From Hydrogenophaga sp. (GTDB taxonomy: Bacteria > Pseudomonadota > Gammaproteobacteria > Burkholderiales > Burkholderiaceae_C), in assembly GCF_051858985.1 (NCBI RefSeq), contig NZ_JBHYGM010000003.1:161645-225644 (forward strand): a stretch of DNA of 64,000 bases, read 5' to 3'. Under the pieces are notes generated by a model. That model did not search any database and had not been told where the DNA came from. It worked only from the letters and a program-made list of their open reading frames with translations. Positions 1 to 64,000 of this stretch are shown here, one piece after another (positions within the stretch are counted from its first letter, which is position 1; each line of letters begins with the position of its first letter). A program made the translations under genes and the position numbers.

Positions 1-9282: not shown

Positions 9283-10842
9283 ATGAGAAGTTCAATAACT
9301 CGGGGACTGATTGAAGCAGAACCCATATTTTCCCCGAAAGAGGAAGCGCATAGCGATCGCGCTGCTCCGAATCCTGCGGCCTTGATTGAGGCGATGCGCT
9401 CTTTGGGCTACACCCTTGAGACTGCAGTAGCCGACATCGTTGACAACAGCCTCTCACATGGCGCGAGCAATGTTCATATTCAATTTGACTGGGCTGGCCC
9501 CGCCTCGACGGTTTCAATTTCCGACGACGGCAACGGAATGAGTGAAAAGCGGTTAGTGGAGGCCATGCGCGCGGGATCACATGACCCGCGTGCGGAACGA
9601 GCAGCAGGAGATTTGGGCCGGTTCGGCTTGGGACTGAAAACGGCATCTTTTTCGCAGGCTAGTCGCTTGAGTGTGATGACGCGAGCCAAGGGGCTACCCG
9701 AAGCCATCCGAGTCTGGGATTTGCCGCATGTGTCCAAGGTGAACGACTGGCTGCTGTTGCGTGAGGTCAGCGCAAGCGCCTCTTTACAAGCGGAGTGGAT
9801 GCGTAGCCAGTCCTCAGGCACATGCGTGGTTTGGGAGGGCGTGGATCGACTGGTAGGGGACGCGAGCGCAGATAACGTGAACGCACACAAAGCATTCATG
9901 GAAGCAGCCGACCGCGTCGCAATCCATCTGGCTATGGTGTTTGGCGAGTTCCTCATCGGCGCTAGCGCAGTGAAGATCACCATAGGAAATGTTGCGCTAT
10001 CTCGCTGGGATCCCTTTCTGCGGGATCATTCTGCTACACAGGTACTTCCCCAGGAGCAGCTTGCTGACGGCCGACACGGTATTTCCGTGCAGCCATATGT
10101 CCTGCCGCACCACTCGCGACTATCCAAGAGCGAATTCGTGACAGCAGCGGGCGCCAAGGGATGGAACTCGCATCAGGGCTTTTACGTTTATCGGAATCGG
10201 AGACTGATCTCTGCAGGGGGCTGGCTCTCTTTGGGACTTACTCGCGATGAGCATCTGAAGCTCGCGCGAATTCGGATCGACTTGGGCAATGAAGTCGACT
10301 TCGACTGGAAGCTGGATGTGCGCAAGTCGGTGGCCAGCCCGCCGATTGCGTTGCGGCAGGAGTTGCGACGCATCGCGCGCCTGACGCGTGAACGTGCTCA
10401 AGAGGTTTATCGCCACCGTGGGCGGCGAATCGTGGCAGCCAGCCCGGATGACCAATCCACTGTCTGGGAGGCAAGACAGATGCGTGGCAAGACCTTGTTT
10501 CGCATCAGTAGAGATCACCCATTGGTCAGGGCATTGACAGGCCCAGATGAAAGTGGGCGCGCCACAGAGGCCCTGCTCAAACTAGTGGAGCAGACGATTC
10601 CATTGGCCTCGATCTACATTCGCCATGCTGAGGCTCCGAACGATCAACCGACTCCGTTTGATGACACAAAGGACGCGGCCTTTAAAGAGATGCTTTGTGA
10701 CCTTTACCAAGGCATGCGGGTGGCAGGGCATAGCCACGAACAGGCAGTGGCTACCCTGTCCACGCTTAGCGCCGTCAAGACCCGACCGCATTTGATTGCC
10801 ACGCTCCATTCAAATCCTCCTACGCTGTCTGAGCTCGACTGA
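9283..10842 (+). CDS. GHKL/MORC-family ATPase (MutL-like; MzaB-like)
   Basis: GHKL boxes ADIVDNS, DDGNGM, GRFGLGLKTAS, GTCVVW; S5-like second domain (QGFYVYRNRRLI, LARIRID); GAGGAG RBS. Confidence 0.9.
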   Translation: MRSSITRGLIEAEPIFSPKEEAHSDRAAPNPAALIEAMRSLGYTLETAVADIVDNSLSHGASNVHIQFDWAGPASTVSISDDGNGMSEKRLVEAMRAGSHDPRAERAAGDLGRFGLGLKTASFSQASRLSVMTRAKGLPEAIRVWDLPHVSKVNDWLLLREVSASASLQAEWMRSQSSGTCVVWEGVDRLVGDASADNVNAHKAFMEAADRVAIHLAMVFGEFLIGASAVKITIGNVALSRWDPFLRDHSATQVLPQEQLADGRHGISVQPYVLPHHSRLSKSEFVTAAGAKGWNSHQGFYVYRNRRLISAGGWLSLGLTRDEHLKLARIRIDLGNEVDFDWKLDVRKSVASPPIALRQELRRIARLTRERAQEVYRHRGRRIVAASPDDQSTVWEARQMRGKTLFRISRDHPLVRALTGPDESGRATEALLKLVEQTIPLASIYIRHAEAPNDQPTPFDDTKDAAFKEMLCDLYQGMRVAGHSHEQAVATLSTLSAVKTRPHLIATLHSNPPTLSELD

Positions 10843-13763
10843 TGAACCTCTCAATCACCAACTTTCTCCCTGACGCTCAAAAAGAGGCACGTGCCCAAGC
10901 ACGCACTGCCCTGACTCGCTTTCCAAATCCAGATCTGGAACGCATCCGCATCTGCTGCGACAAGGCACGTCGTTTTGTTGAGGAGGACTTCGGCCAAGGG
11001 TCTGTGGATGTCGAGGAGCTCGTCGATTACTTCGCTGCCAACAGCAACATCTTCGTGCCTCTTGCACAGACGCTGAAGGATTCAAAAGACCACGTTGATT
11101 GGCTAGCAGGGCGTAGGGGAGAGATTCCATGGAAGTTCTGGCAGCGCTATCAGACTTTTCTTCAGTCAATTGAGGAACTGCCAGATCCCGTCATTCGATC
11201 CATAGAGGTTCGTACAGAAGGGATTCTGGAGCTACTAGAAGACCCGCGGCGTCCTGGTCCATGGGACAGGCGTGGGCTTGTGGTGGGGAGCGTGCAGTCC
11301 GGCAAGACGGGCAACTTCCTAGGACTCGCCAGCAAGGCTCTGGATGCTGGCTACAAACTAGTGATCATCTTGGCAGGCATCCACAACAGCTTGCGCGCGC
11401 AGACGCAGATTCGGATGGAGGAAGGCTTGCTCGGTTACAACACTGACTCAAGCCTATTTTTTGAGGAGGCAAGTACGAAGGTCGGAGTTGGCACGCTCGC
11501 ATTCCCGGATCTTCCGGTGAACTCGATGACTTCCCGAGCAGAGACAGGTGACTTCAAGGCTAGCAACCTTGGGACCGTGATGCACTTGGGCGAAACACCC
11601 TTCATCGTCGTCGTCAAGAAGCACGCCAGCATCCTAGAAAATCTGCGAAAGTGGCTAACGCTAAAGAATGGGGTGGAGCTTCCCGACGGAAGCAAACTTG
11701 TCAGGGACTTGCCTATGCTTGTAATCGACGACGAGGCTGATCATTCGTCGATCAACACCAGAAAGCTCACAAAGCTAAGCGCAGACGGGATCTCTGCAGA
11801 AGAGGTGGATCCCACTCGAATCAACCAGCGTATCCGGCAGTTGCTCCAAGCTTTCGACAAAAGCGCTTATGTCGGTTACACCGCAACACCGTTCGCGAAC
11901 ATCTTCGTGGATCCGAGAGCCAAGCATGAAAAGTTCGGCGAGGATTTATTTCCTCGAAGCTTCATTGTCTCGTTGCCTCCGCCAGAGAACTACTTCAGTG
12001 TTGAAAGGGCCTTCGGCAACGACGGGGACTGGGATTCGGGCATTGAGGCTACGCATGGGTTGCCCATAACGCGGCTGGTTGAGGATTTCCCAACAGGGGT
12101 CGGTTCCAGTTCCGCGCTCGCTGATTTACCGGGAACGCTCAAGGAGGCGATCAATGCATTCCTTCTTGTCTGTACGGCGCGTCACGCGCGCGGCCAGACG
12201 GCGAAGCACAATTCGATGTTGATCCATGTGGCTCGTTACATCGAGGCCCAAAGCAAGATTTCCGAACTTGTTCAGACAGAACTTTTGTTCTTGCAACGAC
12301 GCATCGCGAATGAACGTGATGATGCAGCAGTATCTTTGCGCGATGAACTACGGAAGCTCTGGGAATCCGACTTTGTGAAGACAACGCGCGACATTGCGGA
12401 GTGGAGCTGCCCCGAAATGAGTTGGGGGGAAATCGAGCCGTCGCTCATCGCGGCTATCTCGAAAATTCAAGTTCGCGAAATCAATGGGAGTTCCGGCGAC
12501 ATCCTCGACTATGAGAAACACCGCGATGCTGGCATCAGCGTGATCGCAGTGGGGGGAGACAAGCTTTCGCGCGGACTGACGCTCGAGGGGCTGTCGGTGT
12601 CGTACTACATGCGCGTATCGAAAATGTACGACTCGTTGCTGCAGATGGGACGTTGGTTTGGCTACCGGCCTGGCTATGTTGACCTCTGTCGCATATACAC
12701 GTCCCGAGAATTGATCGCTTGGTATCGTCACATTGCGCTTGCGGAAGCCGAGCTTCGTCGCGAGTTCGAACGAATGGCAGTGATCAAAGCCACGCCCGAG
12801 GAGTACGGCCTTCGAGTCCGTACCCACCCCGACGGAATGATGGTGACCGCCCTGAATAAAGCTAGAGCGAGTCAGAAAGTCCAAGTTTCGTACGAAGGAA
12901 CACTAACCCAGTGCGTGGTTCTCGACACGGCAGTCCACGTACGCAAAAACAACGAGAGTGCGACAACAACCCTGATTCAGAGAATGGGAGACACCAGGAT
13001 GCGCACCGAAGATGGCTTATCGCCAACGCGTATATGGTCGAGGATAGATGCCGAAGCAGTTTGCGCTTGGCTTGAAGCATTCCAGTCACCCATGGGTACA
13101 AACGGTTTCGACTCGCGTCGCATCAGCCAGTTCATTAGGCGGCAGCAAGGGAGCGGCGAACTTGTCGAATGGACGGTGGCCCTGGTCAGTGCTAATGGAG
13201 GTGCTGAATCCACGGTTGCAGATCTCAAGGTCCAACTCGCAAAGAGAAGTCATGCAGGAAGTCCTCGAGAGGGGCCGTATACGTTACTCAACAGTAACGT
13301 CCTCAACCCTCCAGACCAATGGATTGACCTGAAGGGAGCGGTGCTGGACGAGCTTTGGGTGAAACACCTATTGAAGAAGCGTGCCTTCAAGATAGAACAC
13401 CATGGCGAGCGTGCGGTGGTCGAAGGCGCGGTGGGACGCGACGCGCTAGAAGTAGCCCAAGAACTGAGCCTACTGCGCTTTGAGGCAGATCGAGAAGCCG
13501 GGCGTACTCGCTCCAACCAAACGGCTCCGAAGAAGCCTTTGGGGTCCGTAGTACGCGATATTCGCCCAACGAGTTGCGGACTTTTGCTGATTTATCCCCT
13601 CGACAGCTCCCACGCAGGCTTCGTCCCTAGTGACCTGCCGTTCTACACCTGCGCGATAAGCTTCCCCGCTAGCGCGACTGCAGTGCCAATCGAGTATCAA
13701 GTGAACGAGGTTTACCGCAGACTGCACTTGGATCAGTTGGAGGAGCCTGATCGTGAGGATTGA
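10842..13763 (+). CDS. Z1 domain protein with SF2-helicase-like N-terminus (MzaC-like putative endonuclease/translocase)
   Basis: GSVQSGKT (Walker A), IDDEADH (Walker B), YTATPFAN, LSRGLTLEGL, LQMGRWFGYRPGY; TGATG coupling to the ATPase gene. Confidence 0.9.
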   Translation: MNLSITNFLPDAQKEARAQARTALTRFPNPDLERIRICCDKARRFVEEDFGQGSVDVEELVDYFAANSNIFVPLAQTLKDSKDHVDWLAGRRGEIPWKFWQRYQTFLQSIEELPDPVIRSIEVRTEGILELLEDPRRPGPWDRRGLVVGSVQSGKTGNFLGLASKALDAGYKLVIILAGIHNSLRAQTQIRMEEGLLGYNTDSSLFFEEASTKVGVGTLAFPDLPVNSMTSRAETGDFKASNLGTVMHLGETPFIVVVKKHASILENLRKWLTLKNGVELPDGSKLVRDLPMLVIDDEADHSSINTRKLTKLSADGISAEEVDPTRINQRIRQLLQAFDKSAYVGYTATPFANIFVDPRAKHEKFGEDLFPRSFIVSLPPPENYFSVERAFGNDGDWDSGIEATHGLPITRLVEDFPTGVGSSSALADLPGTLKEAINAFLLVCTARHARGQTAKHNSMLIHVARYIEAQSKISELVQTELLFLQRRIANERDDAAVSLRDELRKLWESDFVKTTRDIAEWSCPEMSWGEIEPSLIAAISKIQVREINGSSGDILDYEKHRDAGISVIAVGGDKLSRGLTLEGLSVSYYMRVSKMYDSLLQMGRWFGYRPGYVDLCRIYTSRELIAWYRHIALAEAELRREFERMAVIKATPEEYGLRVRTHPDGMMVTALNKARASQKVQVSYEGTLTQCVVLDTAVHVRKNNESATTTLIQRMGDTRMRTEDGLSPTRIWSRIDAEAVCAWLEAFQSPMGTNGFDSRRISQFIRRQQGSGELVEWTVALVSANGGAESTVADLKVQLAKRSHAGSPREGPYTLLNSNVLNPPDQWIDLKGAVLDELWVKHLLKKRAFKIEHHGERAVVEGAVGRDALEVAQELSLLRFEADREAGRTRSNQTAPKKPLGSVVRDIRPTSCGLLLIYPLDSSHAGFVPSDLPFYTCAISFPASATAVPIEYQVNEVYRRLHLDQLEEPDRED

Positions 13764-14784
13764 GACGCTTGAGCAGTTCTGGCAAGAAATCGAGGCTTCC
13801 CCGAAGCCTGATCAGCTGGGCTGGGTGAGGAGATTAGCGAATGCAGGGGCCGTTGTGCCGGTACATGCTGCAGTCGCGTGCCGGGGAGGCACGCGATCCA
13901 TCATGCTCGATATTCCGGTGACGGCCGTGATCCTTCTCCAGCATCTGCCCTCGACAAGCGGGCTCACAGTTGAACTCGTGCCTGCGCTGCAGAATGTGCC
14001 GGAAGGCATGCGAACTTTGGCTGTCGCGTTGGAGGACTACCAGTACGTCGACATTTTCAGCGTGTTCTGCGCCGATGTAGTGGACGGCATTTCGCGATGT
14101 GTAAAGGTGCAGGATGCCGTTTTGTTATTGCTTCAACGCTTTCAGCGCTGGCAGCAATTTCTGAGTAAAGCTGTAGATGGGCTGAGTCAACAAGCACTGA
14201 TTGGTCTGTACGGTGAGCTTCAGGTGTTGCGCGAAATTCTGATTCCGCTCTGTGGGATTGGCATGGTTGCCGCTTGGTGCGGAGCTCAACGAACCCCGCA
14301 GGACTTCATAGTGCCAGGTATTTGCGCTGTGGAGGTAAAGAGCACTATGGCCAGATCGATGCTGCGAGTTCGCATCCATGGTGAACGCCAACTGGACGAT
14401 AACGGACTGACTTCTCTGTTTTTGGTTTGCTTTCGGCTCCAACGGGAGGAGGGAAGCGGGGAAAGCCTGAACCAACTTGTCGACGAGTTGCGGCAGCGAG
14501 CCGCGATTGCACCGGAGTTTTCAATGATTCTTGACCAGCACTTGGCCGACGCAGGTTGGTTCGAACGGCATCGTCAACGGTACGAAGCTCAGAGACTGGT
14601 AGTCGCGCAGCGGCGCTTTTTTCGCGTCGGCGAAGGCTTTCCGCGACTGCTTCCTCGCTCGTTGGCTGCGGGCATTGATGAAGTCGAGTACCAGCTCGAT
14701 CTGCGGTCTTGTGAATCCATGGAGTGTGGTTTTAAGGAATTTGAAGCCTCCTTGAGGGCCCTTGAGCTTGCTTCTGGCAAATGA
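13753..14784 (+). CDS. PD-(D/E)XK motif protein, DUF4420-like (MzaD-like)
   Basis: GLYGEL and QDF...AVEVKST nuclease-like motif; GTG start overlapping the Z1 gene end; conserved position between Z1 and AIPR. Confidence 0.85.
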   Translation: MRIETLEQFWQEIEASPKPDQLGWVRRLANAGAVVPVHAAVACRGGTRSIMLDIPVTAVILLQHLPSTSGLTVELVPALQNVPEGMRTLAVALEDYQYVDIFSVFCADVVDGISRCVKVQDAVLLLLQRFQRWQQFLSKAVDGLSQQALIGLYGELQVLREILIPLCGIGMVAAWCGAQRTPQDFIVPGICAVEVKSTMARSMLRVRIHGERQLDDNGLTSLFLVCFRLQREEGSGESLNQLVDELRQRAAIAPEFSMILDQHLADAGWFERHRQRYEAQRLVVAQRRFFRVGEGFPRLLPRSLAAGIDEVEYQLDLRSCESMECGFKEFEASLRALELASGK

Positions 14785-16856
14785 CGATGACGCTAAACGA
14801 CTACTTTCAGCAGCTGCGCAACGAAGTTCTGAACGATGCGGGAACCGACGGTGGCGAGACCTTCGTCGCCGAAGCTTTTACTCGACGCTTCCTCGACCTG
14901 CTTGCTGAAGCTGGGGAAATTGCAGATGCGGATGTCAGCTATTACGCGCGCACAGGCATGCGTGTCGATGGATATGCAGCCGACGAGAACGAAGACACAC
15001 TGGATTTGTTCGTGACGCTTCGCAATGGGGGCGAGGTTCCCGAGCCCATCGAAAAGCTTCGGGTCGATACGACCTTCCGGCAGTTGGCTGGCTTTTATGC
15101 AAAGGCGCAGGCAGGCCTGCATGCAAGGATGGAAGAGGTAGAACCAGCCTTTGAGCTCGCACAAAAGATTCACCTCCAGCATCAGCAGAACGAGGGCTTT
15201 AGCCGCGTTCGCCTGTTTCTCGTCACTGATGGGATAGTCAATGTCAACCGTCTGCCAGATCCGCCAGAACTTGGGGTGGCGAATGTCACTTTGCATGTTT
15301 GGGATTTGGAGCGACTGTTCCGGTGGTACAGCTCGGGCCGGGATCGCGAGGCTATCGAGGTAGTGCTGTCAGATCGTGACTTGCCGCCGGTTAGCTGCTT
15401 GGAATTCGACCAGCCCGGAGCAGACTACGTTAGTTATTTAGCGATCTTTCCGGCCGAGGTGCTGGTGTCGATTTACGGACGTTACGGACCACGCCTCCTC
15501 GAACGCAATGTTCGCTCGTTTCTGCAGGTTCGTGGTGAGATCAATAAGGGAATCCGCGCCACGATCATGGAGGAGCCGGACCGATTTTTCGCGTACAACA
15601 ACGGCCTCACCGCAACTGCATCGGAGATCGAGGTAGAGAGGCAGCCGAGCGGTGCTTTGCGAATCACGCGGTTAGTTGACTTGCAGATAGTCAATGGCGG
15701 GCAGACTACAGCCTCGCTCTTTCGTGCTGTGCGTAAGGATCGGGCCGATATCAGTCGGATCGCGGTCCAAGTGAAGCTCAACCGGGTGCGTGACCATGAG
15801 GCGCTCAGCGAGCTGGTTGGACATATTTCCAAGTTCGCCAATTCGCAGAACAAGGTTAGCGTGTCCGACTTATCGGCGAATGATCCGTTTAATCAGAGAC
15901 TCGAAGAGCTCTCTCGCACCGTCTGGGCTCCAGCTAAAGGTGGAGCTCAGCTTGAGACGAAGTGGTTTTATGAGAGGGCCCGGGCGCAGTACGCAGATGG
16001 ACTAGCGAGTGCGGACACACCCGCGAGGAGGTCAAAGTTCGAAAGGGAATATCCAAAAATTCAGCTATTCGGAAAAACAGATGTCGCTAAGTACGAGATG
16101 GCTTGGAACCAGTATCCTCATGTGGTGAGCCGAGGAGCACAGAAGTGCTTCGTGGTTTTTAACGAAGAGATAACCAAACGCGGTACAAACTATCGGCCCG
16201 AGAAGAGTTTCTTCGTTCACCTCATCGCGCGAAAGATCCTGTTTGACGCCTTGGACAAGATCGTGTTGAAGAAGAAGTACAGCTACAAGGCACAGGTTGT
16301 CGCATATGCACTTTCCTGGCTTTCGTTCCAGACGCGAAAGCGATTTGACTTTGATGCTGTGTGGAACGATCAAGCGATTTCGACACCAGTCCTCTTGTTC
16401 CTTGAAGACTTGGCCGAGCTTGTGCATCCCGTGATCGCGAGTCCCCCCGGTGGAAAGAATGTGACGGACTGGTACAAAAGTGAAGCTTGCTGGAAGTCTG
16501 TTCAGTTGCTTGACCTGTCATTGCCCGAAGGGCTCAAGAGTTTGGTTGATGAATCCTTGTTATCAGAAGCCATTGGTATCGACGCTCCAACAAGCGAGGA
16601 AGAGGTCGAGATCATTTGGGCTAGATCCGTCTCCGCCGAAGTTTGGTTCGAGATCTCTGCTTGGGCCAAGAGGACAGATTCGCTCGCATCTTGGCAGCGC
16701 AGCATTGCGTTCAGCCTCGGTAAGCTGTCGGGCCAAGGCCGGGCACCCTCACGCAAGCAAGCAACTCAAGGGCGGAGGCTGTATGACGAAGCGGTACGCC
16801 AAGGGTTTGCAAGTTCTGCCAAACCCGGCGATGCCTTCCTGGCGCGCTCAGGGTAA
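14781..16856 (+). CDS. AIPR family protein (MzaE-like)
   Basis: LLERNVRSFL, FFAYNNGLT, QIVNGGQTTASL, ANSQNKV motifs; ATGA overlap with the upstream gene. Confidence 0.9.
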   Translation: MTMTLNDYFQQLRNEVLNDAGTDGGETFVAEAFTRRFLDLLAEAGEIADADVSYYARTGMRVDGYAADENEDTLDLFVTLRNGGEVPEPIEKLRVDTTFRQLAGFYAKAQAGLHARMEEVEPAFELAQKIHLQHQQNEGFSRVRLFLVTDGIVNVNRLPDPPELGVANVTLHVWDLERLFRWYSSGRDREAIEVVLSDRDLPPVSCLEFDQPGADYVSYLAIFPAEVLVSIYGRYGPRLLERNVRSFLQVRGEINKGIRATIMEEPDRFFAYNNGLTATASEIEVERQPSGALRITRLVDLQIVNGGQTTASLFRAVRKDRADISRIAVQVKLNRVRDHEALSELVGHISKFANSQNKVSVSDLSANDPFNQRLEELSRTVWAPAKGGAQLETKWFYERARAQYADGLASADTPARRSKFEREYPKIQLFGKTDVAKYEMAWNQYPHVVSRGAQKCFVVFNEEITKRGTNYRPEKSFFVHLIARKILFDALDKIVLKKKYSYKAQVVAYALSWLSFQTRKRFDFDAVWNDQAISTPVLLFLEDLAELVHPVIASPPGGKNVTDWYKSEACWKSVQLLDLSLPEGLKSLVDESLLSEAIGIDAPTSEEEVEIIWARSVSAEVWFEISAWAKRTDSLASWQRSIAFSLGKLSGQGRAPSRKQATQGRRLYDEAVRQGFASSAKPGDAFLARSG

Positions 16857-16890
16857 ACCCCCCATCCCGCTTGTTTGCAACACAATTGTT

Positions 16891-18450
16891 TCAAGGGCGC
16901 TGTGGTCGCTTGGTATTTGGACGAGTGCTTAGGACTTTTGCTACGAGGTGTGCAATTTGATGCGACAGCAGTGATGGCACCGCGTTGCCCACTTGGTGGT
17001 ACTGCTGAGTGCGGTTGCCTTGGAAAAAGTAGTTGTCAGGAAAAGTCTGGAGCCTCGCAGCCTCTCGGACAGTGAGGCTGCGACATTGACTTGGATCCGG
17101 GTGAATGAAGTAGTGCCCATCCTTAGCGATGTGGCTGGTGACCGTTGTGCTCGGTTGGTCGTGGAGCTGCACCCGGAACCGGTCTACAAACTTGCCTGAC
17201 TCCCAGTTCTTGTGGTCAGGCGCCAAACCTTCCAATGGAAAGTCCTTGTGGCTCTTCGGTGTCCTCTTGTTCAGCAGCCCAAACACCGAAGTGTAGAAGT
17301 ACCGCCCCAGATCGCTATCCATGTGCGATCGAGATTCATGGTTAAGCCATACATCCAGTCGATCATCCTTTACCCAGTTCGCAAACGTGGAGGGCGATTC
17401 CAGTGCTTTTGTTTGTCGATATCGAAGAGCGCCAGTCTCCAGTGTCAGACCGAGCTTGATGGCAGCTCCTCTAAGTTGCAAAGCAAGTTGGTCAAACCCT
17501 TTGGACTCCGCATCCACAAGCAGCTTCTTCGCCATTCTTTGAACGACGAGTCTCCACTCATCATCGCTGTCGTTCTTGCTGAGTCTGCTTCTGAGTTGAG
17601 GGAGCGAAAAGATGGCGTTCTCGACGGTGAGAGATGGACGCTTTTCAAGCAGGTGTTGCCCCTCGTAACCCAGTTCTTCTCGTACACCCAGCAGGATGAC
17701 TCGGTGTCTTGCTTGGGGTATTCCATATTTTTCAGCTTCGATGATGAAGGCGTTGGCGTCGATGAAGTCTGGCTCCATGTCAGCTTTGTACGTCGCCTCA
17801 CTCACTAGGGAGTGGATGGTGTATCTGACGCCATCAGGATTGCCGAGTGCCTTTCCTGGTTCTGCCAGATCTCGCAGGATGTCGTGGAAGACCAGCTTTC
17901 CGTTCACCTTTGACGACAGAATCCCTTTCACGTTTTCCATCACAAAGACGGCGGGTCGTGTTGTATTCAGGATCCGCAAGTATTCACGGTAAAGAAAGTG
18001 TCTGTGGTCGTTCTCGGCCACATAGTCTCCCTTCCCTCGATTGCGTGAACGCCCCACCAGTGAGTACGCCTGACATGGTGGTCCTCCGATCAGTACGGTT
18101 TCGTCTTCTTTCAGACGCGCATTGCGAAGGAGCTCGTCAAGTAGAAGGTTGTGCGCCGGGTCACCGAGAGTCAGCTTGTGGGCTTCGGCCTTTGCTTCTT
18201 TCCAGGCGGCTGGCGCGAGATCCCCTGGATGAGCAGCTTCCGCAGAATGGCAGTAGTCATAGTACGCATTCAGCGCTCTTTGGTCACCCTGGATGCGCCT
18301 GAAGAAACTGCGGAGCGTCAGCGTCTTGTGTGCGCTCTCTTCCATCTCGGCAGAAACTGCTATCTCATAGCTCTTTCCGCCTGCATGAGAGGCGAAGCCC
18401 TCGCCCAGTCCCCCCGGACCAGCGAATAAATCCACGATCTTGTAAGTCAT
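16891..18450 (-). CDS. dcm: DNA (cytosine-5)-methyltransferase
   Basis: Motif I DLFAGPGG, IV GGPPCQ, VI ENVKG, VIII PQARHR, IX REAARLQTFPD, X GNAVP; ATG overlaps the vsr stop (TGATG). Confidence 0.95.
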   Translation of the reverse strand: MTYKIVDLFAGPGGLGEGFASHAGGKSYEIAVSAEMEESAHKTLTLRSFFRRIQGDQRALNAYYDYCHSAEAAHPGDLAPAAWKEAKAEAHKLTLGDPAHNLLLDELLRNARLKEDETVLIGGPPCQAYSLVGRSRNRGKGDYVAENDHRHFLYREYLRILNTTRPAVFVMENVKGILSSKVNGKLVFHDILRDLAEPGKALGNPDGVRYTIHSLVSEATYKADMEPDFIDANAFIIEAEKYGIPQARHRVILLGVREELGYEGQHLLEKRPSLTVENAIFSLPQLRSRLSKNDSDDEWRLVVQRMAKKLLVDAESKGFDQLALQLRGAAIKLGLTLETGALRYRQTKALESPSTFANWVKDDRLDVWLNHESRSHMDSDLGRYFYTSVFGLLNKRTPKSHKDFPLEGLAPDHKNWESGKFVDRFRVQLHDQPSTTVTSHIAKDGHYFIHPDPSQCRSLTVREAARLQTFPDNYFFQGNRTQQYHQVGNAVPSLLSHQIAHLVAKVLSTRPNTKRPQRP

Positions 18451-18974
18451 CAATCTGTCTTCTTCTCAGTTTCTATTCGTAGTGTCGGCAGCGCTCGAAG
18501 TTCGCCGATCTGCTGGTCAGACTCGATCCAGTCAGTCAGTGCGGTCTGAACATCAAGGAGCGATCTGGTTGTTCTCAGGAAACACTCCCAAACTAACAGC
18601 ACTCTCCAGCCCATTTCTTGAAGTGCCGCTTCACATCTGGCATCCCGGGCCACATTTGCTTGGAGCTTCCCCGCCCAGAACTCGGGGCGCGTGGTGGGGA
18701 GTTTGGCGAAACGGCAATTCAGGTGGTGGTGCCAGAAGCAACCGTGTACGAAAACCGCAATTTTTCTGCCCGGCATGACCATATCGGGCTTTCCAGGCAG
18801 ATCTCGTCGATGAAGGCGGTATCGGTACCCGGCCGCAAAAAGCGCCTTCCGAACAATCAGTTCAGGTTTGGTGTTGCTCCCGCGAATGCCGGACATCATG
18901 GCGCTTCGTTTTTCGGGAGATACGACGTCTACCAAGGCGGTTCCCTGTTGGAGGTCAGAGGGCGAGCAGGTCAA
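18450..18974 (-). CDS. vsr: Very short patch repair endonuclease (true start may be TTG at 18935)
   Basis: DVVSPEKRSAMMSGIRGSNTKPE, LPGKPD, FVHGCFWHHH, N..RD, GWRVLLVWEC. Confidence 0.95.
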   Translation of the reverse strand: MTCSPSDLQQGTALVDVVSPEKRSAMMSGIRGSNTKPELIVRKALFAAGYRYRLHRRDLPGKPDMVMPGRKIAVFVHGCFWHHHLNCRFAKLPTTRPEFWAGKLQANVARDARCEAALQEMGWRVLLVWECFLRTTRSLLDVQTALTDWIESDQQIGELRALPTLRIETEKKTD

Positions 18975-19209
18975 TCAAGCCGGTTGATCGTACCAGGTTG
19001 CCCCGTGGAGCCAGTCCATTCTTTGGTGTTGCCATTGCTTATCCGTCGACCTTCTCCGGACAAGGGCGACTGTTTATCATGACGCACACCCTGGTCGCCG
19101 CGTCGTCTCAGGCCTCCCACCTGCGTTCCAGCGCGCGAGACAGGCATAGCCGCAGAGGCGGCGGTTCCGAGTTCTCCCTCACCCGCCCGCACCTCCTTCT
19201 CGTCCGTCC

Positions 19210-20427
19210 ATGCAGTCCGACCGTCACGTTCAGGCCAACACCCCCGCCGCGCGCCAATCCCCCTGGCCACGCCGCGCGCTCTGGGTCGCCCTGCTGCTCG
19301 GCACAGGCTTCGCCGCTTGGTGGTTCCTCCTTCGCCCACCCGCTCCACCCCCAGCCACGCGCGGCCCTTGGGACATTCCCATCCCCGTGCGGGTGGAAAC
19401 GGCGCTGGTGGAGGACTTCACCGTGCAGGCCCGCGCCGTGGGCACGGTGTCGCCTTACAACACGGTCACGGTGCGCAGCCGGGTGGATGGTCAGTTGGCG
19501 CGCGTGCTGGTGCGCGAAGGGCAGAAGGTGACCAAGGGCCAGTTGCTGGCCGAGATCGATCCCGAGCCTTTGCGGGTGGCGCTCTCGCAGGCGCAGGGCC
19601 AGCAGCAGCAGAACCAGGCCCAGCTTCGCAATGCAGAGAGCGAGCTGGCGCGCTACGACATGCTCTTCAAGCGCGACGCGGTGGCGCGCCAGGTGCTGGA
19701 CAGGCAGGCCGCGCTGGTGCAGCAGCTGCGCGGCACGCTCAAGAGTGACCAGGCGCAGGTGGACAACGCGCAGTTGCAGCTCTCTTACACGCGCATCGTG
19801 GCGCCCATTGCCGGGCGTGTGGGCCTGCGCCGGGTGGACGCGGGCAACCTGATTTCGGCGAACGACGCCAATGGCTTGTTCACGTTGACGCAGACGCAGC
19901 CGGTGTCGGTGGTCTTCAATGTGCCCGAGCCGCTGGTGGCCGATGTGCGTGCCGCGCACGACGGCAAGACGCCGCCGCAGGCCGAAGCGTGGGACAGGGA
20001 CAACCGCGCCCGTCTGGCGCTGGGCCGGCTGGACACGCTGGACAACCAGATCGACGCGGCCACTGCCACCCTGCGGCTCAAGGCGCGCTTCGAGAATGCG
20101 GACGACGCGCTGTTTCCCAACCAGTTCGTGAACGTGCGGCTCTCGCTGCGGCAGTTGCCCGGCGCCATCACCATCCCCACCGACGCCGTGCAACACGGTT
20201 CGCGCGGGAGCTATGTGTATGTGATCGTGGAGGGCAAGGCCCGGGTGCGGGATTTGTCGCTGGGCCCGGCGAGCGGTGGGCGCACGGTGGTGACGAAGGG
20301 GCTGGCTGCCGGTGAGCCGGTGGTGCTGGAAGGGCTCGACAGGCTGGAGGACGGCCGCGCGGTGAACATCGTGCAGCAGGCGGGGCAGGTGCCGGTTGCT
20401 TCGCCGCTGGCGCCGGACGCGAAGTGA
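19210..20427 (+). CDS. mdtA: RND efflux membrane fusion protein, MdtA-like
   Basis: N-terminal membrane anchor, VTVRSRVDGQL, LSYTRIVAPIAGRVGLRRVDAGN, LFPNQFVNVRL. Confidence 0.9.
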   Translation: MQSDRHVQANTPAARQSPWPRRALWVALLLGTGFAAWWFLLRPPAPPPATRGPWDIPIPVRVETALVEDFTVQARAVGTVSPYNTVTVRSRVDGQLARVLVREGQKVTKGQLLAEIDPEPLRVALSQAQGQQQQNQAQLRNAESELARYDMLFKRDAVARQVLDRQAALVQQLRGTLKSDQAQVDNAQLQLSYTRIVAPIAGRVGLRRVDAGNLISANDANGLFTLTQTQPVSVVFNVPEPLVADVRAAHDGKTPPQAEAWDRDNRARLALGRLDTLDNQIDAATATLRLKARFENADDALFPNQFVNVRLSLRQLPGAITIPTDAVQHGSRGSYVYVIVEGKARVRDLSLGPASGGRTVVTKGLAAGEPVVLEGLDRLEDGRAVNIVQQAGQVPVASPLAPDAK

Positions 20428-20435
20428 AACACGTA

Positions 20436-20587
20436 CCGTTCGGGCTGAGCCTATTTCCGTTCGGGCTGAGTCCATCTCGCTTAGGGATGAGCCCATCTCC
20501 CTTAGGGCTTAGCCCATCTCCGTTCGGGCTGAGCTTGTGTCCGTTCGGGCTGAGCTCGTCTCCGTTCGGGCTGAGCTTGTCGAAGCC
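20436..20587 (+). repeat. Tandem array of 7 x 21-bp degenerate units (CCGTTCGGGCTGAGCnnnnnn) ending in a full REP-like arm CCGTTCGGGCTGAGCTTGTCGAAGCC
   Basis: Units start at 20436, 20457, 20478, 20499, 20520, 20541 and 20562. Confidence 0.93.
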
Positions 20588-20610
20588 TTTCCACGCCTGC
20601 ACCACCAGAC

Positions 20611-20737
20611 CCCTTCGACAAGCTCAGGGCGAACGGGAGCGTGGGCAGGCTCGGGCCCTTCGACAGGCTCAGGGCGAACGGGGGCGTGGGCAGGCTCGGG
20701 CCCTTCGACAAGCTCAGGGCGAACGGGGGCGTGGGGG
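20611..20737 (+). repeat. Three 45-bp tandem units, each with an inverted REP-like arm CCCTTCGACA(A/G)GCTCAGGGCGAACGG
   Basis: Units start at 20611, 20656 and 20701 (third truncated); arms are near reverse complements of the arm at 20562-20587. Confidence 0.93.
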
Positions 20738-20742
20738 CTGAC

Positions 20743-23700
20743 ATGTCTACCTCCGCCGCCGCACCGGTTTCCATCTCCCGGCCTTTCATCCTGCGGCCGG
20801 TGGCCACCTCGCTGCTGATGCTGGCGATGCTGATTGCCGGTTTGCTGGCCTGGCGGCAGTTGCCGGTGTCGGCTTTGCCGCAGGTGGATTACCCGGTCAT
20901 CCAGGTGTTCACCTTCCAGCCCGGCGCCAGCCCGGACGTGACCGCGCGCACCGTCACCGCGCCGCTGGAAAGGCGCTTGGGGCAGATTCCGGGGCTGGTG
21001 CAGATGTCGTCCACCAGCTCGGGCGGGGCGTCGGTCATCACCATGAAGTTCGCGCTGGAGGTGAACCTGGGCGTGGCCGAGCAGGACGTGCAGGCCGCGC
21101 TGCAAAGCGCCAACAGCCTGCTGCCTTCCGACCTGCCCGCGCCGCCGATCTACCGCAAGGTGAACCCGGCGGACGCGCCCATCCTCACGCTGGCCATCGG
21201 GTCTGAAACGCTGCCGCTGCCGCGCGTGGTGGACCTGGTGGACACGCGCATGGCGGGCCAGCTCTCGCGCCTGCAGGGCGTGGGCCTGGTGAGCCTGGCG
21301 GGTGGGCAGCGCCCGGCCATTCGGGTGCAGGCCAACAGCCGCGCGCTGGCCGCCAACGGGCTCACGCTGGAAGAGCTGCGCACGGCCATTGCCGCGGCCA
21401 ACAACAACCAGCCCAAGGGCAGTTTTGATGGCGCGTTGCGCAGCACCATGCTGGACGCCAACGACCAGCTCCGCTCCGCCGCCGAATACCAGCGGCTCAT
21501 CGTGGCCTGGCGCAACGGCGCGCCGCTGCGCCTGGCCGACGTGGCGCAGGTGGAAGAGGGCGCGGAAGACCGCTTTCTGGCCGCCTGGGCCGGCATGGCC
21601 TGCGCCGAGGGGCAGACCGATGGCTGTGGTCTCGCACCGGCGGTGCTGCTCAACATCCAGCGCCAGCCGGGCGCGAATGTGATCGCCGTGGCCGACCAGG
21701 TGCGCGCGCTGCTGCCGCAGCTCACGGCCACGCTGCCAGCCACCGTCAAGGTGCAGGTGGTTTCAGACCGCACCGAGAGCATCCGCGCTTCCGTGCGTGA
21801 TGTGCAGAAAGAACTGCTGTTCGCCATTGCGCTGGTGGTGCTGGTCACCTTCGTGTTTCTGCGCACGCTGCCGGCCACGCTCATTCCCAGTGTGGCGGTG
21901 CCGCTCTCGCTCATTGGCACCTTCGCGGCCATGTATTTGCTCGGCTACTCGCTCAACAACCTGAGCCTGATGGCGCTCACCATCGCCACCGGTTTCGTGG
22001 TGGACGACGCCATCGTCATGCTGGAAAACATTGCCCGCCACCGCGAAGACGGCGCCGCGCCGATGGAGGCCGCGCTCAAGGGCGCGAGCGAGATCGGCTT
22101 CACGCTCATCTCGCTCACGGTCTCGCTGGTGGCGGTGCTGATTCCGCTGCTCTTCATGGCCGACGTGGTGGGCCGCCTGTTCCACGAATTCGCGGTCACG
22201 CTGGCGGTGGCCATCGGCATCTCGCTGGTGGTGTCGCTCACGCTCACGCCCATGATGGCGGCGCGCATGCTCAAGCGCGCACCCACGCACGACGGCGGGC
22301 GCGACTGGCTGAGCGGCACCATCGAACGCTACGGCCGCGGGCTGGACTGGGTGCTGGCGCGCCAGCCGCTGGCGCTGCTGGTGATGGCCGCCACGCTGCT
22401 GCTCACGGCGCTGCTGTATTTGTGGGTGCCCAAAGGCTTTTTCCCTGTGCAGGACGCGGGTTCCATCCAGGTGGTCACCGAAGCGCCGCAGAGCGTGTCG
22501 TTCGGCGCCATGGCCGAACGCCAGCAGGCGCTGGCCGAGGCGCTGCTGAAAGAGGCACCCGTGCAAAGCGTGTCGTCGTTCATCGGCGTGGACGGCAGCA
22601 ACGCCACGCTCAACAGCGGGCGCATGCAGCTCACGCTGGCGCCGCACGCCGACCGCTCGGTGTCGGCCAGCGAGCTGATTGAACGCCTGCGCGAACGCGC
22701 GCGCGGCATCAGCGGCATCGAAGCGTGGTTCCAGCCGGTGCAGGAGCTGGGCATGGAAGACCGCATCAGCCGCACGCAATACCAGTTCACGCTCAGCTCG
22801 CCCGACCGCACGGTGCTGGCCGAATGGACCGGCCGCATGCAGCAGGCGCTGGCCGAGCGCCCGGAGCTGGCGGACGTGGCCAGCAACCTGCAGCGCGAAG
22901 GCCTGCAGGCTTTCCTGGAGATCGACCGCGACGCCGCCGCGCGCCTGGGCCTGCGCATGAGCGACATTGCTTCTGCCCTGCAGAGCGCGTTTGGCCAGCG
23001 GCAGGTGAGCACGCTGTTCACGCACGCCAGCCAGTACCGCGTGGTGCTGGAGACCGACGACGCGAAGCAGGGCGGGCTGCAGGCGCTGGAAGGCGTGTTC
23101 GTGAAGCCGGCCACGGGTGGAGCCAGCGCAGTGCCGGTGCCGCTCTCGGCCGTGGCGCGCGCGGTGGAGCGGCGCGCGCCGCTGGCCATCGACCACCAGG
23201 GCCAGTTCCCGGCGGTCACGCTGTCGTTCAACCTCGCGCCCGGCCATTCGCTGGGCGAGGCGGTGGCGGCCATTGAGGAAGTCCAGGTGCAGGTGGCGCT
23301 GCCGGCCTCGGTGGAGCTCGCGTTCCAGGGCGCTGCCGAAGGCTTCCGCAACTCGCTGGCCAACACGCTGTGGCTGGTGCTGGCGGCGGTGGTGGTGATG
23401 TACCTGGTGTTGGGCATGCTGTACGAGAGCGCGGTCCACCCGCTCACCATTCTGTCCACGCTGCCGTCGGCCACGGTGGGCGCGCTGGCCGCGCTGCTGC
23501 TGGCGGGGCGGCCGCTCGATCTGATCGCCATCATCGGCATCGTGCTGCTGATCGGGCTGGTGAAGAAGAACGGCATCATGATGGTGGACTTCGCGCTCGA
23601 CGCGCAGCGCCGCCTCGGCATGACGCCGCGCGAAGCCATCCACCGAGCGGCGCTGCTGCGCTTTCGCCCCATCCTCATGACGACGCTGGCCGCGCTGTTC

Positions 23701-23877
23701 GGTGCCGTGCCGCTCATGCTGGCCAGCGGCTCCGGGGCCGAGCTGCGCCAGCCGCTGGGCATCGTCATAGTGGGTGGGCTCATCGTCAGCCAGGTGTTGA
23801 CGCTGTTCACCACGCCGGTGGTGTATCTGGCGTTTGATCGGCTGACGCGGCGGCGCAAACCGGCGGCGGCGCCATGA
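20743..23877 (+). CDS. mdtB: RND efflux permease, MdtB-like
   Basis: [64 protein letters not shown] at 20743; the ORF track's upstream extension is REP-derived. Confidence 0.92.
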
Positions 23878-26800
23878 ACACGCTCGCCCGCTTCTTCATT
23901 CGCCGCCCGGTGGCCAGTTGCATGCTCGCCATCAGCATCGTGCTCGCCGGCTTGCTGGCGCTGCGCATGCTCCCTGTGTCGCCGCTGCCGCGCGTGGACT
24001 TCCCGGTGATCTCTGTGCGGGCCAGCCTGCCCGGCGCCAGCCCGGAGAGCATGGCCTCCACCGTGGCCGCGCCGCTCGAACGCGCGCTGGGCAGCATCGC
24101 GGGGGTGATCAGTATCCGCTCCAGCAGCAACCAGGGCAGCACCAGCGTGACGCTGAACTTCGACCTGGACCGCGACATCGACGAGGCCGCGCGCGAGGTG
24201 CAGGCCGCCATCAACGCCTCGCGCGGGCAACTGCCCTCGGGCATGACGGGCAACCCCACGTTCTTCAAGATCAACCCCTCGCAGGCGCCCATCATGGCGC
24301 TGGCGCTGTCGTCGCCCCGGCTGCCGCCTTCGGCGCTGTACGACAACGCCTCCACCGTCATCGCGCAGAAGCTGGCGCAGATCGTGGGCGTGGGCGAGGT
24401 GTCGGTGGAAGGCTCGTCGCTGCCGGCGGTGCGCGTGCAGGCGCGGCCCGATGCGCTGGCGCACCAGGGCATGTCGCTGGACGACGTGCGCCGCGCCATT
24501 GCGGACGCCAACGCCTGGCGCCCGCTGGGCCAGGTGGAGCAGGACGCGCAGCGCTGGCAGATTGCGCTGCCCGAGCCGCTGCGCACCGCGGCCGACTTTG
24601 CGCCGCTGGTGGTGCGCAACCAGAACGGCGCGCTGGTGCGCCTGTCCGACGTGGCCGAGGTCACCGACTCTGTAGAGAACCGCTTCACCAGCGGTTACCA
24701 CAACGACCAGCCCGCCGTGCTGCTCATGATCAGCCGGCGCGCAGACGCCAACATCGTGCAGACGATCGACGCGATCCACGCGCAGTTGCCGCAGTTGCGC
24801 GCGCTGCTGCCGGCCGACGCGCAACTCAGCGCGGTGATCGACCGCTCCCCGGGCATCCGCGCCACGCTGCGTGAAGCGCGCTTCACGCTGGTGCTCTCGG
24901 GCGTGCTGGTGCTGGTGGTGGTGTGGGGTTTCCTGGGCAGCCTGCGCACCGCGCTCATTCCGGCGCTGGCGCTGCCGGTGGCGCTCATCGGCGCCTTTGC
25001 GGTGATGTGGTGGCAGGGCTTCTCGCTCAACAACCTCTCGCTCATGGCGCTCATCGTGGCCGCCGGGCTGGTGGTGGACGACGCCATCGTGGTGATGGAG
25101 AACATCCAGCGCCACATCGAACGCGCCCGCGCCGCGCAGGCCGCGGCGGGGCAGAAGGAAGTGGGGCGGCGCACCGTGTGGCGCGCGGCCATGCAGGGCG
25201 CGGGCGAAGTCGGTTTCACGCTGCTGGCCATGAACCTCGCGCTCATCGTGGTGTTTCTCTCCATCCTGTTCATGGGCGGCGTGGTGGAGCGGCTGTTCCG
25301 CGAGTTCTCCATCACGCTGGTGGCCGCCATGCTGATCTCGCTGGCGGTGTCGGTCACGCTCACGCCCGCGCTGTGCGCCCACGGCCTGCCCGCCGGCCCG
25401 CGCACGCGCGCGCCCGGTCCGGTGGCGGGCTTCATCGCCAGCCTGCTGGCCGACGTGCAGTCGGGCTACGCGCGCAGCCTGGGGTTTGCGCTGCGCCACC
25501 GCGTGTTCACCCTGCTGCTGCTGGCGGGCACGGTGGCGCTGAACGTGTGGCTGTACGTGGCCATTCCCAAAGGCATGCTGCCGCAGCAGGACACCGGCCA
25601 GCTCGGCGCCTTCGTGCGCGGCGACGACGGCTTTTCTTTCCAGGGCATGAAGCCCAAGTCCGACGCCTACCGGCGCATCCTGATGGCCGACCCGGCGGTG
25701 GCCGACGTGGCGGGCTCCAGCGGCGGGCGCCACGGCATCAGCAATTCGTGGTTTCGCGTGCGCCTGAAACCGCTGGCCGAACGCGGCGAGTCGGCGCAGG
25801 CGGTGGTGGCGCGGCTGCGGGCCACGGCGCCGCCCATGCCCGGCGGCGTGCTCTACATGTCGGTCGACCAGGACATCCGCCTCTCCAGCGGCGGCGGCGA
25901 AGGCGAATACCTGTTCGTGATGCGCTCCGATTCCCTGGCCGACCTGCGCGCCTTCACCAAACCCGTGGGCGAGGCGTTGCGCGCGTTGCCCGAGCTGCGC
26001 GACGTGGACTTTGGCGCCGGCGAGGACGCGCAGCAGGTGGTGCTGAACGTGGACCGCGAGGCCGCGCGCCGCCTGGGCGTGCGCATGGACACCGTGACGA
26101 CCGCGCTGAACAACGCGTATTCGCAGCGGCAGGTGGCCACGCTGTACGACCCGCTGAACCAGTACCGCGTGGTGATGGAAGCCGATCCGCGCGGCAACAG
26201 CGAACCCACGTCGCTGGAGAAGGTGGACCTGCAGAACGACGCCGGCCAGCGCGTGCCGCTCTCGGCCATCGCCACCTGGAGCTACGGCCTCACGCGCGAC
26301 CGCGTGCAGCACGACGCGCAGTTCGCGTCCGCCGGCATCAGCTATGCGGTGGCGCCGGGCGTGAGCCTGCAGCAGGCGCAGCAGGCCATCGACCGCGCCG
26401 TGGGCAGCCTGCTGCTGCCCACCAGCATTTCCACCGGCGAGCGCAGCGGCGACCCGAGCAGCCTGCGCGCCACGCTCCAGCGCCAGCCCTGGCTGCTGCT
26501 GGCCGTGCTGGCCACGGTGTACCTGGTGCTGGGCATGCTGTACGAGAGCCTGCTGCACCCGCTCACCATCCTGTCCACGCTGCCTTCGGCCGGCGTGGGC
26601 GCGTTGCTGGCGCTGCGCATCTCCGACACCGAGTTCAGCCTGATTGCGCTGCTGGGCCTGTTCCTGCTGATCGGCGTGGTGATGAAGAACGCCATCCTGA
26701 TGATCGACTTCGCGCTGGCCGCGCAGCGCACGCGCGCTCTGGCGCCGCAGGAGGCGATTCACGAAGCCGCGCTGCGCCGGCTGCGCCCCATCCTCATGAC

Positions 26801-27014
26801 CAATCTGGCAGCGCTGCTGGGCGCGGTGCCGCTGGCGCTGGGCCTGGGAGAAGGCGCCGAACTGCGTCGCCCGCTCGGCATCGCCATCATCGGCGGCCTG
26901 GCCGTGAGCCAGCTGCTCACGCTCTACACCACGCCGGTGGTTTATCTTGCGCTGGAGCGCCTGCGCCGCCGCGTGTGGCGCGAACCCTCGCCCCTGGCCA
27001 CCCGCACCGCCTGA
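23874..27014 (+). CDS. mdtC: RND efflux permease, MdtC-like
   Basis: [52 protein letters not shown]; ATGA overlap with mdtB. Confidence 0.92.
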
Positions 27015-27018
27015 ACCC

Positions 27019-28443
27019 ATGTTGCTACGGATGTCCTTGCCCTCCTTTCGTCTGGCGCCTGCTGCGCTGGCGGCGCTGCTTGCGGCCTGCGCCTCGGTGG
27101 ACGAACACCGCGCGCCCGACATGGCCTTGCCCACGGAGTTCCTCTACGCCTCGCCGCGCGTGGACGCCACAGCACCCACCGCCGCCATCGATGCCGCGTG
27201 GTGGCGCGTGTACGGCGACGCTGAGCTCAGCCGGCTGTTGCAACGCGTGGGCGAGGCGAATGCCGAAATCGCCCAGGCCGAGGCGCGCTGGCGCCAGGCG
27301 ATGGCGCAGGTGGACGCTGCCCGCGCGCTCGCGTTTCCGCAGGTGGGCGTGGGCGCATCCATCACGCGCAGTGGCGGCAACGCCGCTGCCGTGGGCACGG
27401 GCGCGCGGCAGATCTACGCCGCGGGCGCGGATGTGTCCTGGGCGCCCGACCTCTGGGGCCGGGTGGGGCGCACGCGCGACGCCGCCGAGGCGGACGCGGC
27501 GGCGCTGGCCGCCCTGCGCGATGCAGCGCGCCTGGCCCTGCAGCTCGCTGCCGCGCAGGGCTATGTGCGCATGCGCGCGCTGGATGCCACGCTGGCGCTG
27601 CAGGCGCAGGCCGACGTGGCCTACGCGCGTTCGCTGCAGGTGACGCAGCTGCAATACGACGCCGGTCTGGTGGCGCGCGCCGATGTGATCCAGGCGGAGA
27701 CGCAACTGCAGTCGCTGCGCACGCAGGTGTTCACGCTGCAGCGGCAGCGTTCGCTGGAGGCCAACGCGCTGGCGCTGCTGGCCGGCTCCACGCCGGCCGA
27801 GTTCCCGCTGTTGCCGATCGATGCCGCCTTGCCCGCCGTGCCGCCGGTGCCGGCCGCTCTGCCCGGCGAGCTGCTGCGCCGCCGGCCGGATCTTGCCGCT
27901 GCCGAACGCCAGCTCGCCGCCGCACACGCCCGGCTGGGCGTGGCGCAAACCGCCTGGCTGCCCGACTTCACGCTCTCGGCCAGCGGCACGCTGCAGGCCA
28001 GCAGCCTCGCGCGGCTGCTGGATGCGCCCGCGCGCGTGTGGTCGCTCGGCCCGCAGATCGCGGCCACCCTGTTCGACGGCGGCGCGCGCCGTGCCAACGA
28101 AGTGGCGTTCACCGCCGCGTACGACGAGCAGGCAGCCGCCTGGCGCGGCAGCGTGCTCTCGGCGGTGCGCGAAACCGAGGACGCGCTGGTGCAGGTGTCG
28201 ACCCTGGCCGAGCAGGAGCGGCAACAACAGCGGCTGGTGGAACTCGCCACCGAAAACGAACGCGTGGTGGGCTTTCGCTACGAGGCCGGCGAGATCAGTT
28301 TCCTGGAAGTGGCCACCGCGCAGAACCTGGCACTGTCGGCCCGCCGCGCGGCCATCGACGTGCGGGCGGAGCGTCTGGCGGCCAGCATGGCGCTGGTGGC
28401 TGCACTCGGTGGTGGGTGGCAGCCGCCCGCGTCAGCGCGATGA
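27019..28443 (+). CDS. RND outer-membrane factor lipoprotein (NodT/OprM/TolC family)
   Basis: Lipobox LLAAC, SWAPDLWGRV, LLRRRPDLAAAERQL, ALVAALGGGW; start 27019 or 27031. Confidence 0.9.
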   Translation: MLLRMSLPSFRLAPAALAALLAACASVDEHRAPDMALPTEFLYASPRVDATAPTAAIDAAWWRVYGDAELSRLLQRVGEANAEIAQAEARWRQAMAQVDAARALAFPQVGVGASITRSGGNAAAVGTGARQIYAAGADVSWAPDLWGRVGRTRDAAEADAAALAALRDAARLALQLAAAQGYVRMRALDATLALQAQADVAYARSLQVTQLQYDAGLVARADVIQAETQLQSLRTQVFTLQRQRSLEANALALLAGSTPAEFPLLPIDAALPAVPPVPAALPGELLRRRPDLAAAERQLAAAHARLGVAQTAWLPDFTLSASGTLQASSLARLLDAPARVWSLGPQIAATLFDGGARRANEVAFTAAYDEQAAAWRGSVLSAVRETEDALVQVSTLAEQERQQQRLVELATENERVVGFRYEAGEISFLEVATAQNLALSARRAAIDVRAERLAASMALVAALGGGWQPPASAR

Positions 28444-28839
28444 GGCACGGGGCCTGACCCACCACCACGCCAGCGCCACCAGCGCGGCGAACGCGGTGTA
28501 GGCCGCCACGAACACCCACCAGGGCGCCTCCCAGTACAGCAGTCGAGACAGCCAGTGCTCGATGAAGCTCTCCTGGTAGCTGCCCTGCCCGGCCATGCGC
28601 CGCAGGTCCTGCTCCCACACCGTGAGCGGACACAACTGACCGAGCCAGGCCTGCACCGCAATGAAGCCCATCAAACCCAGGTGCGTCAGCCGCAAACCGA
28701 AATGCCGCACCCAGCGCCAACCCAGCGCGCCGCCCAGCAGCACCAGCGGCAGCAGCCCGACCACGAACACGACGATGCCCACGTGCAACGCCAGGATGGC
28801 GTCGGCGAGGAGGGTGGCGGTGGTGGGGGAGAGCGTCAT
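28432..28839 (-). CDS. DUF2784-like membrane protein
   Basis: LADAILALH, WRWVR...RLTHL, CPLTVWE..LR, SFIEHWLSRLLY pattern. Confidence 0.8.
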   Translation of the reverse strand: MTLSPTTATLLADAILALHVGIVVFVVGLLPLVLLGGALGWRWVRHFGLRLTHLGLMGFIAVQAWLGQLCPLTVWEQDLRRMAGQGSYQESFIEHWLSRLLYWEAPWWVFVAAYTAFAALVALAWWWVRPRASSR

Positions 28840-28908
28840 TGAGGTCGTGTCGCAGAAAACCGATTCTGGCGACACGTGGTGCGCTTGTGTCGCTGGCGGC
28901 GACACAAG

Positions 28909-28982
28909 TATCTGCTCAAAGCATCGAATATTCGCTCAAATTTGTTAATATGCAGTCATTATGAGCAGATATTGAGCTGATA
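28909..28982. promoter_or_regulatory. Four-box operator-like array upstream of the Fic gene
   Basis: TATCTGCTCA (28909), TATTCGCTCA (28929), inverted TGAGCAGATA (28962) and TGAGCTGATA (28973); ATG at 28988. Confidence 0.6.
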
Positions 28983-28987
28983 CCAGC

Positions 28988-30322
28988 ATGAAAGTCACGC
29001 GCGAACTCGTGCTTGAGGCGCTGCGGCGCCAGGCCGACACCGATGTACCGGGGATGTCTTCCTCGGAGGTGGTTGAAATCACCGGGGGCAGTTCCGCGAC
29101 CGTGCGCCGTCACCTGGCTGCGCTGTCCGCCAGTGGCGAACTGGTGCGCAGTGGTCATGCGCGGGCGACACGCTATCGACTTGCGATACATCGGCCCCTG
29201 CTGGCGGCCGAACCCGACGGGCATACAGGCTGGTCGCCCGCCGCACGCCAACTGCGCCGCCGGCTGGACGTTCCCCTGGCCGCGCGGGACCCCGTCACTT
29301 ACCAGCGCGACTTCGTGGACCGCTACGTGCCCAACACCACGTGGCTGATGCCGCAGGAACTGGCCAGCGAGTTGTATCGACTCGGACGCCTGCAGGACCA
29401 GCAACCGGCGGGAACCTATGCCCGCAAGGTGCTGGAGCAGTTGCTGATCGACCTCTCGTGGGCGTCGTCTCGCCTGGAGGGCAACCGCTACACCTTGCTG
29501 GCCACGGAGGAGCTCTTCAAGCGCGGTGGTGCGGGCACCGATGTGGATTCGGTGATGCTGCTCAACCACAAGACCGCCATCGAGTTCCTGGTGGACGCCG
29601 TGCCGATGCAGGGACTCTCCACGTCGCTGGTGAGGAACCTGCACGCTGTATTGATGCAGGACCTGCTGGCCGACAGCAACGCGTTGGGCACGATTCGTCA
29701 GAAGGTGGTCAACATCAGCGACACGGTTTATGTGCCGACCCAGGTGCCCAGCTTGCTCGAAGAGATGCTGGAGAGCCTGGTCGACAAGGCCAGGCTCATC
29801 AAGAACCCCATCGAGGCCGCGTTCTTTCTCTGGGTGAACCTCGCGTACCTTCAGCCGTTCGAGGACGGCAACAAGCGCACCAGCCGCCTGGCGGCCAACA
29901 TCCCTCTGATGCTCTACAACTGCTCGCCACTTTCGTTCCTGGATGTGGACGTGCACGAGTACGCGCGGGCCATGCTGGGCGTGTACGAGTTCCAAGACGT
30001 CTCGCTGGCGGTCGACCTGTTCGGCTCTGCCTACCGGCGCTCGCTGAAGAAATACGCGGTGGTCAGGGAGTCGTTGGGAGCACCCGATCTGACACGGCTG
30101 CGTTACCGCGAACGTTTGACCGATGCGATGGGGATGATCGTGCGGGAGCGCATGCCTGTGCAGGCGGCTTTGGAGGAACTGGCACTCTCCGACGACACCG
30201 CACCCGGATTCAGGGAGCTGCTGCTGGACGAGTTGAAGAAGCTCGAGGTGTTCAACTGCGCCCGGTACCGCCTGACCCTCTCGGCCACCGAGGCCTGGAT
30301 TGCAGCGGGCCGGCCGATCTGA
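28988..30322 (+). CDS. Fic/Doc family protein with N-terminal winged HTH
   Basis: N-terminal HTH-like SSSEVVEITGGSSATVRRHLAALSASGELVRSG; Fic core YLQPFEDGNKRTSRL. Confidence 0.88.
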   Translation: MKVTRELVLEALRRQADTDVPGMSSSEVVEITGGSSATVRRHLAALSASGELVRSGHARATRYRLAIHRPLLAAEPDGHTGWSPAARQLRRRLDVPLAARDPVTYQRDFVDRYVPNTTWLMPQELASELYRLGRLQDQQPAGTYARKVLEQLLIDLSWASSRLEGNRYTLLATEELFKRGGAGTDVDSVMLLNHKTAIEFLVDAVPMQGLSTSLVRNLHAVLMQDLLADSNALGTIRQKVVNISDTVYVPTQVPSLLEEMLESLVDKARLIKNPIEAAFFLWVNLAYLQPFEDGNKRTSRLAANIPLMLYNCSPLSFLDVDVHEYARAMLGVYEFQDVSLAVDLFGSAYRRSLKKYAVVRESLGAPDLTRLRYRERLTDAMGMIVRERMPVQAALEELALSDDTAPGFRELLLDELKKLEVFNCARYRLTLSATEAWIAAGRPI

Positions 30323-30327
30323 ACCAT

Positions 30328-30361
30328 AAAAAAAACCGCCAGCACACAAGGCACTGGCGGC
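30328..30361 (-). terminator. Rho-independent terminator of the ABC/ligase operon
   Basis: CCGCCAG/CTGGCGG stem (30336-30360) followed on the minus strand by a T8 run. Confidence 0.75.
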
Positions 30362-30409
30362 TGCACGCAGGGCCTGCCGAGGCAGGCGGCGTCATACCTG
30401 TGGTTCAGA

Positions 30410-31594
30410 TCACTTCGCGGCGTCGAGCTTCATGTATTCGCCCACCACCTTCCAGCGGTTGTCGACCAGTTGCGAGTAACGGGTCGCGTTGCTGCCAAGG
30501 CGCTTTTGCGGGCCGAAGGTCATCTCGGAGCTGCCGAAGATGTCGGGCGGGATGGTCATGGTGTCCATGGCCTTGATGAAGCTTTCGGTGCTCAGGTTGT
30601 TGCCAGCCTTGCCCGCAGCGCGCAGGAAGGCGTCGATGACGGTGTAGCCGTACACCGAGAACACGGTGGGGTCTTCGTTGAACTTGGTCTTGTACTTGTT
30701 GGCCCAGAAGCGGATGGGTTGCGAGGCTTCGTCGGTGTAGGGGTTCTGCACCGTCATGGCGGCGTAGAAACCGTTCATGGCCGGGCCGCCCAGCTTGTGG
30801 ATGAGGTCGGTGTAGGCGGCGCTGGAGCCCACGAAGGTGGGATTGAAGCCCAGGCGCTTGGCGGTGGCGATGCCGCCAATCGTCTCGCGGATGATGGTGC
30901 CGAGCACGACCATGTCGCACTGCTCGGAAGCCAGCTTCTGCATCTGGCTGGCGAAGTCGGTGGCGCCGCGCTTGTAGGTGGTTTCCACGGCCAGGCTCAT
31001 GCCAGCGGCCTTCAGGCCGTCTTCGGCGCCGCGTTTCACTTCCAGGCCGAACTCGTCGTCCTGGTACATGGCGCACACCTTCTTGGCGCCCTTTTCCTTG
31101 GCCAGCTTGGGCACCACCAGCTTCATCTGGTCGTAGTAGGTGGCGGCGAAGCTGTACTTGAGCTTGTGGAAGGGTTCGTACATTTCGCGCGCGGCCGTCA
31201 CCGGGAAGAAGTTGATCACGTTCTTCTGGAACTGCACCGGCATGGCGGCCATGTTCTGCGCGGTGCCGATGTGGCCCACCATCATGAAGATCTTGTCCTG
31301 GTTCACGAGCTTCTGCGCGGCCAGCACGGCGTTGCGCGGGTCGTACTTGGAGTCTTCCACCAGCAGCTTGATCTTGCGGCCGTTGATGCCGCCCTGCTCG
31401 TTGACTTCGTCCACGCGCAGCATCATGCCCAGGCGAACCTGCTTGCCGAAGCCGGCGATGGGGCCGGAGAGATCCTGGATCGAGCCGAGGACGATCTCGT
31501 CCTTGCTCACGCCCTGGGTCTGCGCGTGGGCCGCGCCGGCCGCCAGCGCAAGGGCCGCAGCGGCGGCGGTGGTGAAAGTCGATCGGGTCTTCAT
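30410..31594 (-). CDS. LIV-type ABC transporter substrate-binding protein
   Basis: Signal peptide AHA/Q, QGVSKDEIVLG..DLSGP, EDSKYDP, periplasmic binding protein type 1 pattern. Confidence 0.9.
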   Translation of the reverse strand: MKTRSTFTTAAAAALALAAGAAHAQTQGVSKDEIVLGSIQDLSGPIAGFGKQVRLGMMLRVDEVNEQGGINGRKIKLLVEDSKYDPRNAVLAAQKLVNQDKIFMMVGHIGTAQNMAAMPVQFQKNVINFFPVTAAREMYEPFHKLKYSFAATYYDQMKLVVPKLAKEKGAKKVCAMYQDDEFGLEVKRGAEDGLKAAGMSLAVETTYKRGATDFASQMQKLASEQCDMVVLGTIIRETIGGIATAKRLGFNPTFVGSSAAYTDLIHKLGGPAMNGFYAAMTVQNPYTDEASQPIRFWANKYKTKFNEDPTVFSVYGYTVIDAFLRAAGKAGNNLSTESFIKAMDTMTIPPDIFGSSEMTFGPQKRLGSNATRYSQLVDNRWKVVGEYMKLDAAK

Positions 31595-31647
31595 GGTGTG
31601 TCTCCTGGGGTGGACGGTCAGGGGTTGGAAAGGCGTTGGCTTTTTGG

Positions 31648-33504
31648 TCAGCGGTACATGGCTTCGATCTGGGGCTCGTACTTCGTCTGCACCAGCTTGC
31701 GCTTGAGCTTCATGGTGGGCGTGAGCTCTTCGTCTTCCGCGCTGAGCTGGGTGTCGAGCAGGAAGAACTTCTTGATCTGCTCGACGCGGGCGAACTTCTT
31801 GTTCACGCGGTCGATCTCGGCCTGGATGAGCGCCTGCACCTCGGGTGCGCGGGTGAGGCTGGCGTAGTTGGAGAACGGCACGTCGTTGTCCTGCGCATAT
31901 TTCTCCACGTTTTCCTGGTCGATCATGATGATCACGGTGAGGTAGGGCCTCTTGTCACCGATCACCACGGCATCGGTCACGTAGGGCGAGAACTTCAGTT
32001 CGTTCTCCAGTTCACTCGGCGTGATGTTCTTGCCGCCTGCGGTGATGATGATGTCTTTCATGCGGTCGGTGATGCGGAAAAACCCTTCCTCATCGACCAC
32101 GCCCACATCGCCCGTGTGCAGCCAGCCATCGGCGTCGATGGTCTCGGCGGTCTTCTCGGGCAGGTTCAGGTAGCCCATGAACACGTTGGGCCCCCGGACC
32201 AGGATCTCGCCCGTGGCCGGGTCGAGCTTCACTTCGTTGTAGCTCGCGGCAGGCCCGATGCTGCCAGGCTTCATGCGCTCGACCGGGATGCCGGTGGACG
32301 CACCGCAGGTTTCGGTCATGCCCCAGACCTCGAGCATGGGCACACCCAGCGCGAGGTACCAGCGCACGAGCTCCGGCGAAATGGGCGCGGCGCCCGTGAC
32401 CAGGAAGCGCGCTCGGTGGATGCCGATCAGCTTGCGCACGTTGTCCAGCACCAGCAGCCGCGCCACGGTGAAGCGCATGCGAAGGCTCGATGGCACCGGC
32501 TGCCCGGCCATCACCAGGTCGGCCACCTGCTGGCCCACGCCGATGGCCCAGGCATAGGCGGCCTGCTGCGCCTTGCTGGCTTCCTTGAGCGTGATCATCA
32601 CGCCCGAATAGAACTTCTCCCACACGCGTGGCACCGCAGTGAACACGGTCGGCGCGATCTCGCGCACGTTCTCCGGCACGGTTTCCGGGTTCTCGACGAA
32701 ATTGAGCTTCGCGCCGGTGTAGAGCGAGAAATACTCGCCGCCCATGCGCTCGGCGATGTGGCAAAGCGGAAGGAAACACATGCACTCGTCGCTCTCGCTG
32801 CGAGCGATCAGCGTGTTGTAGCCGCGCACGGTGTACACCAGCCCGTGGTGGCTGTGCATGGCGCCTTTGGGTCGGCCGGTGGTGCCGGAGGTGTAGACCA
32901 GGATGGCGAGGTCTTCGGGCTTCACGGCCGCCACGCGCGCCTCCACCGCGCCCGGGAACTGCTGCAGGTGCGTGCGACCCAACGCCCGCAGCGCATCCAG
33001 GCTCATCACCTGCGGGTCGTTCAGTTCGCGCAGGCCTTCCATGTTGCCCACGACGATCTTCTTGAGCAGCGGCAGCTGCGCGCGCACTTCCAGCGCCTTG
33101 TCCAGTTGCTCGTCGTCCTCGACGAACAGCACGGTGGTGCGCGAGTCGGCGCAGAGGTACTGCACCTGTTCGGCCGCGTCGGTGGGGTAGATGCCGTTGG
33201 CCACGCCGCCGGCGCTGAGCACCGCCAGGTCGCACAGCACCCATTCGATGGTGGTGTTGGAGAGGATGGACGCGGTCTCATGCGCCTCGAAGCCCAGCGC
33301 CATCAGCCCATGGGCAATCTCGCGCACGGCCTCGCCGGTCTGGTTCCAGGTCCAGCTGCGCCAGATGCCGTAGTCCTTCTGCCGCATCCAGATGTTGGGG
33401 CCGCGTTCCTTCACGCCGTTCCAGAAGAGCGCGGGAATGGTGTCGCCCTGCAGGACGACCTGCGTCTGCGGCTTGATGCTGGAAAGATCCCAAAGGTTGC
33501 TCAT
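31648..33504 (-). CDS. Long-chain fatty-acid--CoA ligase (AMP-dependent synthetase)
   Basis: YTSGTTGRPKG, FLPLCHIAER, WGMTE, GWLHTGDVG, RMKDIIITAGGKNITP; ATG at 33504. Confidence 0.92.
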   Translation of the reverse strand: MSNLWDLSSIKPQTQVVLQGDTIPALFWNGVKERGPNIWMRQKDYGIWRSWTWNQTGEAVREIAHGLMALGFEAHETASILSNTTIEWVLCDLAVLSAGGVANGIYPTDAAEQVQYLCADSRTTVLFVEDDEQLDKALEVRAQLPLLKKIVVGNMEGLRELNDPQVMSLDALRALGRTHLQQFPGAVEARVAAVKPEDLAILVYTSGTTGRPKGAMHSHHGLVYTVRGYNTLIARSESDECMCFLPLCHIAERMGGEYFSLYTGAKLNFVENPETVPENVREIAPTVFTAVPRVWEKFYSGVMITLKEASKAQQAAYAWAIGVGQQVADLVMAGQPVPSSLRMRFTVARLLVLDNVRKLIGIHRARFLVTGAAPISPELVRWYLALGVPMLEVWGMTETCGASTGIPVERMKPGSIGPAASYNEVKLDPATGEILVRGPNVFMGYLNLPEKTAETIDADGWLHTGDVGVVDEEGFFRITDRMKDIIITAGGKNITPSELENELKFSPYVTDAVVIGDKRPYLTVIIMIDQENVEKYAQDNDVPFSNYASLTRAPEVQALIQAEIDRVNKKFARVEQIKKFFLLDTQLSAEDEELTPTMKLKRKLVQTKYEPQIEAMYR

Positions 33505-33509
33505 GTGCC

Positions 33510-34298
33510 TTATCTCCAGTTCTTCTTCTTCTTCCACCTGCGCTCGCCGCGCTCACCCGTTTCCTTCATGCCCAGGTAGAACTCCTTGATGTCGTCCTTC
33601 TCGCGAAGGTGCGCGCAGGTGTCTTCCATCACGATGCGGCCGTTCTCCAGCACATAACCGTAGTCGGAGGCGTTCAGGGCCATGTTGGCGTTCTGCTCGA
33701 CCAGCAGGATGGTGGTGCCGCGTTCGCGGTTGATGCGCACCACGATCTCGAAGATCTCCTTCGTGAGCTTGGGACTCAGGCCCAGGCTGGGCTCATCGAG
33801 CAGGATCAGGTCGGGGTTGGCCATCAGCGCACGGCTGATGGAGAGCATCTGCTGCTGCCCGCCCGAGAGCAGGCCGGCGTCCTGGGCGGCGCGTTCGCGC
33901 AGGATGGGGAAGTAGTTGAACACCGCCTCCATGTCGCGCGCCACGCCGTCGCGGTCCTTGCGCGTGTAGGCGCCCATCAGCAGGTTGTCGCGCACGCTGA
34001 GCAGGGGAAACACCTCGCGCCCCTCTGGCACGTGCGAGAGGCCCCGCTGCACGATGGCCGCCGGATCCTGGGCGGTGATGTTCTCGCCCTTGAACTCGAT
34101 GCTGCCCTTGCGCGGATCGATGATGCCGCTGATGGTCTTGAGGATGGTCGTCTTGCCCGCGCCGTTGGAGCCCAGCACGGTGGCGATCTCGCTGCGGCGC
34201 ACCTGCAGGCTCACGCCACGGATGGCCTTGATGGGGCCGTACGCGCTCTCCACGTTGAGCAGCTTGAGCACCGGCGCGTCGGATGTCGCAACGCTCAT
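33510..34298 (-). CDS. LIV-type ABC ATPase (LivF-like)
   Basis: GSNGAGKTT, LSGGQQQML, LLDEPSLGL. Confidence 0.93.
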   Translation of the reverse strand: MSVATSDAPVLKLLNVESAYGPIKAIRGVSLQVRRSEIATVLGSNGAGKTTILKTISGIIDPRKGSIEFKGENITAQDPAAIVQRGLSHVPEGREVFPLLSVRDNLLMGAYTRKDRDGVARDMEAVFNYFPILRERAAQDAGLLSGGQQQMLSISRALMANPDLILLDEPSLGLSPKLTKEIFEIVVRINRERGTTILLVEQNANMALNASDYGYVLENGRIVMEDTCAHLREKDDIKEFYLGMKETGERGERRWKKKKNWR

Positions 34299-35122
34299 GC
34301 TGCCACCTTGTGGTTCTCGCGGCGCAGGCTGGACACGTCGTCCACCGAGCCCAGGTAGGCTTCGATCACGCCCGCGTCGGCCTGCACTTGCGCGGGTGTG
34401 CCGGTGGCCAGCTCGGTGCCCATGCTCATGGCGAGCACGCGGTCGCTCACCTTGGAGACCAGGCTCATGTCGTGTTCCACCATCAGCACCGTGATGCCCA
34501 GTTCCTTCTGGATGTCGCTGATCCAGAACGCCATGTCTTCGGTCTCTTCCACGTTGAGGCCGGAAGAGGGTTCGTCCAGCAGCAGCAGGCGCGGTTCGGT
34601 GCACAGCGCGCGCGCCAGCTCCACCACCTTGCGCACGCCATAGGGCAGGCCGGCCACGAGCGACTCGCGGTGGTGCTGAAGGTCCAGCAGTTCGATGACG
34701 TGCTCCACTTTCTCCCGCGCCTCGATTTCGGCCGCGCGCGTCTTGCCGGTGAAGAACAGCTCGCTCCAAAGCCCCGTGCGACGGTGCGTGTGACGACCGA
34801 TCAGCAGGTTCTGCAGCACGGTGGCGTGCTCGAACAGCTCGATGTTCTGGAAGGTGCGCGCGATGCCCAGCTTGGCAATGCGGTGCGGCGCCTGGTCGGT
34901 CAGGCGCAGCGTGCCGTCCGGGCCGGCGTAGTCGATGGTGCCGGTGGTGGGCGTGTAGATGCGGCTGATGAGGTTGAACACGGTCGTCTTGCCCGCGCCG
35001 TTGGGGCCGATCAACGTGAACACCTCGCCGCGCTTGACGTCGAAGCTCACGTTGTTCACCGCCAGCACGCCGCCAAAGCGCACGCTGAGGTTTTTTGCTG
35101 AAAGAAGGATGTCGTCGTTCAT
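34295..35122 (-). CDS. LIV-type ABC ATPase (LivG-like)
   Basis: GPNGAGKTT, IARTFQNIELF, LPYGVRK, LLLDEPSSGL. Confidence 0.93.
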   Translation of the reverse strand: MNDDILLSAKNLSVRFGGVLAVNNVSFDVKRGEVFTLIGPNGAGKTTVFNLISRIYTPTTGTIDYAGPDGTLRLTDQAPHRIAKLGIARTFQNIELFEHATVLQNLLIGRHTHRRTGLWSELFFTGKTRAAEIEAREKVEHVIELLDLQHHRESLVAGLPYGVRKVVELARALCTEPRLLLLDEPSSGLNVEETEDMAFWISDIQKELGITVLMVEHDMSLVSKVSDRVLAMSMGTELATGTPAQVQADAGVIEAYLGSVDDVSSLRRENHKVAA

Positions 35123-36195
35123 TTCAGTCTGTCGGATTTCTGGAAGGTCTTCTGCCGCTTGAACATGCCCTTGCGGTAGAAGGGGAACAGCTGGAAGTAG
35201 GCGCGCACCTTGAGCCAGCGGCCGTACAGCCCCATGGGCTCGAACAGCACGAAGGCGATCAGCACCATGCCGTAGACCGCACCCTGCAGGCCGGCGGCCT
35301 GGCCGATGGCTGCGGGCAGGAAGTCCTTGCCCAGCGAAATGAGCTGCGGCATGACGATGAGGAAGATGGCGCCGAGGAACGCGCCGTGGATCGAGCCCAG
35401 CCCACCGATCACCACCATCAGCAACAGGTCGATCGACTGGATGATGCTGAACTGCTCCGGCGAGAGGAACTGGATCTTGTGCGCATACAGCGCGCCGCCC
35501 ACGCCGGCGAGTGCGGCCGAGAGCGCGAAGCTCAGGGTCTTGTAGCGGGCCAGGTGAATGCCCATGCTCTGCGCGGAAATCTCCGAATCGCGGATGGCAA
35601 CGAATGCCCGGCCGGTGGATGAGCGCATGAGGTTGACCACACCCAGCGTGGCCAGCACCGTGACCAACAGACAGAGGAAATAGAACTCGTTGGTGGAGTC
35701 CAGGTCCCAGCCGAAAAGGCTGGGGTAGTTCACCATCAGGCCCTTGTTGCCGCCGGTGAGCGACTCCCAGCGCGCGATGACTTCCTCGACGATGAAGCCG
35801 AAGGCCAGCGTGGCCATGCCGAGGTAGATGCCCTTCACGCGCAGCGCCGGCAACCCCACCACCATGCCCACCGCGGCCGAGAGCAGGCCGGCACAGGCCA
35901 GCGCAATCGGGAACGGAATCCCTGCATTGACCATGATGGCCTGCGTGTACGCACCCACGCCGAGGAAGGCCGCGTGGCCAAGAGAGAACAGCCCGGTGAA
36001 GCCTGCCAGCACCATGAGCCCCAGGCCCACGATGGAGTAGATCAGCACGAAGGTGAGCTGCGCCAGCCAGTATTCCTGGATCACCCACGGTGCGGTGACG
36101 AGGAACAGGCCCAGCAGGCTGTACCAGAACCTGTGCCCGCCGTGCTTGGCCAGCTTGATGTCCTGGTTGTAGTCGGTCTTGAAAATAAAGCGCAT
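35119..36195 (-). CDS. LIV-type ABC permease (LivM-like)
   Basis: GFTGLFSLGHAAFLGVGAY, LTGGNKG, GRAFVAIRDSE, MVVIGGLGS. Confidence 0.92.
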   Translation of the reverse strand: MRFIFKTDYNQDIKLAKHGGHRFWYSLLGLFLVTAPWVIQEYWLAQLTFVLIYSIVGLGLMVLAGFTGLFSLGHAAFLGVGAYTQAIMVNAGIPFPIALACAGLLSAAVGMVVGLPALRVKGIYLGMATLAFGFIVEEVIARWESLTGGNKGLMVNYPSLFGWDLDSTNEFYFLCLLVTVLATLGVVNLMRSSTGRAFVAIRDSEISAQSMGIHLARYKTLSFALSAALAGVGGALYAHKIQFLSPEQFSIIQSIDLLLMVVIGGLGSIHGAFLGAIFLIVMPQLISLGKDFLPAAIGQAAGLQGAVYGMVLIAFVLFEPMGLYGRWLKVRAYFQLFPFYRKGMFKRQKTFQKSDRLK

Positions 36196-36207
36196 GACGT
36201 GCTGCCC

Positions 36208-37083
36208 TCAGACCTTCTTGCGCAGCTTTTCGCCGAACAAGCCGTTGGGCTTGAGCACGAGCATGAGCAGGACCACGACGTACGGGGCCACGTCCTTGAA
36301 GCCTTCGGGCAGATAGAAGCCCGAGAGCGCCTCGACGATGCCGATAATGAGACCGCCCACGATGGCGCCGGGCAGGCTGCCGAAGCCGCCCACCACCGCC
36401 GCCGGAAAGGCCTTGAGGCCGATGAAGCCCATGTTGGCGTGGACGAAGGTGATGGGTGCCAGCAGAAGACCAGCGATGGCCGCCACGCCCGCGGCCAGGC
36501 CCCACACCAGGCCGTTCAGGCGCTTGACGGGAATGCCCATGTAGTAGGCGGCGAGCTGGTTCTGCGACGACGCCTGCATGGCGATGCCGAGCTTGCTGTA
36601 GCGGAACATGGCGAAGAGGCCGGCGCACAGCAGCGCGGTGGAGCCGATCACCACCACCTGCTCGGCCGACACCACCAGGCCGCCCATGCGCAGCACCTCG
36701 TTGGCGTAGGGCACCGGCAGGGTGTGCGTTTCGGTGCCGATGTCCGGGATCATGGTGATGAGACCGCGCAGCACATAGCCCACGCCGATGGTGAGCATGA
36801 CGATGGAGAACGCGGGTTGCCCCAGGATGGGGCGGATCACCACGCGCTCGAGCACCACGCCGAAGAGCCCCATGCCGATGATGGCCGCCGGCACCGAGAG
36901 CCAGAACGGGAAGCCCAGCATGGTCATGGCCGCGAGACCGAAGAAGGCGCCGACCATCATGAGATCGCCCTGCGCGAAGCTCACGGTTTCGGTCGCTTTG
37001 TAGATCAGCACGAAGCCCAGGGCGATGAGGCCGTAGATACAGCCCTGGGCCACGCCGCTGATCAGCAGCTGCAGCAATTGCAC
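36208..37083 (-). CDS. LIV-type ABC permease (LivH-like)
   Basis: GTG start at 37083; GCIYGLIALGFVLIY, SFAQGD, GIAMQA, LKAFPAAVVGGFGS. Confidence 0.9.
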   Translation of the reverse strand: MQLLQLLISGVAQGCIYGLIALGFVLIYKATETVSFAQGDLMMVGAFFGLAAMTMLGFPFWLSVPAAIIGMGLFGVVLERVVIRPILGQPAFSIVMLTIGVGYVLRGLITMIPDIGTETHTLPVPYANEVLRMGGLVVSAEQVVVIGSTALLCAGLFAMFRYSKLGIAMQASSQNQLAAYYMGIPVKRLNGLVWGLAAGVAAIAGLLLAPITFVHANMGFIGLKAFPAAVVGGFGSLPGAIVGGLIIGIVEALSGFYLPEGFKDVAPYVVVLLMLVLKPNGLFGEKLRKKV

Positions 37084-37239
37084 TCGATGTCTCCTGTGTG
37101 TTCTTGTTCGCCTTGGCGGCGGGGTCTGCTGCAAACTTTGTTGCAACCTTCCCAGCAGGTGAGCGCAATTTATAGCTGTCTTGCGTGAGACTGCCGCTAG
37201 GGGTTGTCCCCCATCAGGAGTCGCCGACGCGCCATCAAG

Positions 37240-38655
37240 ATGAAGTCCATCATGAAATCCATTCGAATCGGCGCCGGCCTCGGTTTCTACGGCGACCACT
37301 GGGAACCCGTGGCCGCCAGCATCGAGCGCGGCGGTGTGCAGTTCATTGCCAGCGACCACCTCGCCGAGCTCACGCTCGCCATCCTGCAGAAGGACCGGCA
37401 GCGCGATCCCACGCTGGGCTACGCGCGCGACGTGGTGCCCATGCTGCTCAGGCTGTGGCCGCTCATGCGCGAGCGCGGTGTGCGCTTTGTGTGCAACGCG
37501 GGCGGCCTGAATCCTCAGGGTGCGGCGCAGGCGGTGCTGGCGGCCTTTGCCCAAAAGGGCTGGAAGGCGCGCATCGCTGTGGTGAGCGGCGACGATGTGT
37601 TGCCGCGCCTGCAGCGCGATGGCACGCCCACCGGCGCGTTCGACCACCTTTTCACGGGCGAGGCGCTGTCGCAGGTGCGCAGCAGGCTTGTGTTCGGCAA
37701 CGCCTACCTCGGCGCGCGCCCCATCGTGCAGGCGCTCGATGAAGGCGCGGACATCGTCATCACCGGCCGGGTGGCCGATGCGGCGCTGTTCCTGGGTCCG
37801 CTGGTGCATGGCCTGGGCTGGACGCTGGAAGGCGCCACCCGCCGCGAAGACCTGGACCGCCTCGCGCAGGGCCTCACCGTGGGCCACCTGCTGGAATGTT
37901 CGGGCCAGGGCAGCGGCGGCAACTTCGGCAGCCAGGGCGCTTGGCAGGCCATTCCCGATCTGGCGCACATCGGTTACCCCATCGCCGAAGTGTGGACAGA
38001 CGGCAGCGCGCTCATCACCAAGGCGCCAGGCACCGGCGGGCGCGTGAACTTCGACACCGTGCGCCAGCAGCTGCTGTATGAGGTGCACAACCCGCACGCC
38101 TATGTGTCGCCCGACGTGGTGCTGGACATGGGCGGCATCCAGTTGAAGGACGAGGGCGAGGACCGCGTGCACCTGACCGGTGCGCGCGGCACGGCGCCCA
38201 CCGACACGCTCAAGGTGGTGGCGGGTTTTCGCGATGGCTACAAGGCCGAGGTGACGTGGGGTTTCTCGTGGCCCGATGCGTGGGACAAGGCGCAGGCCGC
38301 GCAGTCCACCATCCGCACGCTGCTGAAAGACAAGCGCGTTCCACATGACGAGCTGTACGTGGAGTACCCAGGCTTGAACTCGGCCCACGGTGCGCTCGCA
38401 CCGCTGCCGGCGGCCGATGCGCTGAACCAGAGCAACGAAATCTGGACGCGGCTGGTGCTGCGCACGCAGGACAAGGCCGCGGCCGACGGTTTTGGCCGCC
38501 TGTTTCCCTGGATGGGACTGAGCGGACCGGCCTACACCTGCGGCTTCACGGGGCTGCACAACACCAGCGAGCTGCTGGGCATCTGGCCCACGCTCATTGC
38601 GCGTGCCGACGTGGAAGCCGGCGTGAAGGTCGAGTTCATGGGAGACGCGGCATGA
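37240..38655 (+). CDS. AtuA/DUF1446 family protein (N-terminal domain protein)
   Basis: IRIGAGLGFYGD, DHLAELT, NAGGLNP, VSGDD, NAYLGA, TGRVAD, GHLLECSGQ..GGN, QLLYEV; start 37240 or 37252. Confidence 0.88.
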   Translation: MKSIMKSIRIGAGLGFYGDHWEPVAASIERGGVQFIASDHLAELTLAILQKDRQRDPTLGYARDVVPMLLRLWPLMRERGVRFVCNAGGLNPQGAAQAVLAAFAQKGWKARIAVVSGDDVLPRLQRDGTPTGAFDHLFTGEALSQVRSRLVFGNAYLGARPIVQALDEGADIVITGRVADAALFLGPLVHGLGWTLEGATRREDLDRLAQGLTVGHLLECSGQGSGGNFGSQGAWQAIPDLAHIGYPIAEVWTDGSALITKAPGTGGRVNFDTVRQQLLYEVHNPHAYVSPDVVLDMGGIQLKDEGEDRVHLTGARGTAPTDTLKVVAGFRDGYKAEVTWGFSWPDAWDKAQAAQSTIRTLLKDKRVPHDELYVEYPGLNSAHGALAPLPAADALNQSNEIWTRLVLRTQDKAAADGFGRLFPWMGLSGPAYTCGFTGLHNTSELLGIWPTLIARADVEAGVKVEFMGDAA

Positions 38656-39026
38656 GCACCGTGCGCATTCCTCTCGTTCGAATCGCCCATGCCCGCAGCG
38701 GCGACAAGGCCGACTGGGTCGACTTCGGCCTGTTCGCCTGGAACGAAGCCGGCTACCGGCTGCTGGCGCGCGAGGTGAGCGCCGAACGCGTGCAGGCGCA
38801 TTTCGCGCCCTGGCTCCGTGGCGAGGTGGACGCCTGGCCGCTGCCGAACATCCTGGCGCTGAAGTTCGTGTTGCGCGGCGCGCTGCAGGGCGGCGGCGCG
38901 CGCAATCTGCGGCTGGACAACCTGGGCAAGGCGATGGCCGGTGCCCTGTTGAGAATGGAGATCGACGTGACACAGGAAGAACTGAGCGAAGCCCTGAACC
39001 AGCCGCGCGTGGGGGTGTGGCCATGA
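38652..39026 (+). CDS. Stand-alone AtuA-like C-terminal ferredoxin-fold domain protein
   Basis: L..IAHARSGDKAD, LPNILALKFVL..ALQGG...LRLDNLGK, the pattern of the AtuA C-terminal domain. Confidence 0.8.
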   Translation: MSTVRIPLVRIAHARSGDKADWVDFGLFAWNEAGYRLLAREVSAERVQAHFAPWLRGEVDAWPLPNILALKFVLRGALQGGGARNLRLDNLGKAMAGALLRMEIDVTQEELSEALNQPRVGVWP

Positions 39027-39823
39027 GCACGGTGGATGCGGTGCGCACCGAGAAGCTGGGCGAAGTCTGGGTGGTCACGCTCGACCGCCCCGACGTGCGC
39101 AACGCGGTGGACAACCCGACCGCCCGCGCCCTGTTCGACACGTTCCTCGCCTTCGAGGACGACGCGGAGGCGAGGGTGGCGGTGTTCCACGGCGCGCACG
39201 GCCACTTCTGTGCCGGCTGGGATCTGCAGTACGGTGCGCGCCTGTCCGAGTCGGGCGACACCGGCGGGCTCGATCTGGATTTCGACGCCAGCGATGCGCG
39301 TCCGCTCGGCCCCATGGGCCCTTCGCGCCTGCAACTGGGCAAACCCGTGATCGCTGCGGTGAGCGGCGCGGCGGTGGCCGGCGGCATGGAGCTGGCGCTG
39401 TGGTGCGACATGCGCGTGGTGGAGGAAGACGCCTACTTCGGCGTCTATTGCCGCCGCTTCGGGGTGCCGCTGATCGACGGCGGCACCGTGCGCCTGCCGC
39501 GCCTGGTCGGCATGGGCCATGCGATGGACCTGATCCTCACCGGCCGCAAGGTGGAAGCCACCGAGGCGCTGCAGATGGGTCTGGCCAACCGCGTGGTGCC
39601 CACCGGCCAGGCGCGCGAAGCCGCCATCGCCCTCGCGCGGCAGCTCGCCGCGTTTCCGCAGGCCACGATGCGCGCCGACCGCGAAAGCGCGCTGCGCCAG
39701 TGGGACTTGCCGCTGGGCGAGGCGCTGCACCAGGAGTGGGCGCGCGGTCGCGAGCGCATTCCCGACGCGCTGGAAGGCGCGCGGCGCTTCGCTTCCGGGC
39801 AGGGGCGCCACGGGAAGTTCTGA
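39023..39823 (+). CDS. Crotonase/enoyl-CoA hydratase family protein
   Basis: DRPDVRNAVD, FCAGWDL, AVAGGMELALWCD, RRFGVPLIDGG. Confidence 0.92.
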   Translation: MSTVDAVRTEKLGEVWVVTLDRPDVRNAVDNPTARALFDTFLAFEDDAEARVAVFHGAHGHFCAGWDLQYGARLSESGDTGGLDLDFDASDARPLGPMGPSRLQLGKPVIAAVSGAAVAGGMELALWCDMRVVEEDAYFGVYCRRFGVPLIDGGTVRLPRLVGMGHAMDLILTGRKVEATEALQMGLANRVVPTGQAREAAIALARQLAAFPQATMRADRESALRQWDLPLGEALHQEWARGRERIPDALEGARRFASGQGRHGKF

Positions 39824-39832
39824 GCGGCGGCG

Positions 39833-40669
39833 ATGCAACACGCCTGGCTGCTCGCCGCACTGCTCGCCAGTGGCCTGGCGTACGCACAGCCTGCACCGCT
39901 GACGTGTGGCGAGGTGGTGACCCTTGACGCGCAGCCGGGCACCACGCTGCGCTACGCCTGGCAGCCGCCCACGGGCACGGCCTCGCCCACCACCCTGGTG
40001 CTGCTTCCCGGTGGCGATGGCTACCCCAGGCTGGACGCGCAGGGGTGCGCACGGCGACTCAAAGGCAACTGGCTGGTGCGCTCCCTGAGCCTGTTTCAGG
40101 CGGCCGGTTTCGGCACGGCGCTGGTGGATGCGCCCACCGGCTGGCAGGGCGAGGACGGCCTGGCTGGCTACCGGGTGGACCCGCGACACGCCCAGGACCT
40201 GGGCCGCGTGATCGCCGACGTGCGTGTGCGCACCCGGGGCGCGGTGTGGGTGATGGGCACCAGCCGGGGCGCGATCTCGGCGGTGAACGCGGCATCGCGG
40301 CTGGTGGGTGATGCCGCGCCCGACGGGATCGTGCTCTCCTCGTCGGTGGTCTCGGGCCAGGTCGGTGCCCGCAAGCCGTGGGTGGCGCATTCGGTGTTCG
40401 ATCTGCCGCTGGAGAACATTCGCCAGCACGTGCTGGTGGTGGGCCACGCCGCAGATGCCTGCATCCGGTCGCCCGCGAGCCTGATGGCGCGCATCACCGA
40501 GCGCACCCAGGGTGCGCGCGAGCAGGTGGTGACCGTGACCGGCGGACCGGGGGGTGCGCACCTCTCCAGCGTGGACGCCTGCGAAGGCCGTTCGCCACAC
40601 GGCTTCCTGGACCAGGAAGCCGAGGTGGCCGCGGGCATCGAGCGCTTCGTGCGCGGGGCGCGCTATTAG
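39833..40669 (+). CDS. Secreted alpha/beta hydrolase
   Basis: Signal peptide; LLPGGDG; nucleophile elbow GTSRG; C-terminal PHGF. Confidence 0.75.
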   Translation: MQHAWLLAALLASGLAYAQPAPLTCGEVVTLDAQPGTTLRYAWQPPTGTASPTTLVLLPGGDGYPRLDAQGCARRLKGNWLVRSLSLFQAAGFGTALVDAPTGWQGEDGLAGYRVDPRHAQDLGRVIADVRVRTRGAVWVMGTSRGAISAVNAASRLVGDAAPDGIVLSSSVVSGQVGARKPWVAHSVFDLPLENIRQHVLVVGHAADACIRSPASLMARITERTQGAREQVVTVTGGPGGAHLSSVDACEGRSPHGFLDQEAEVAAGIERFVRGARY

Positions 40670-40679
40670 GATCGGGGCC

Positions 40680-41414
40680 ATGCAGCCCGACCTCGCCGAC
40701 GTCCTGATCCTTCAACACCTCAACGAGGACGGGCCCGGCTACCTGGGTGAGTGGCTCGACGCGCAGGGCGTTGCGTGGCACGTGCGCTGCGCCGAAGCCG
40801 GTGAAAGCTACCCGCAGAGCGTGCGCGGCTACCGGGGCCTGGCGGTGCTGGGGGGCGCGTGGAGCGCCAACGACGATCGCACCAGCCTGCGCCAGGCCGA
40901 GGCCCTGATCCGCGAGGCCGATTCGCTCGGCATCCCTGTGATCGGGCACTGCCTGGGCGGGCAGCTCATGGCGAAGGCGCTGGGTGGGCGCGTGGAAACG
41001 CTGGCCGTGCCCGAAGTGGGCTGGTGGCCGATGGCGCACACGGGCAGTGCGGCGGCGCGCGCATGGTTCGGCGAAACGACCACGCACACGGTGTACCAGT
41101 GGCACCAGGATGGATTCGTCGAATTGCCGGCCGGCGCGGAGTTGCTGGCATCGTCGCCCGCCTGCGCCCACCAGGCGTTTGCCATCGGGCCGCACCTGGG
41201 CATGCAGTTCCATATCGAGATCACGCCCCGGAAGATCGCCATCTGGCTGGACCAGCCGGGTGAGGCCTACCGGGCAAACGTGCCGCGCTTTCCCGGCAGT
41301 GTGCAGGACCCGGATGCCATGAACGCCGCCACGCCCCGCCACCAGCCTGGCAGCCAGGCGCTGGCCGATCGCATCTATGCCACGTGGCGCGCGCGTTGGC
41401 CTGAGAGAAACTGA
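40680..41414 (+). CDS. Class I glutamine amidotransferase-like protein
   Basis: ILQH, LGG, GHCLGGQL (nucleophile Cys), QWH, QFHIE. Confidence 0.88.
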   Translation: MQPDLADVLILQHLNEDGPGYLGEWLDAQGVAWHVRCAEAGESYPQSVRGYRGLAVLGGAWSANDDRTSLRQAEALIREADSLGIPVIGHCLGGQLMAKALGGRVETLAVPEVGWWPMAHTGSAAARAWFGETTTHTVYQWHQDGFVELPAGAELLASSPACAHQAFAIGPHLGMQFHIEITPRKIAIWLDQPGEAYRANVPRFPGSVQDPDAMNAATPRHQPGSQALADRIYATWRARWPERN

Positions 41415-41855
41415 TCAGCCAGCCAGCCCGGGCAGGTTCACCCCGTCGCGCGGAATCGGCCGGGGCTTGCCTTCCATGTCGATGGCCACATACGTCAGGC
41501 TGGCCTCGGTCACCTTCACGTACTGGCCCTGCGTGAGGAAGCGCTCGGCGTACACCTCCACCTGCACGGTGATGGACGTGCGACCCACGCGCGTGACGTG
41601 CGCGAAGAAGCTCAGGATGTCGCCTACCCGCACCGGCTGCTTGAAGATGAACTGGTTCACCGCCACCGTGGCCATGCGCCCGCGCACGTAGCGAGCGGGC
41701 AGCACGGCACCGGCCAGATCGACCTGCGCCATGACCCAGCCGCCGAAGATGTCGCCATTGGCGTTGCAATCCGCCGGCATGGGAATGACCTTGAGCACCA
41801 GTTCCCGGTCTTTGGGCAGGGTGGTTTCGGGGTTCGGGCTTGATTCGAGTGACAT
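41415..41855 (-). CDS. Acyl-CoA thioesterase (YciA-like hotdog fold)
   Basis: MPADCNANGDIFGGWVM, TVAVNQFIFKQPV, YVAID. Confidence 0.9.
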   Translation of the reverse strand: MSLESSPNPETTLPKDRELVLKVIPMPADCNANGDIFGGWVMAQVDLAGAVLPARYVRGRMATVAVNQFIFKQPVRVGDILSFFAHVTRVGRTSITVQVEVYAERFLTQGQYVKVTEASLTYVAIDMEGKPRPIPRDGVNLPGLAG

Positions 41856-41892
41856 GGGCACAATCTCTGGACGACGATCTCCATTCTCCTGC

Positions 41893-43740
41893 ATGCGCCC
41901 CGATTCCTCCGCCCAGCCCGCCATCGCCTTGCCCGCCAACCCTGGCGCGCCCGATCCGAAGGCGGCGCCACGGTCCGACTGGGCCACCCTCAAGCGCCTG
42001 CTTCCCTACCTCTGGCAATACAAGGTGCGCGTGGTGCTGGCGCTGGCCTTCATGGTGGCGGCCAAGATGGCCAATGTGAGCGTGCCGCTGCTGCTCAAGC
42101 AACTGGTGGACGCCATGACCATCAAGCCCGGCAGCGTGGAAGCGCTGCTGGTGGTGCCGCTGGGGCTGCTGCTCGCGTATGGCTTGCTGCGCCTGTCCAC
42201 CAGCGTGTTCACCGAACTGCGCGAGCTGGTTTTCGCCAAGGCCACCGAAGGCGCCACCCGCAGCATCGCGCTGCAGGTGTTCGGCCACCTGCATGCGCTG
42301 TCCCTGCGCTTCCACCTGGAGCGCCAGACCGGCGGCATGACGCGCGACATCGAGCGCGGCACGCGCGGCGTGCAGTCGCTCATCTCGTATTCGCTCTACA
42401 GCATCATCCCCACCCTGATCGAAGTGGCCATGGTGCTGGCGCTGCTGGGCACGCAGTTCGACATGGGCTACGTCTGGATCACGCTGGTCGCGCTGGTGCT
42501 CTATGTGACCTTCACCGTGGTGGTGACCGAGTGGCGCACCAAGTTCCGCCGGCAGATGAACGAGCTGGAGTCCACCAGCCAGAGCCGCGCCATCGACTCG
42601 CTGCTGAACTACGAGACGGTGAAGTACTTCAACAACGAGAACTTCGAGGCGCGCCGCTACGACGAGGCGCTGGAGAAGTTGCGCCGCGCGCGCATCAAGA
42701 GCCAGACCACGCTGTCCATGCTCAACGCCGGGCAGCAGGTGGTGATTGCCGTGGCGCTGGTGCTCATGCTGTACCGCGCCACGCAGGGTGTGGTCAGCGG
42801 CGAACTCACGCTGGGCGACCTGGTGATGGTCAACGCCTTCATGATCCAGCTCTACATTCCGCTCGGTTTCCTGGGCGTGCTGTACCGCGAGATCAAGCAG
42901 AGCCTGACCGACCTGGACAAGATGTTCGTGCTGCTGGAGAAAGAGCGCGAAGTGGCCGACGAACCGGGTGCGCAACCGCTGGCGCTGGCAGGTCCGCCGG
43001 CGGTGCGCTTCGAGAACGTGCATTTCTCCTACGAGCCCGCGCGCGAGATCCTGCACGGCATCAGCTTCGAGATTCCGCCCGGCAAGACGGTGGCGGTGGT
43101 CGGGCCGTCGGGTTCTGGCAAGAGCACGCTGGCGCGCCTGCTGTACCGCTTCTACGATGTGAGCAATGCGGACGAGGGTGGGCGCATCACGCTCGACGAC
43201 CAGGACATCAAGGCCGTGACCCAATCCAGCCTGCGCCAGGCCATCGGCATCGTGCCGCAGGACACGGTGCTGTTCAACGACACCATCGAATACAACATCC
43301 TTTATGGCCGCCCGGACGCCGGGCACGAGGCGGCGGTGCAGGCCGCTCAGGCGGCGCACATCCACAGCTTCATCGAACGCCTGCCGCTGGGCTACAGGAC
43401 CATGGTGGGTGAGCGCGGCCTGAAACTCTCCGGTGGCGAAAAGCAGCGCGTGGCGATCGCGCGCACCCTGCTCAAGAATCCGCCCATCGTGATCTTCGAC
43501 GAAGCCACTTCGGCCCTGGACTCGGCCAACGAGCGCGCCATCCAGGCCGAGCTGAGGTCCGCCGCCCGCAACAAGACCACGCTGGTGATCGCGCACCGGC
43601 TGTCCACGGTGGTGGACGCGCACGAGATCCTGGTGCTGGTGAACGGCGAGATCGTGGAGCGCGGGGCGCATGCAGATCTTGTCGCTCGGGACGGTGTGTA
43701 CGCGGGGATGTGGGCATTGCAGCAGAGCGGGGCGGATTGA
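41893..43740 (+). CDS. ABCB-family ABC transporter, ATM1-like permease/ATPase fusion
   Basis: LSLRFHLERQTGG, DSLLNYETVKYF, GPSGSGKST, LSGGEKQRVAIAR, DEATSALD. Confidence 0.92.
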   Translation: MRPDSSAQPAIALPANPGAPDPKAAPRSDWATLKRLLPYLWQYKVRVVLALAFMVAAKMANVSVPLLLKQLVDAMTIKPGSVEALLVVPLGLLLAYGLLRLSTSVFTELRELVFAKATEGATRSIALQVFGHLHALSLRFHLERQTGGMTRDIERGTRGVQSLISYSLYSIIPTLIEVAMVLALLGTQFDMGYVWITLVALVLYVTFTVVVTEWRTKFRRQMNELESTSQSRAIDSLLNYETVKYFNNENFEARRYDEALEKLRRARIKSQTTLSMLNAGQQVVIAVALVLMLYRATQGVVSGELTLGDLVMVNAFMIQLYIPLGFLGVLYREIKQSLTDLDKMFVLLEKEREVADEPGAQPLALAGPPAVRFENVHFSYEPAREILHGISFEIPPGKTVAVVGPSGSGKSTLARLLYRFYDVSNADEGGRITLDDQDIKAVTQSSLRQAIGIVPQDTVLFNDTIEYNILYGRPDAGHEAAVQAAQAAHIHSFIERLPLGYRTMVGERGLKLSGGEKQRVAIARTLLKNPPIVIFDEATSALDSANERAIQAELRSAARNKTTLVIAHRLSTVVDAHEILVLVNGEIVERGAHADLVARDGVYAGMWALQQSGAD

Positions 43741-43801
43741 ACTGGAGGCTGGTGTAACTCCCACCCGTTGGCCCTTCAGCGCCGCCCCATAATCGCGCGT
43801 C

Positions 43802-44728
43802 ATGGAAACCAAATGGCTTGAAGACTTCGTGAGTCTGGCGGAAACCCGAAGCTTCAGCCGCTCGGCGCAGTTGCGCCACGTCACCCAGCCCGCCTTCTCC
43901 CGGCGCATCCAGTCGCTCGAGGCCTGGGCCGGCACCGATCTGGTGGACCGGTCTTCCTACCCCACGCGGCTCACGCCCGCCGGCCAGACGCTGTACGACC
44001 AGGCTCTGGAGATGCTGCAGTCGCTCCAGAGCACGCGCGCCATGCTGCGCGCGCACACCGCCGCCGCGCAGGACGTGATCGAGTTCGCAGTGCCGCACAC
44101 GCTGGCCTTCACCTTCTTTCCGTCCTGGCTCTCGGGCCTGCGCGACACCTGCGGCCCGATCAAGAGCCGGCTGATTGCGATGAACGTGCACGATGCCGTG
44201 ATGCGGCTGGTGGAAGGCAGTTGCGACCTGCTCATTGCGTACGACCACGCCGCGCAACCCATCCAGCTGGATGCCGCGCGCTACGAGATGCTGCCGCTGG
44301 GCAAGGAACTGCTGGCGCCGTATGTGAAGCCCACCGCCAAGGGCGCTCCCATGTACGCACTGCCCGGCACCGCCAGCCATCCCCAGCCTTACCTGGCCTA
44401 TGCCCCGGGCGCTTACCTGGGCCGCGCGGTGGACCAGATGCTCAAGCAGAGCACCACGCCCATGCACCTGGACCGGCTGTACGAGACCGACATGGCCGAA
44501 GGCCTGAAAGCCATGGCGCTCGAAGGCCACGGCATCGCGTTCCTCCCGGCCAGCGCGGTGCGCAACGAAGTGGCTGCCCGAAAGCTGGTGTCGGCCGGCG
44601 ACGGGCTGGAAACCTCGCTGGACATCCGCATCTACCGCGCCCGCCCGCTGGACGCGCAGAAGGGCAAGCGGGCGGTGCAGGTGTTCTGGAGCCGGCTGGG
44701 CGAGAGCCTGGGCAGCCCGGCGGTTTGA
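43802..44728 (+). CDS. LysR family transcriptional regulator
   Basis: N-terminal [27 protein letters not shown]; substrate-binding domain. Confidence 0.93.
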
Positions 44729-44741
44729 GACAATCGGGCGC

Positions 44742-45797
44742 ATGAACGCCGCCTCAAGCCCCTCCCCCGACACCCTGACCCTCACCCGCCCCGACGACTG
44801 GCACCTGCATGTGCGCGATGGCGACGCGCTCGCCACCGTGGTGCCGCACACCGCCGCCCAGTTCGGCCGCGCGATCATCATGCCCAACCTCAAGCCGCCA
44901 GTGACCACGGCGGCGCAGGCCATGGCCTACCGCGATCGCATCCGCGCGGCTGTGCCGCGGGGATTGAGCTTCGAGCCGCTGATGACGCTCTACCTCACCG
45001 ACAACCTGCCGCCCGACGAGATCGCGCGGGCGAAGGATGCCGGCGTCGTCGCGCTCAAGCTCTATCCCGCCGGTGCCACCACCAACAGCGACGCCGGCGT
45101 GACCGACATCCGCAAGACGTACAAGACGCTCGAAGCCATGCAGCGCGCCGGCCTGCTGCTGCTGGTGCACGGAGAGGTCACCTCGCCCGACATCGACCTG
45201 TTCGACCGTGAGGCGGTGTTCATCGACGAGCAGCTCATCCCGCTGCGGCGCGATTTCCCTGAACTCAAGATCGTCATGGAGCACATCACCACCCGAGAGG
45301 CGGCGCAGTACGTGGCCGATGCCGGCGCACACACGGCGGCCACGCTCACCGCGCACCACCTGCTGTTCAACCGCAACGCCATCTTCACCGGCGGCATCCG
45401 GCCGCATTACTACTGCCTGCCGGTGCTCAAGCGCGAAACGCACCGCCAGGCGCTGCTGGCCGCAGCCACCAGCGGCAGCGACAGGTTCTTTCTCGGCACC
45501 GACAGCGCGCCGCACCCGGCGCACCTGAAGGAACACGCCATGGGCTGCGCAGGTTGCTACACGGCGCACGCCGCGATCGAGATGTACGCCGAAGCTTTCG
45601 ATTCGGTGAACGCGCTCGACCGGCTCGAAGGCTTCGCCAGCCTTCATGGCCCGTCTTTCTATGGCCTGCCGAAGAACGCCGGCACCATCACCCTGAAGCG
45701 GGAGAGCTGGACCACGCCCGAGAGCTTCCGCTTCGGCCAGGCCGACCTGAAGCCGTTGCGCGGCGGCGAGGCGCTGCCGTGGAGGCTGGTGGCCTGA
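44742..45797 (+). CDS. pyrC: Dihydroorotase
   Basis: [53 protein letters not shown]. Confidence 0.96.
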
Positions 45798-46534
45798 CGC
45801 CCTCGCCCGACTGGAGCGCGCCCTGGTTCGCGCCGCTGGCGCACCAGGGCAGGGCGGTGTCGAGCGCCATCGAGAAGGGCCAACCGCTGCCGCAGGCGCT
45901 GGGAGCCCAGCCAACCTGTCCCGTGCGTTTCGTCTCGCAAGAAGCGCTGCCGCCCGGTGTGGCCTACGAGCGGTTCATCTTCGACACCGGCCAGGTGCCC
46001 ACGCGCGAGAACCTGCACGACTTCTTCAACGGTCTGTGCTGGCAGCGCTATCCGCTCACCAAGCAACGGTTGAACCGGCTTCAGGCGACGGAGATCGCCG
46101 CCGCCGGCATTGGCGCCGTGCGCGGCCCGGTGCGCGACGCGCTGACGCTGTTCGACGAAAACGCCGCGCTGCTGCAGGCGCCCGATGCGATCTGGAATGC
46201 GCTGCTGGCGCGCGACTGGCACGCCTTGTTCGTGACACACCGTGCGCAGTGGGCACATGCGCGCCTGGTGCTGTTCGGCCACGCGTTGCTGGAGAAACTG
46301 GCTGCGCCCTACAAGTCCATCACCGCGCACGTGCTGCGCGAGCCGGTGCCGCTCGCCCTGCGGGATGACCTTGCGGCCTGGGATGCCTGGACGGCGGAGC
46401 GGCTGAGCGCGCCGTGGCTCGCCAGCAAGCCCTTCACGCCGCTGCCGGTGCTGGGCGTGCCCGGCTGGTGGCCACCCAACGAAGCGCCCGATTTCTACGC
46501 CGATGCGGCGGTGTTCCGGGCGCCGCGCGCTTGA
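45779..46534 (+). CDS. DUF3025 family protein (start uncertain)
   Basis: [51 protein letters not shown]; commonly found beside pyrC in betaproteobacteria. Confidence 0.8.
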
Positions 46535-46555
46535 TTTCCGGGGCGGCGGCCCCAT
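46530..46555 (+). promoter_or_regulatory. Sigma32 (RpoH)-type promoter of htpX
   Basis: CTTGAT (46530-35), 14-nt spacer, CCCCAT (46550-55); matches the CTTGAA-N13/14-CCCCAT consensus upstream of a heat-shock gene. Confidence 0.75.
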
Positions 46556-46696
46556 ACTCGAATCTCGGTATCATGCGCCGTCCCTGGCGGGGCGGCACCT
46601 CGTGCCGACACCCCCGAAGCATCGGGAACCTGAATGGTCCGCAAGGATCACAAGCGCAGCCGGCGACCCCGACGCCGCTGCCACAACGGAGAAAAC

Positions 46697-47566
46697 ATGA
46701 AGCGCATCCTGCTGTTCGTTCTGACCAACTTCGCCGTCATGGCGGTGCTGCTGGTCACCACCCGTCTGCTGGGTGTGGACCGGTTCCTCACGGCCAACGG
46801 GCTGAACCTGACGGCGCTGGCCGGGTTCTCGCTCGTGATCGGCTTTGGCGGCGCCATCATCTCGCTGCTGATCAGCAAGCCCATGGCCAAATTCAGCACG
46901 GGTGCGCGCGTGATCAACCAGCCGCAGACGGCCGACGAAGCCTGGATCGTGGAAACCGTGCGCCGCTTCGCCGACAAGGCCGGCATCGGCATGCCCGAAG
47001 TCGCCATCTTCGAAGGCGCACCGAACGCGTTTGCCACCGGAGCGTTCAAGAACTCGGCGCTGGTCGCGGTGTCCACCGGCCTGCTGCAGAACATGACCAA
47101 GGAAGAGGTCGAGGCCGTCATCGGTCACGAGGTCGCGCACGTGGCCAATGGCGACATGGTCACCATGACGCTGATCCAGGGCGTGATGAACACTTTCGTG
47201 GTGTTCCTCAGCCGCGTCATCGGCTACGCGGTCGACGCGTTCCTGCGCCGTGGCAGCGACAGCAATTCCGGTCCCGGCATCGGCTACTACGTCACCACCA
47301 TCGTGATGGACATCGTGCTGGGTTTCCTGGCCGCCATCATCGTGGCCTGGTTCAGCCGCCAGCGCGAGTTCCGCGCCGACGCGGGCGCCGCCGGCCTCAT
47401 GGGCCGCAAGCAGCCCATGATCAACGCGCTGGCCCGCCTGGGCGGCCTCACCCCGGGCGAGTTGCCCAAGACGATGCAGGCGCTCGGCATCACCGGCAAC
47501 CTGGGCAAGTTGTTCAGCACCCACCCGCCGATCGAAGAACGCATTGCCGCATTGCAGAGGAATTGA
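46697..47566 (+). CDS. htpX: Zinc metalloprotease HtpX
   Basis: [48 protein letters not shown]; GGAGA RBS. Confidence 0.96.
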
Positions 47567-47571
47567 TCCCG

Positions 47572-47662
47572 CGCGCCGCTTGCGGCGTCACCCCCAAGGG
47601 GGGCGCAGCTGGCGGCCTGGCAAAGCCAGTTCCGCGGCTGCTCTCGAACAAAGGCGCGTGAC
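47572..47662. repeat. Short palindromic intergenic element (second REP-like type)
   Basis: Stacked mini-hairpins CGCCGC-TT-GCGGCG, CCCCC-AA-GGGGG, CTGGC-AAA-GCCAG; resembles dispersed elements recalled from Comamonadaceae, but only one copy in this window. Confidence 0.45.
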
Positions 47663-47670
47663 CCGGCCAT

Positions 47671-47698
47671 GAAAAAGCGACCCGGGGGTCGCTTTTTC
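47671..47698. terminator. Bidirectional Rho-independent terminator
   Basis: Perfect inverted repeat GAAAAAGCGACCC-GG-GGGTCGCTTTTTC between convergent genes. Confidence 0.88.
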
Positions 47699-47711
47699 TT
47701 TGGTGGTGAGA

Positions 47712-48416
47712 TCAGCGGTTGCGTTCCCAGCGGTCGTTGTCGCGGCGGTGGTGTCCGTCGTGGCGTGGATGCTGGTAATGGCCCGGGCCCCAGCGGTAGC
47801 CATGGATCGGCACCACGGCCTGTCCACCGTAGGGGTAGTACTGCGTGCCGATGATGATGCGGGTGGTGGGCTCCACATACTGCACTTGGGGTCGGTAGGC
47901 GGGGTAGGTCACGACCGGTGGCGGCGGGGGCATGGCATCCGCCGGCGTGACGTTCAGGCGCACGAAGCGGCCGGGATCCTGCGGCATCTGAACGCGGTAC
48001 TGGCGGCCAGCGTATTCGTAGACCACGTCGTACGCCACCGGGCGGTTCTCGTAGTAGGTCTGCGTGCTGCACTGGCGGTAGGTTTCGGTGTGGGGCTGGC
48101 CCGGGCCTTCCACCCGATTGCCGACCATGGCACCGCCGATCAGGCCGATCACGGTGGCGGCGGCGCGGCCACTGCCGTTGCCGATGGCATTGCCCATGGC
48201 CCCGCCGGCGATGCCGCCAATGAGGGCACCGGCACCGGATTTCTGGCCCTGGTAGGTGACGCTCTCATCGCTGCACACTTCGCGGGGCACAGCCACCTGC
48301 TGGATGACCGGCGTGCTGCTGATGACGCGGCCTTGTTCTTCCTGCGCCTGCGCGACGCCACTGCCGGCCAGGGCAAGCAGGCCGGTCATCACGGGAATCA
48401 GAACGGGGGTTTTCAT
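47712..48416 (-). CDS. Glycine-zipper 2TM domain exported protein
   Basis: Signal peptide AQA/Q; GAGALIGGIAGGAMGNAIGNGSGRAAAT glycine zipper; YDVVYEYAG; GGAG RBS; TTGACA-N16-CAGACT promoter-like signal at 48465-48438. Confidence 0.85.
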   Translation of the reverse strand: MKTPVLIPVMTGLLALAGSGVAQAQEEQGRVISSTPVIQQVAVPREVCSDESVTYQGQKSGAGALIGGIAGGAMGNAIGNGSGRAAATVIGLIGGAMVGNRVEGPGQPHTETYRQCSTQTYYENRPVAYDVVYEYAGRQYRVQMPQDPGRFVRLNVTPADAMPPPPPVVTYPAYRPQVQYVEPTTRIIIGTQYYPYGGQAVVPIHGYRWGPGHYQHPRHDGHHRRDNDRWERNR

Positions 48417-48461
48417 GGGGAAGCTCCTGATGGGGGTAGTCTGGACTCTGCGCCCGTCATG

Positions 48462-50327
48462 TCAAGCCGGCATGCGCTCTTTGTAAAGATTCGTTGCAGG
48501 ATCGTGAGAAATGCCCAGCAGCTCGCAGGCCAGTGCCTCGGCCACCTTCAAGCCGTCCACCCCGGCCGACAGGATGCCGCCGGCGTATCCCGCGCCTTCG
48601 CCGGCCGGATAGAGACCACGGGTGTTCAGGCTCTGCAGGTCCGCGCCGCGCGTGATGCGCAGGGGTGAGGAGGTGCGTGTTTCCACGCCGGTCAGCACGG
48701 CGTCGGCCATGTCGTAGCCCTGGATCTTGCGACCGAACACCGGAATCGCCTCGCGCATGGCCTCGATGGCGTAGGCGGGCAGGGCGGGCGCGAGGTCGCC
48801 CAGCTTGACGCCCGGCTGGTAGGACGGTTCCACCGAGCCGAGCACGCTGGACGGCCGCAGCTGCAGGAAGTCGCCCACCAGTTGGCCCGGTGCGTCGTAG
48901 TTGCCACCGCCGAGCTGGTAGGCGCTCGCCTCCAGGGTGCGTTGGAGCACGATGCCGGCCAGGGGGTGCGCCTGCCCCTGCCGGGCGAGTGCCTCGGCCT
49001 GGCTGGCGTAGCGCGTGCCGTCGGCTTCGCCGAACGCCGCGGTCCAGTCGGGGAGGTGCTGCGGAAAGGACAGCGGGAAATCCGTGGGCTCGATGCCCAC
49101 CACCAACCCGGCATTGGCATTGCGCTCGTTGCGCGAGTACTGGCTCATGCCGTTGGTGACCACGCGTCCGGGCTCGGAGGTGGCGGCCACCACCATGCCG
49201 CCCGGGCACATGCAGAAGCTGTAGACGGCGCGCCCGTTCTTCGCGTGGTGCACCAGCTTGTAGTCGGCCGCGCCCAGCAGAGGGTGGCCGGCGTGGCGGC
49301 CCCAGCGCGCGCGATCGATCAAACCCTGCGGGTGCTCGATGCGAAAACCGATGGAGAACGGCTTGGCTTCCATGAACACGCCCGCGTCCCACAGGTGCGC
49401 AAAGGTATCGCGCGAACTGTGGCCGAGCGCCAGCACCACGCGCTGCACTGGCTGGTGGACGGACTCGCCGGTGTCCAGGCGCTTCACGTGCAGCCCGACC
49501 ACGCGTTGGCTGGCGCCTTCGCCAGCGAGCTCGAAACCCTGGACCTGGTGCTGGAAAAGGATCTCGCCGCCGAGGGCGATGATCTTCTCGCGCATGGCCT
49601 CGACCACGCGCACCAGCTTGAAGGTGCCGATGTGCGGGTGCGCGGTGTAGAGGATCTCGGGCGGTGCGCCGGCTTCCACGAACTCGTGCATCACCTTGCG
49701 GCCCAGGAAGCGCGGGTCCTTGATCTGGCTGTAGAGCTTGCCGTCGGAAAACAGGCCGGCACCGCCTTCGCCGTACTGCACGTTGCTTTCGGGATGGAGC
49801 ACGTGGCGGCGCCACAGCCCCCAGGTGTCCCTGGTGCGCTTGCGCACCGGTTTGCCACGCTCGAGCACGATGGGTTTGAGGCCCATCTGTGCCAGCGCCA
49901 GCGCCGCAAACAGGCCACAGGGACCGAGCCCGATCACCACCGGTCGATCGGCCTCATGGGCCGGCCATCCCGCCGGCGCCTCGCCGGGCGCGCGCCAGGC
50001 CATGTCCGGCGTCGGCTGCACATGCGGCATGCCCGCGTGTCGGGCCAGCAGAAGAGCTTCCTGCGCGGGATCGGTGAGTGCCACATCGACGATGTAGACC
50101 GCCAGCAGGTCGGCCTTGCGCGCGTCGAAGCTGCGCTTGAAGACATGAAGCTGCGCGATGGCGGTCGCTTCGATGCCGAGCGCGGTCGCCGCCAGCCGGT
50201 TCAGCGCGTCCACAGGATGCGGTGGTGGTTCCCGGTCGAGGTCGGTCTCCGCGGGCGCGTCGGCGGCGCGGCGGTGTTCGGCCGGCACTTCGGCCAGCGG
50301 CAGCTTGAGTTCGGAGAGGCGGATCAT
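48462..50327 (-). CDS. NAD(P)/FAD-dependent oxidoreductase (uncharacterised FAD-dependent dehydrogenase family)
   Basis: VIGLGPCGLFAA dinucleotide fold, NVQYGEGGAGLFSDGKL, SFCMCPGG, GVETRTSSP, PAGEGAGYAGGILSAGVDG. Confidence 0.9.
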   Translation of the reverse strand: MIRLSELKLPLAEVPAEHRRAADAPAETDLDREPPPHPVDALNRLAATALGIEATAIAQLHVFKRSFDARKADLLAVYIVDVALTDPAQEALLLARHAGMPHVQPTPDMAWRAPGEAPAGWPAHEADRPVVIGLGPCGLFAALALAQMGLKPIVLERGKPVRKRTRDTWGLWRRHVLHPESNVQYGEGGAGLFSDGKLYSQIKDPRFLGRKVMHEFVEAGAPPEILYTAHPHIGTFKLVRVVEAMREKIIALGGEILFQHQVQGFELAGEGASQRVVGLHVKRLDTGESVHQPVQRVVLALGHSSRDTFAHLWDAGVFMEAKPFSIGFRIEHPQGLIDRARWGRHAGHPLLGAADYKLVHHAKNGRAVYSFCMCPGGMVVAATSEPGRVVTNGMSQYSRNERNANAGLVVGIEPTDFPLSFPQHLPDWTAAFGEADGTRYASQAEALARQGQAHPLAGIVLQRTLEASAYQLGGGNYDAPGQLVGDFLQLRPSSVLGSVEPSYQPGVKLGDLAPALPAYAIEAMREAIPVFGRKIQGYDMADAVLTGVETRTSSPLRITRGADLQSLNTRGLYPAGEGAGYAGGILSAGVDGLKVAEALACELLGISHDPATNLYKERMPA

Positions 50328-50456
50328 GGGTCGTGGGGCTTGTGTTGATCAAGCAGATGACGAAGCCCCGGTATTGTCGTCAATGCCGAACCACCTGCAT
50401 TCAGCGATGGAAAAATAACCCGGGTAAAAAGATTAAATCCGGGTACAATCCGCCGC

Positions 50457-51026
50457 ATGAACCCATCCAGCCCGGCTTCCTGTACCGCCTTCCTGGGCGC
50501 AAGACGCGTGGCGTTCGGCACCTACCACGAGGTCGCCGACGCCCTGGCGGCGCTCGACCTTTCCGCGGGTGGTCTGCTCGTGTTCGATGACGCCACGGGT
50601 GCCCAGGTGGATCACCCCTGGCCTCGCGGGAGGGTCGAAAACCCGACGCCGGAAGATTCGGCGCCGGCCGCCGCACCGCAAGTGGGACGTCCGCGCATGG
50701 GCGTGGTGGCGCGCGAGGTGACGCTGCTGCCCCGCCATTGGGCATGGCTGGCCGAGCAACCGGGCGGAGCGTCCGCCGCCTTGAGGCGCCTGGTCGAGGA
50801 GGCCCGGCGCGTTCATGGGGATCGCGACGGCCAGCGGCTGGCCAAGGAACGCGCGTACCGGTGCATGAGCGCGCTGGCCGGTGGTTTCGCGGGATTCGAG
50901 GAAGCTTCCCGCGCGCTGTTTGCTCACGACGCCCAGGCCTTCTCCCAGCGCATCGCCCACTGGCCACCGGACGTGCAGGCGCACCTGGCCTGGCTCGCGC
51001 GCGACGCGTTCGCGCCCGACGCCTGA
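50457..51026 (+). CDS. DUF2239 family protein
   Basis: LLVFDDATGAQVD, GRPRMGVVAREVTLLPRHW.WL..QPGGASAALRRLVE, GFEEASRALFA. Confidence 0.88.
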   Translation: MNPSSPASCTAFLGARRVAFGTYHEVADALAALDLSAGGLLVFDDATGAQVDHPWPRGRVENPTPEDSAPAAAPQVGRPRMGVVAREVTLLPRHWAWLAEQPGGASAALRRLVEEARRVHGDRDGQRLAKERAYRCMSALAGGFAGFEEASRALFAHDAQAFSQRIAHWPPDVQAHLAWLARDAFAPDA

Positions 51027-51052
51027 CTTCAAGTTTCTTCCATCGGACTTCC

Positions 51053-52408
51053 ATGCAGAACCCACCCCAGCGCCCGCTCTGGCGCGTCTACCTCGTTTTT
51101 CTCGTGCCCATGGTGCTGTCCAACATCCTTCAGGGACTGTCGGGCACGATCAATGGCATCTACATCGGCCAGATGCTGGGCACGCACGCGCTGGCGGCGG
51201 TCTCGGGCATGTTTCCCATCGTGTTCTTCTTCATCTCGCTCGTCATCGGCATCGGTGCCGGTGCCTCGGTGCTGATCGGTCAGGCGTGGGGCGCCCGCGA
51301 GCCTGGCAAGGTGAAAGCCATCGCCGGCACGGCGCTGATGCTCGGCGCGATGATCGGCGTGGGAGCAGCGGTGCTGGGGGTGGTGTTCGCGCGGCCGGCC
51401 ATGCAGGCACTCGGCACGCCGCTGGACGTGATCGATGACGCTGTGGCGTATGCCCGCGTGATGCTGCTCATCATGCCGCTGCTGCTGGTGTTCATCCTCT
51501 TCACGCAACTCCTGCGCGGCGTGAGCGACACCGTCTCGCCACTGCTGGCGCTGATGCTGTCGACCACGCTGGGCCTGCTGCTCACGCCCGCGCTCATCAA
51601 GGGCTGGCTGGGCTTGCCGCCCCTGGGTATCCAGAGCGCGGCCTACGCGGGGCTGGTGTCGTACGCGGTGGCGTTGGGCTTCCTGGTGTGGCGGCTGCGC
51701 CGATTGGGCCATGTGCTGGCCTTCGACCGCGAACTGCTGGCTGCCCTCAAGCTGGACCGCGCCATCCTGGCCAAGGTGATGCGCATCGGCCTGCCGACCG
51801 GTCTGCAGATGGTCGTGCTCTCGTTGTCCGAACTGGTGATACTGGCGCTGGTGAACGGTCACGGATCGCAGGCCACCGCGGCGTATGGCGCGGTCACGCA
51901 GATCGTGAACTACGTGCAGTTCCCGGCGCTCTCCATCGCCATCACCGCATCCATCCTGGCCGCACAGTCCATCGGGGCAGGGCGCGTCGATCGCCTGGGC
52001 GCCATCCTGCGCACGGGCCTGTGGCTGAATGCCGCGCTCACGGGCGGGCTCGTCCTGCTGGGGTACGCGCTGTCGCACCTGCTGCTGGGCCTCTTCCTGA
52101 CCGAGCCCGATGTGCGCCTGCAGGCCGAGCACCTGCTGCACATCATGCTGTGGAGCATCCTCGTGTTCGGGTTCCAGGCCGTGGTGGGCGGCATCATGCG
52201 GGCCAGTGGTGTGGTGCTGGTGCCGATGGCGATCTCCATCTTCTGCATCGTCGCCATCCAGTTGCCGGCAGCCTATCTGCTCGACGCGCACCTGGGGCTG
52301 CCGGGCGTGTGGATCGCGTTCCCGGTGGCCTACGTGGCCATGCTGGTGCTGCAGACCGCCTACTACCGGATGGTGTGGCGCCACCGCAGGATCGAGCGGC
52401 TGGTCTGA
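51053..52408 (+). CDS. MATE family efflux transporter
   Basis: PMVLSNILQ, ASVLIGQAWGA, LRGVSDTVSPL, IGLPTG, G.GRVDR, GIMRASG; multiple TM segments. Confidence 0.92.
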   Translation: MQNPPQRPLWRVYLVFLVPMVLSNILQGLSGTINGIYIGQMLGTHALAAVSGMFPIVFFFISLVIGIGAGASVLIGQAWGAREPGKVKAIAGTALMLGAMIGVGAAVLGVVFARPAMQALGTPLDVIDDAVAYARVMLLIMPLLLVFILFTQLLRGVSDTVSPLLALMLSTTLGLLLTPALIKGWLGLPPLGIQSAAYAGLVSYAVALGFLVWRLRRLGHVLAFDRELLAALKLDRAILAKVMRIGLPTGLQMVVLSLSELVILALVNGHGSQATAAYGAVTQIVNYVQFPALSIAITASILAAQSIGAGRVDRLGAILRTGLWLNAALTGGLVLLGYALSHLLLGLFLTEPDVRLQAEHLLHIMLWSILVFGFQAVVGGIMRASGVVLVPMAISIFCIVAIQLPAAYLLDAHLGLPGVWIAFPVAYVAMLVLQTAYYRMVWRHRRIERLV

Positions 52409-52437
52409 GCGTCTGGGTGGCAGGGGATAATCGCGCC

Positions 52438-52787
52438 GTGAAGCGCACCAGGCCGTCGCTGGCACGACATCCCGAAAGGGTGTGCTGGAGGAACGTCCGG
52501 ACTGCACAGGACAGCGTAGGAGGTAACACCTCTCCACCGACAAGCCCGAAGAGTTCGCTCGACGGGCCCTAAGGTGAGGATCAGAGCAACAGAGACGAGC
52601 CGATTCAGTTCGGGTGAAACGGGCAATCTCTACGCGCAGCAATACCAAATAGGCCAGCGTTGACGTGGTTCCGCGGAGCTGGCGGGTAGGTAGCACCGAG
52701 CCAGGGAGCGATCCCCGGCCCAGATGAATGGCGGTCACATCCGGGGCAACCCGGATGCACAGAATCCGGCGTAACGGTGCGCTTCAC
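52438..52787 (+). ncRNA. rnpB: RNase P RNA, bacterial class A
   Basis: P1 ends GTGAAGCGCACC/GGTGCGCTTCAC; GAGGAACGTCCGG (52488), AGAGCAACAGAGA, GGTGAAACGG, GCAGCAA..CCAAATAGG, ACAGAATCCGGCGTA (52759); GATAAT -10 at 52426-31. Confidence 0.96.
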
Positions 52788-53476
52788 ACTTTTGGCTTCC
52801 CGCCGTTGCCTTGACCATTGGCGCCCGGTAGCGCATTGGCCACCGCCTCCAGTCCCGCGGTGTCCACGATCTGGATGCGACCGCGCTGGTAGTTCACCAA
52901 TCCCATCGCCTTCAGTTCCCTGGCGGCCAGCGTCACGCCGGCACGGCGCACACCCAGCATCTCGGCCAGATGGAGGTGCGTGAGCTGCATGTCGACCTGC
53001 TGCGATCGCGCGTGACTGAGCAGGATCCAGCGCGCCAGACGGGCCCGGATGTCCTGAAGCTGCGCGGCGGCTGCCAGCATGGCGACCTCCTGGGAAAAGC
53101 CCCAGAGGTAGTTGGCGAATACGCGGGTCATGCCCATGCGTCGGTTCGCGAGGCGGTGCATCGCCGCGCCTTCGGCGCGAAACGCGCCCCCGCCTTGTTG
53201 CACCAGCAGCGTGAGGCTGCCCGTGCCCATGCCGAACGCGAGCTGGAGTCCGACAGCACCTTCCCGGCCGGCCAGCCCGACGGCAAGCCCGCTGTCACCC
53301 TGTCGCACCACCAGTGCCACGCAGGCGCTGGTGAGGAAGTGGACATGGCCATCGTCCTGATCGGGCAACGACAGGACGTCGCCCGCGGTCAGCTCGACCG
53401 GCTCGCAGCGGCGCAGCAGCAGGCCTTGGTCGGCCGGCGGCAACTGCGCCACCAGGCCGTTGTGCAACAGGTTCAA
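52784..53476 (-). CDS. Crp/Fnr family transcriptional regulator
   Basis: N.L.AQLP N-terminus, VGLAGREGAVG, RLARWILL, HTH LTHLHLAEMLGVRRAGVT; TTG start behind GGGAG. Confidence 0.88.
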   Translation of the reverse strand: MNLLHNGLVAQLPPADQGLLLRRCEPVELTAGDVLSLPDQDDGHVHFLTSACVALVVRQGDSGLAVGLAGREGAVGLQLAFGMGTGSLTLLVQQGGGAFRAEGAAMHRLANRRMGMTRVFANYLWGFSQEVAMLAAAAQLQDIRARLARWILLSHARSQQVDMQLTHLHLAEMLGVRRAGVTLAARELKAMGLVNYQRGRIQIVDTAGLEAVANALPGANGQGNGGKPKV

Positions 53477-53653
53477 ACGAGCTCCCGTTCATGGTTGAAA
53501 GACAACACTGCGACGAGAGTTCATGGGCTAAGCCGCCAGCGCGAGCGGTCCTCGCGCCGGTGCAGTGTACGTGTCTGCGCCCAACTTCTCACGCAAAGGC
53601 CACCGGCGAAACCGGTTCAGCATTTCGCGCGCGCGTTGGCCTTCCGGCCCTTG

Positions 53654-53669
53654 TGTACGGTACCGAACA
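53654..53669. promoter_or_regulatory. Crp-like palindromic site between the divergent Crp genes
   Basis: TGTACG-GTAC-CGAACA; a second TGTACG half-site at 53566-71. Confidence 0.5.
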
Positions 53670-53755
53670 TTCAAGGATGGCTTTGCGCCTACACTGCTTC
53701 ACAGCCGGCACCGCCGCCACTGCATCCCCGATCGCCCCCGGGCGGGAGCCTGAAA

Positions 53756-54475
53756 TTGCCTGCCGATCACCCGACCAACCGGCTTCTTGCCGCCCTGTCG
53801 CGCGCCAGGGTCCCGCACTGGCATTCGCGCCTCGAGAAGGTCGAACTGGGTGTGCAACACCCTTTGCAGACACCCGGTGAGCCGATCGAGTTCGTGCACT
53901 TTCCGCAGGACGCACTGGTGGGGCTGCTGCACGTGGGCCCCGGTGGCGCCGCAGAAGCGCCGGTGGCGCTGGTGGGCAACGACGGCGTGGTGGGCGTGGC
54001 CCCTTTCCTGGGTGAGGTGCTTGAAGGCGTGCGGGCCGTGGTGCTGCACCCGGGCAGCGCCTGGCGCCTGCCCACCGCCGCACTGCGCGCCCAGCCGTCA
54101 GAGGGCGCGGTGATGCTGCATGTGGTGTTGCGATACCTGCAAGCGCTGAATGTCCAGATTTCGCAGGCCGCGCTGTGTCGGCTTCACCACACGGTGCCGC
54201 AGCGACTCTGCCGGTGGCTGCAGGACGCATTCGATCGCGTGCCCGGTGAGACGCTGGACATCGACGTGACGGCGCTGGGCGCCTGGCTGGACGCCGATGG
54301 CGAAGCCGTGCAGCAGGCCGCGAACCTGCTGGTCAGGGATGGTGTGATCCGCATGCAGCCGGGCCGCACCGTGCTGCTCGACCGCCCAGCGCTCGCGCTG
54401 CGCGCCTGCAATTGCCATGCCCTGGTCAAGCTCCAGGCCCAGCAACTTTTTCCTCAGGCCGACCGAGCCCTCTAG
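53756..54475 (+). CDS. Crp/Fnr family protein with divergent HTH
   Basis: TNRLLAALS, VHFPQDALV, VALVGNDGVVG, HHTVPQRLCRWL; TTG at 53756 behind GGGAG (53744-48). Confidence 0.8.
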   Translation: MPADHPTNRLLAALSRARVPHWHSRLEKVELGVQHPLQTPGEPIEFVHFPQDALVGLLHVGPGGAAEAPVALVGNDGVVGVAPFLGEVLEGVRAVVLHPGSAWRLPTAALRAQPSEGAVMLHVVLRYLQALNVQISQAALCRLHHTVPQRLCRWLQDAFDRVPGETLDIDVTALGAWLDADGEAVQQAANLLVRDGVIRMQPGRTVLLDRPALALRACNCHALVKLQAQQLFPQADRAL

Positions 54476-56193
54476 AGGTTGAAACCGCCCAGGCTCTGGA
54501 TGCGCTCCACGTGCGCCATCAGCGAGCGCTTGGCCACGGGCCACAGCCTTTCGGGCACGTCGTCGTAAGCGAGCTTCACCCAGTCGTCGGCCGAGCCTTC
54601 GGGCAGGGCCTGCAGCGCCTGGGCCACCTTGGCTTCGCGCTTGAGCCGGTGCGCCTTGAGTTGTGCGATCGCGGCGCGCGCCCCGCCGTCGACCGGAGCA
54701 GAAGGGTTGCCCTCGGTTCGCCGGAGGTCGCCCAGCACGTGCCCGTGCGCGGGCAGGATGAACTCGATGCAGTGGCGTTCGCAGGCGGCGTCGAGCTTGT
54801 CCAGCGAATCCAGATAGGCGCCCATGTTGCCGTCGGGTGGGTCGATGACCGTGGTGCTGCCGTTGAGGATGTGGTCGCCGGTGAACAGCAGGCCGTCTTC
54901 CACCAGCGCCAGGCACAGGTGGTTGGCGGCGTGGCCCGGGGTGTGCAGGACCTCCAGGGTGTGCGACACCATGCCCTCGCCCGACTGGCCCACCAGCACG
55001 ATCTGCTCGCCATCGGCCAGCGTGCGTTCCGGTGAAAAGCGGCTGTTCTCGCGCGCCGTGGCGGCGCTCGGAAGACCCAGGATGGGTGGCCGTGCCAGGC
55101 CGGCGTCGGTGCACAGGGCCTGCAGGCGCGGCGCGCCAGGGGAATGGTCGGGGTGCGAGTGGGTGCAGACGATGGCGTTGATGCGCCCTCCGGTCGCGCG
55201 CCACAGGCGTTCGATGTGTTCGGGTTCATCCGGGCCGGGATCGATCACCACGTGGCCGCTGGCCGGGTCGCCGACGATGTAGCTGTTGGTGCCGGGTCCG
55301 GTCATGTAGCCCGGGTTCGGCGCGGTCAGCCGCTGCACATTCTTCAGAAGCTGCACGGGTTGTTCGTGCTGCCAGTCCAGGCTGTGCACGATCTGGCCGT
55401 CCGGGCAGACCATGGCGAGTTCGCCGAACGGCGCTTCGTGCTCCATGTGGCGGGATTCGGCGCCGCGCGTGAGGCCCGCGCGCGGGCAACTCGTCCACAG
55501 CGGCTGATCGTTTTCCGCACAGGCCTGCAACACCGCCTGCACGCTGGCATAGGCCTGCAGTCGTTCCAGCGTGCGGATGGTGGGGAAGATGATGAAGAAG
55601 CCACCGGCCTTGTGCCGCTCCAGCGCATCGACCGGGCGCACCCAGCAGGGCTCGAACTGCTCGGCGTCGTCCGCCACCGGGGCCTGGCCCTCGGGCATGC
55701 GCGCCACGAGGAAAGGCACGTCGAAGCGGCGCGGCAGATCGCGGTCGGTGATCCAGTGGGCGAGCACGAACACCCCGGCGCCATCCAGCGTCAGGCCGCG
55801 GGCATGGCATTGCTCGGCGAAGGGGGCCTGGCGGTCCAGGGTGGCGATGTCGCTGTCGTCCACGGGCGATCCATCGGCGCGATGGGCGAGCAGCACGCCC
55901 AGTTCCTCGAAGCTCTCGCGGATGGCGGCGATCGCCTGCGTGAGGTGCAGGTCGCTCTGCGTGGGTCGGCGCGTGGCGATGGCGTGTGCCGCGGCATCGG
56001 CGGCGTCGATGCCACCACCGGGAAACACGTAGGCGCCGGGCGCGAAGCTGGCCGTCATGGAGCGGCGCGTCATGAGCACTTCGACGCCGGGGCGGGCCGG
56101 GTCGGTGCTGTCGCGCAGCAGCAGCACGGTGGCGGCGGGGCGAACGGCCACGCTGGGGCGGGAAGAATGCAGGAGTTGGGTGGGTCGGACCAT
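54472..56193 (-). CDS. Nudix hydrolase-MBL-fold metallohydrolase (LACTB2-like) fusion
   Basis: N-terminal RPAATVLLLRD, VFPGGGID, AAIRESFEELG, WIT...RRFDVPF; C-terminal APNPGYMTGPGTNSY, THSHPDH, HTPGH, GDH, PAHG. Confidence 0.9.
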   Translation of the reverse strand: MVRPTQLLHSSRPSVAVRPAATVLLLRDSTDPARPGVEVLMTRRSMTASFAPGAYVFPGGGIDAADAAAHAIATRRPTQSDLHLTQAIAAIRESFEELGVLLAHRADGSPVDDSDIATLDRQAPFAEQCHARGLTLDGAGVFVLAHWITDRDLPRRFDVPFLVARMPEGQAPVADDAEQFEPCWVRPVDALERHKAGGFFIIFPTIRTLERLQAYASVQAVLQACAENDQPLWTSCPRAGLTRGAESRHMEHEAPFGELAMVCPDGQIVHSLDWQHEQPVQLLKNVQRLTAPNPGYMTGPGTNSYIVGDPASGHVVIDPGPDEPEHIERLWRATGGRINAIVCTHSHPDHSPGAPRLQALCTDAGLARPPILGLPSAATARENSRFSPERTLADGEQIVLVGQSGEGMVSHTLEVLHTPGHAANHLCLALVEDGLLFTGDHILNGSTTVIDPPDGNMGAYLDSLDKLDAACERHCIEFILPAHGHVLGDLRRTEGNPSAPVDGGARAAIAQLKAHRLKREAKVAQALQALPEGSADDWVKLAYDDVPERLWPVAKRSLMAHVERIQSLGGFNL

Positions 56194-56242
56194 TTCCGCA
56201 TTTTGCGGCAAGGCGTCCTTGCTCGCCGGCACGCAAACAACG

Positions 56243-56302
56243 CCGTTCGCACCGAGCTTGTCGAAGTGCTCGCGAAGGCTTCGACAAGCTCAGCCCGAAC
56301 GG
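56243..56302. repeat. REP-like inverted-repeat doublet, same family as 20436-20737
   Basis: Left arm CCGTTCGCACCGAGCTTGTCGAAGTG (56243-68); right arm GGCTTCGACAAGCTCAGCCCGAACGG (56277-302) is the exact reverse complement of 20562-20587. Confidence 0.9.
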
Positions 56303-57045
56303 AGGGCGGGTGTGATGCCCAAAGAAGTCATTTCGGACGACAAGTTTTGCCAGGTGACGTCGAAGCCCGCTCGTTCGCGCGCGGGCGGCAGCGGCGCATT
56401 GCGCAGGGCCCAGTGCGCGCCTGCCAGCACGCTGTCGATCACGGGAATCGGTACGTCTGCCTGCACCGCCGCCGCCATGCCGGCCAGTCCAGCGCCGCCG
56501 AGAATGACGGCGTCCACGCCCAGTTGGCGCGAAGCATCCCGACAGGCCTGGGCGAGCAGGGCGCGTGCGGCCCCCGGGTCAGCGGCGAGTTGCGCGCCCG
56601 TGGGTGCCACGGTGTGGATGCCGGCGAGTTGCTGGGCCTGGCCGAGCGCCTGTGCCAGCCGTTGCAGCATGGGTCCCCATCGAACCCCACCGGTGACGAT
56701 GGCGTAGCGCCCGTGGCGCGCGGCTTCGATGAACGCCGCTTCCGCCAGACCGGTGACGGGCACCGGGCTGCTCTCGCGCAGCGCCATCAGGCCGGGGTCA
56801 CCGAAGCAGCCGATCAGCACGGCGTCGGGCCCACGGGCTTCGGTCACGAGATCGCAGGCCCAGGCGTCGAGCGTGGCGTGCGAGGCCACCGCGTAGCTGG
56901 CCTCGTCGGCGATGTAGGGCGAGCCAAAGCGGGCGGTGACGGTGCGAACGTTCACGTGAAGTCCAGCCGCCTGTTGCACATGGGCCTGCAGCAGCGCACT
57001 CACGCTGGCCGAGGTGTTGGGGTTGATGACCAGCAACTGCCGCAT
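56290..57045 (-). CDS. Aspartate/glutamate racemase family protein (hydantoin/allantoin racemase-like)
   Basis: LLVINPNTSASV, DAVLIGCFGDPG, PVTGLAEAA, VILGGAG, PVIDSV; second catalytic Cys position reads G (LGGAG, usually LGCAG). Confidence 0.88.
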   Translation of the reverse strand: MRQLLVINPNTSASVSALLQAHVQQAAGLHVNVRTVTARFGSPYIADEASYAVASHATLDAWACDLVTEARGPDAVLIGCFGDPGLMALRESSPVPVTGLAEAAFIEAARHGRYAIVTGGVRWGPMLQRLAQALGQAQQLAGIHTVAPTGAQLAADPGAARALLAQACRDASRQLGVDAVILGGAGLAGMAAAVQADVPIPVIDSVLAGAHWALRNAPLPPARERAGFDVTWQNLSSEMTSLGITPALRSG

Positions 57046-57046
57046 G

Positions 57047-57751
57047 TCAGGGCACGGGGGCGAACAGGCTCTCAAGGTCGGGCAGCTTGCCGCCAGGGGG
57101 CGAGAAGTCCAGCTCGGACTCCAGCCGGTCGAGGTGCTCGCGCATCAGGCGCGCGGCCTCTCGGGCATCGCGCAGGCGGATGGCCGCCAGCAGCGCGCGG
57201 TGCTCCACACAGCCACAGGCGGTGGCGTCGCGCCGCGCCTGGGCGTGGCTGCTGCTGTAGGTCATGAGGATGAGCGAGGTGCGCGAGACCATCTCACGCA
57301 GGATGCGACCCATGGTGTGCTGCCCGGCGCGGTCGGCGATGTGCAGGTGGAAGTCGCCCGAGAGCCGGATGGCGCGGCGCATCTCGCCGGCTTCGCGGGC
57401 GGCCTCCTCGTCGCGAATGCACTGGTTGAGCAGCTGGATGTCGTCGCGCTCTGCGCGGTCCACGAATCGCTCGACCAGCTGCGACTCGATCATGCGGCGC
57501 ACCTCGAACACCTCGCGCGCTTCCTGCTCGCTCGGCTGGGCGATGGTGGCACCGCGGTTGGGAGTGAGGGTGACGATCTGCTCGTTGGCCAGGCGAACGA
57601 GCACCGGGCGAATGAGCGTGCGCGACACGCCGAACGCGCTGGCCAGACGGTCTTCCACCAGTTTGGTGCCAGGCGGGAGTCGGTGGTCAAGGATGGCATC
57701 GACCACGCGTTCATAGATCGTCTGGTCCGAGCCCGCAGCCGCAGCGGTCAT
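57047..57751 (-). CDS. GntR family regulator (FCD domain)
   Basis: LPPGTKLVEDRLASAFGVSRTLIR, NRGA, SGDFHLHIA, EHRALLAAI; ATG at 57751. Confidence 0.92.
   Translation of the reverse strand: MTAAAAGSDQTIYERVVDAILDHRLPPGTKLVEDRLASAFGVSRTLIRPVLVRLANEQIVTLTPNRGATIAQPSEQEAREVFEVRRMIESQLVERFVDRAERDDIQLLNQCIRDEEAAREAGEMRRAIRLSGDFHLHIADRAGQHTMGRILREMVSRTSLILMTYSSSHAQARRDATACGCVEHRALLAAIRLRDAREAARLMREHLDRLESELDFSPPGGKLPDLESLFAPVP

Positions 57752-64000: not shown

What the first reader, a model, noticed from the sequence alone, without database searches (positions are those of the whole stretch)
9283..18974. Mza-like MORC-Z1-DUF4420-AIPR defence operon paired with a convergent vsr-C5 methyltransferase unit and lacking the mzaA gene
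Seen: four translationally coupled genes (TGATG, 11-nt and ATGA overlaps) encode a GHKL ATPase, an SF2/Z1 protein, a PD-(D/E)XK protein and AIPR. They face a coupled vsr-dcm pair on the other strand, all in lower-GC DNA. Established: this core matches the MORC-associated restriction-like systems and the antiphage mza (MutL-Z1-AIPR) system. As I recall it, the tested mza also has an ankyrin/sigma-like first gene, which is absent here. Inference: this may be an ATP-driven restriction machine whose self/non-self mark is the 5mC written by the neighbouring MTase, with Vsr repairing the resulting T:G mismatches. The mechanism of such systems is poorly defined.
Basis: partly seen in the sequence, partly recalled or inferred. 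Interest (0 to 1): 0.75.

Follow-up and report, generated by a model that had tools for sequence, protein, structure and literature searches.

The report
Methylase-linked Mza-type restriction island
A 10-kb horizontally acquired island carries a four-gene ATP-driven nuclease machine (a relative of the Mza anti-phage system) beside its own cytosine methylase and mismatch-repair nuclease; this is an ordinary member of a very widespread, computationally described family whose mechanism is still untested.

Summary
Four translationally coupled genes sit at 9283-16856 (+): a GHKL/MORC-like ATPase, a DEAD-Z1 SF2 motor, a DUF4420 PD-(D/E)XK nuclease and an AIPR protein. They face a coupled vsr-dcm pair at 16891-18974 (-). 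All lie in a ~10-kb island of 53-57% GC inside 64-72% GC DNA. All catalytic motifs are intact and no mzaA is present.

- In 54 of 54 related genome loci with enough flank, a C5 methylase lies beside the cassette. Vsr is present in 41 of 54.
- An ankyrin-sigma70 MzaA gene occurs in only about 11 of 83 loci, and those with readable flanks also carry Dcm and Vsr.
- The tested E. coli mzaABCDE is 29-37% identical to the window proteins, belongs to the MzaA-bearing subclade, and has no dcm within 9-10 kb.

This architecture was described in silico by Iyer 2008 and Miller 2022, so the window is a new member of a known kind.

One further result: cassette genes co-evolve, but the Dcm-Vsr module is swapped freely. 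In one pair the cassettes are 92% identical in DNA while the methylases are about 50% identical and lie on opposite sides. The cassette therefore probably does not carry a sequence specificity matched to its methylase. Mechanism remains inferred.

The parts
9050..19100 (.). Low-GC island of about 10 kb that holds all six genes. It lies between an SRAP/YedK gene (8311-9030, -) and an RND efflux operon (HlyD-family gene 19210-20427, +).
   Evidence: GC profiles. Flank Pfam hits. No tRNA, and no flanking direct repeats or integrase.
9050..9282 (+). AT-rich leader (GC about 0.45) upstream of the first gene. It is presumed to be the promoter region.
   Evidence: The simple sigma-70 scan found no consensus site, so the promoter assignment is inferred only.
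9283..10842 (+). MzaB-like GHKL (MutL/MORC-type) ATPase, 519 aa.
   Evidence: Pfam HATPase_c_3 6.5e-29. PADLOC MzaB 2.5e-101. NCBIfam MzaB 416 bits against a cut-off of 850. Motifs D51/N55, DxGxG at 81 and GxxGxG at 112 are invariant in 80 of 80 aligned relatives.
10842..13763 (+). MzaC-like DEAD-Z1 SF2 helicase-like motor, 973 aa. It has unassigned N-terminal (1-135) and C-terminal (about 680-955) regions.
   Evidence: Pfam Z1 3e-79. PADLOC MzaC 4.9e-167 and RM 'Helicase_II' 2e-30. Walker A GSVQSGKT at 149, DEAD at 297, TATP at 347 and QMGRWFG at 601; the scored positions are invariant in 83 of 83 relatives apart from A299. The AlphaFold2 model (pLDDT 78.7) matches SF2 helicases such as Brr2, PriA, Mfd, RecQ, HamB and LlaGI.
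13753..14784 (+). MzaD-like DUF4420 PD-(D/E)XK nuclease, 343 aa.
   Evidence: Pfam DUF4420 9e-61. D184, E194 and K196 are invariant in 79 of 79 relatives. D184 aligns with E. coli MzaD D187, which was mutated in preprint 10.1101/2022.06.16.496414.
14781..16856 (+). MzaE-like AIPR protein, 691 aa, or 689 aa if it starts at ATG 14787.
   Evidence: Pfam AIPR_N and AIPR. Conserved core residues include N243, R245, N273-N274, the N305-G-G-Q-T-T segment, K332, N354, N357 and E398. No R-x4-6-H motif. The AlphaFold2 model has pLDDT 85.8 and no significant PDB fold match.
16857..16890 (.). 34-nt spacer between the convergent stop codons of AIPR and dcm.
   Evidence: The scan predicted no terminator here.
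16891..18450 (-). C5 cytosine DNA methyltransferase, 519 aa, with a long variable region (about 250-440).
   Evidence: Pfam DNA_methylase 9e-46. TIGR00675 135 bits, above its cut-off of 100.65. Motifs FAGPGG at 9, PPCQ at 124, ENV at 172, QARHR at 246 and GNAVP at 488. The best PADLOC model is DrmMII, 7.6e-91.
18450..18974 (-). Vsr very-short-patch mismatch endonuclease. It is 174 aa from TTG 18974. A more likely form is 161 aa from TTG 18935, which has AGGGA 5 nt upstream.
   Evidence: Pfam Vsr 9e-32. TIGR00632 153 bits, above its cut-off of 97.85. Its stop codon overlaps the dcm ATG. Start codons read.

Best explanation
This is a six-gene, horizontally acquired restriction-modification-like defence island of the Dcm-linked Mza type.

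**Modification arm (minus strand).** Dcm writes 5-methylcytosine on the host chromosome. Vsr nicks the T:G mismatches produced when 5mC deaminates.

**Restriction arm (plus strand).** Four translationally coupled proteins probably act as one ATP-dependent complex.
- The DEAD-Z1 protein is a double-stranded DNA translocase, as in the CglI H-subunit.
- The MutL/MORC-like GHKL ATPase is a dimerising clamp or switch that couples translocation to cleavage.
- The DUF4420 PD-(D/E)XK protein cuts DNA.
- AIPR is an accessory whose role is unknown, possibly a sensor or regulator.

DNA that lacks the host's 5mC pattern is attacked and methylated host DNA is spared.

**Basis of each step.**
- Shown here: the gene content, the intact catalytic motifs, the SF2 fold of the motor and the invariable genomic linkage to a C5 methylase.
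- Taken from the literature on relatives: anti-phage activity and nuclease activity of MzaD, and translocase activity of DEAD-Z1.
- Inferred: that 5mC is the protective mark, that the four proteins form one complex, and how methylation is read.

The Dcm-Vsr module is exchanged between nearly identical cassettes, and only C5 methylases are found beside them. I therefore think the cassette does not carry a recognition domain matched to one methylase. It more likely reads cytosine methylation in a sequence-independent way or relies on the methylase for recognition.
For: **Domains and motifs.**

**Motor fold.** SF2 helicase fold for the Z1 protein.

**Operon structure.** Tight coupling of the four genes and of vsr-dcm.

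**Foreign origin.** Foreign GC content.

**Linkage to the methylase.**
- Of 54 related loci with a complete cassette and at least 3 kb on both sides, a C5 methylase lies within 1 kb in 44, within 3 kb in 53, and within the fetched flanks in all 54. Vsr is present in 41.
- The same holds in closer relatives.

**Co-evolution.** Cassette genes co-evolve with Z1: MORC rho 0.68, AIPR 0.65, DUF4420 0.49. Dcm (0.18) and Vsr (0.25) do not.

**Module swap.**
- L066 and L081 share 91.8% DNA identity over 7.55 kb of cassette.
- The Dcm-Vsr modules lie on opposite sides and are about 50% identical. Windows in the variable region fall to 20% identity.
- No 40-aa window in any cassette protein falls below 75% identity.

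**Literature.**
- Predicted RM operons of MORC, Z1-helicase, RE-fold protein, AIPR, DCM and VSR (PMC2292703).
- The same core with a cytosine methylase called a putative defence system (PMC9523054).
- DEAD-Z1 is a translocase motor in CglI (PMC5861437).
- E. coli mzaABCDE restricts T4 without growth arrest and MzaD cuts DNA in vitro (10.1101/2022.06.16.496414).
- A 'methyltransferase-encoding mza' co-occurs with GCAGC modification (PMC10687267).
Against: - No functional data exist for this locus. No RNA-seq run holds it; only one DNA run does.
- The tested E. coli mzaABCDE has no dcm or vsr within 9-10 kb. It protects when cloned without a methylase, so methylation may not be needed for self-protection in at least that subclade.
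- No 5mC-reading or sequence-recognition domain was found in any cassette protein.
- The L066 and L081 methylases might still recognise the same site.
- The locus sample is biased: it is the best 80 of 586 hits among the first 600 pattern matches, one genome per species.
- The methylase's target sequence is unknown.
Confidence: 0.6

Rival explanations
1. The four-gene cassette is a methylation-independent Mza defence, like the cloned mzaABCDE. It tells self from non-self by another cue. The vsr-dcm pair is an autonomous methylase module, orphan or belonging to another system, that sits beside the cassette only because defence genes cluster.
For: - E. coli mzaABCDE loci have no linked dcm or vsr and protect when cloned alone (10.1101/2022.06.16.496414).
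- Dcm-Vsr position, orientation and clade vary freely and do not co-evolve with the cassette.
- In L003 the adjacent methylase sits beside an EcoRII-C endonuclease, so it may belong to that RM system.
Against: - 54 of 54 informative loci from phyla as distant as Methanosarcina, Cyanobacteria, Actinomycetota and Pseudomonadota carry a C5 methylase beside the cassette, 44 of them within 1 kb. Chance clustering cannot give that.
- Among the families recurring in the flanks, the only methyltransferase found was the C5 type.
Confidence: 0.12
2. This is a guard or abortive-infection model. The cassette monitors the methylation state or the methylase itself. If a phage blocks or outruns methylation, the complex, with AIPR as effector, degrades DNA indiscriminately and kills or arrests the cell.
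For: - AIPR belongs to the AbiU1/AIPR abortive-infection family, which is frequently tied to RM systems (PMC3506569, PMC2292703).
- PADLOC AbiU hit 1.3e-21.
- Purified MzaD cuts all DNA types tested without modification specificity (10.1101/2022.06.16.496414).
Against: - E. coli cells carrying mzaABCDE showed no growth arrest at any multiplicity of infection (same preprint).
- The window's AIPR has no R-x4-6-H HEPN motif.
- The acidic residues of its N-terminal domain are not conserved.
Confidence: 0.13
3. This is a Type III-like model. The C5 methylase is itself the DNA-recognition subunit of the restriction complex, so swapping the methylase changes modification and restriction specificity together.
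For: - It explains why the cassette needs no co-adapted recognition domain.
- It explains why a methylase is always present.
- Iyer 2008 notes the resemblance to Type III systems (PMC2292703).
Against: - Methylases of very different clades, 25-30% identical, partner with similar cassettes without co-evolution.
- The methylase is often on the opposite strand or the opposite side of the cassette.
- Cloned mzaABCDE works with no cognate methylase.
Confidence: 0.12
4. This is not a defence system. It is a portable very-short-patch or mismatch repair kit that offsets the mutagenic cost of the mobile methylase, made of a MutL-like ATPase, a helicase, an excision nuclease and Vsr.
For: E. coli MutL interacts with and stimulates Vsr, and helicase plus nuclease complete excision. 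The analogy is drawn in PMC2292703.
Against: - Relatives give phage resistance (10.1101/2022.06.16.496414).
- 13 of 54 loci lack Vsr.
- AIPR is a family associated with abortive infection and RM systems.
- The E. coli loci lie in defence islands.
Confidence: 0.04

Closest known systems
mzaABCDE anti-phage system (named in the defence-system literature; E. coli version tested in preprint 10.1101/2022.06.16.496414; NCBIfam NF041932-35, PADLOC MzaB-E)
   Same: - Same four proteins in the same order with overlapping genes: GHKL ATPase, Z1 motor, DUF4420 nuclease, AIPR.
- The nuclease Asp that was mutated in E. coli MzaD (D187) aligns with window D184.
   Different: - Only 37%, 37%, 29% and 31% identical to E. 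coli MzaB, C, D and E.
- Scores reach 39-49% of the equivalog cut-offs.
- No MzaA.
- The window has its own dcm and vsr; the E. coli loci have none within 9-10 kb.
- The window's AIPR is about 90 aa longer at the C-terminus.
Predicted MORC / Z1-helicase / novel RE-fold / AIPR restriction-modification operons (Iyer, Abhiman & Aravind 2008, PMC2292703) and the 'type II' putative defence system of Miller et al. 2022 (PMC9523054)
   Same: - Exactly this gene set, including the frequent cytosine methylase and Vsr.
- The Z1 signature motif DThhQxuRhFG is present as D597-SLLQMGRWFG.
- MzaA is rare in these systems, as here.
   Different: Nothing substantive. These are computational descriptions only, so no mechanism or target motif is known for comparison.
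CglI / NgoAVII NTP-dependent restriction enzymes (PMC4267653, PMC5861437)
   Same: - A DEAD-Z1 helicase-like motor (PADLOC Helicase_II 2e-30) works with a separate nuclease subunit and a methyltransferase gene.
- In CglI, long-range ATP-driven translocation activates cleavage.
   Different: - The nuclease here is a PD-(D/E)XK DUF4420 protein, not a PLD-B3 R-subunit.
- Two extra components are present: the GHKL ATPase and AIPR.
- The Z1 protein is 973 aa with additional terminal domains.
E. coli Dcm-Vsr very-short-patch repair pair
   Same: A C5 methylase and a Vsr endonuclease encoded by overlapping genes.
   Different: - Here vsr comes first and dcm second.
- The window Dcm matches the E. coli-type Dcm model only weakly (NF007772, 63 bits against a cut-off of 710).
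- The target site is unknown.

Membership tests
Mza (mzaABCDE) as defined by NCBIfam equivalogs and PADLOC | MzaB, MzaC, MzaD and MzaE homologues in that order in one operon | tested here: met
   PADLOC E-values 2.5e-101, 4.9e-167, 1.2e-24 and 3.3e-81. Order and overlaps confirmed.
Mza (mzaABCDE) as defined by NCBIfam equivalogs and PADLOC | Scores above the NCBIfam equivalog cut-offs | tested here: not met
   416 of 850, 686 of 1500, 164 of 420 and 378 of 1050 bits. Identity to the E. coli proteins is 29-37%.
Mza (mzaABCDE) as defined by NCBIfam equivalogs and PADLOC | MzaA (ankyrin plus sigma-70 protein) encoded directly upstream of mzaB | tested here: not met
   Ten ORFs between 5.7 and 9.3 kb gave no PADLOC hit, and NCBIfam gave only one weak hit, to an unnamed family. 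The upstream neighbour is SRAP on the other strand. MzaA is present in about 11 of 83 related loci.
Mza (mzaABCDE) as defined by NCBIfam equivalogs and PADLOC | Anti-phage activity | not testable with these tools
   No expression or phenotype data. Only one DNA run holds the sequence.
MORC/Z1-helicase RM-like operons (Iyer 2008) and the Miller 2022 type II system | GHKL (MORC or paraMORC) ATPase with intact Bergerat motifs | tested here: met
   The S5 transducer domain was not tested separately.
MORC/Z1-helicase RM-like operons (Iyer 2008) and the Miller 2022 type II system | SF2 helicase with a C-terminal Z1 domain carrying the DThhQxuRhFG motif | tested here: met
   Pfam Z1 3e-79. D597-SLLQMGRWFG. 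SF2 fold matches.
MORC/Z1-helicase RM-like operons (Iyer 2008) and the Miller 2022 type II system | RE-fold protein with a D...ExK motif (DUF4420) | tested here: met
   D184, E194 and K196 invariant.
MORC/Z1-helicase RM-like operons (Iyer 2008) and the Miller 2022 type II system | Adjacent cytosine methyltransferase, often with Vsr, plus AIPR | tested here: met
   Family-wide linkage is 54 of 54 for Dcm and 41 of 54 for Vsr.
CglI/NgoAVII-type restriction enzymes | PLD-nuclease/B3 R-subunit partnered with the DEAD-Z1 H-subunit | tested here: not met
   No PLD or B3 domain in any island ORF. The nuclease is DUF4420.
DISARM (because DrmMII is the best PADLOC model for the methylase) | DrmA, DrmB and DrmC genes beside the methylase | tested here: not met
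   The other island proteins hit only Mza, AbiU, Helicase_II and Vsr models.
Classical restriction-modification (methylation protects, the nuclease recognises the same site) | Restriction component with a specificity matched to the methylase | tested here: inconclusive
   The methylase module is swapped between nearly identical cassettes that show no hypervariable patch. This argues against a matched domain. The target sites of the methylases are unknown, so the test is not decisive.

The most novel reading that the evidence does not exclude
The cassette is a sequence-agnostic sensor of cytosine-5 methylation. Its translocating complex is switched off by any 5mC it meets, so any C5 methylase can supply the 'self' mark.

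This reading would explain four observations:
- Only C5 methylases accompany the cassette.
- The methylase module can be swapped without any change in the cassette.
- The methylase may sit on either side and on either strand.
- The enterobacterial mzaABCDE, the only subclade seen without its own methylase, can do without one because E. coli and Salmonella carry a core Dcm-Vsr.

MzaA would then be an optional regulator, not a replacement for the methylase.
Probability: 0.2. Interest if true: 0.75.

Novelty: new member of a known kind. Interest (0 to 1): 0.35.

Why it matters
**The locus.** It is one more copy of a very common island. More than 8000 homologues of the Z1 and AIPR proteins exist, spread across bacteria and archaea, and the gene set has been described computationally since 2008.

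**The family.**
- No mechanism for Mza-type systems appears in the searched literature.
- No related solved structure turned up in sequence or profile searches for the four proteins, or in fold searches with the Z1 and AIPR models.
- The family contains the bacterial relatives of eukaryotic MORC ATPases, which act near methylated DNA.

**The result here.** The cassette always travels with a C5 methylase but exchanges it freely. That sharpens the open question of how methylation is read, and it suggests a simple experiment: swap the methylases and test cross-protection.

Tried and rejected
- **Solved structures by sequence or profile.** Searches with the four cassette proteins and with alignments A1 and A2 found nothing useful. 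The only hit was MutL at E=0.009 for the ATPase.
- **Fold search with the AIPR model.** No significant match. HamA and Nt.BspD6I appeared only at probability 0.2-0.3. I therefore do not call AIPR_N a nuclease.
- **Extra domains.** Relaxed Pfam scans of the unassigned regions of the Z1, MORC, DUF4420 and AIPR proteins looked for a 5mC reader and found none.
- **HEPN motif.** No R-x4-6-H motif in AIPR.
- **Specificity subunit test.** I asked whether DUF4420 co-varies with Dcm once Z1 distance is controlled. The partial correlation is only 0.17, against 0.10-0.15 for the other cassette proteins, so there is no specific signal.
- **Island boundaries.** No tRNA, integrase or flanking repeats. The only other contig carrying the same SRAP gene also carries the island, so no empty site was found.
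- **Promoters and terminators.** The scan was uninformative.
- **Expression.** No RNA run holds the locus.
- **Methylase target.** It could not be inferred. PDB relatives align only over the catalytic motifs.
- **Searches that failed.** blastn of the window's Z1 gene against E. coli genomes found nothing; L079's gene did find mzaC. A first attempt at iterated HMMs timed out. A cluster of about 150-aa ORFs in 18 loci proved to be mostly antisense to vsr.
Full report
**1. Observation**

- 9283-10842 (+), 10842-13763 (+), 13753-14784 (+), 14781-16856 (+).
- On the minus strand, 16891-18450 (dcm) and 18450-18974 (vsr).

The junctions are exactly as described.
- TGATG between genes 1 and 2.
- An 11-nt overlap between genes 2 and 3.
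- ATGA between genes 3 and 4.
- TGATG between the vsr stop and the dcm ATG.
- The convergent stop codons of AIPR and dcm are 34 nt apart.

GC content falls from 0.64-0.72 to 0.52-0.57 between about 9050 and 19100.

The flanks are host genes.
- An SRAP/YedK gene at 8311-9030 (-).
- An RND efflux operon, with a HlyD-type gene at 19210-20427 and AcrB at 20641-23877.

There is no tRNA, integrase or flanking repeat. The only other public contig with the same SRAP protein also carries the island.

**2. Identity of the parts**

Pfam, PADLOC and NCBIfam agree.
- Gene 1 is a GHKL ATPase (HATPase_c_3; MzaB model).
- Gene 2 is a Z1 protein (MzaC model). It also hits PADLOC's RM 'Helicase_II' model, the class that includes the CglI and NgoAVII motor.
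- Gene 3 is a DUF4420 PD-(D/E)XK protein (MzaD model).
- Gene 4 carries AIPR_N and AIPR (MzaE model, with a weaker AbiU hit).
- The minus-strand genes are a C5 methylase and Vsr.

All four cassette proteins score at only 39-49% of the NCBIfam equivalog cut-offs.

The catalytic motifs are intact in the window.
- ATPase: D51/N55, DDGNG at 81, GRFGLG at 112.
- Motor: GSVQSGKT at 149, DEAD at 297, TATP at 347, QMGRWFG at 601.
- Nuclease: D184, then E194-V-K196.
- Methylase: FAGPGG, PPCQ, ENV, QARHR, GNAVP.

The ATPase, motor and nuclease positions scored are invariant in about 80 relatives, apart from G85 and A299.

An AlphaFold2 model of the Z1 protein (pLDDT 78.7) matches SF2 helicases and translocases. 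This agrees with the published demonstration that DEAD-Z1 is a helicase-like motor (PMC5861437).

The AIPR model is confident (pLDDT 85.8) but has no significant PDB match.
- Its conserved core is rich in polar residues, including the NGGQTT segment at 305-310.
- It lacks an R-x4-6-H motif.

Sequence and profile searches of the PDB found no solved relative of any cassette protein.

**3. Is the methylase part of the system?**

I fetched 80 related loci, one genome per species, with an alignment of Z1 homologues. I added loci of closer relatives.

The order ATPase, Z1, DUF4420, AIPR is conserved throughout.

With iterated HMMs for Dcm and Vsr, I counted the 54 loci that have a complete cassette and at least 3 kb on both sides.
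- A C5 methylase lies within 1 kb in 44.
- It lies within 3 kb in 53.
- It lies within the fetched flanks in all 54.
- Vsr is present in 41.

Every locus without a detected methylase is cut by a contig end. The hosts range from Methanosarcina to Cyanobacteria, Actinomycetota, Bacteroidota and Pseudomonadota.

The sample is biased towards the best 80 of 586 hits among the first 600 pattern matches. A full census is still needed.

**4. The methylase is linked but interchangeable**

The methylase lies upstream or downstream and on either strand. Among relatives 66-77% identical to the window's Z1 protein I saw four other arrangements, none identical to the window's vsr-then-dcm pair.

Pairwise distances show two patterns.
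- Cassette genes track each other. Spearman rho against Z1 is 0.68 for MORC, 0.65 for AIPR and 0.49 for DUF4420.
- Dcm (0.18) and Vsr (0.25) do not track the cassette, although they track each other (0.44).

The clearest case is L066 against L081.
- 7.55 kb of cassette DNA is 91.8% identical, and homology stops at the cassette edges.
- The Dcm-Vsr modules lie on opposite sides and are about 50% identical.
- Windows in the methylase variable region fall to 20% identity.
- No 40-aa window of any cassette protein drops below 75% identity.

L059 against L073 behaves the same way.

Among the ORF families that recur in the flanks, the only methyltransferase is the C5 type.

Together these points argue that the cassette has no recognition domain matched to a particular methylase. 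The alternative, that the swapped methylases share a target site, cannot be excluded without knowing their motifs.

**5. MzaA and the tested Mza**

Clustering the flanking ORFs revealed one further recurrent family directly upstream of the ATPase gene. It is a protein of about 650-900 aa with ankyrin repeats and sigma-70 regions 2, 3 and 4. This is MzaA.
- It occurs in about 11 of 83 loci.
- Wherever the flanks of those loci are readable, they also carry Dcm and Vsr.

I located canonical E. coli mzaABCDE by blastn with L079. It is present in 55 of 5426 complete genomes. The four loci I inspected have these features.
- They sit next to yecA in a defence island.
- They have no dcm or vsr within 9-10 kb.
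- In two strains mzaB is disrupted by IS421.

E. coli MzaC is 53-60% identical to the Z1 proteins of ten MzaA-bearing loci, and their ranks are the ten highest. It is under 49% identical to the other listed loci and 37% identical to the window's protein.

So the tested system belongs to an MzaA-bearing subclade whose non-enteric members keep Dcm and Vsr. The window belongs to the larger MzaA-less group. Lack of mzaA is therefore ordinary, as Miller et al. also noted (PMC9523054).

**6. Prior knowledge**

- Iyer et al. 2008 (PMC2292703) described predicted RM operons combining MORC, a Z1-type SF2 helicase, a novel RE-fold protein, AIPR, cytosine methylases and Vsr. They proposed ATP-driven DNA looping.
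- Miller et al. 2022 (PMC9523054) rediscovered the core of Z1, a PD-(D/E)XK protein and a cytosine methylase, with AIPR and MORC in their 'type II'. They found about 20% identity to mzaBCDE and mzaA present only rarely. The system was not tested.
- Preprint 10.1101/2022.06.16.496414 shows that E. coli mzaABCDE restricts T4 carrying C, hmC and, less well, glucosyl-hmC, without growth arrest. Purified MzaD cuts DNA, and D187A weakens that activity. D187 aligns with window D184.
- PMC10687267 reports strains with a 'methyltransferase-encoding mza' and GCAGC modification.
- I found no mechanistic or structural paper on Mza.

**7. Mechanism and verdict**

- Most likely (about 0.6): a methylation-protected, ATP-dependent restriction complex. 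The Z1 motor translocates, the GHKL ATPase clamps or switches, DUF4420 cuts and AIPR assists. Dcm marks self DNA and Vsr repairs deamination damage.
- Shown: gene content, motifs, the motor fold and the linkage.
- Inferred: the protective role of 5mC, formation of a complex and the way methylation is read.
- Rivals: a methylation-independent Mza with an unrelated neighbouring methylase; a guard or abortive-infection model; a Type III-like model in which the methylase supplies recognition; and a portable repair kit.
- Most novel reading still allowed (about 0.2): the cassette reads 5mC irrespective of sequence, and the enteric Mza relies on the host's core Dcm.

The window's locus is a new member of a known, computationally described kind. 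Interest is moderate to low for the locus and higher for the family's unsolved mechanism.

Noticed in passing
window 6592-8301 (-): A 569-aa ORF (called as 527 aa on contig L085) with host-like GC. It has no Pfam, NCBIfam or PADLOC hit and lies between the SRAP gene and a 4HBT thioesterase / acyl-CoA dehydrogenase cluster.
   Followed up: partly
L066 7062-14613 versus L081 8257-15809: The cassette DNA is 91.8% identical and homology ends at the cassette edges. The Dcm-Vsr modules lie on opposite sides and are about 50% identical. L066 also has a second, larger C5-methylase ORF downstream (15743-17980, -).
   Followed up: yes
L086-L089 (E. coli chromosomes): Canonical mzaABCDE sits beside yecA in a defence island with DUF262, PD-(D/E)XK and restriction endonuclease genes, and has no dcm or vsr nearby. 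In strains G1/2 and 214-4, mzaB is split by IS421.
   Followed up: partly
L003 4783-7867: In a relative with 66% Z1 identity, the adjacent C5 methylase is fused to an HTH domain and sits beside an EcoRII-C endonuclease gene. One methylase may therefore serve two restriction systems.
   Followed up: no
L039 15954-18761 (-), L071 8414-10951 (-), L072 15806-19201 (-): Large ORFs of 846-1132 aa lie convergent just downstream of AIPR. Only their C-termini match sigma-70 region 4 of E. coli MzaA, so they may be a different regulator.
   Followed up: no
window 14781-14789 and 18935-18974: Two start codons are ambiguous. AIPR may begin at ATG 14781 or ATG 14787; the database protein is 689 aa. vsr may begin at TTG 18974 or, more plausibly, at TTG 18935, which has AGGGA 5 nt upstream.
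   Followed up: partly
window 16580-16856 (AIPR residues about 600-691): Window-type AIPR proteins carry a C-terminal helical extension of about 90 aa with invariant W622, W628 and W638-Q-R. E. coli MzaE, at 598 aa, is that much shorter.
   Followed up: no
L091 7057-8001, and the contig carrying P0003: In one close relative the ATPase gene is shortened to 314 aa with no Pfam hit, and IS (rve) genes lie a few kb upstream. In another, an integrase-like gene follows the Dcm. Two relatives sit next to gyrB, so the island inserts at different sites.
   Followed up: no

Follow-up and report, generated by a model that had tools for sequence, protein, structure and literature searches.

The closest described counterparts of the repeat reported here are the REP, BIME and REPIN elements of E. 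coli, Pseudomonas and Stenotrophomonas, which are short, GC-rich, palindromic and multicopy (PMC3116915, PMC3733652, PMC3184786). REP elements are found shortly after gene 3' ends, where the neighboring ORFs are unidirectional or convergent (PMC3733652). Also described are clusters in which REP units are tandemly reiterated, REPs that provide a stop codon, locations between unidirectional ORFs and spurious ORFs made of REP sequence (PMC3733652), and the effect of REP and BIME sequences on mRNA stability has been reviewed (PMC3184786). MIRUs are repeats of operon gaps and carry ORFs whose ends overlap the flanking stop and start codons (Supply et al. 1997, as summarised in PMC3184786). In the Rickettsia palindromic elements (RPEs), and in other repeats that are read in frame within genes, length and the lack of stop codons permit read-through (PMC3733652, PMC3184786).

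We analyzed a repeat mosaic that fills the gap between mdtA and mdtB in a 64-kb stretch of DNA from a Hydrogenophaga-like bacterium of the family Comamonadaceae (64,000 nt, GC content 65.6%), referred to hereafter as the window. The gap is quite probably a cluster of a dispersed, non-coding palindromic repeat, REP/REPIN-like or MITE-like, and the long open frame that crosses it is, on the same judgment, a by-product. The features of the window on which the argument depends are these:

19210-20427, plus strand: mdtA, a periplasmic adaptor of the MdtA/MuxA family, 405 aa, stop TGA at 20425-27
20415-20733, plus strand: inserted block of 319 nt, missing from ten related sequences
20424-20741, plus strand: 105-codon open frame, its GTG overlapping the mdtA stop and its TGA lying one base before the mdtB ATG
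20436-20582, plus strand: seven tandem 21-nt units
20562-20636, plus strand: core palindromic element (arm, 27-nt loop, arm), the form seen at other loci of the genome
20583-20610, plus strand: unique 28-nt spacer, the loop of the core element
20611-20735, plus strand: three tandem 45-nt units, the third truncated (20611-20745 at full unit length)
20733-20745, plus strand: ribosome-binding region of mdtB (GGGGG, the 5-nt gap CTGAC, ATG)
20743-23877, plus strand: mdtB, RND permease of the MdtB/MuxB family, 1044 aa from the ATG
56243-56302, no strand assigned: single copy of the element, its two arms around a short loop, flanked on both sides by minus-strand genes

The gene names given in an earlier, sequence-only reading of the locus agree with the family assignments, MdtA/MuxA, MdtB/MuxB and MdtC, with mdtC next after mdtB. 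From the mdtA stop to the mdtB ATG (20743) the gap measures 315 nt and holds, in order, an 8-nt leader, the seven 21-nt units, the 28-nt spacer and the three 45-nt units. In each 21-nt unit, 15 nt from the outer part of the left arm (CCGTTCGGGCTGAGC) are combined with 6 nt that vary. Units 3 and 4 have degenerated, and unit 7 extends into a left arm that is complete, CCGTTCGGGCTGAGCTTGTCGAAG. The 45-nt units each join the right arm CCCTTCGACAAGCTCAGGGCGAACGG to a G-rich flank of 19-21 nt, the complementary right arm within the unit being CTTCGACAAGCTCAGGGCGAACGG. The third of these units matches over ~35 nt and then passes into native sequence. When the 64-kb window was searched for arms with up to three mismatches, six matches were found at two loci, against none expected. 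The same reading had reported a 315-bp gap, seven 21-bp units, three 45-bp units and a palindrome present again at 56243-56302, and all of this was confirmed. An 18-mer from the spacer, GAAGCCTTTCCACGCCTG, gave 43 matches in metagenome contigs, all of them attributable to chance and none with repeat arms.

The likeness to REP elements is extensive. The window element is a GC-rich inverted repeat that is short, multicopy, dispersed and mostly extragenic, and like REPs it sits for the most part directly behind gene 3' ends, with co-directional or convergent neighbors, forms clusters with flanking DNA, occasionally supplies a stop codon and gives rise to spurious ORFs. Its clustering is of the BIME type, with linkers and a variable copy number (seven 21-nt and three 45-nt units here, four 21-nt units in L082, the second insert-bearing strain). 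There are also differences. The GTAG/CGTC end tag of REPs is present neither at 20562-20636 nor at 56243-56302, where the arms read CCGTTCG...CGAACGG. Unlike a REP, a single arm is not palindromic here, the unit being an arm-loop-arm of 75-79 nt. Unlike the alternating whole REPs of BIME-2, the mosaic consists of partial or whole arms, repeated in direct orientation on either side of one inverted pair. A core common to three proteobacterial classes is also unusual for REPs. We call the element REP-like and stop short of assigning it to the REPs.

With MIRUs the mosaic shares its place in an intercistronic operon gap and its strain-variable tandem units, as well as an ORF in operon orientation that abuts the preceding stop and the following start, in the window and in L082 alike. 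MIRU units, however, are 40-100 nt long, are not built as long hairpins and come from another phylum; the likeness is one of analogy, and translation of the window frame is putative. The length of the repeat and its lack of stops would permit read-through, as in RPEs, but whereas RPEs are fused into proteins the window repeat is intergenic and contributes to MdtA just its final three codons.

The element is widespread in its own genome. In the source run, about 16-21 further arm-bearing contigs were present at single-copy depth among the Logan contigs, many of them with complete elements, and from these contigs we estimate that the palindrome occurs at about 20 loci at least. Complete arm-loop-arm elements elsewhere in the genome are 75-79 nt long, with arm pairs in both relative orders. 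Both loci in the window are intergenic. The copy at 56243-56302 occupies a co-directional junction between genes for an Asp/Glu racemase and a NUDIX/MBL-fold protein, and one of its arms supplies the racemase stop TGA. Beyond this genome, large plasmids and chromids carry the core with 100% identity over 27-30 nt in Alphaproteobacteria (Sphingobium, Sphingomonas), Betaproteobacteria (Comamonas, Polaromonas, Variovorax) and Gammaproteobacteria (Methylotuvimicrobium). A plasmid of Comamonas antarctica carries an array of the same family, in which four to five units repeat every 20 or 22 nt; the co-directional junction that contains it is 225 nt long and has stops in all three frames. Peptide matches of the gap frame imply further unit periods of 21, 24 and 42 nt. 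Tandem arm sub-units are thus a trait of the family that is independent of reading frame. An Rfam search of the region returned nothing relevant, no paper containing the core strings or the encoded peptide words was found in the literature searched, and the strings of the family are not present in PMC3733652. The family appears to be without a published description.

Comparison with relatives identified the block as an insertion. Ten related sequences, comprising nine loci with MdtA 83-96% identical and one metagenome contig with ~95% DNA identity, separate mdtA from mdtB by just 11-13 nt. In Hydrogenophaga sp. 2FB and Pseudorhodoferax Leaf267 the TGA is followed by 11-12 nt and then ATG, and in seven metagenome or Logan loci (MdtA 92-96% and DNA 90.5-92.4% identical) the spacing is 12-13 nt. 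In a relative ~95% identical, represented by a contig of 13.7 kb, position 20414 is joined to position 20734 through 56 other letters. The block of 319 nt has replaced these 56 nt, which comprise the mdtA stop, the ~13 codons ahead of it and the spacer of 12-13 nt. The MdtA proteins of relatives are mostly 409-430 aa long, ~10 residues longer than in the window, and end in a Pro/Ala-rich tail. Because the relatives have this tight junction and, mostly, a longer MdtA, the block is a recent, lineage-specific insertion at the 3' end of mdtA. The last three sense codons of mdtA and its stop, from 20415 onward, are inserted DNA; the present stop and the GTG that overlaps it both arrived with the block. 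The insert is confined to two or three very close strains, and the core was found in none of 80 species-genome loci retrieved via MdtA.

The start of mdtB was retained. Relatives have GGGG before the mdtB ATG at a spacing identical to that of GGGGG in the window, where the 5-nt gap CTGAC includes the TGA of the 105-codon frame. Gene callers place the start of mdtB at GTG 20641, which adds a false extension of 34 aa encoded by the repeat. Recorded Hydrogenophaga MdtB proteins all have 1039-1044 aa and start at the equivalent of ATG 20743, and a search of these proteins for the 34 residues encoded by the 45-mers found them in none.

The frame that crosses the gap is open as had been described: it starts at GTG 20424 (GTGA, 20424-27) and closes with TGA 20739-41, which a single base separates from the mdtB ATG. 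Its translation opens VKHV, continues with seven copies of PFGLSxx and ends in the repeats encoded by the 45-nt units. The existence of such a frame would follow from unit lengths divisible by three, from units that are stop-free in that frame and from the rarity of stops at 65% GC. The six frames of the gap contain 8, 1, 0 (plus the terminal stop), 1, 3 and 3 stops. The consensus 21-mer leaves two of the three plus-strand frames open and the consensus 45-mer leaves open all three, and windows of 105 codons are stop-free in 37% of cases across the 64 kb and in about half in the mdtBC region. The GTGA overlap is nearly automatic, since a TGA preceded by A, G or T (three of the four cases) contains an overlapping start codon. 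By a rough estimate, chance would produce the full layout of GTGA, open frame and TGA-N-ATG in only a few percent of cases of insertion, a figure to which a look-elsewhere effect applies since the case was picked for its layout. Were TGA 20739-41 missing, the frame would extend 461 nt into mdtB, out of frame. This TGA before the mdtB ATG is missing from all relatives without the insert and is kept in the second insert-bearing strain.

That the frame encodes a real 105-aa protein associated with the pump, rich in Pro, Gly and Ser and then in Arg and Gln, is scarcely credible. It has a start codon and an open frame that is still open in the second strain, but GC at codon positions 1/2/3 is nearly flat (0.69/0.62/0.64, compared to ~0.71/0.47/0.90 in mdtABC), and GC3 in particular is 0.64 against 0.88-0.94 in real genes. 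The frame matched no NCBIfam family, and among 5.8 billion proteins it found only 12 weak matches. All 12 are ORFs derived from the repeat with a common order of parts, in which PFGLSxx, present several times, precedes PFGLSLSKP, a spacer and then LRQAQGER. A gene with this product was found nowhere on record, and the close relatives lack the frame altogether. Neither a host-like codon GC nor homologues under purifying selection were seen, and we consider a small protein nearly refuted by the flat GC and the repeat-derived matches. The sequence-only reading had drawn attention to differences among the 21-mers at third codon positions. On counting, third positions account for 6 of the 11 columns that vary (binomial P = 0.12), which is not significant, and the variation among the 21-nt units includes residue changes (F/L, L/M, P/R, L/P/S and F/S/C).

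Strain L082, a Logan contig sequence whose mdtA is 93.7% identical in DNA, contains both halves of the mosaic, with the array broken by assembly. Its left half has the same mdtA end and GTGA, a differing 8-nt leader, four 21-nt units and a full arm. The right half has at least three 45-nt units followed by GGGGGCTGATATG and retains the TGA a single base ahead of the ATG. Neither half interrupts the bridging frame with a stop. Divergence from the window amounts to ~12% in the array and ~6% in the flanking genes, and the differences within the array are mostly residue-changing. Indels between the two strains are of whole units only. Copy number does vary, as had been proposed: there are seven 21-nt units in the window and four in L082. 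In the other frame that the units by themselves leave open, stops have arisen (one TAG in the window and two TGA in L082), while the bridging frame has acquired none; these counts are too few for significance. A third sample contained the right junction only. Comparison of strains had been suggested as a check on whether the frame matters. Unit number was found to vary with frame and TGA kept, but this does not separate a translated bridge from a by-product, as conservation of the frame in two strains follows from the 21- and 45-nt periods and one shared insertion event. The L082 pattern would also be as predicted if ribosomes crossed the gap, the counts being too small to distinguish the two.

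The same strain bears on whether the array could be an artefact of short-read assembly, since short-read contigs of other samples, L082 among them, break inside it. Such an artefact is extremely improbable. An independent Logan assembly of the source run is base-identical over the region, in one unbroken contig of 36 kb with even depth, no exact repeat in the array reaches 31 nt (k = 31), and a diverged version of both halves is present in another sample. A collapse of repeats is unlikely for the same reasons, identical assemblies, even depth and exact repeats below 31 nt, and we rejected an artefact.

Structure prediction for the RNA of the gap gave a single long, interrupted hairpin (-183 kcal/mol, z = -5.6), in which units 5-7 on the left pair with the three right arms, in line with the large hairpin suspected from the sequence. 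The predicted structure begins ~9-15 nt past the mdtA stop. REPs within ~15 nt of a stop codon are reportedly able to stall terminating ribosomes. Among the right arms that are complete, six in the two strains together, the stem substitutions were 9A>G, 10A>G and 19C>T, all of which retain G.U pairing in the sense-strand RNA only. This pattern is a weak hint that the fold may matter as mRNA. The only RNA run found to hold the region, a small oligo-dT soil metatranscriptome, contained a contig of 198 nt identical to 20499-20696 with its flanks absent (depth ~3). Decay intermediates stabilized by REPs are said to be polyadenylated in E. coli. The contig is consistent with a stable hairpin decay intermediate, for which it is weak evidence. 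Between 20100 and 21000 no terminator-like site was found. An intrinsic terminator or attenuator was rejected, the hairpin being followed by GGGGGCTGACATG and not by a qualifying U-tract, and a promoter was likewise rejected, no promoter-like site having been found in the region.

Two explanations that give the gap a function deserve closer weighing. The sequence-only reading had proposed that the frame was tolerated, or selected, as a bridge for ribosomes. In its fullest form, after the manner suggested for MIRUs, a ribosome finishing mdtA would reinitiate at the GUG, melt the hairpin on its way, stop at the UGA and restart at the mdtB AUG; the peptide would be functionless, and the insertion would have survived, or been shaped, because coupling was preserved. 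We regard this as unlikely, if well short of negligible. An ancestral junction of 11-13 nt makes coupling plausible, and MIRU ORFs with ends that overlap the flanking genes of a polycistron have been described (PMC3184786). Both GTGA and TGA-N-ATG have been kept in L082 despite the ~12% divergence of the array, the TGA is missing in relatives without the insert, new stops have appeared only in the other open frame, and the two strains differ by indels of whole units alone. Yet all of these features are cheap or inherited, given the 21- and 45-nt periods and a single shared insertion, and the overlapping start would be present after three of the four possible bases. The GTG is preceded by a poor Shine-Dalgarno sequence (only GGA), and a relay is not needed, as mdtB has its own GGGGG at the correct spacing. 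Elsewhere in the family there are arrays with a 20/22-nt period in which every frame is closed, the copy at 56243-56302 has no neat relay ORF, and the case was selected for its layout. The proposed bridge is thus weakly supported: openness is cheap, the GC signal of coding sequence is missing, the only homologues are repeat-derived and the C. antarctica array of the family is closed in all frames. A broader version, in which the family settles in coupled junctions by means of stop-free units divisible by three through which ribosomes relay, seems to us no more probable than the narrower one. We would give the same low standing to its companion claims taken together, that copy number tunes MdtB/C output and that the TGA ahead of the mdtB ATG became fixed later than the insertion, so as to bring ribosomes to that start.

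The hairpin might instead be a regulatory RNA under selection, which sets the ratio of MdtA to MdtB/C by processing, by differential decay or by stalling of ribosomes at the mdtA stop, with copy number as the tuning knob. The very stable predicted fold, its onset ~9-15 nt after the mdtA stop, the stem substitutions that are G.U-compatible in sense RNA only, the strain difference in unit number and the hairpin fragment recovered without flanks would all accord with such a role. Even so we think it very unlikely, if less so than a real protein or an artefact. The operon works without the insert, which is present in just two or three very close strains, and the element is also found at many unrelated loci. 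No terminator-like site was found, the substitutions are few, and gene conversion between units is likely.

The reading we favor, a non-coding repeat whose frame is incidental, leads to the following picture. A dispersed palindromic element entered the 3' end of mdtA, where it supplied a new stop. The array would then have grown by tandem duplication, slippage or unequal recombination, the duplicated pieces probably being a 21-nt part of the left arm and a 45-nt part that includes the right arm. The element is presumably transcribed within the mdtABC mRNA, as one metatranscriptome fragment hints, and its long interrupted RNA hairpin may be a barrier to 3'-to-5' decay, as is described for intercistronic REPs. 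It could also act as a spacer that uncouples mdtB from mdtA, and it probably alters the relative stability and translation of the mdtA and mdtB/C segments (cf. PMC3184786). Translation of mdtB would begin from its own retained GGGGG Shine-Dalgarno sequence. We infer that the operon tolerated the insert because this Shine-Dalgarno sequence was retained and because the lost tail of MdtA is unconserved.

REP clusters in operon junctions, stops borne by repeats and ORFs derived from repeats are already known, and MIRUs are the precedent for a relay. The repeat family is apparently without a published description and has an unusually wide range. The locus offers a clear and datable case of repeat invasion and expansion in an operon for an efflux pump; among relatives at 92-96% identity the site is filled in some and empty in others. 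The insertion trims the end of mdtA and misleads gene callers, which give mdtB a false extension, and the gap is easily taken for a phantom ORF of 105 codons. If a relay did operate, it would provide a testable mechanism by which palindromic repeats colonize coupled junctions without breaking operons, and it would extend to Proteobacteria the old, untested idea put forward for MIRUs. The repeat family itself, common to three proteobacterial classes, may deserve separate study.

Gene callers place the start of mdtB at GTG 20641 rather than at ATG 20743, giving a protein of 1078 aa (window 20641-20742 for the added part) in which MdtB carries a 34-residue extension encoded by the repeats. This extension was found in no homologue. 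In some database proteins of 704-1597 aa (P0134, P0154 and P0198), an MdtB-type permease and MdtA-type adaptor domains apparently share one chain, perhaps through gene fusion or through a frameshifted call at the mdtA-mdtB junction of other organisms.

An oligo-dT soil metatranscriptome includes a 198-nt contig that matches the central part of the hairpin exactly (window 20499-20696), along with contigs from other copies of the repeat family; no mdtA or mdtB sequence was found in that dataset. The contig may be a polyadenylated decay fragment protected by the hairpin.

The second strain with the mosaic is represented by Logan contig L082 (1-2694), which begins within the mosaic's right half and continues through mdtB nt 1-1019. 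At 1155/1156 it changes to 270 unrelated nt, followed by mdtA and then by the mosaic's left half. Either the assembly took a chimeric path through the repeats, or the strain itself carries a rearrangement or duplication here.

Directly upstream of mdtA lies a defence-gene hotspot, in the window (9283-19200) and at the same place in relatives. In the window the site holds AIPR and a C5 methylase. The relatives' loci, whose MdtA proteins are 92-96% identical, carry an SLFN-like helicase (L083), a type I HsdR (L085), an SNF2 helicase (L086) and SRA-HNH with ResIII (L088). The left anchor is an SRAP gene in two relatives.

At the window's second copy of the element (56243-56302), the stop codon of an Asp/Glu racemase (TGA, 56290-56292, minus strand) lies within a repeat arm (GGGCTGAGC); 57 nt further downstream, the NUDIX/MBL-fold gene begins in the same frame. 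The core shared by this copy, the copy at 20562-20636 and those of L133-L135 is CCGTTCG-N4/5-GAGCTTGTCGAAG. No paper containing the core strings was found in the literature searched. Alpha-, beta- and gammaproteobacterial replicons share the core with 100% identity across 27-30 nt, a breadth that is unusual among REP-type repeats.
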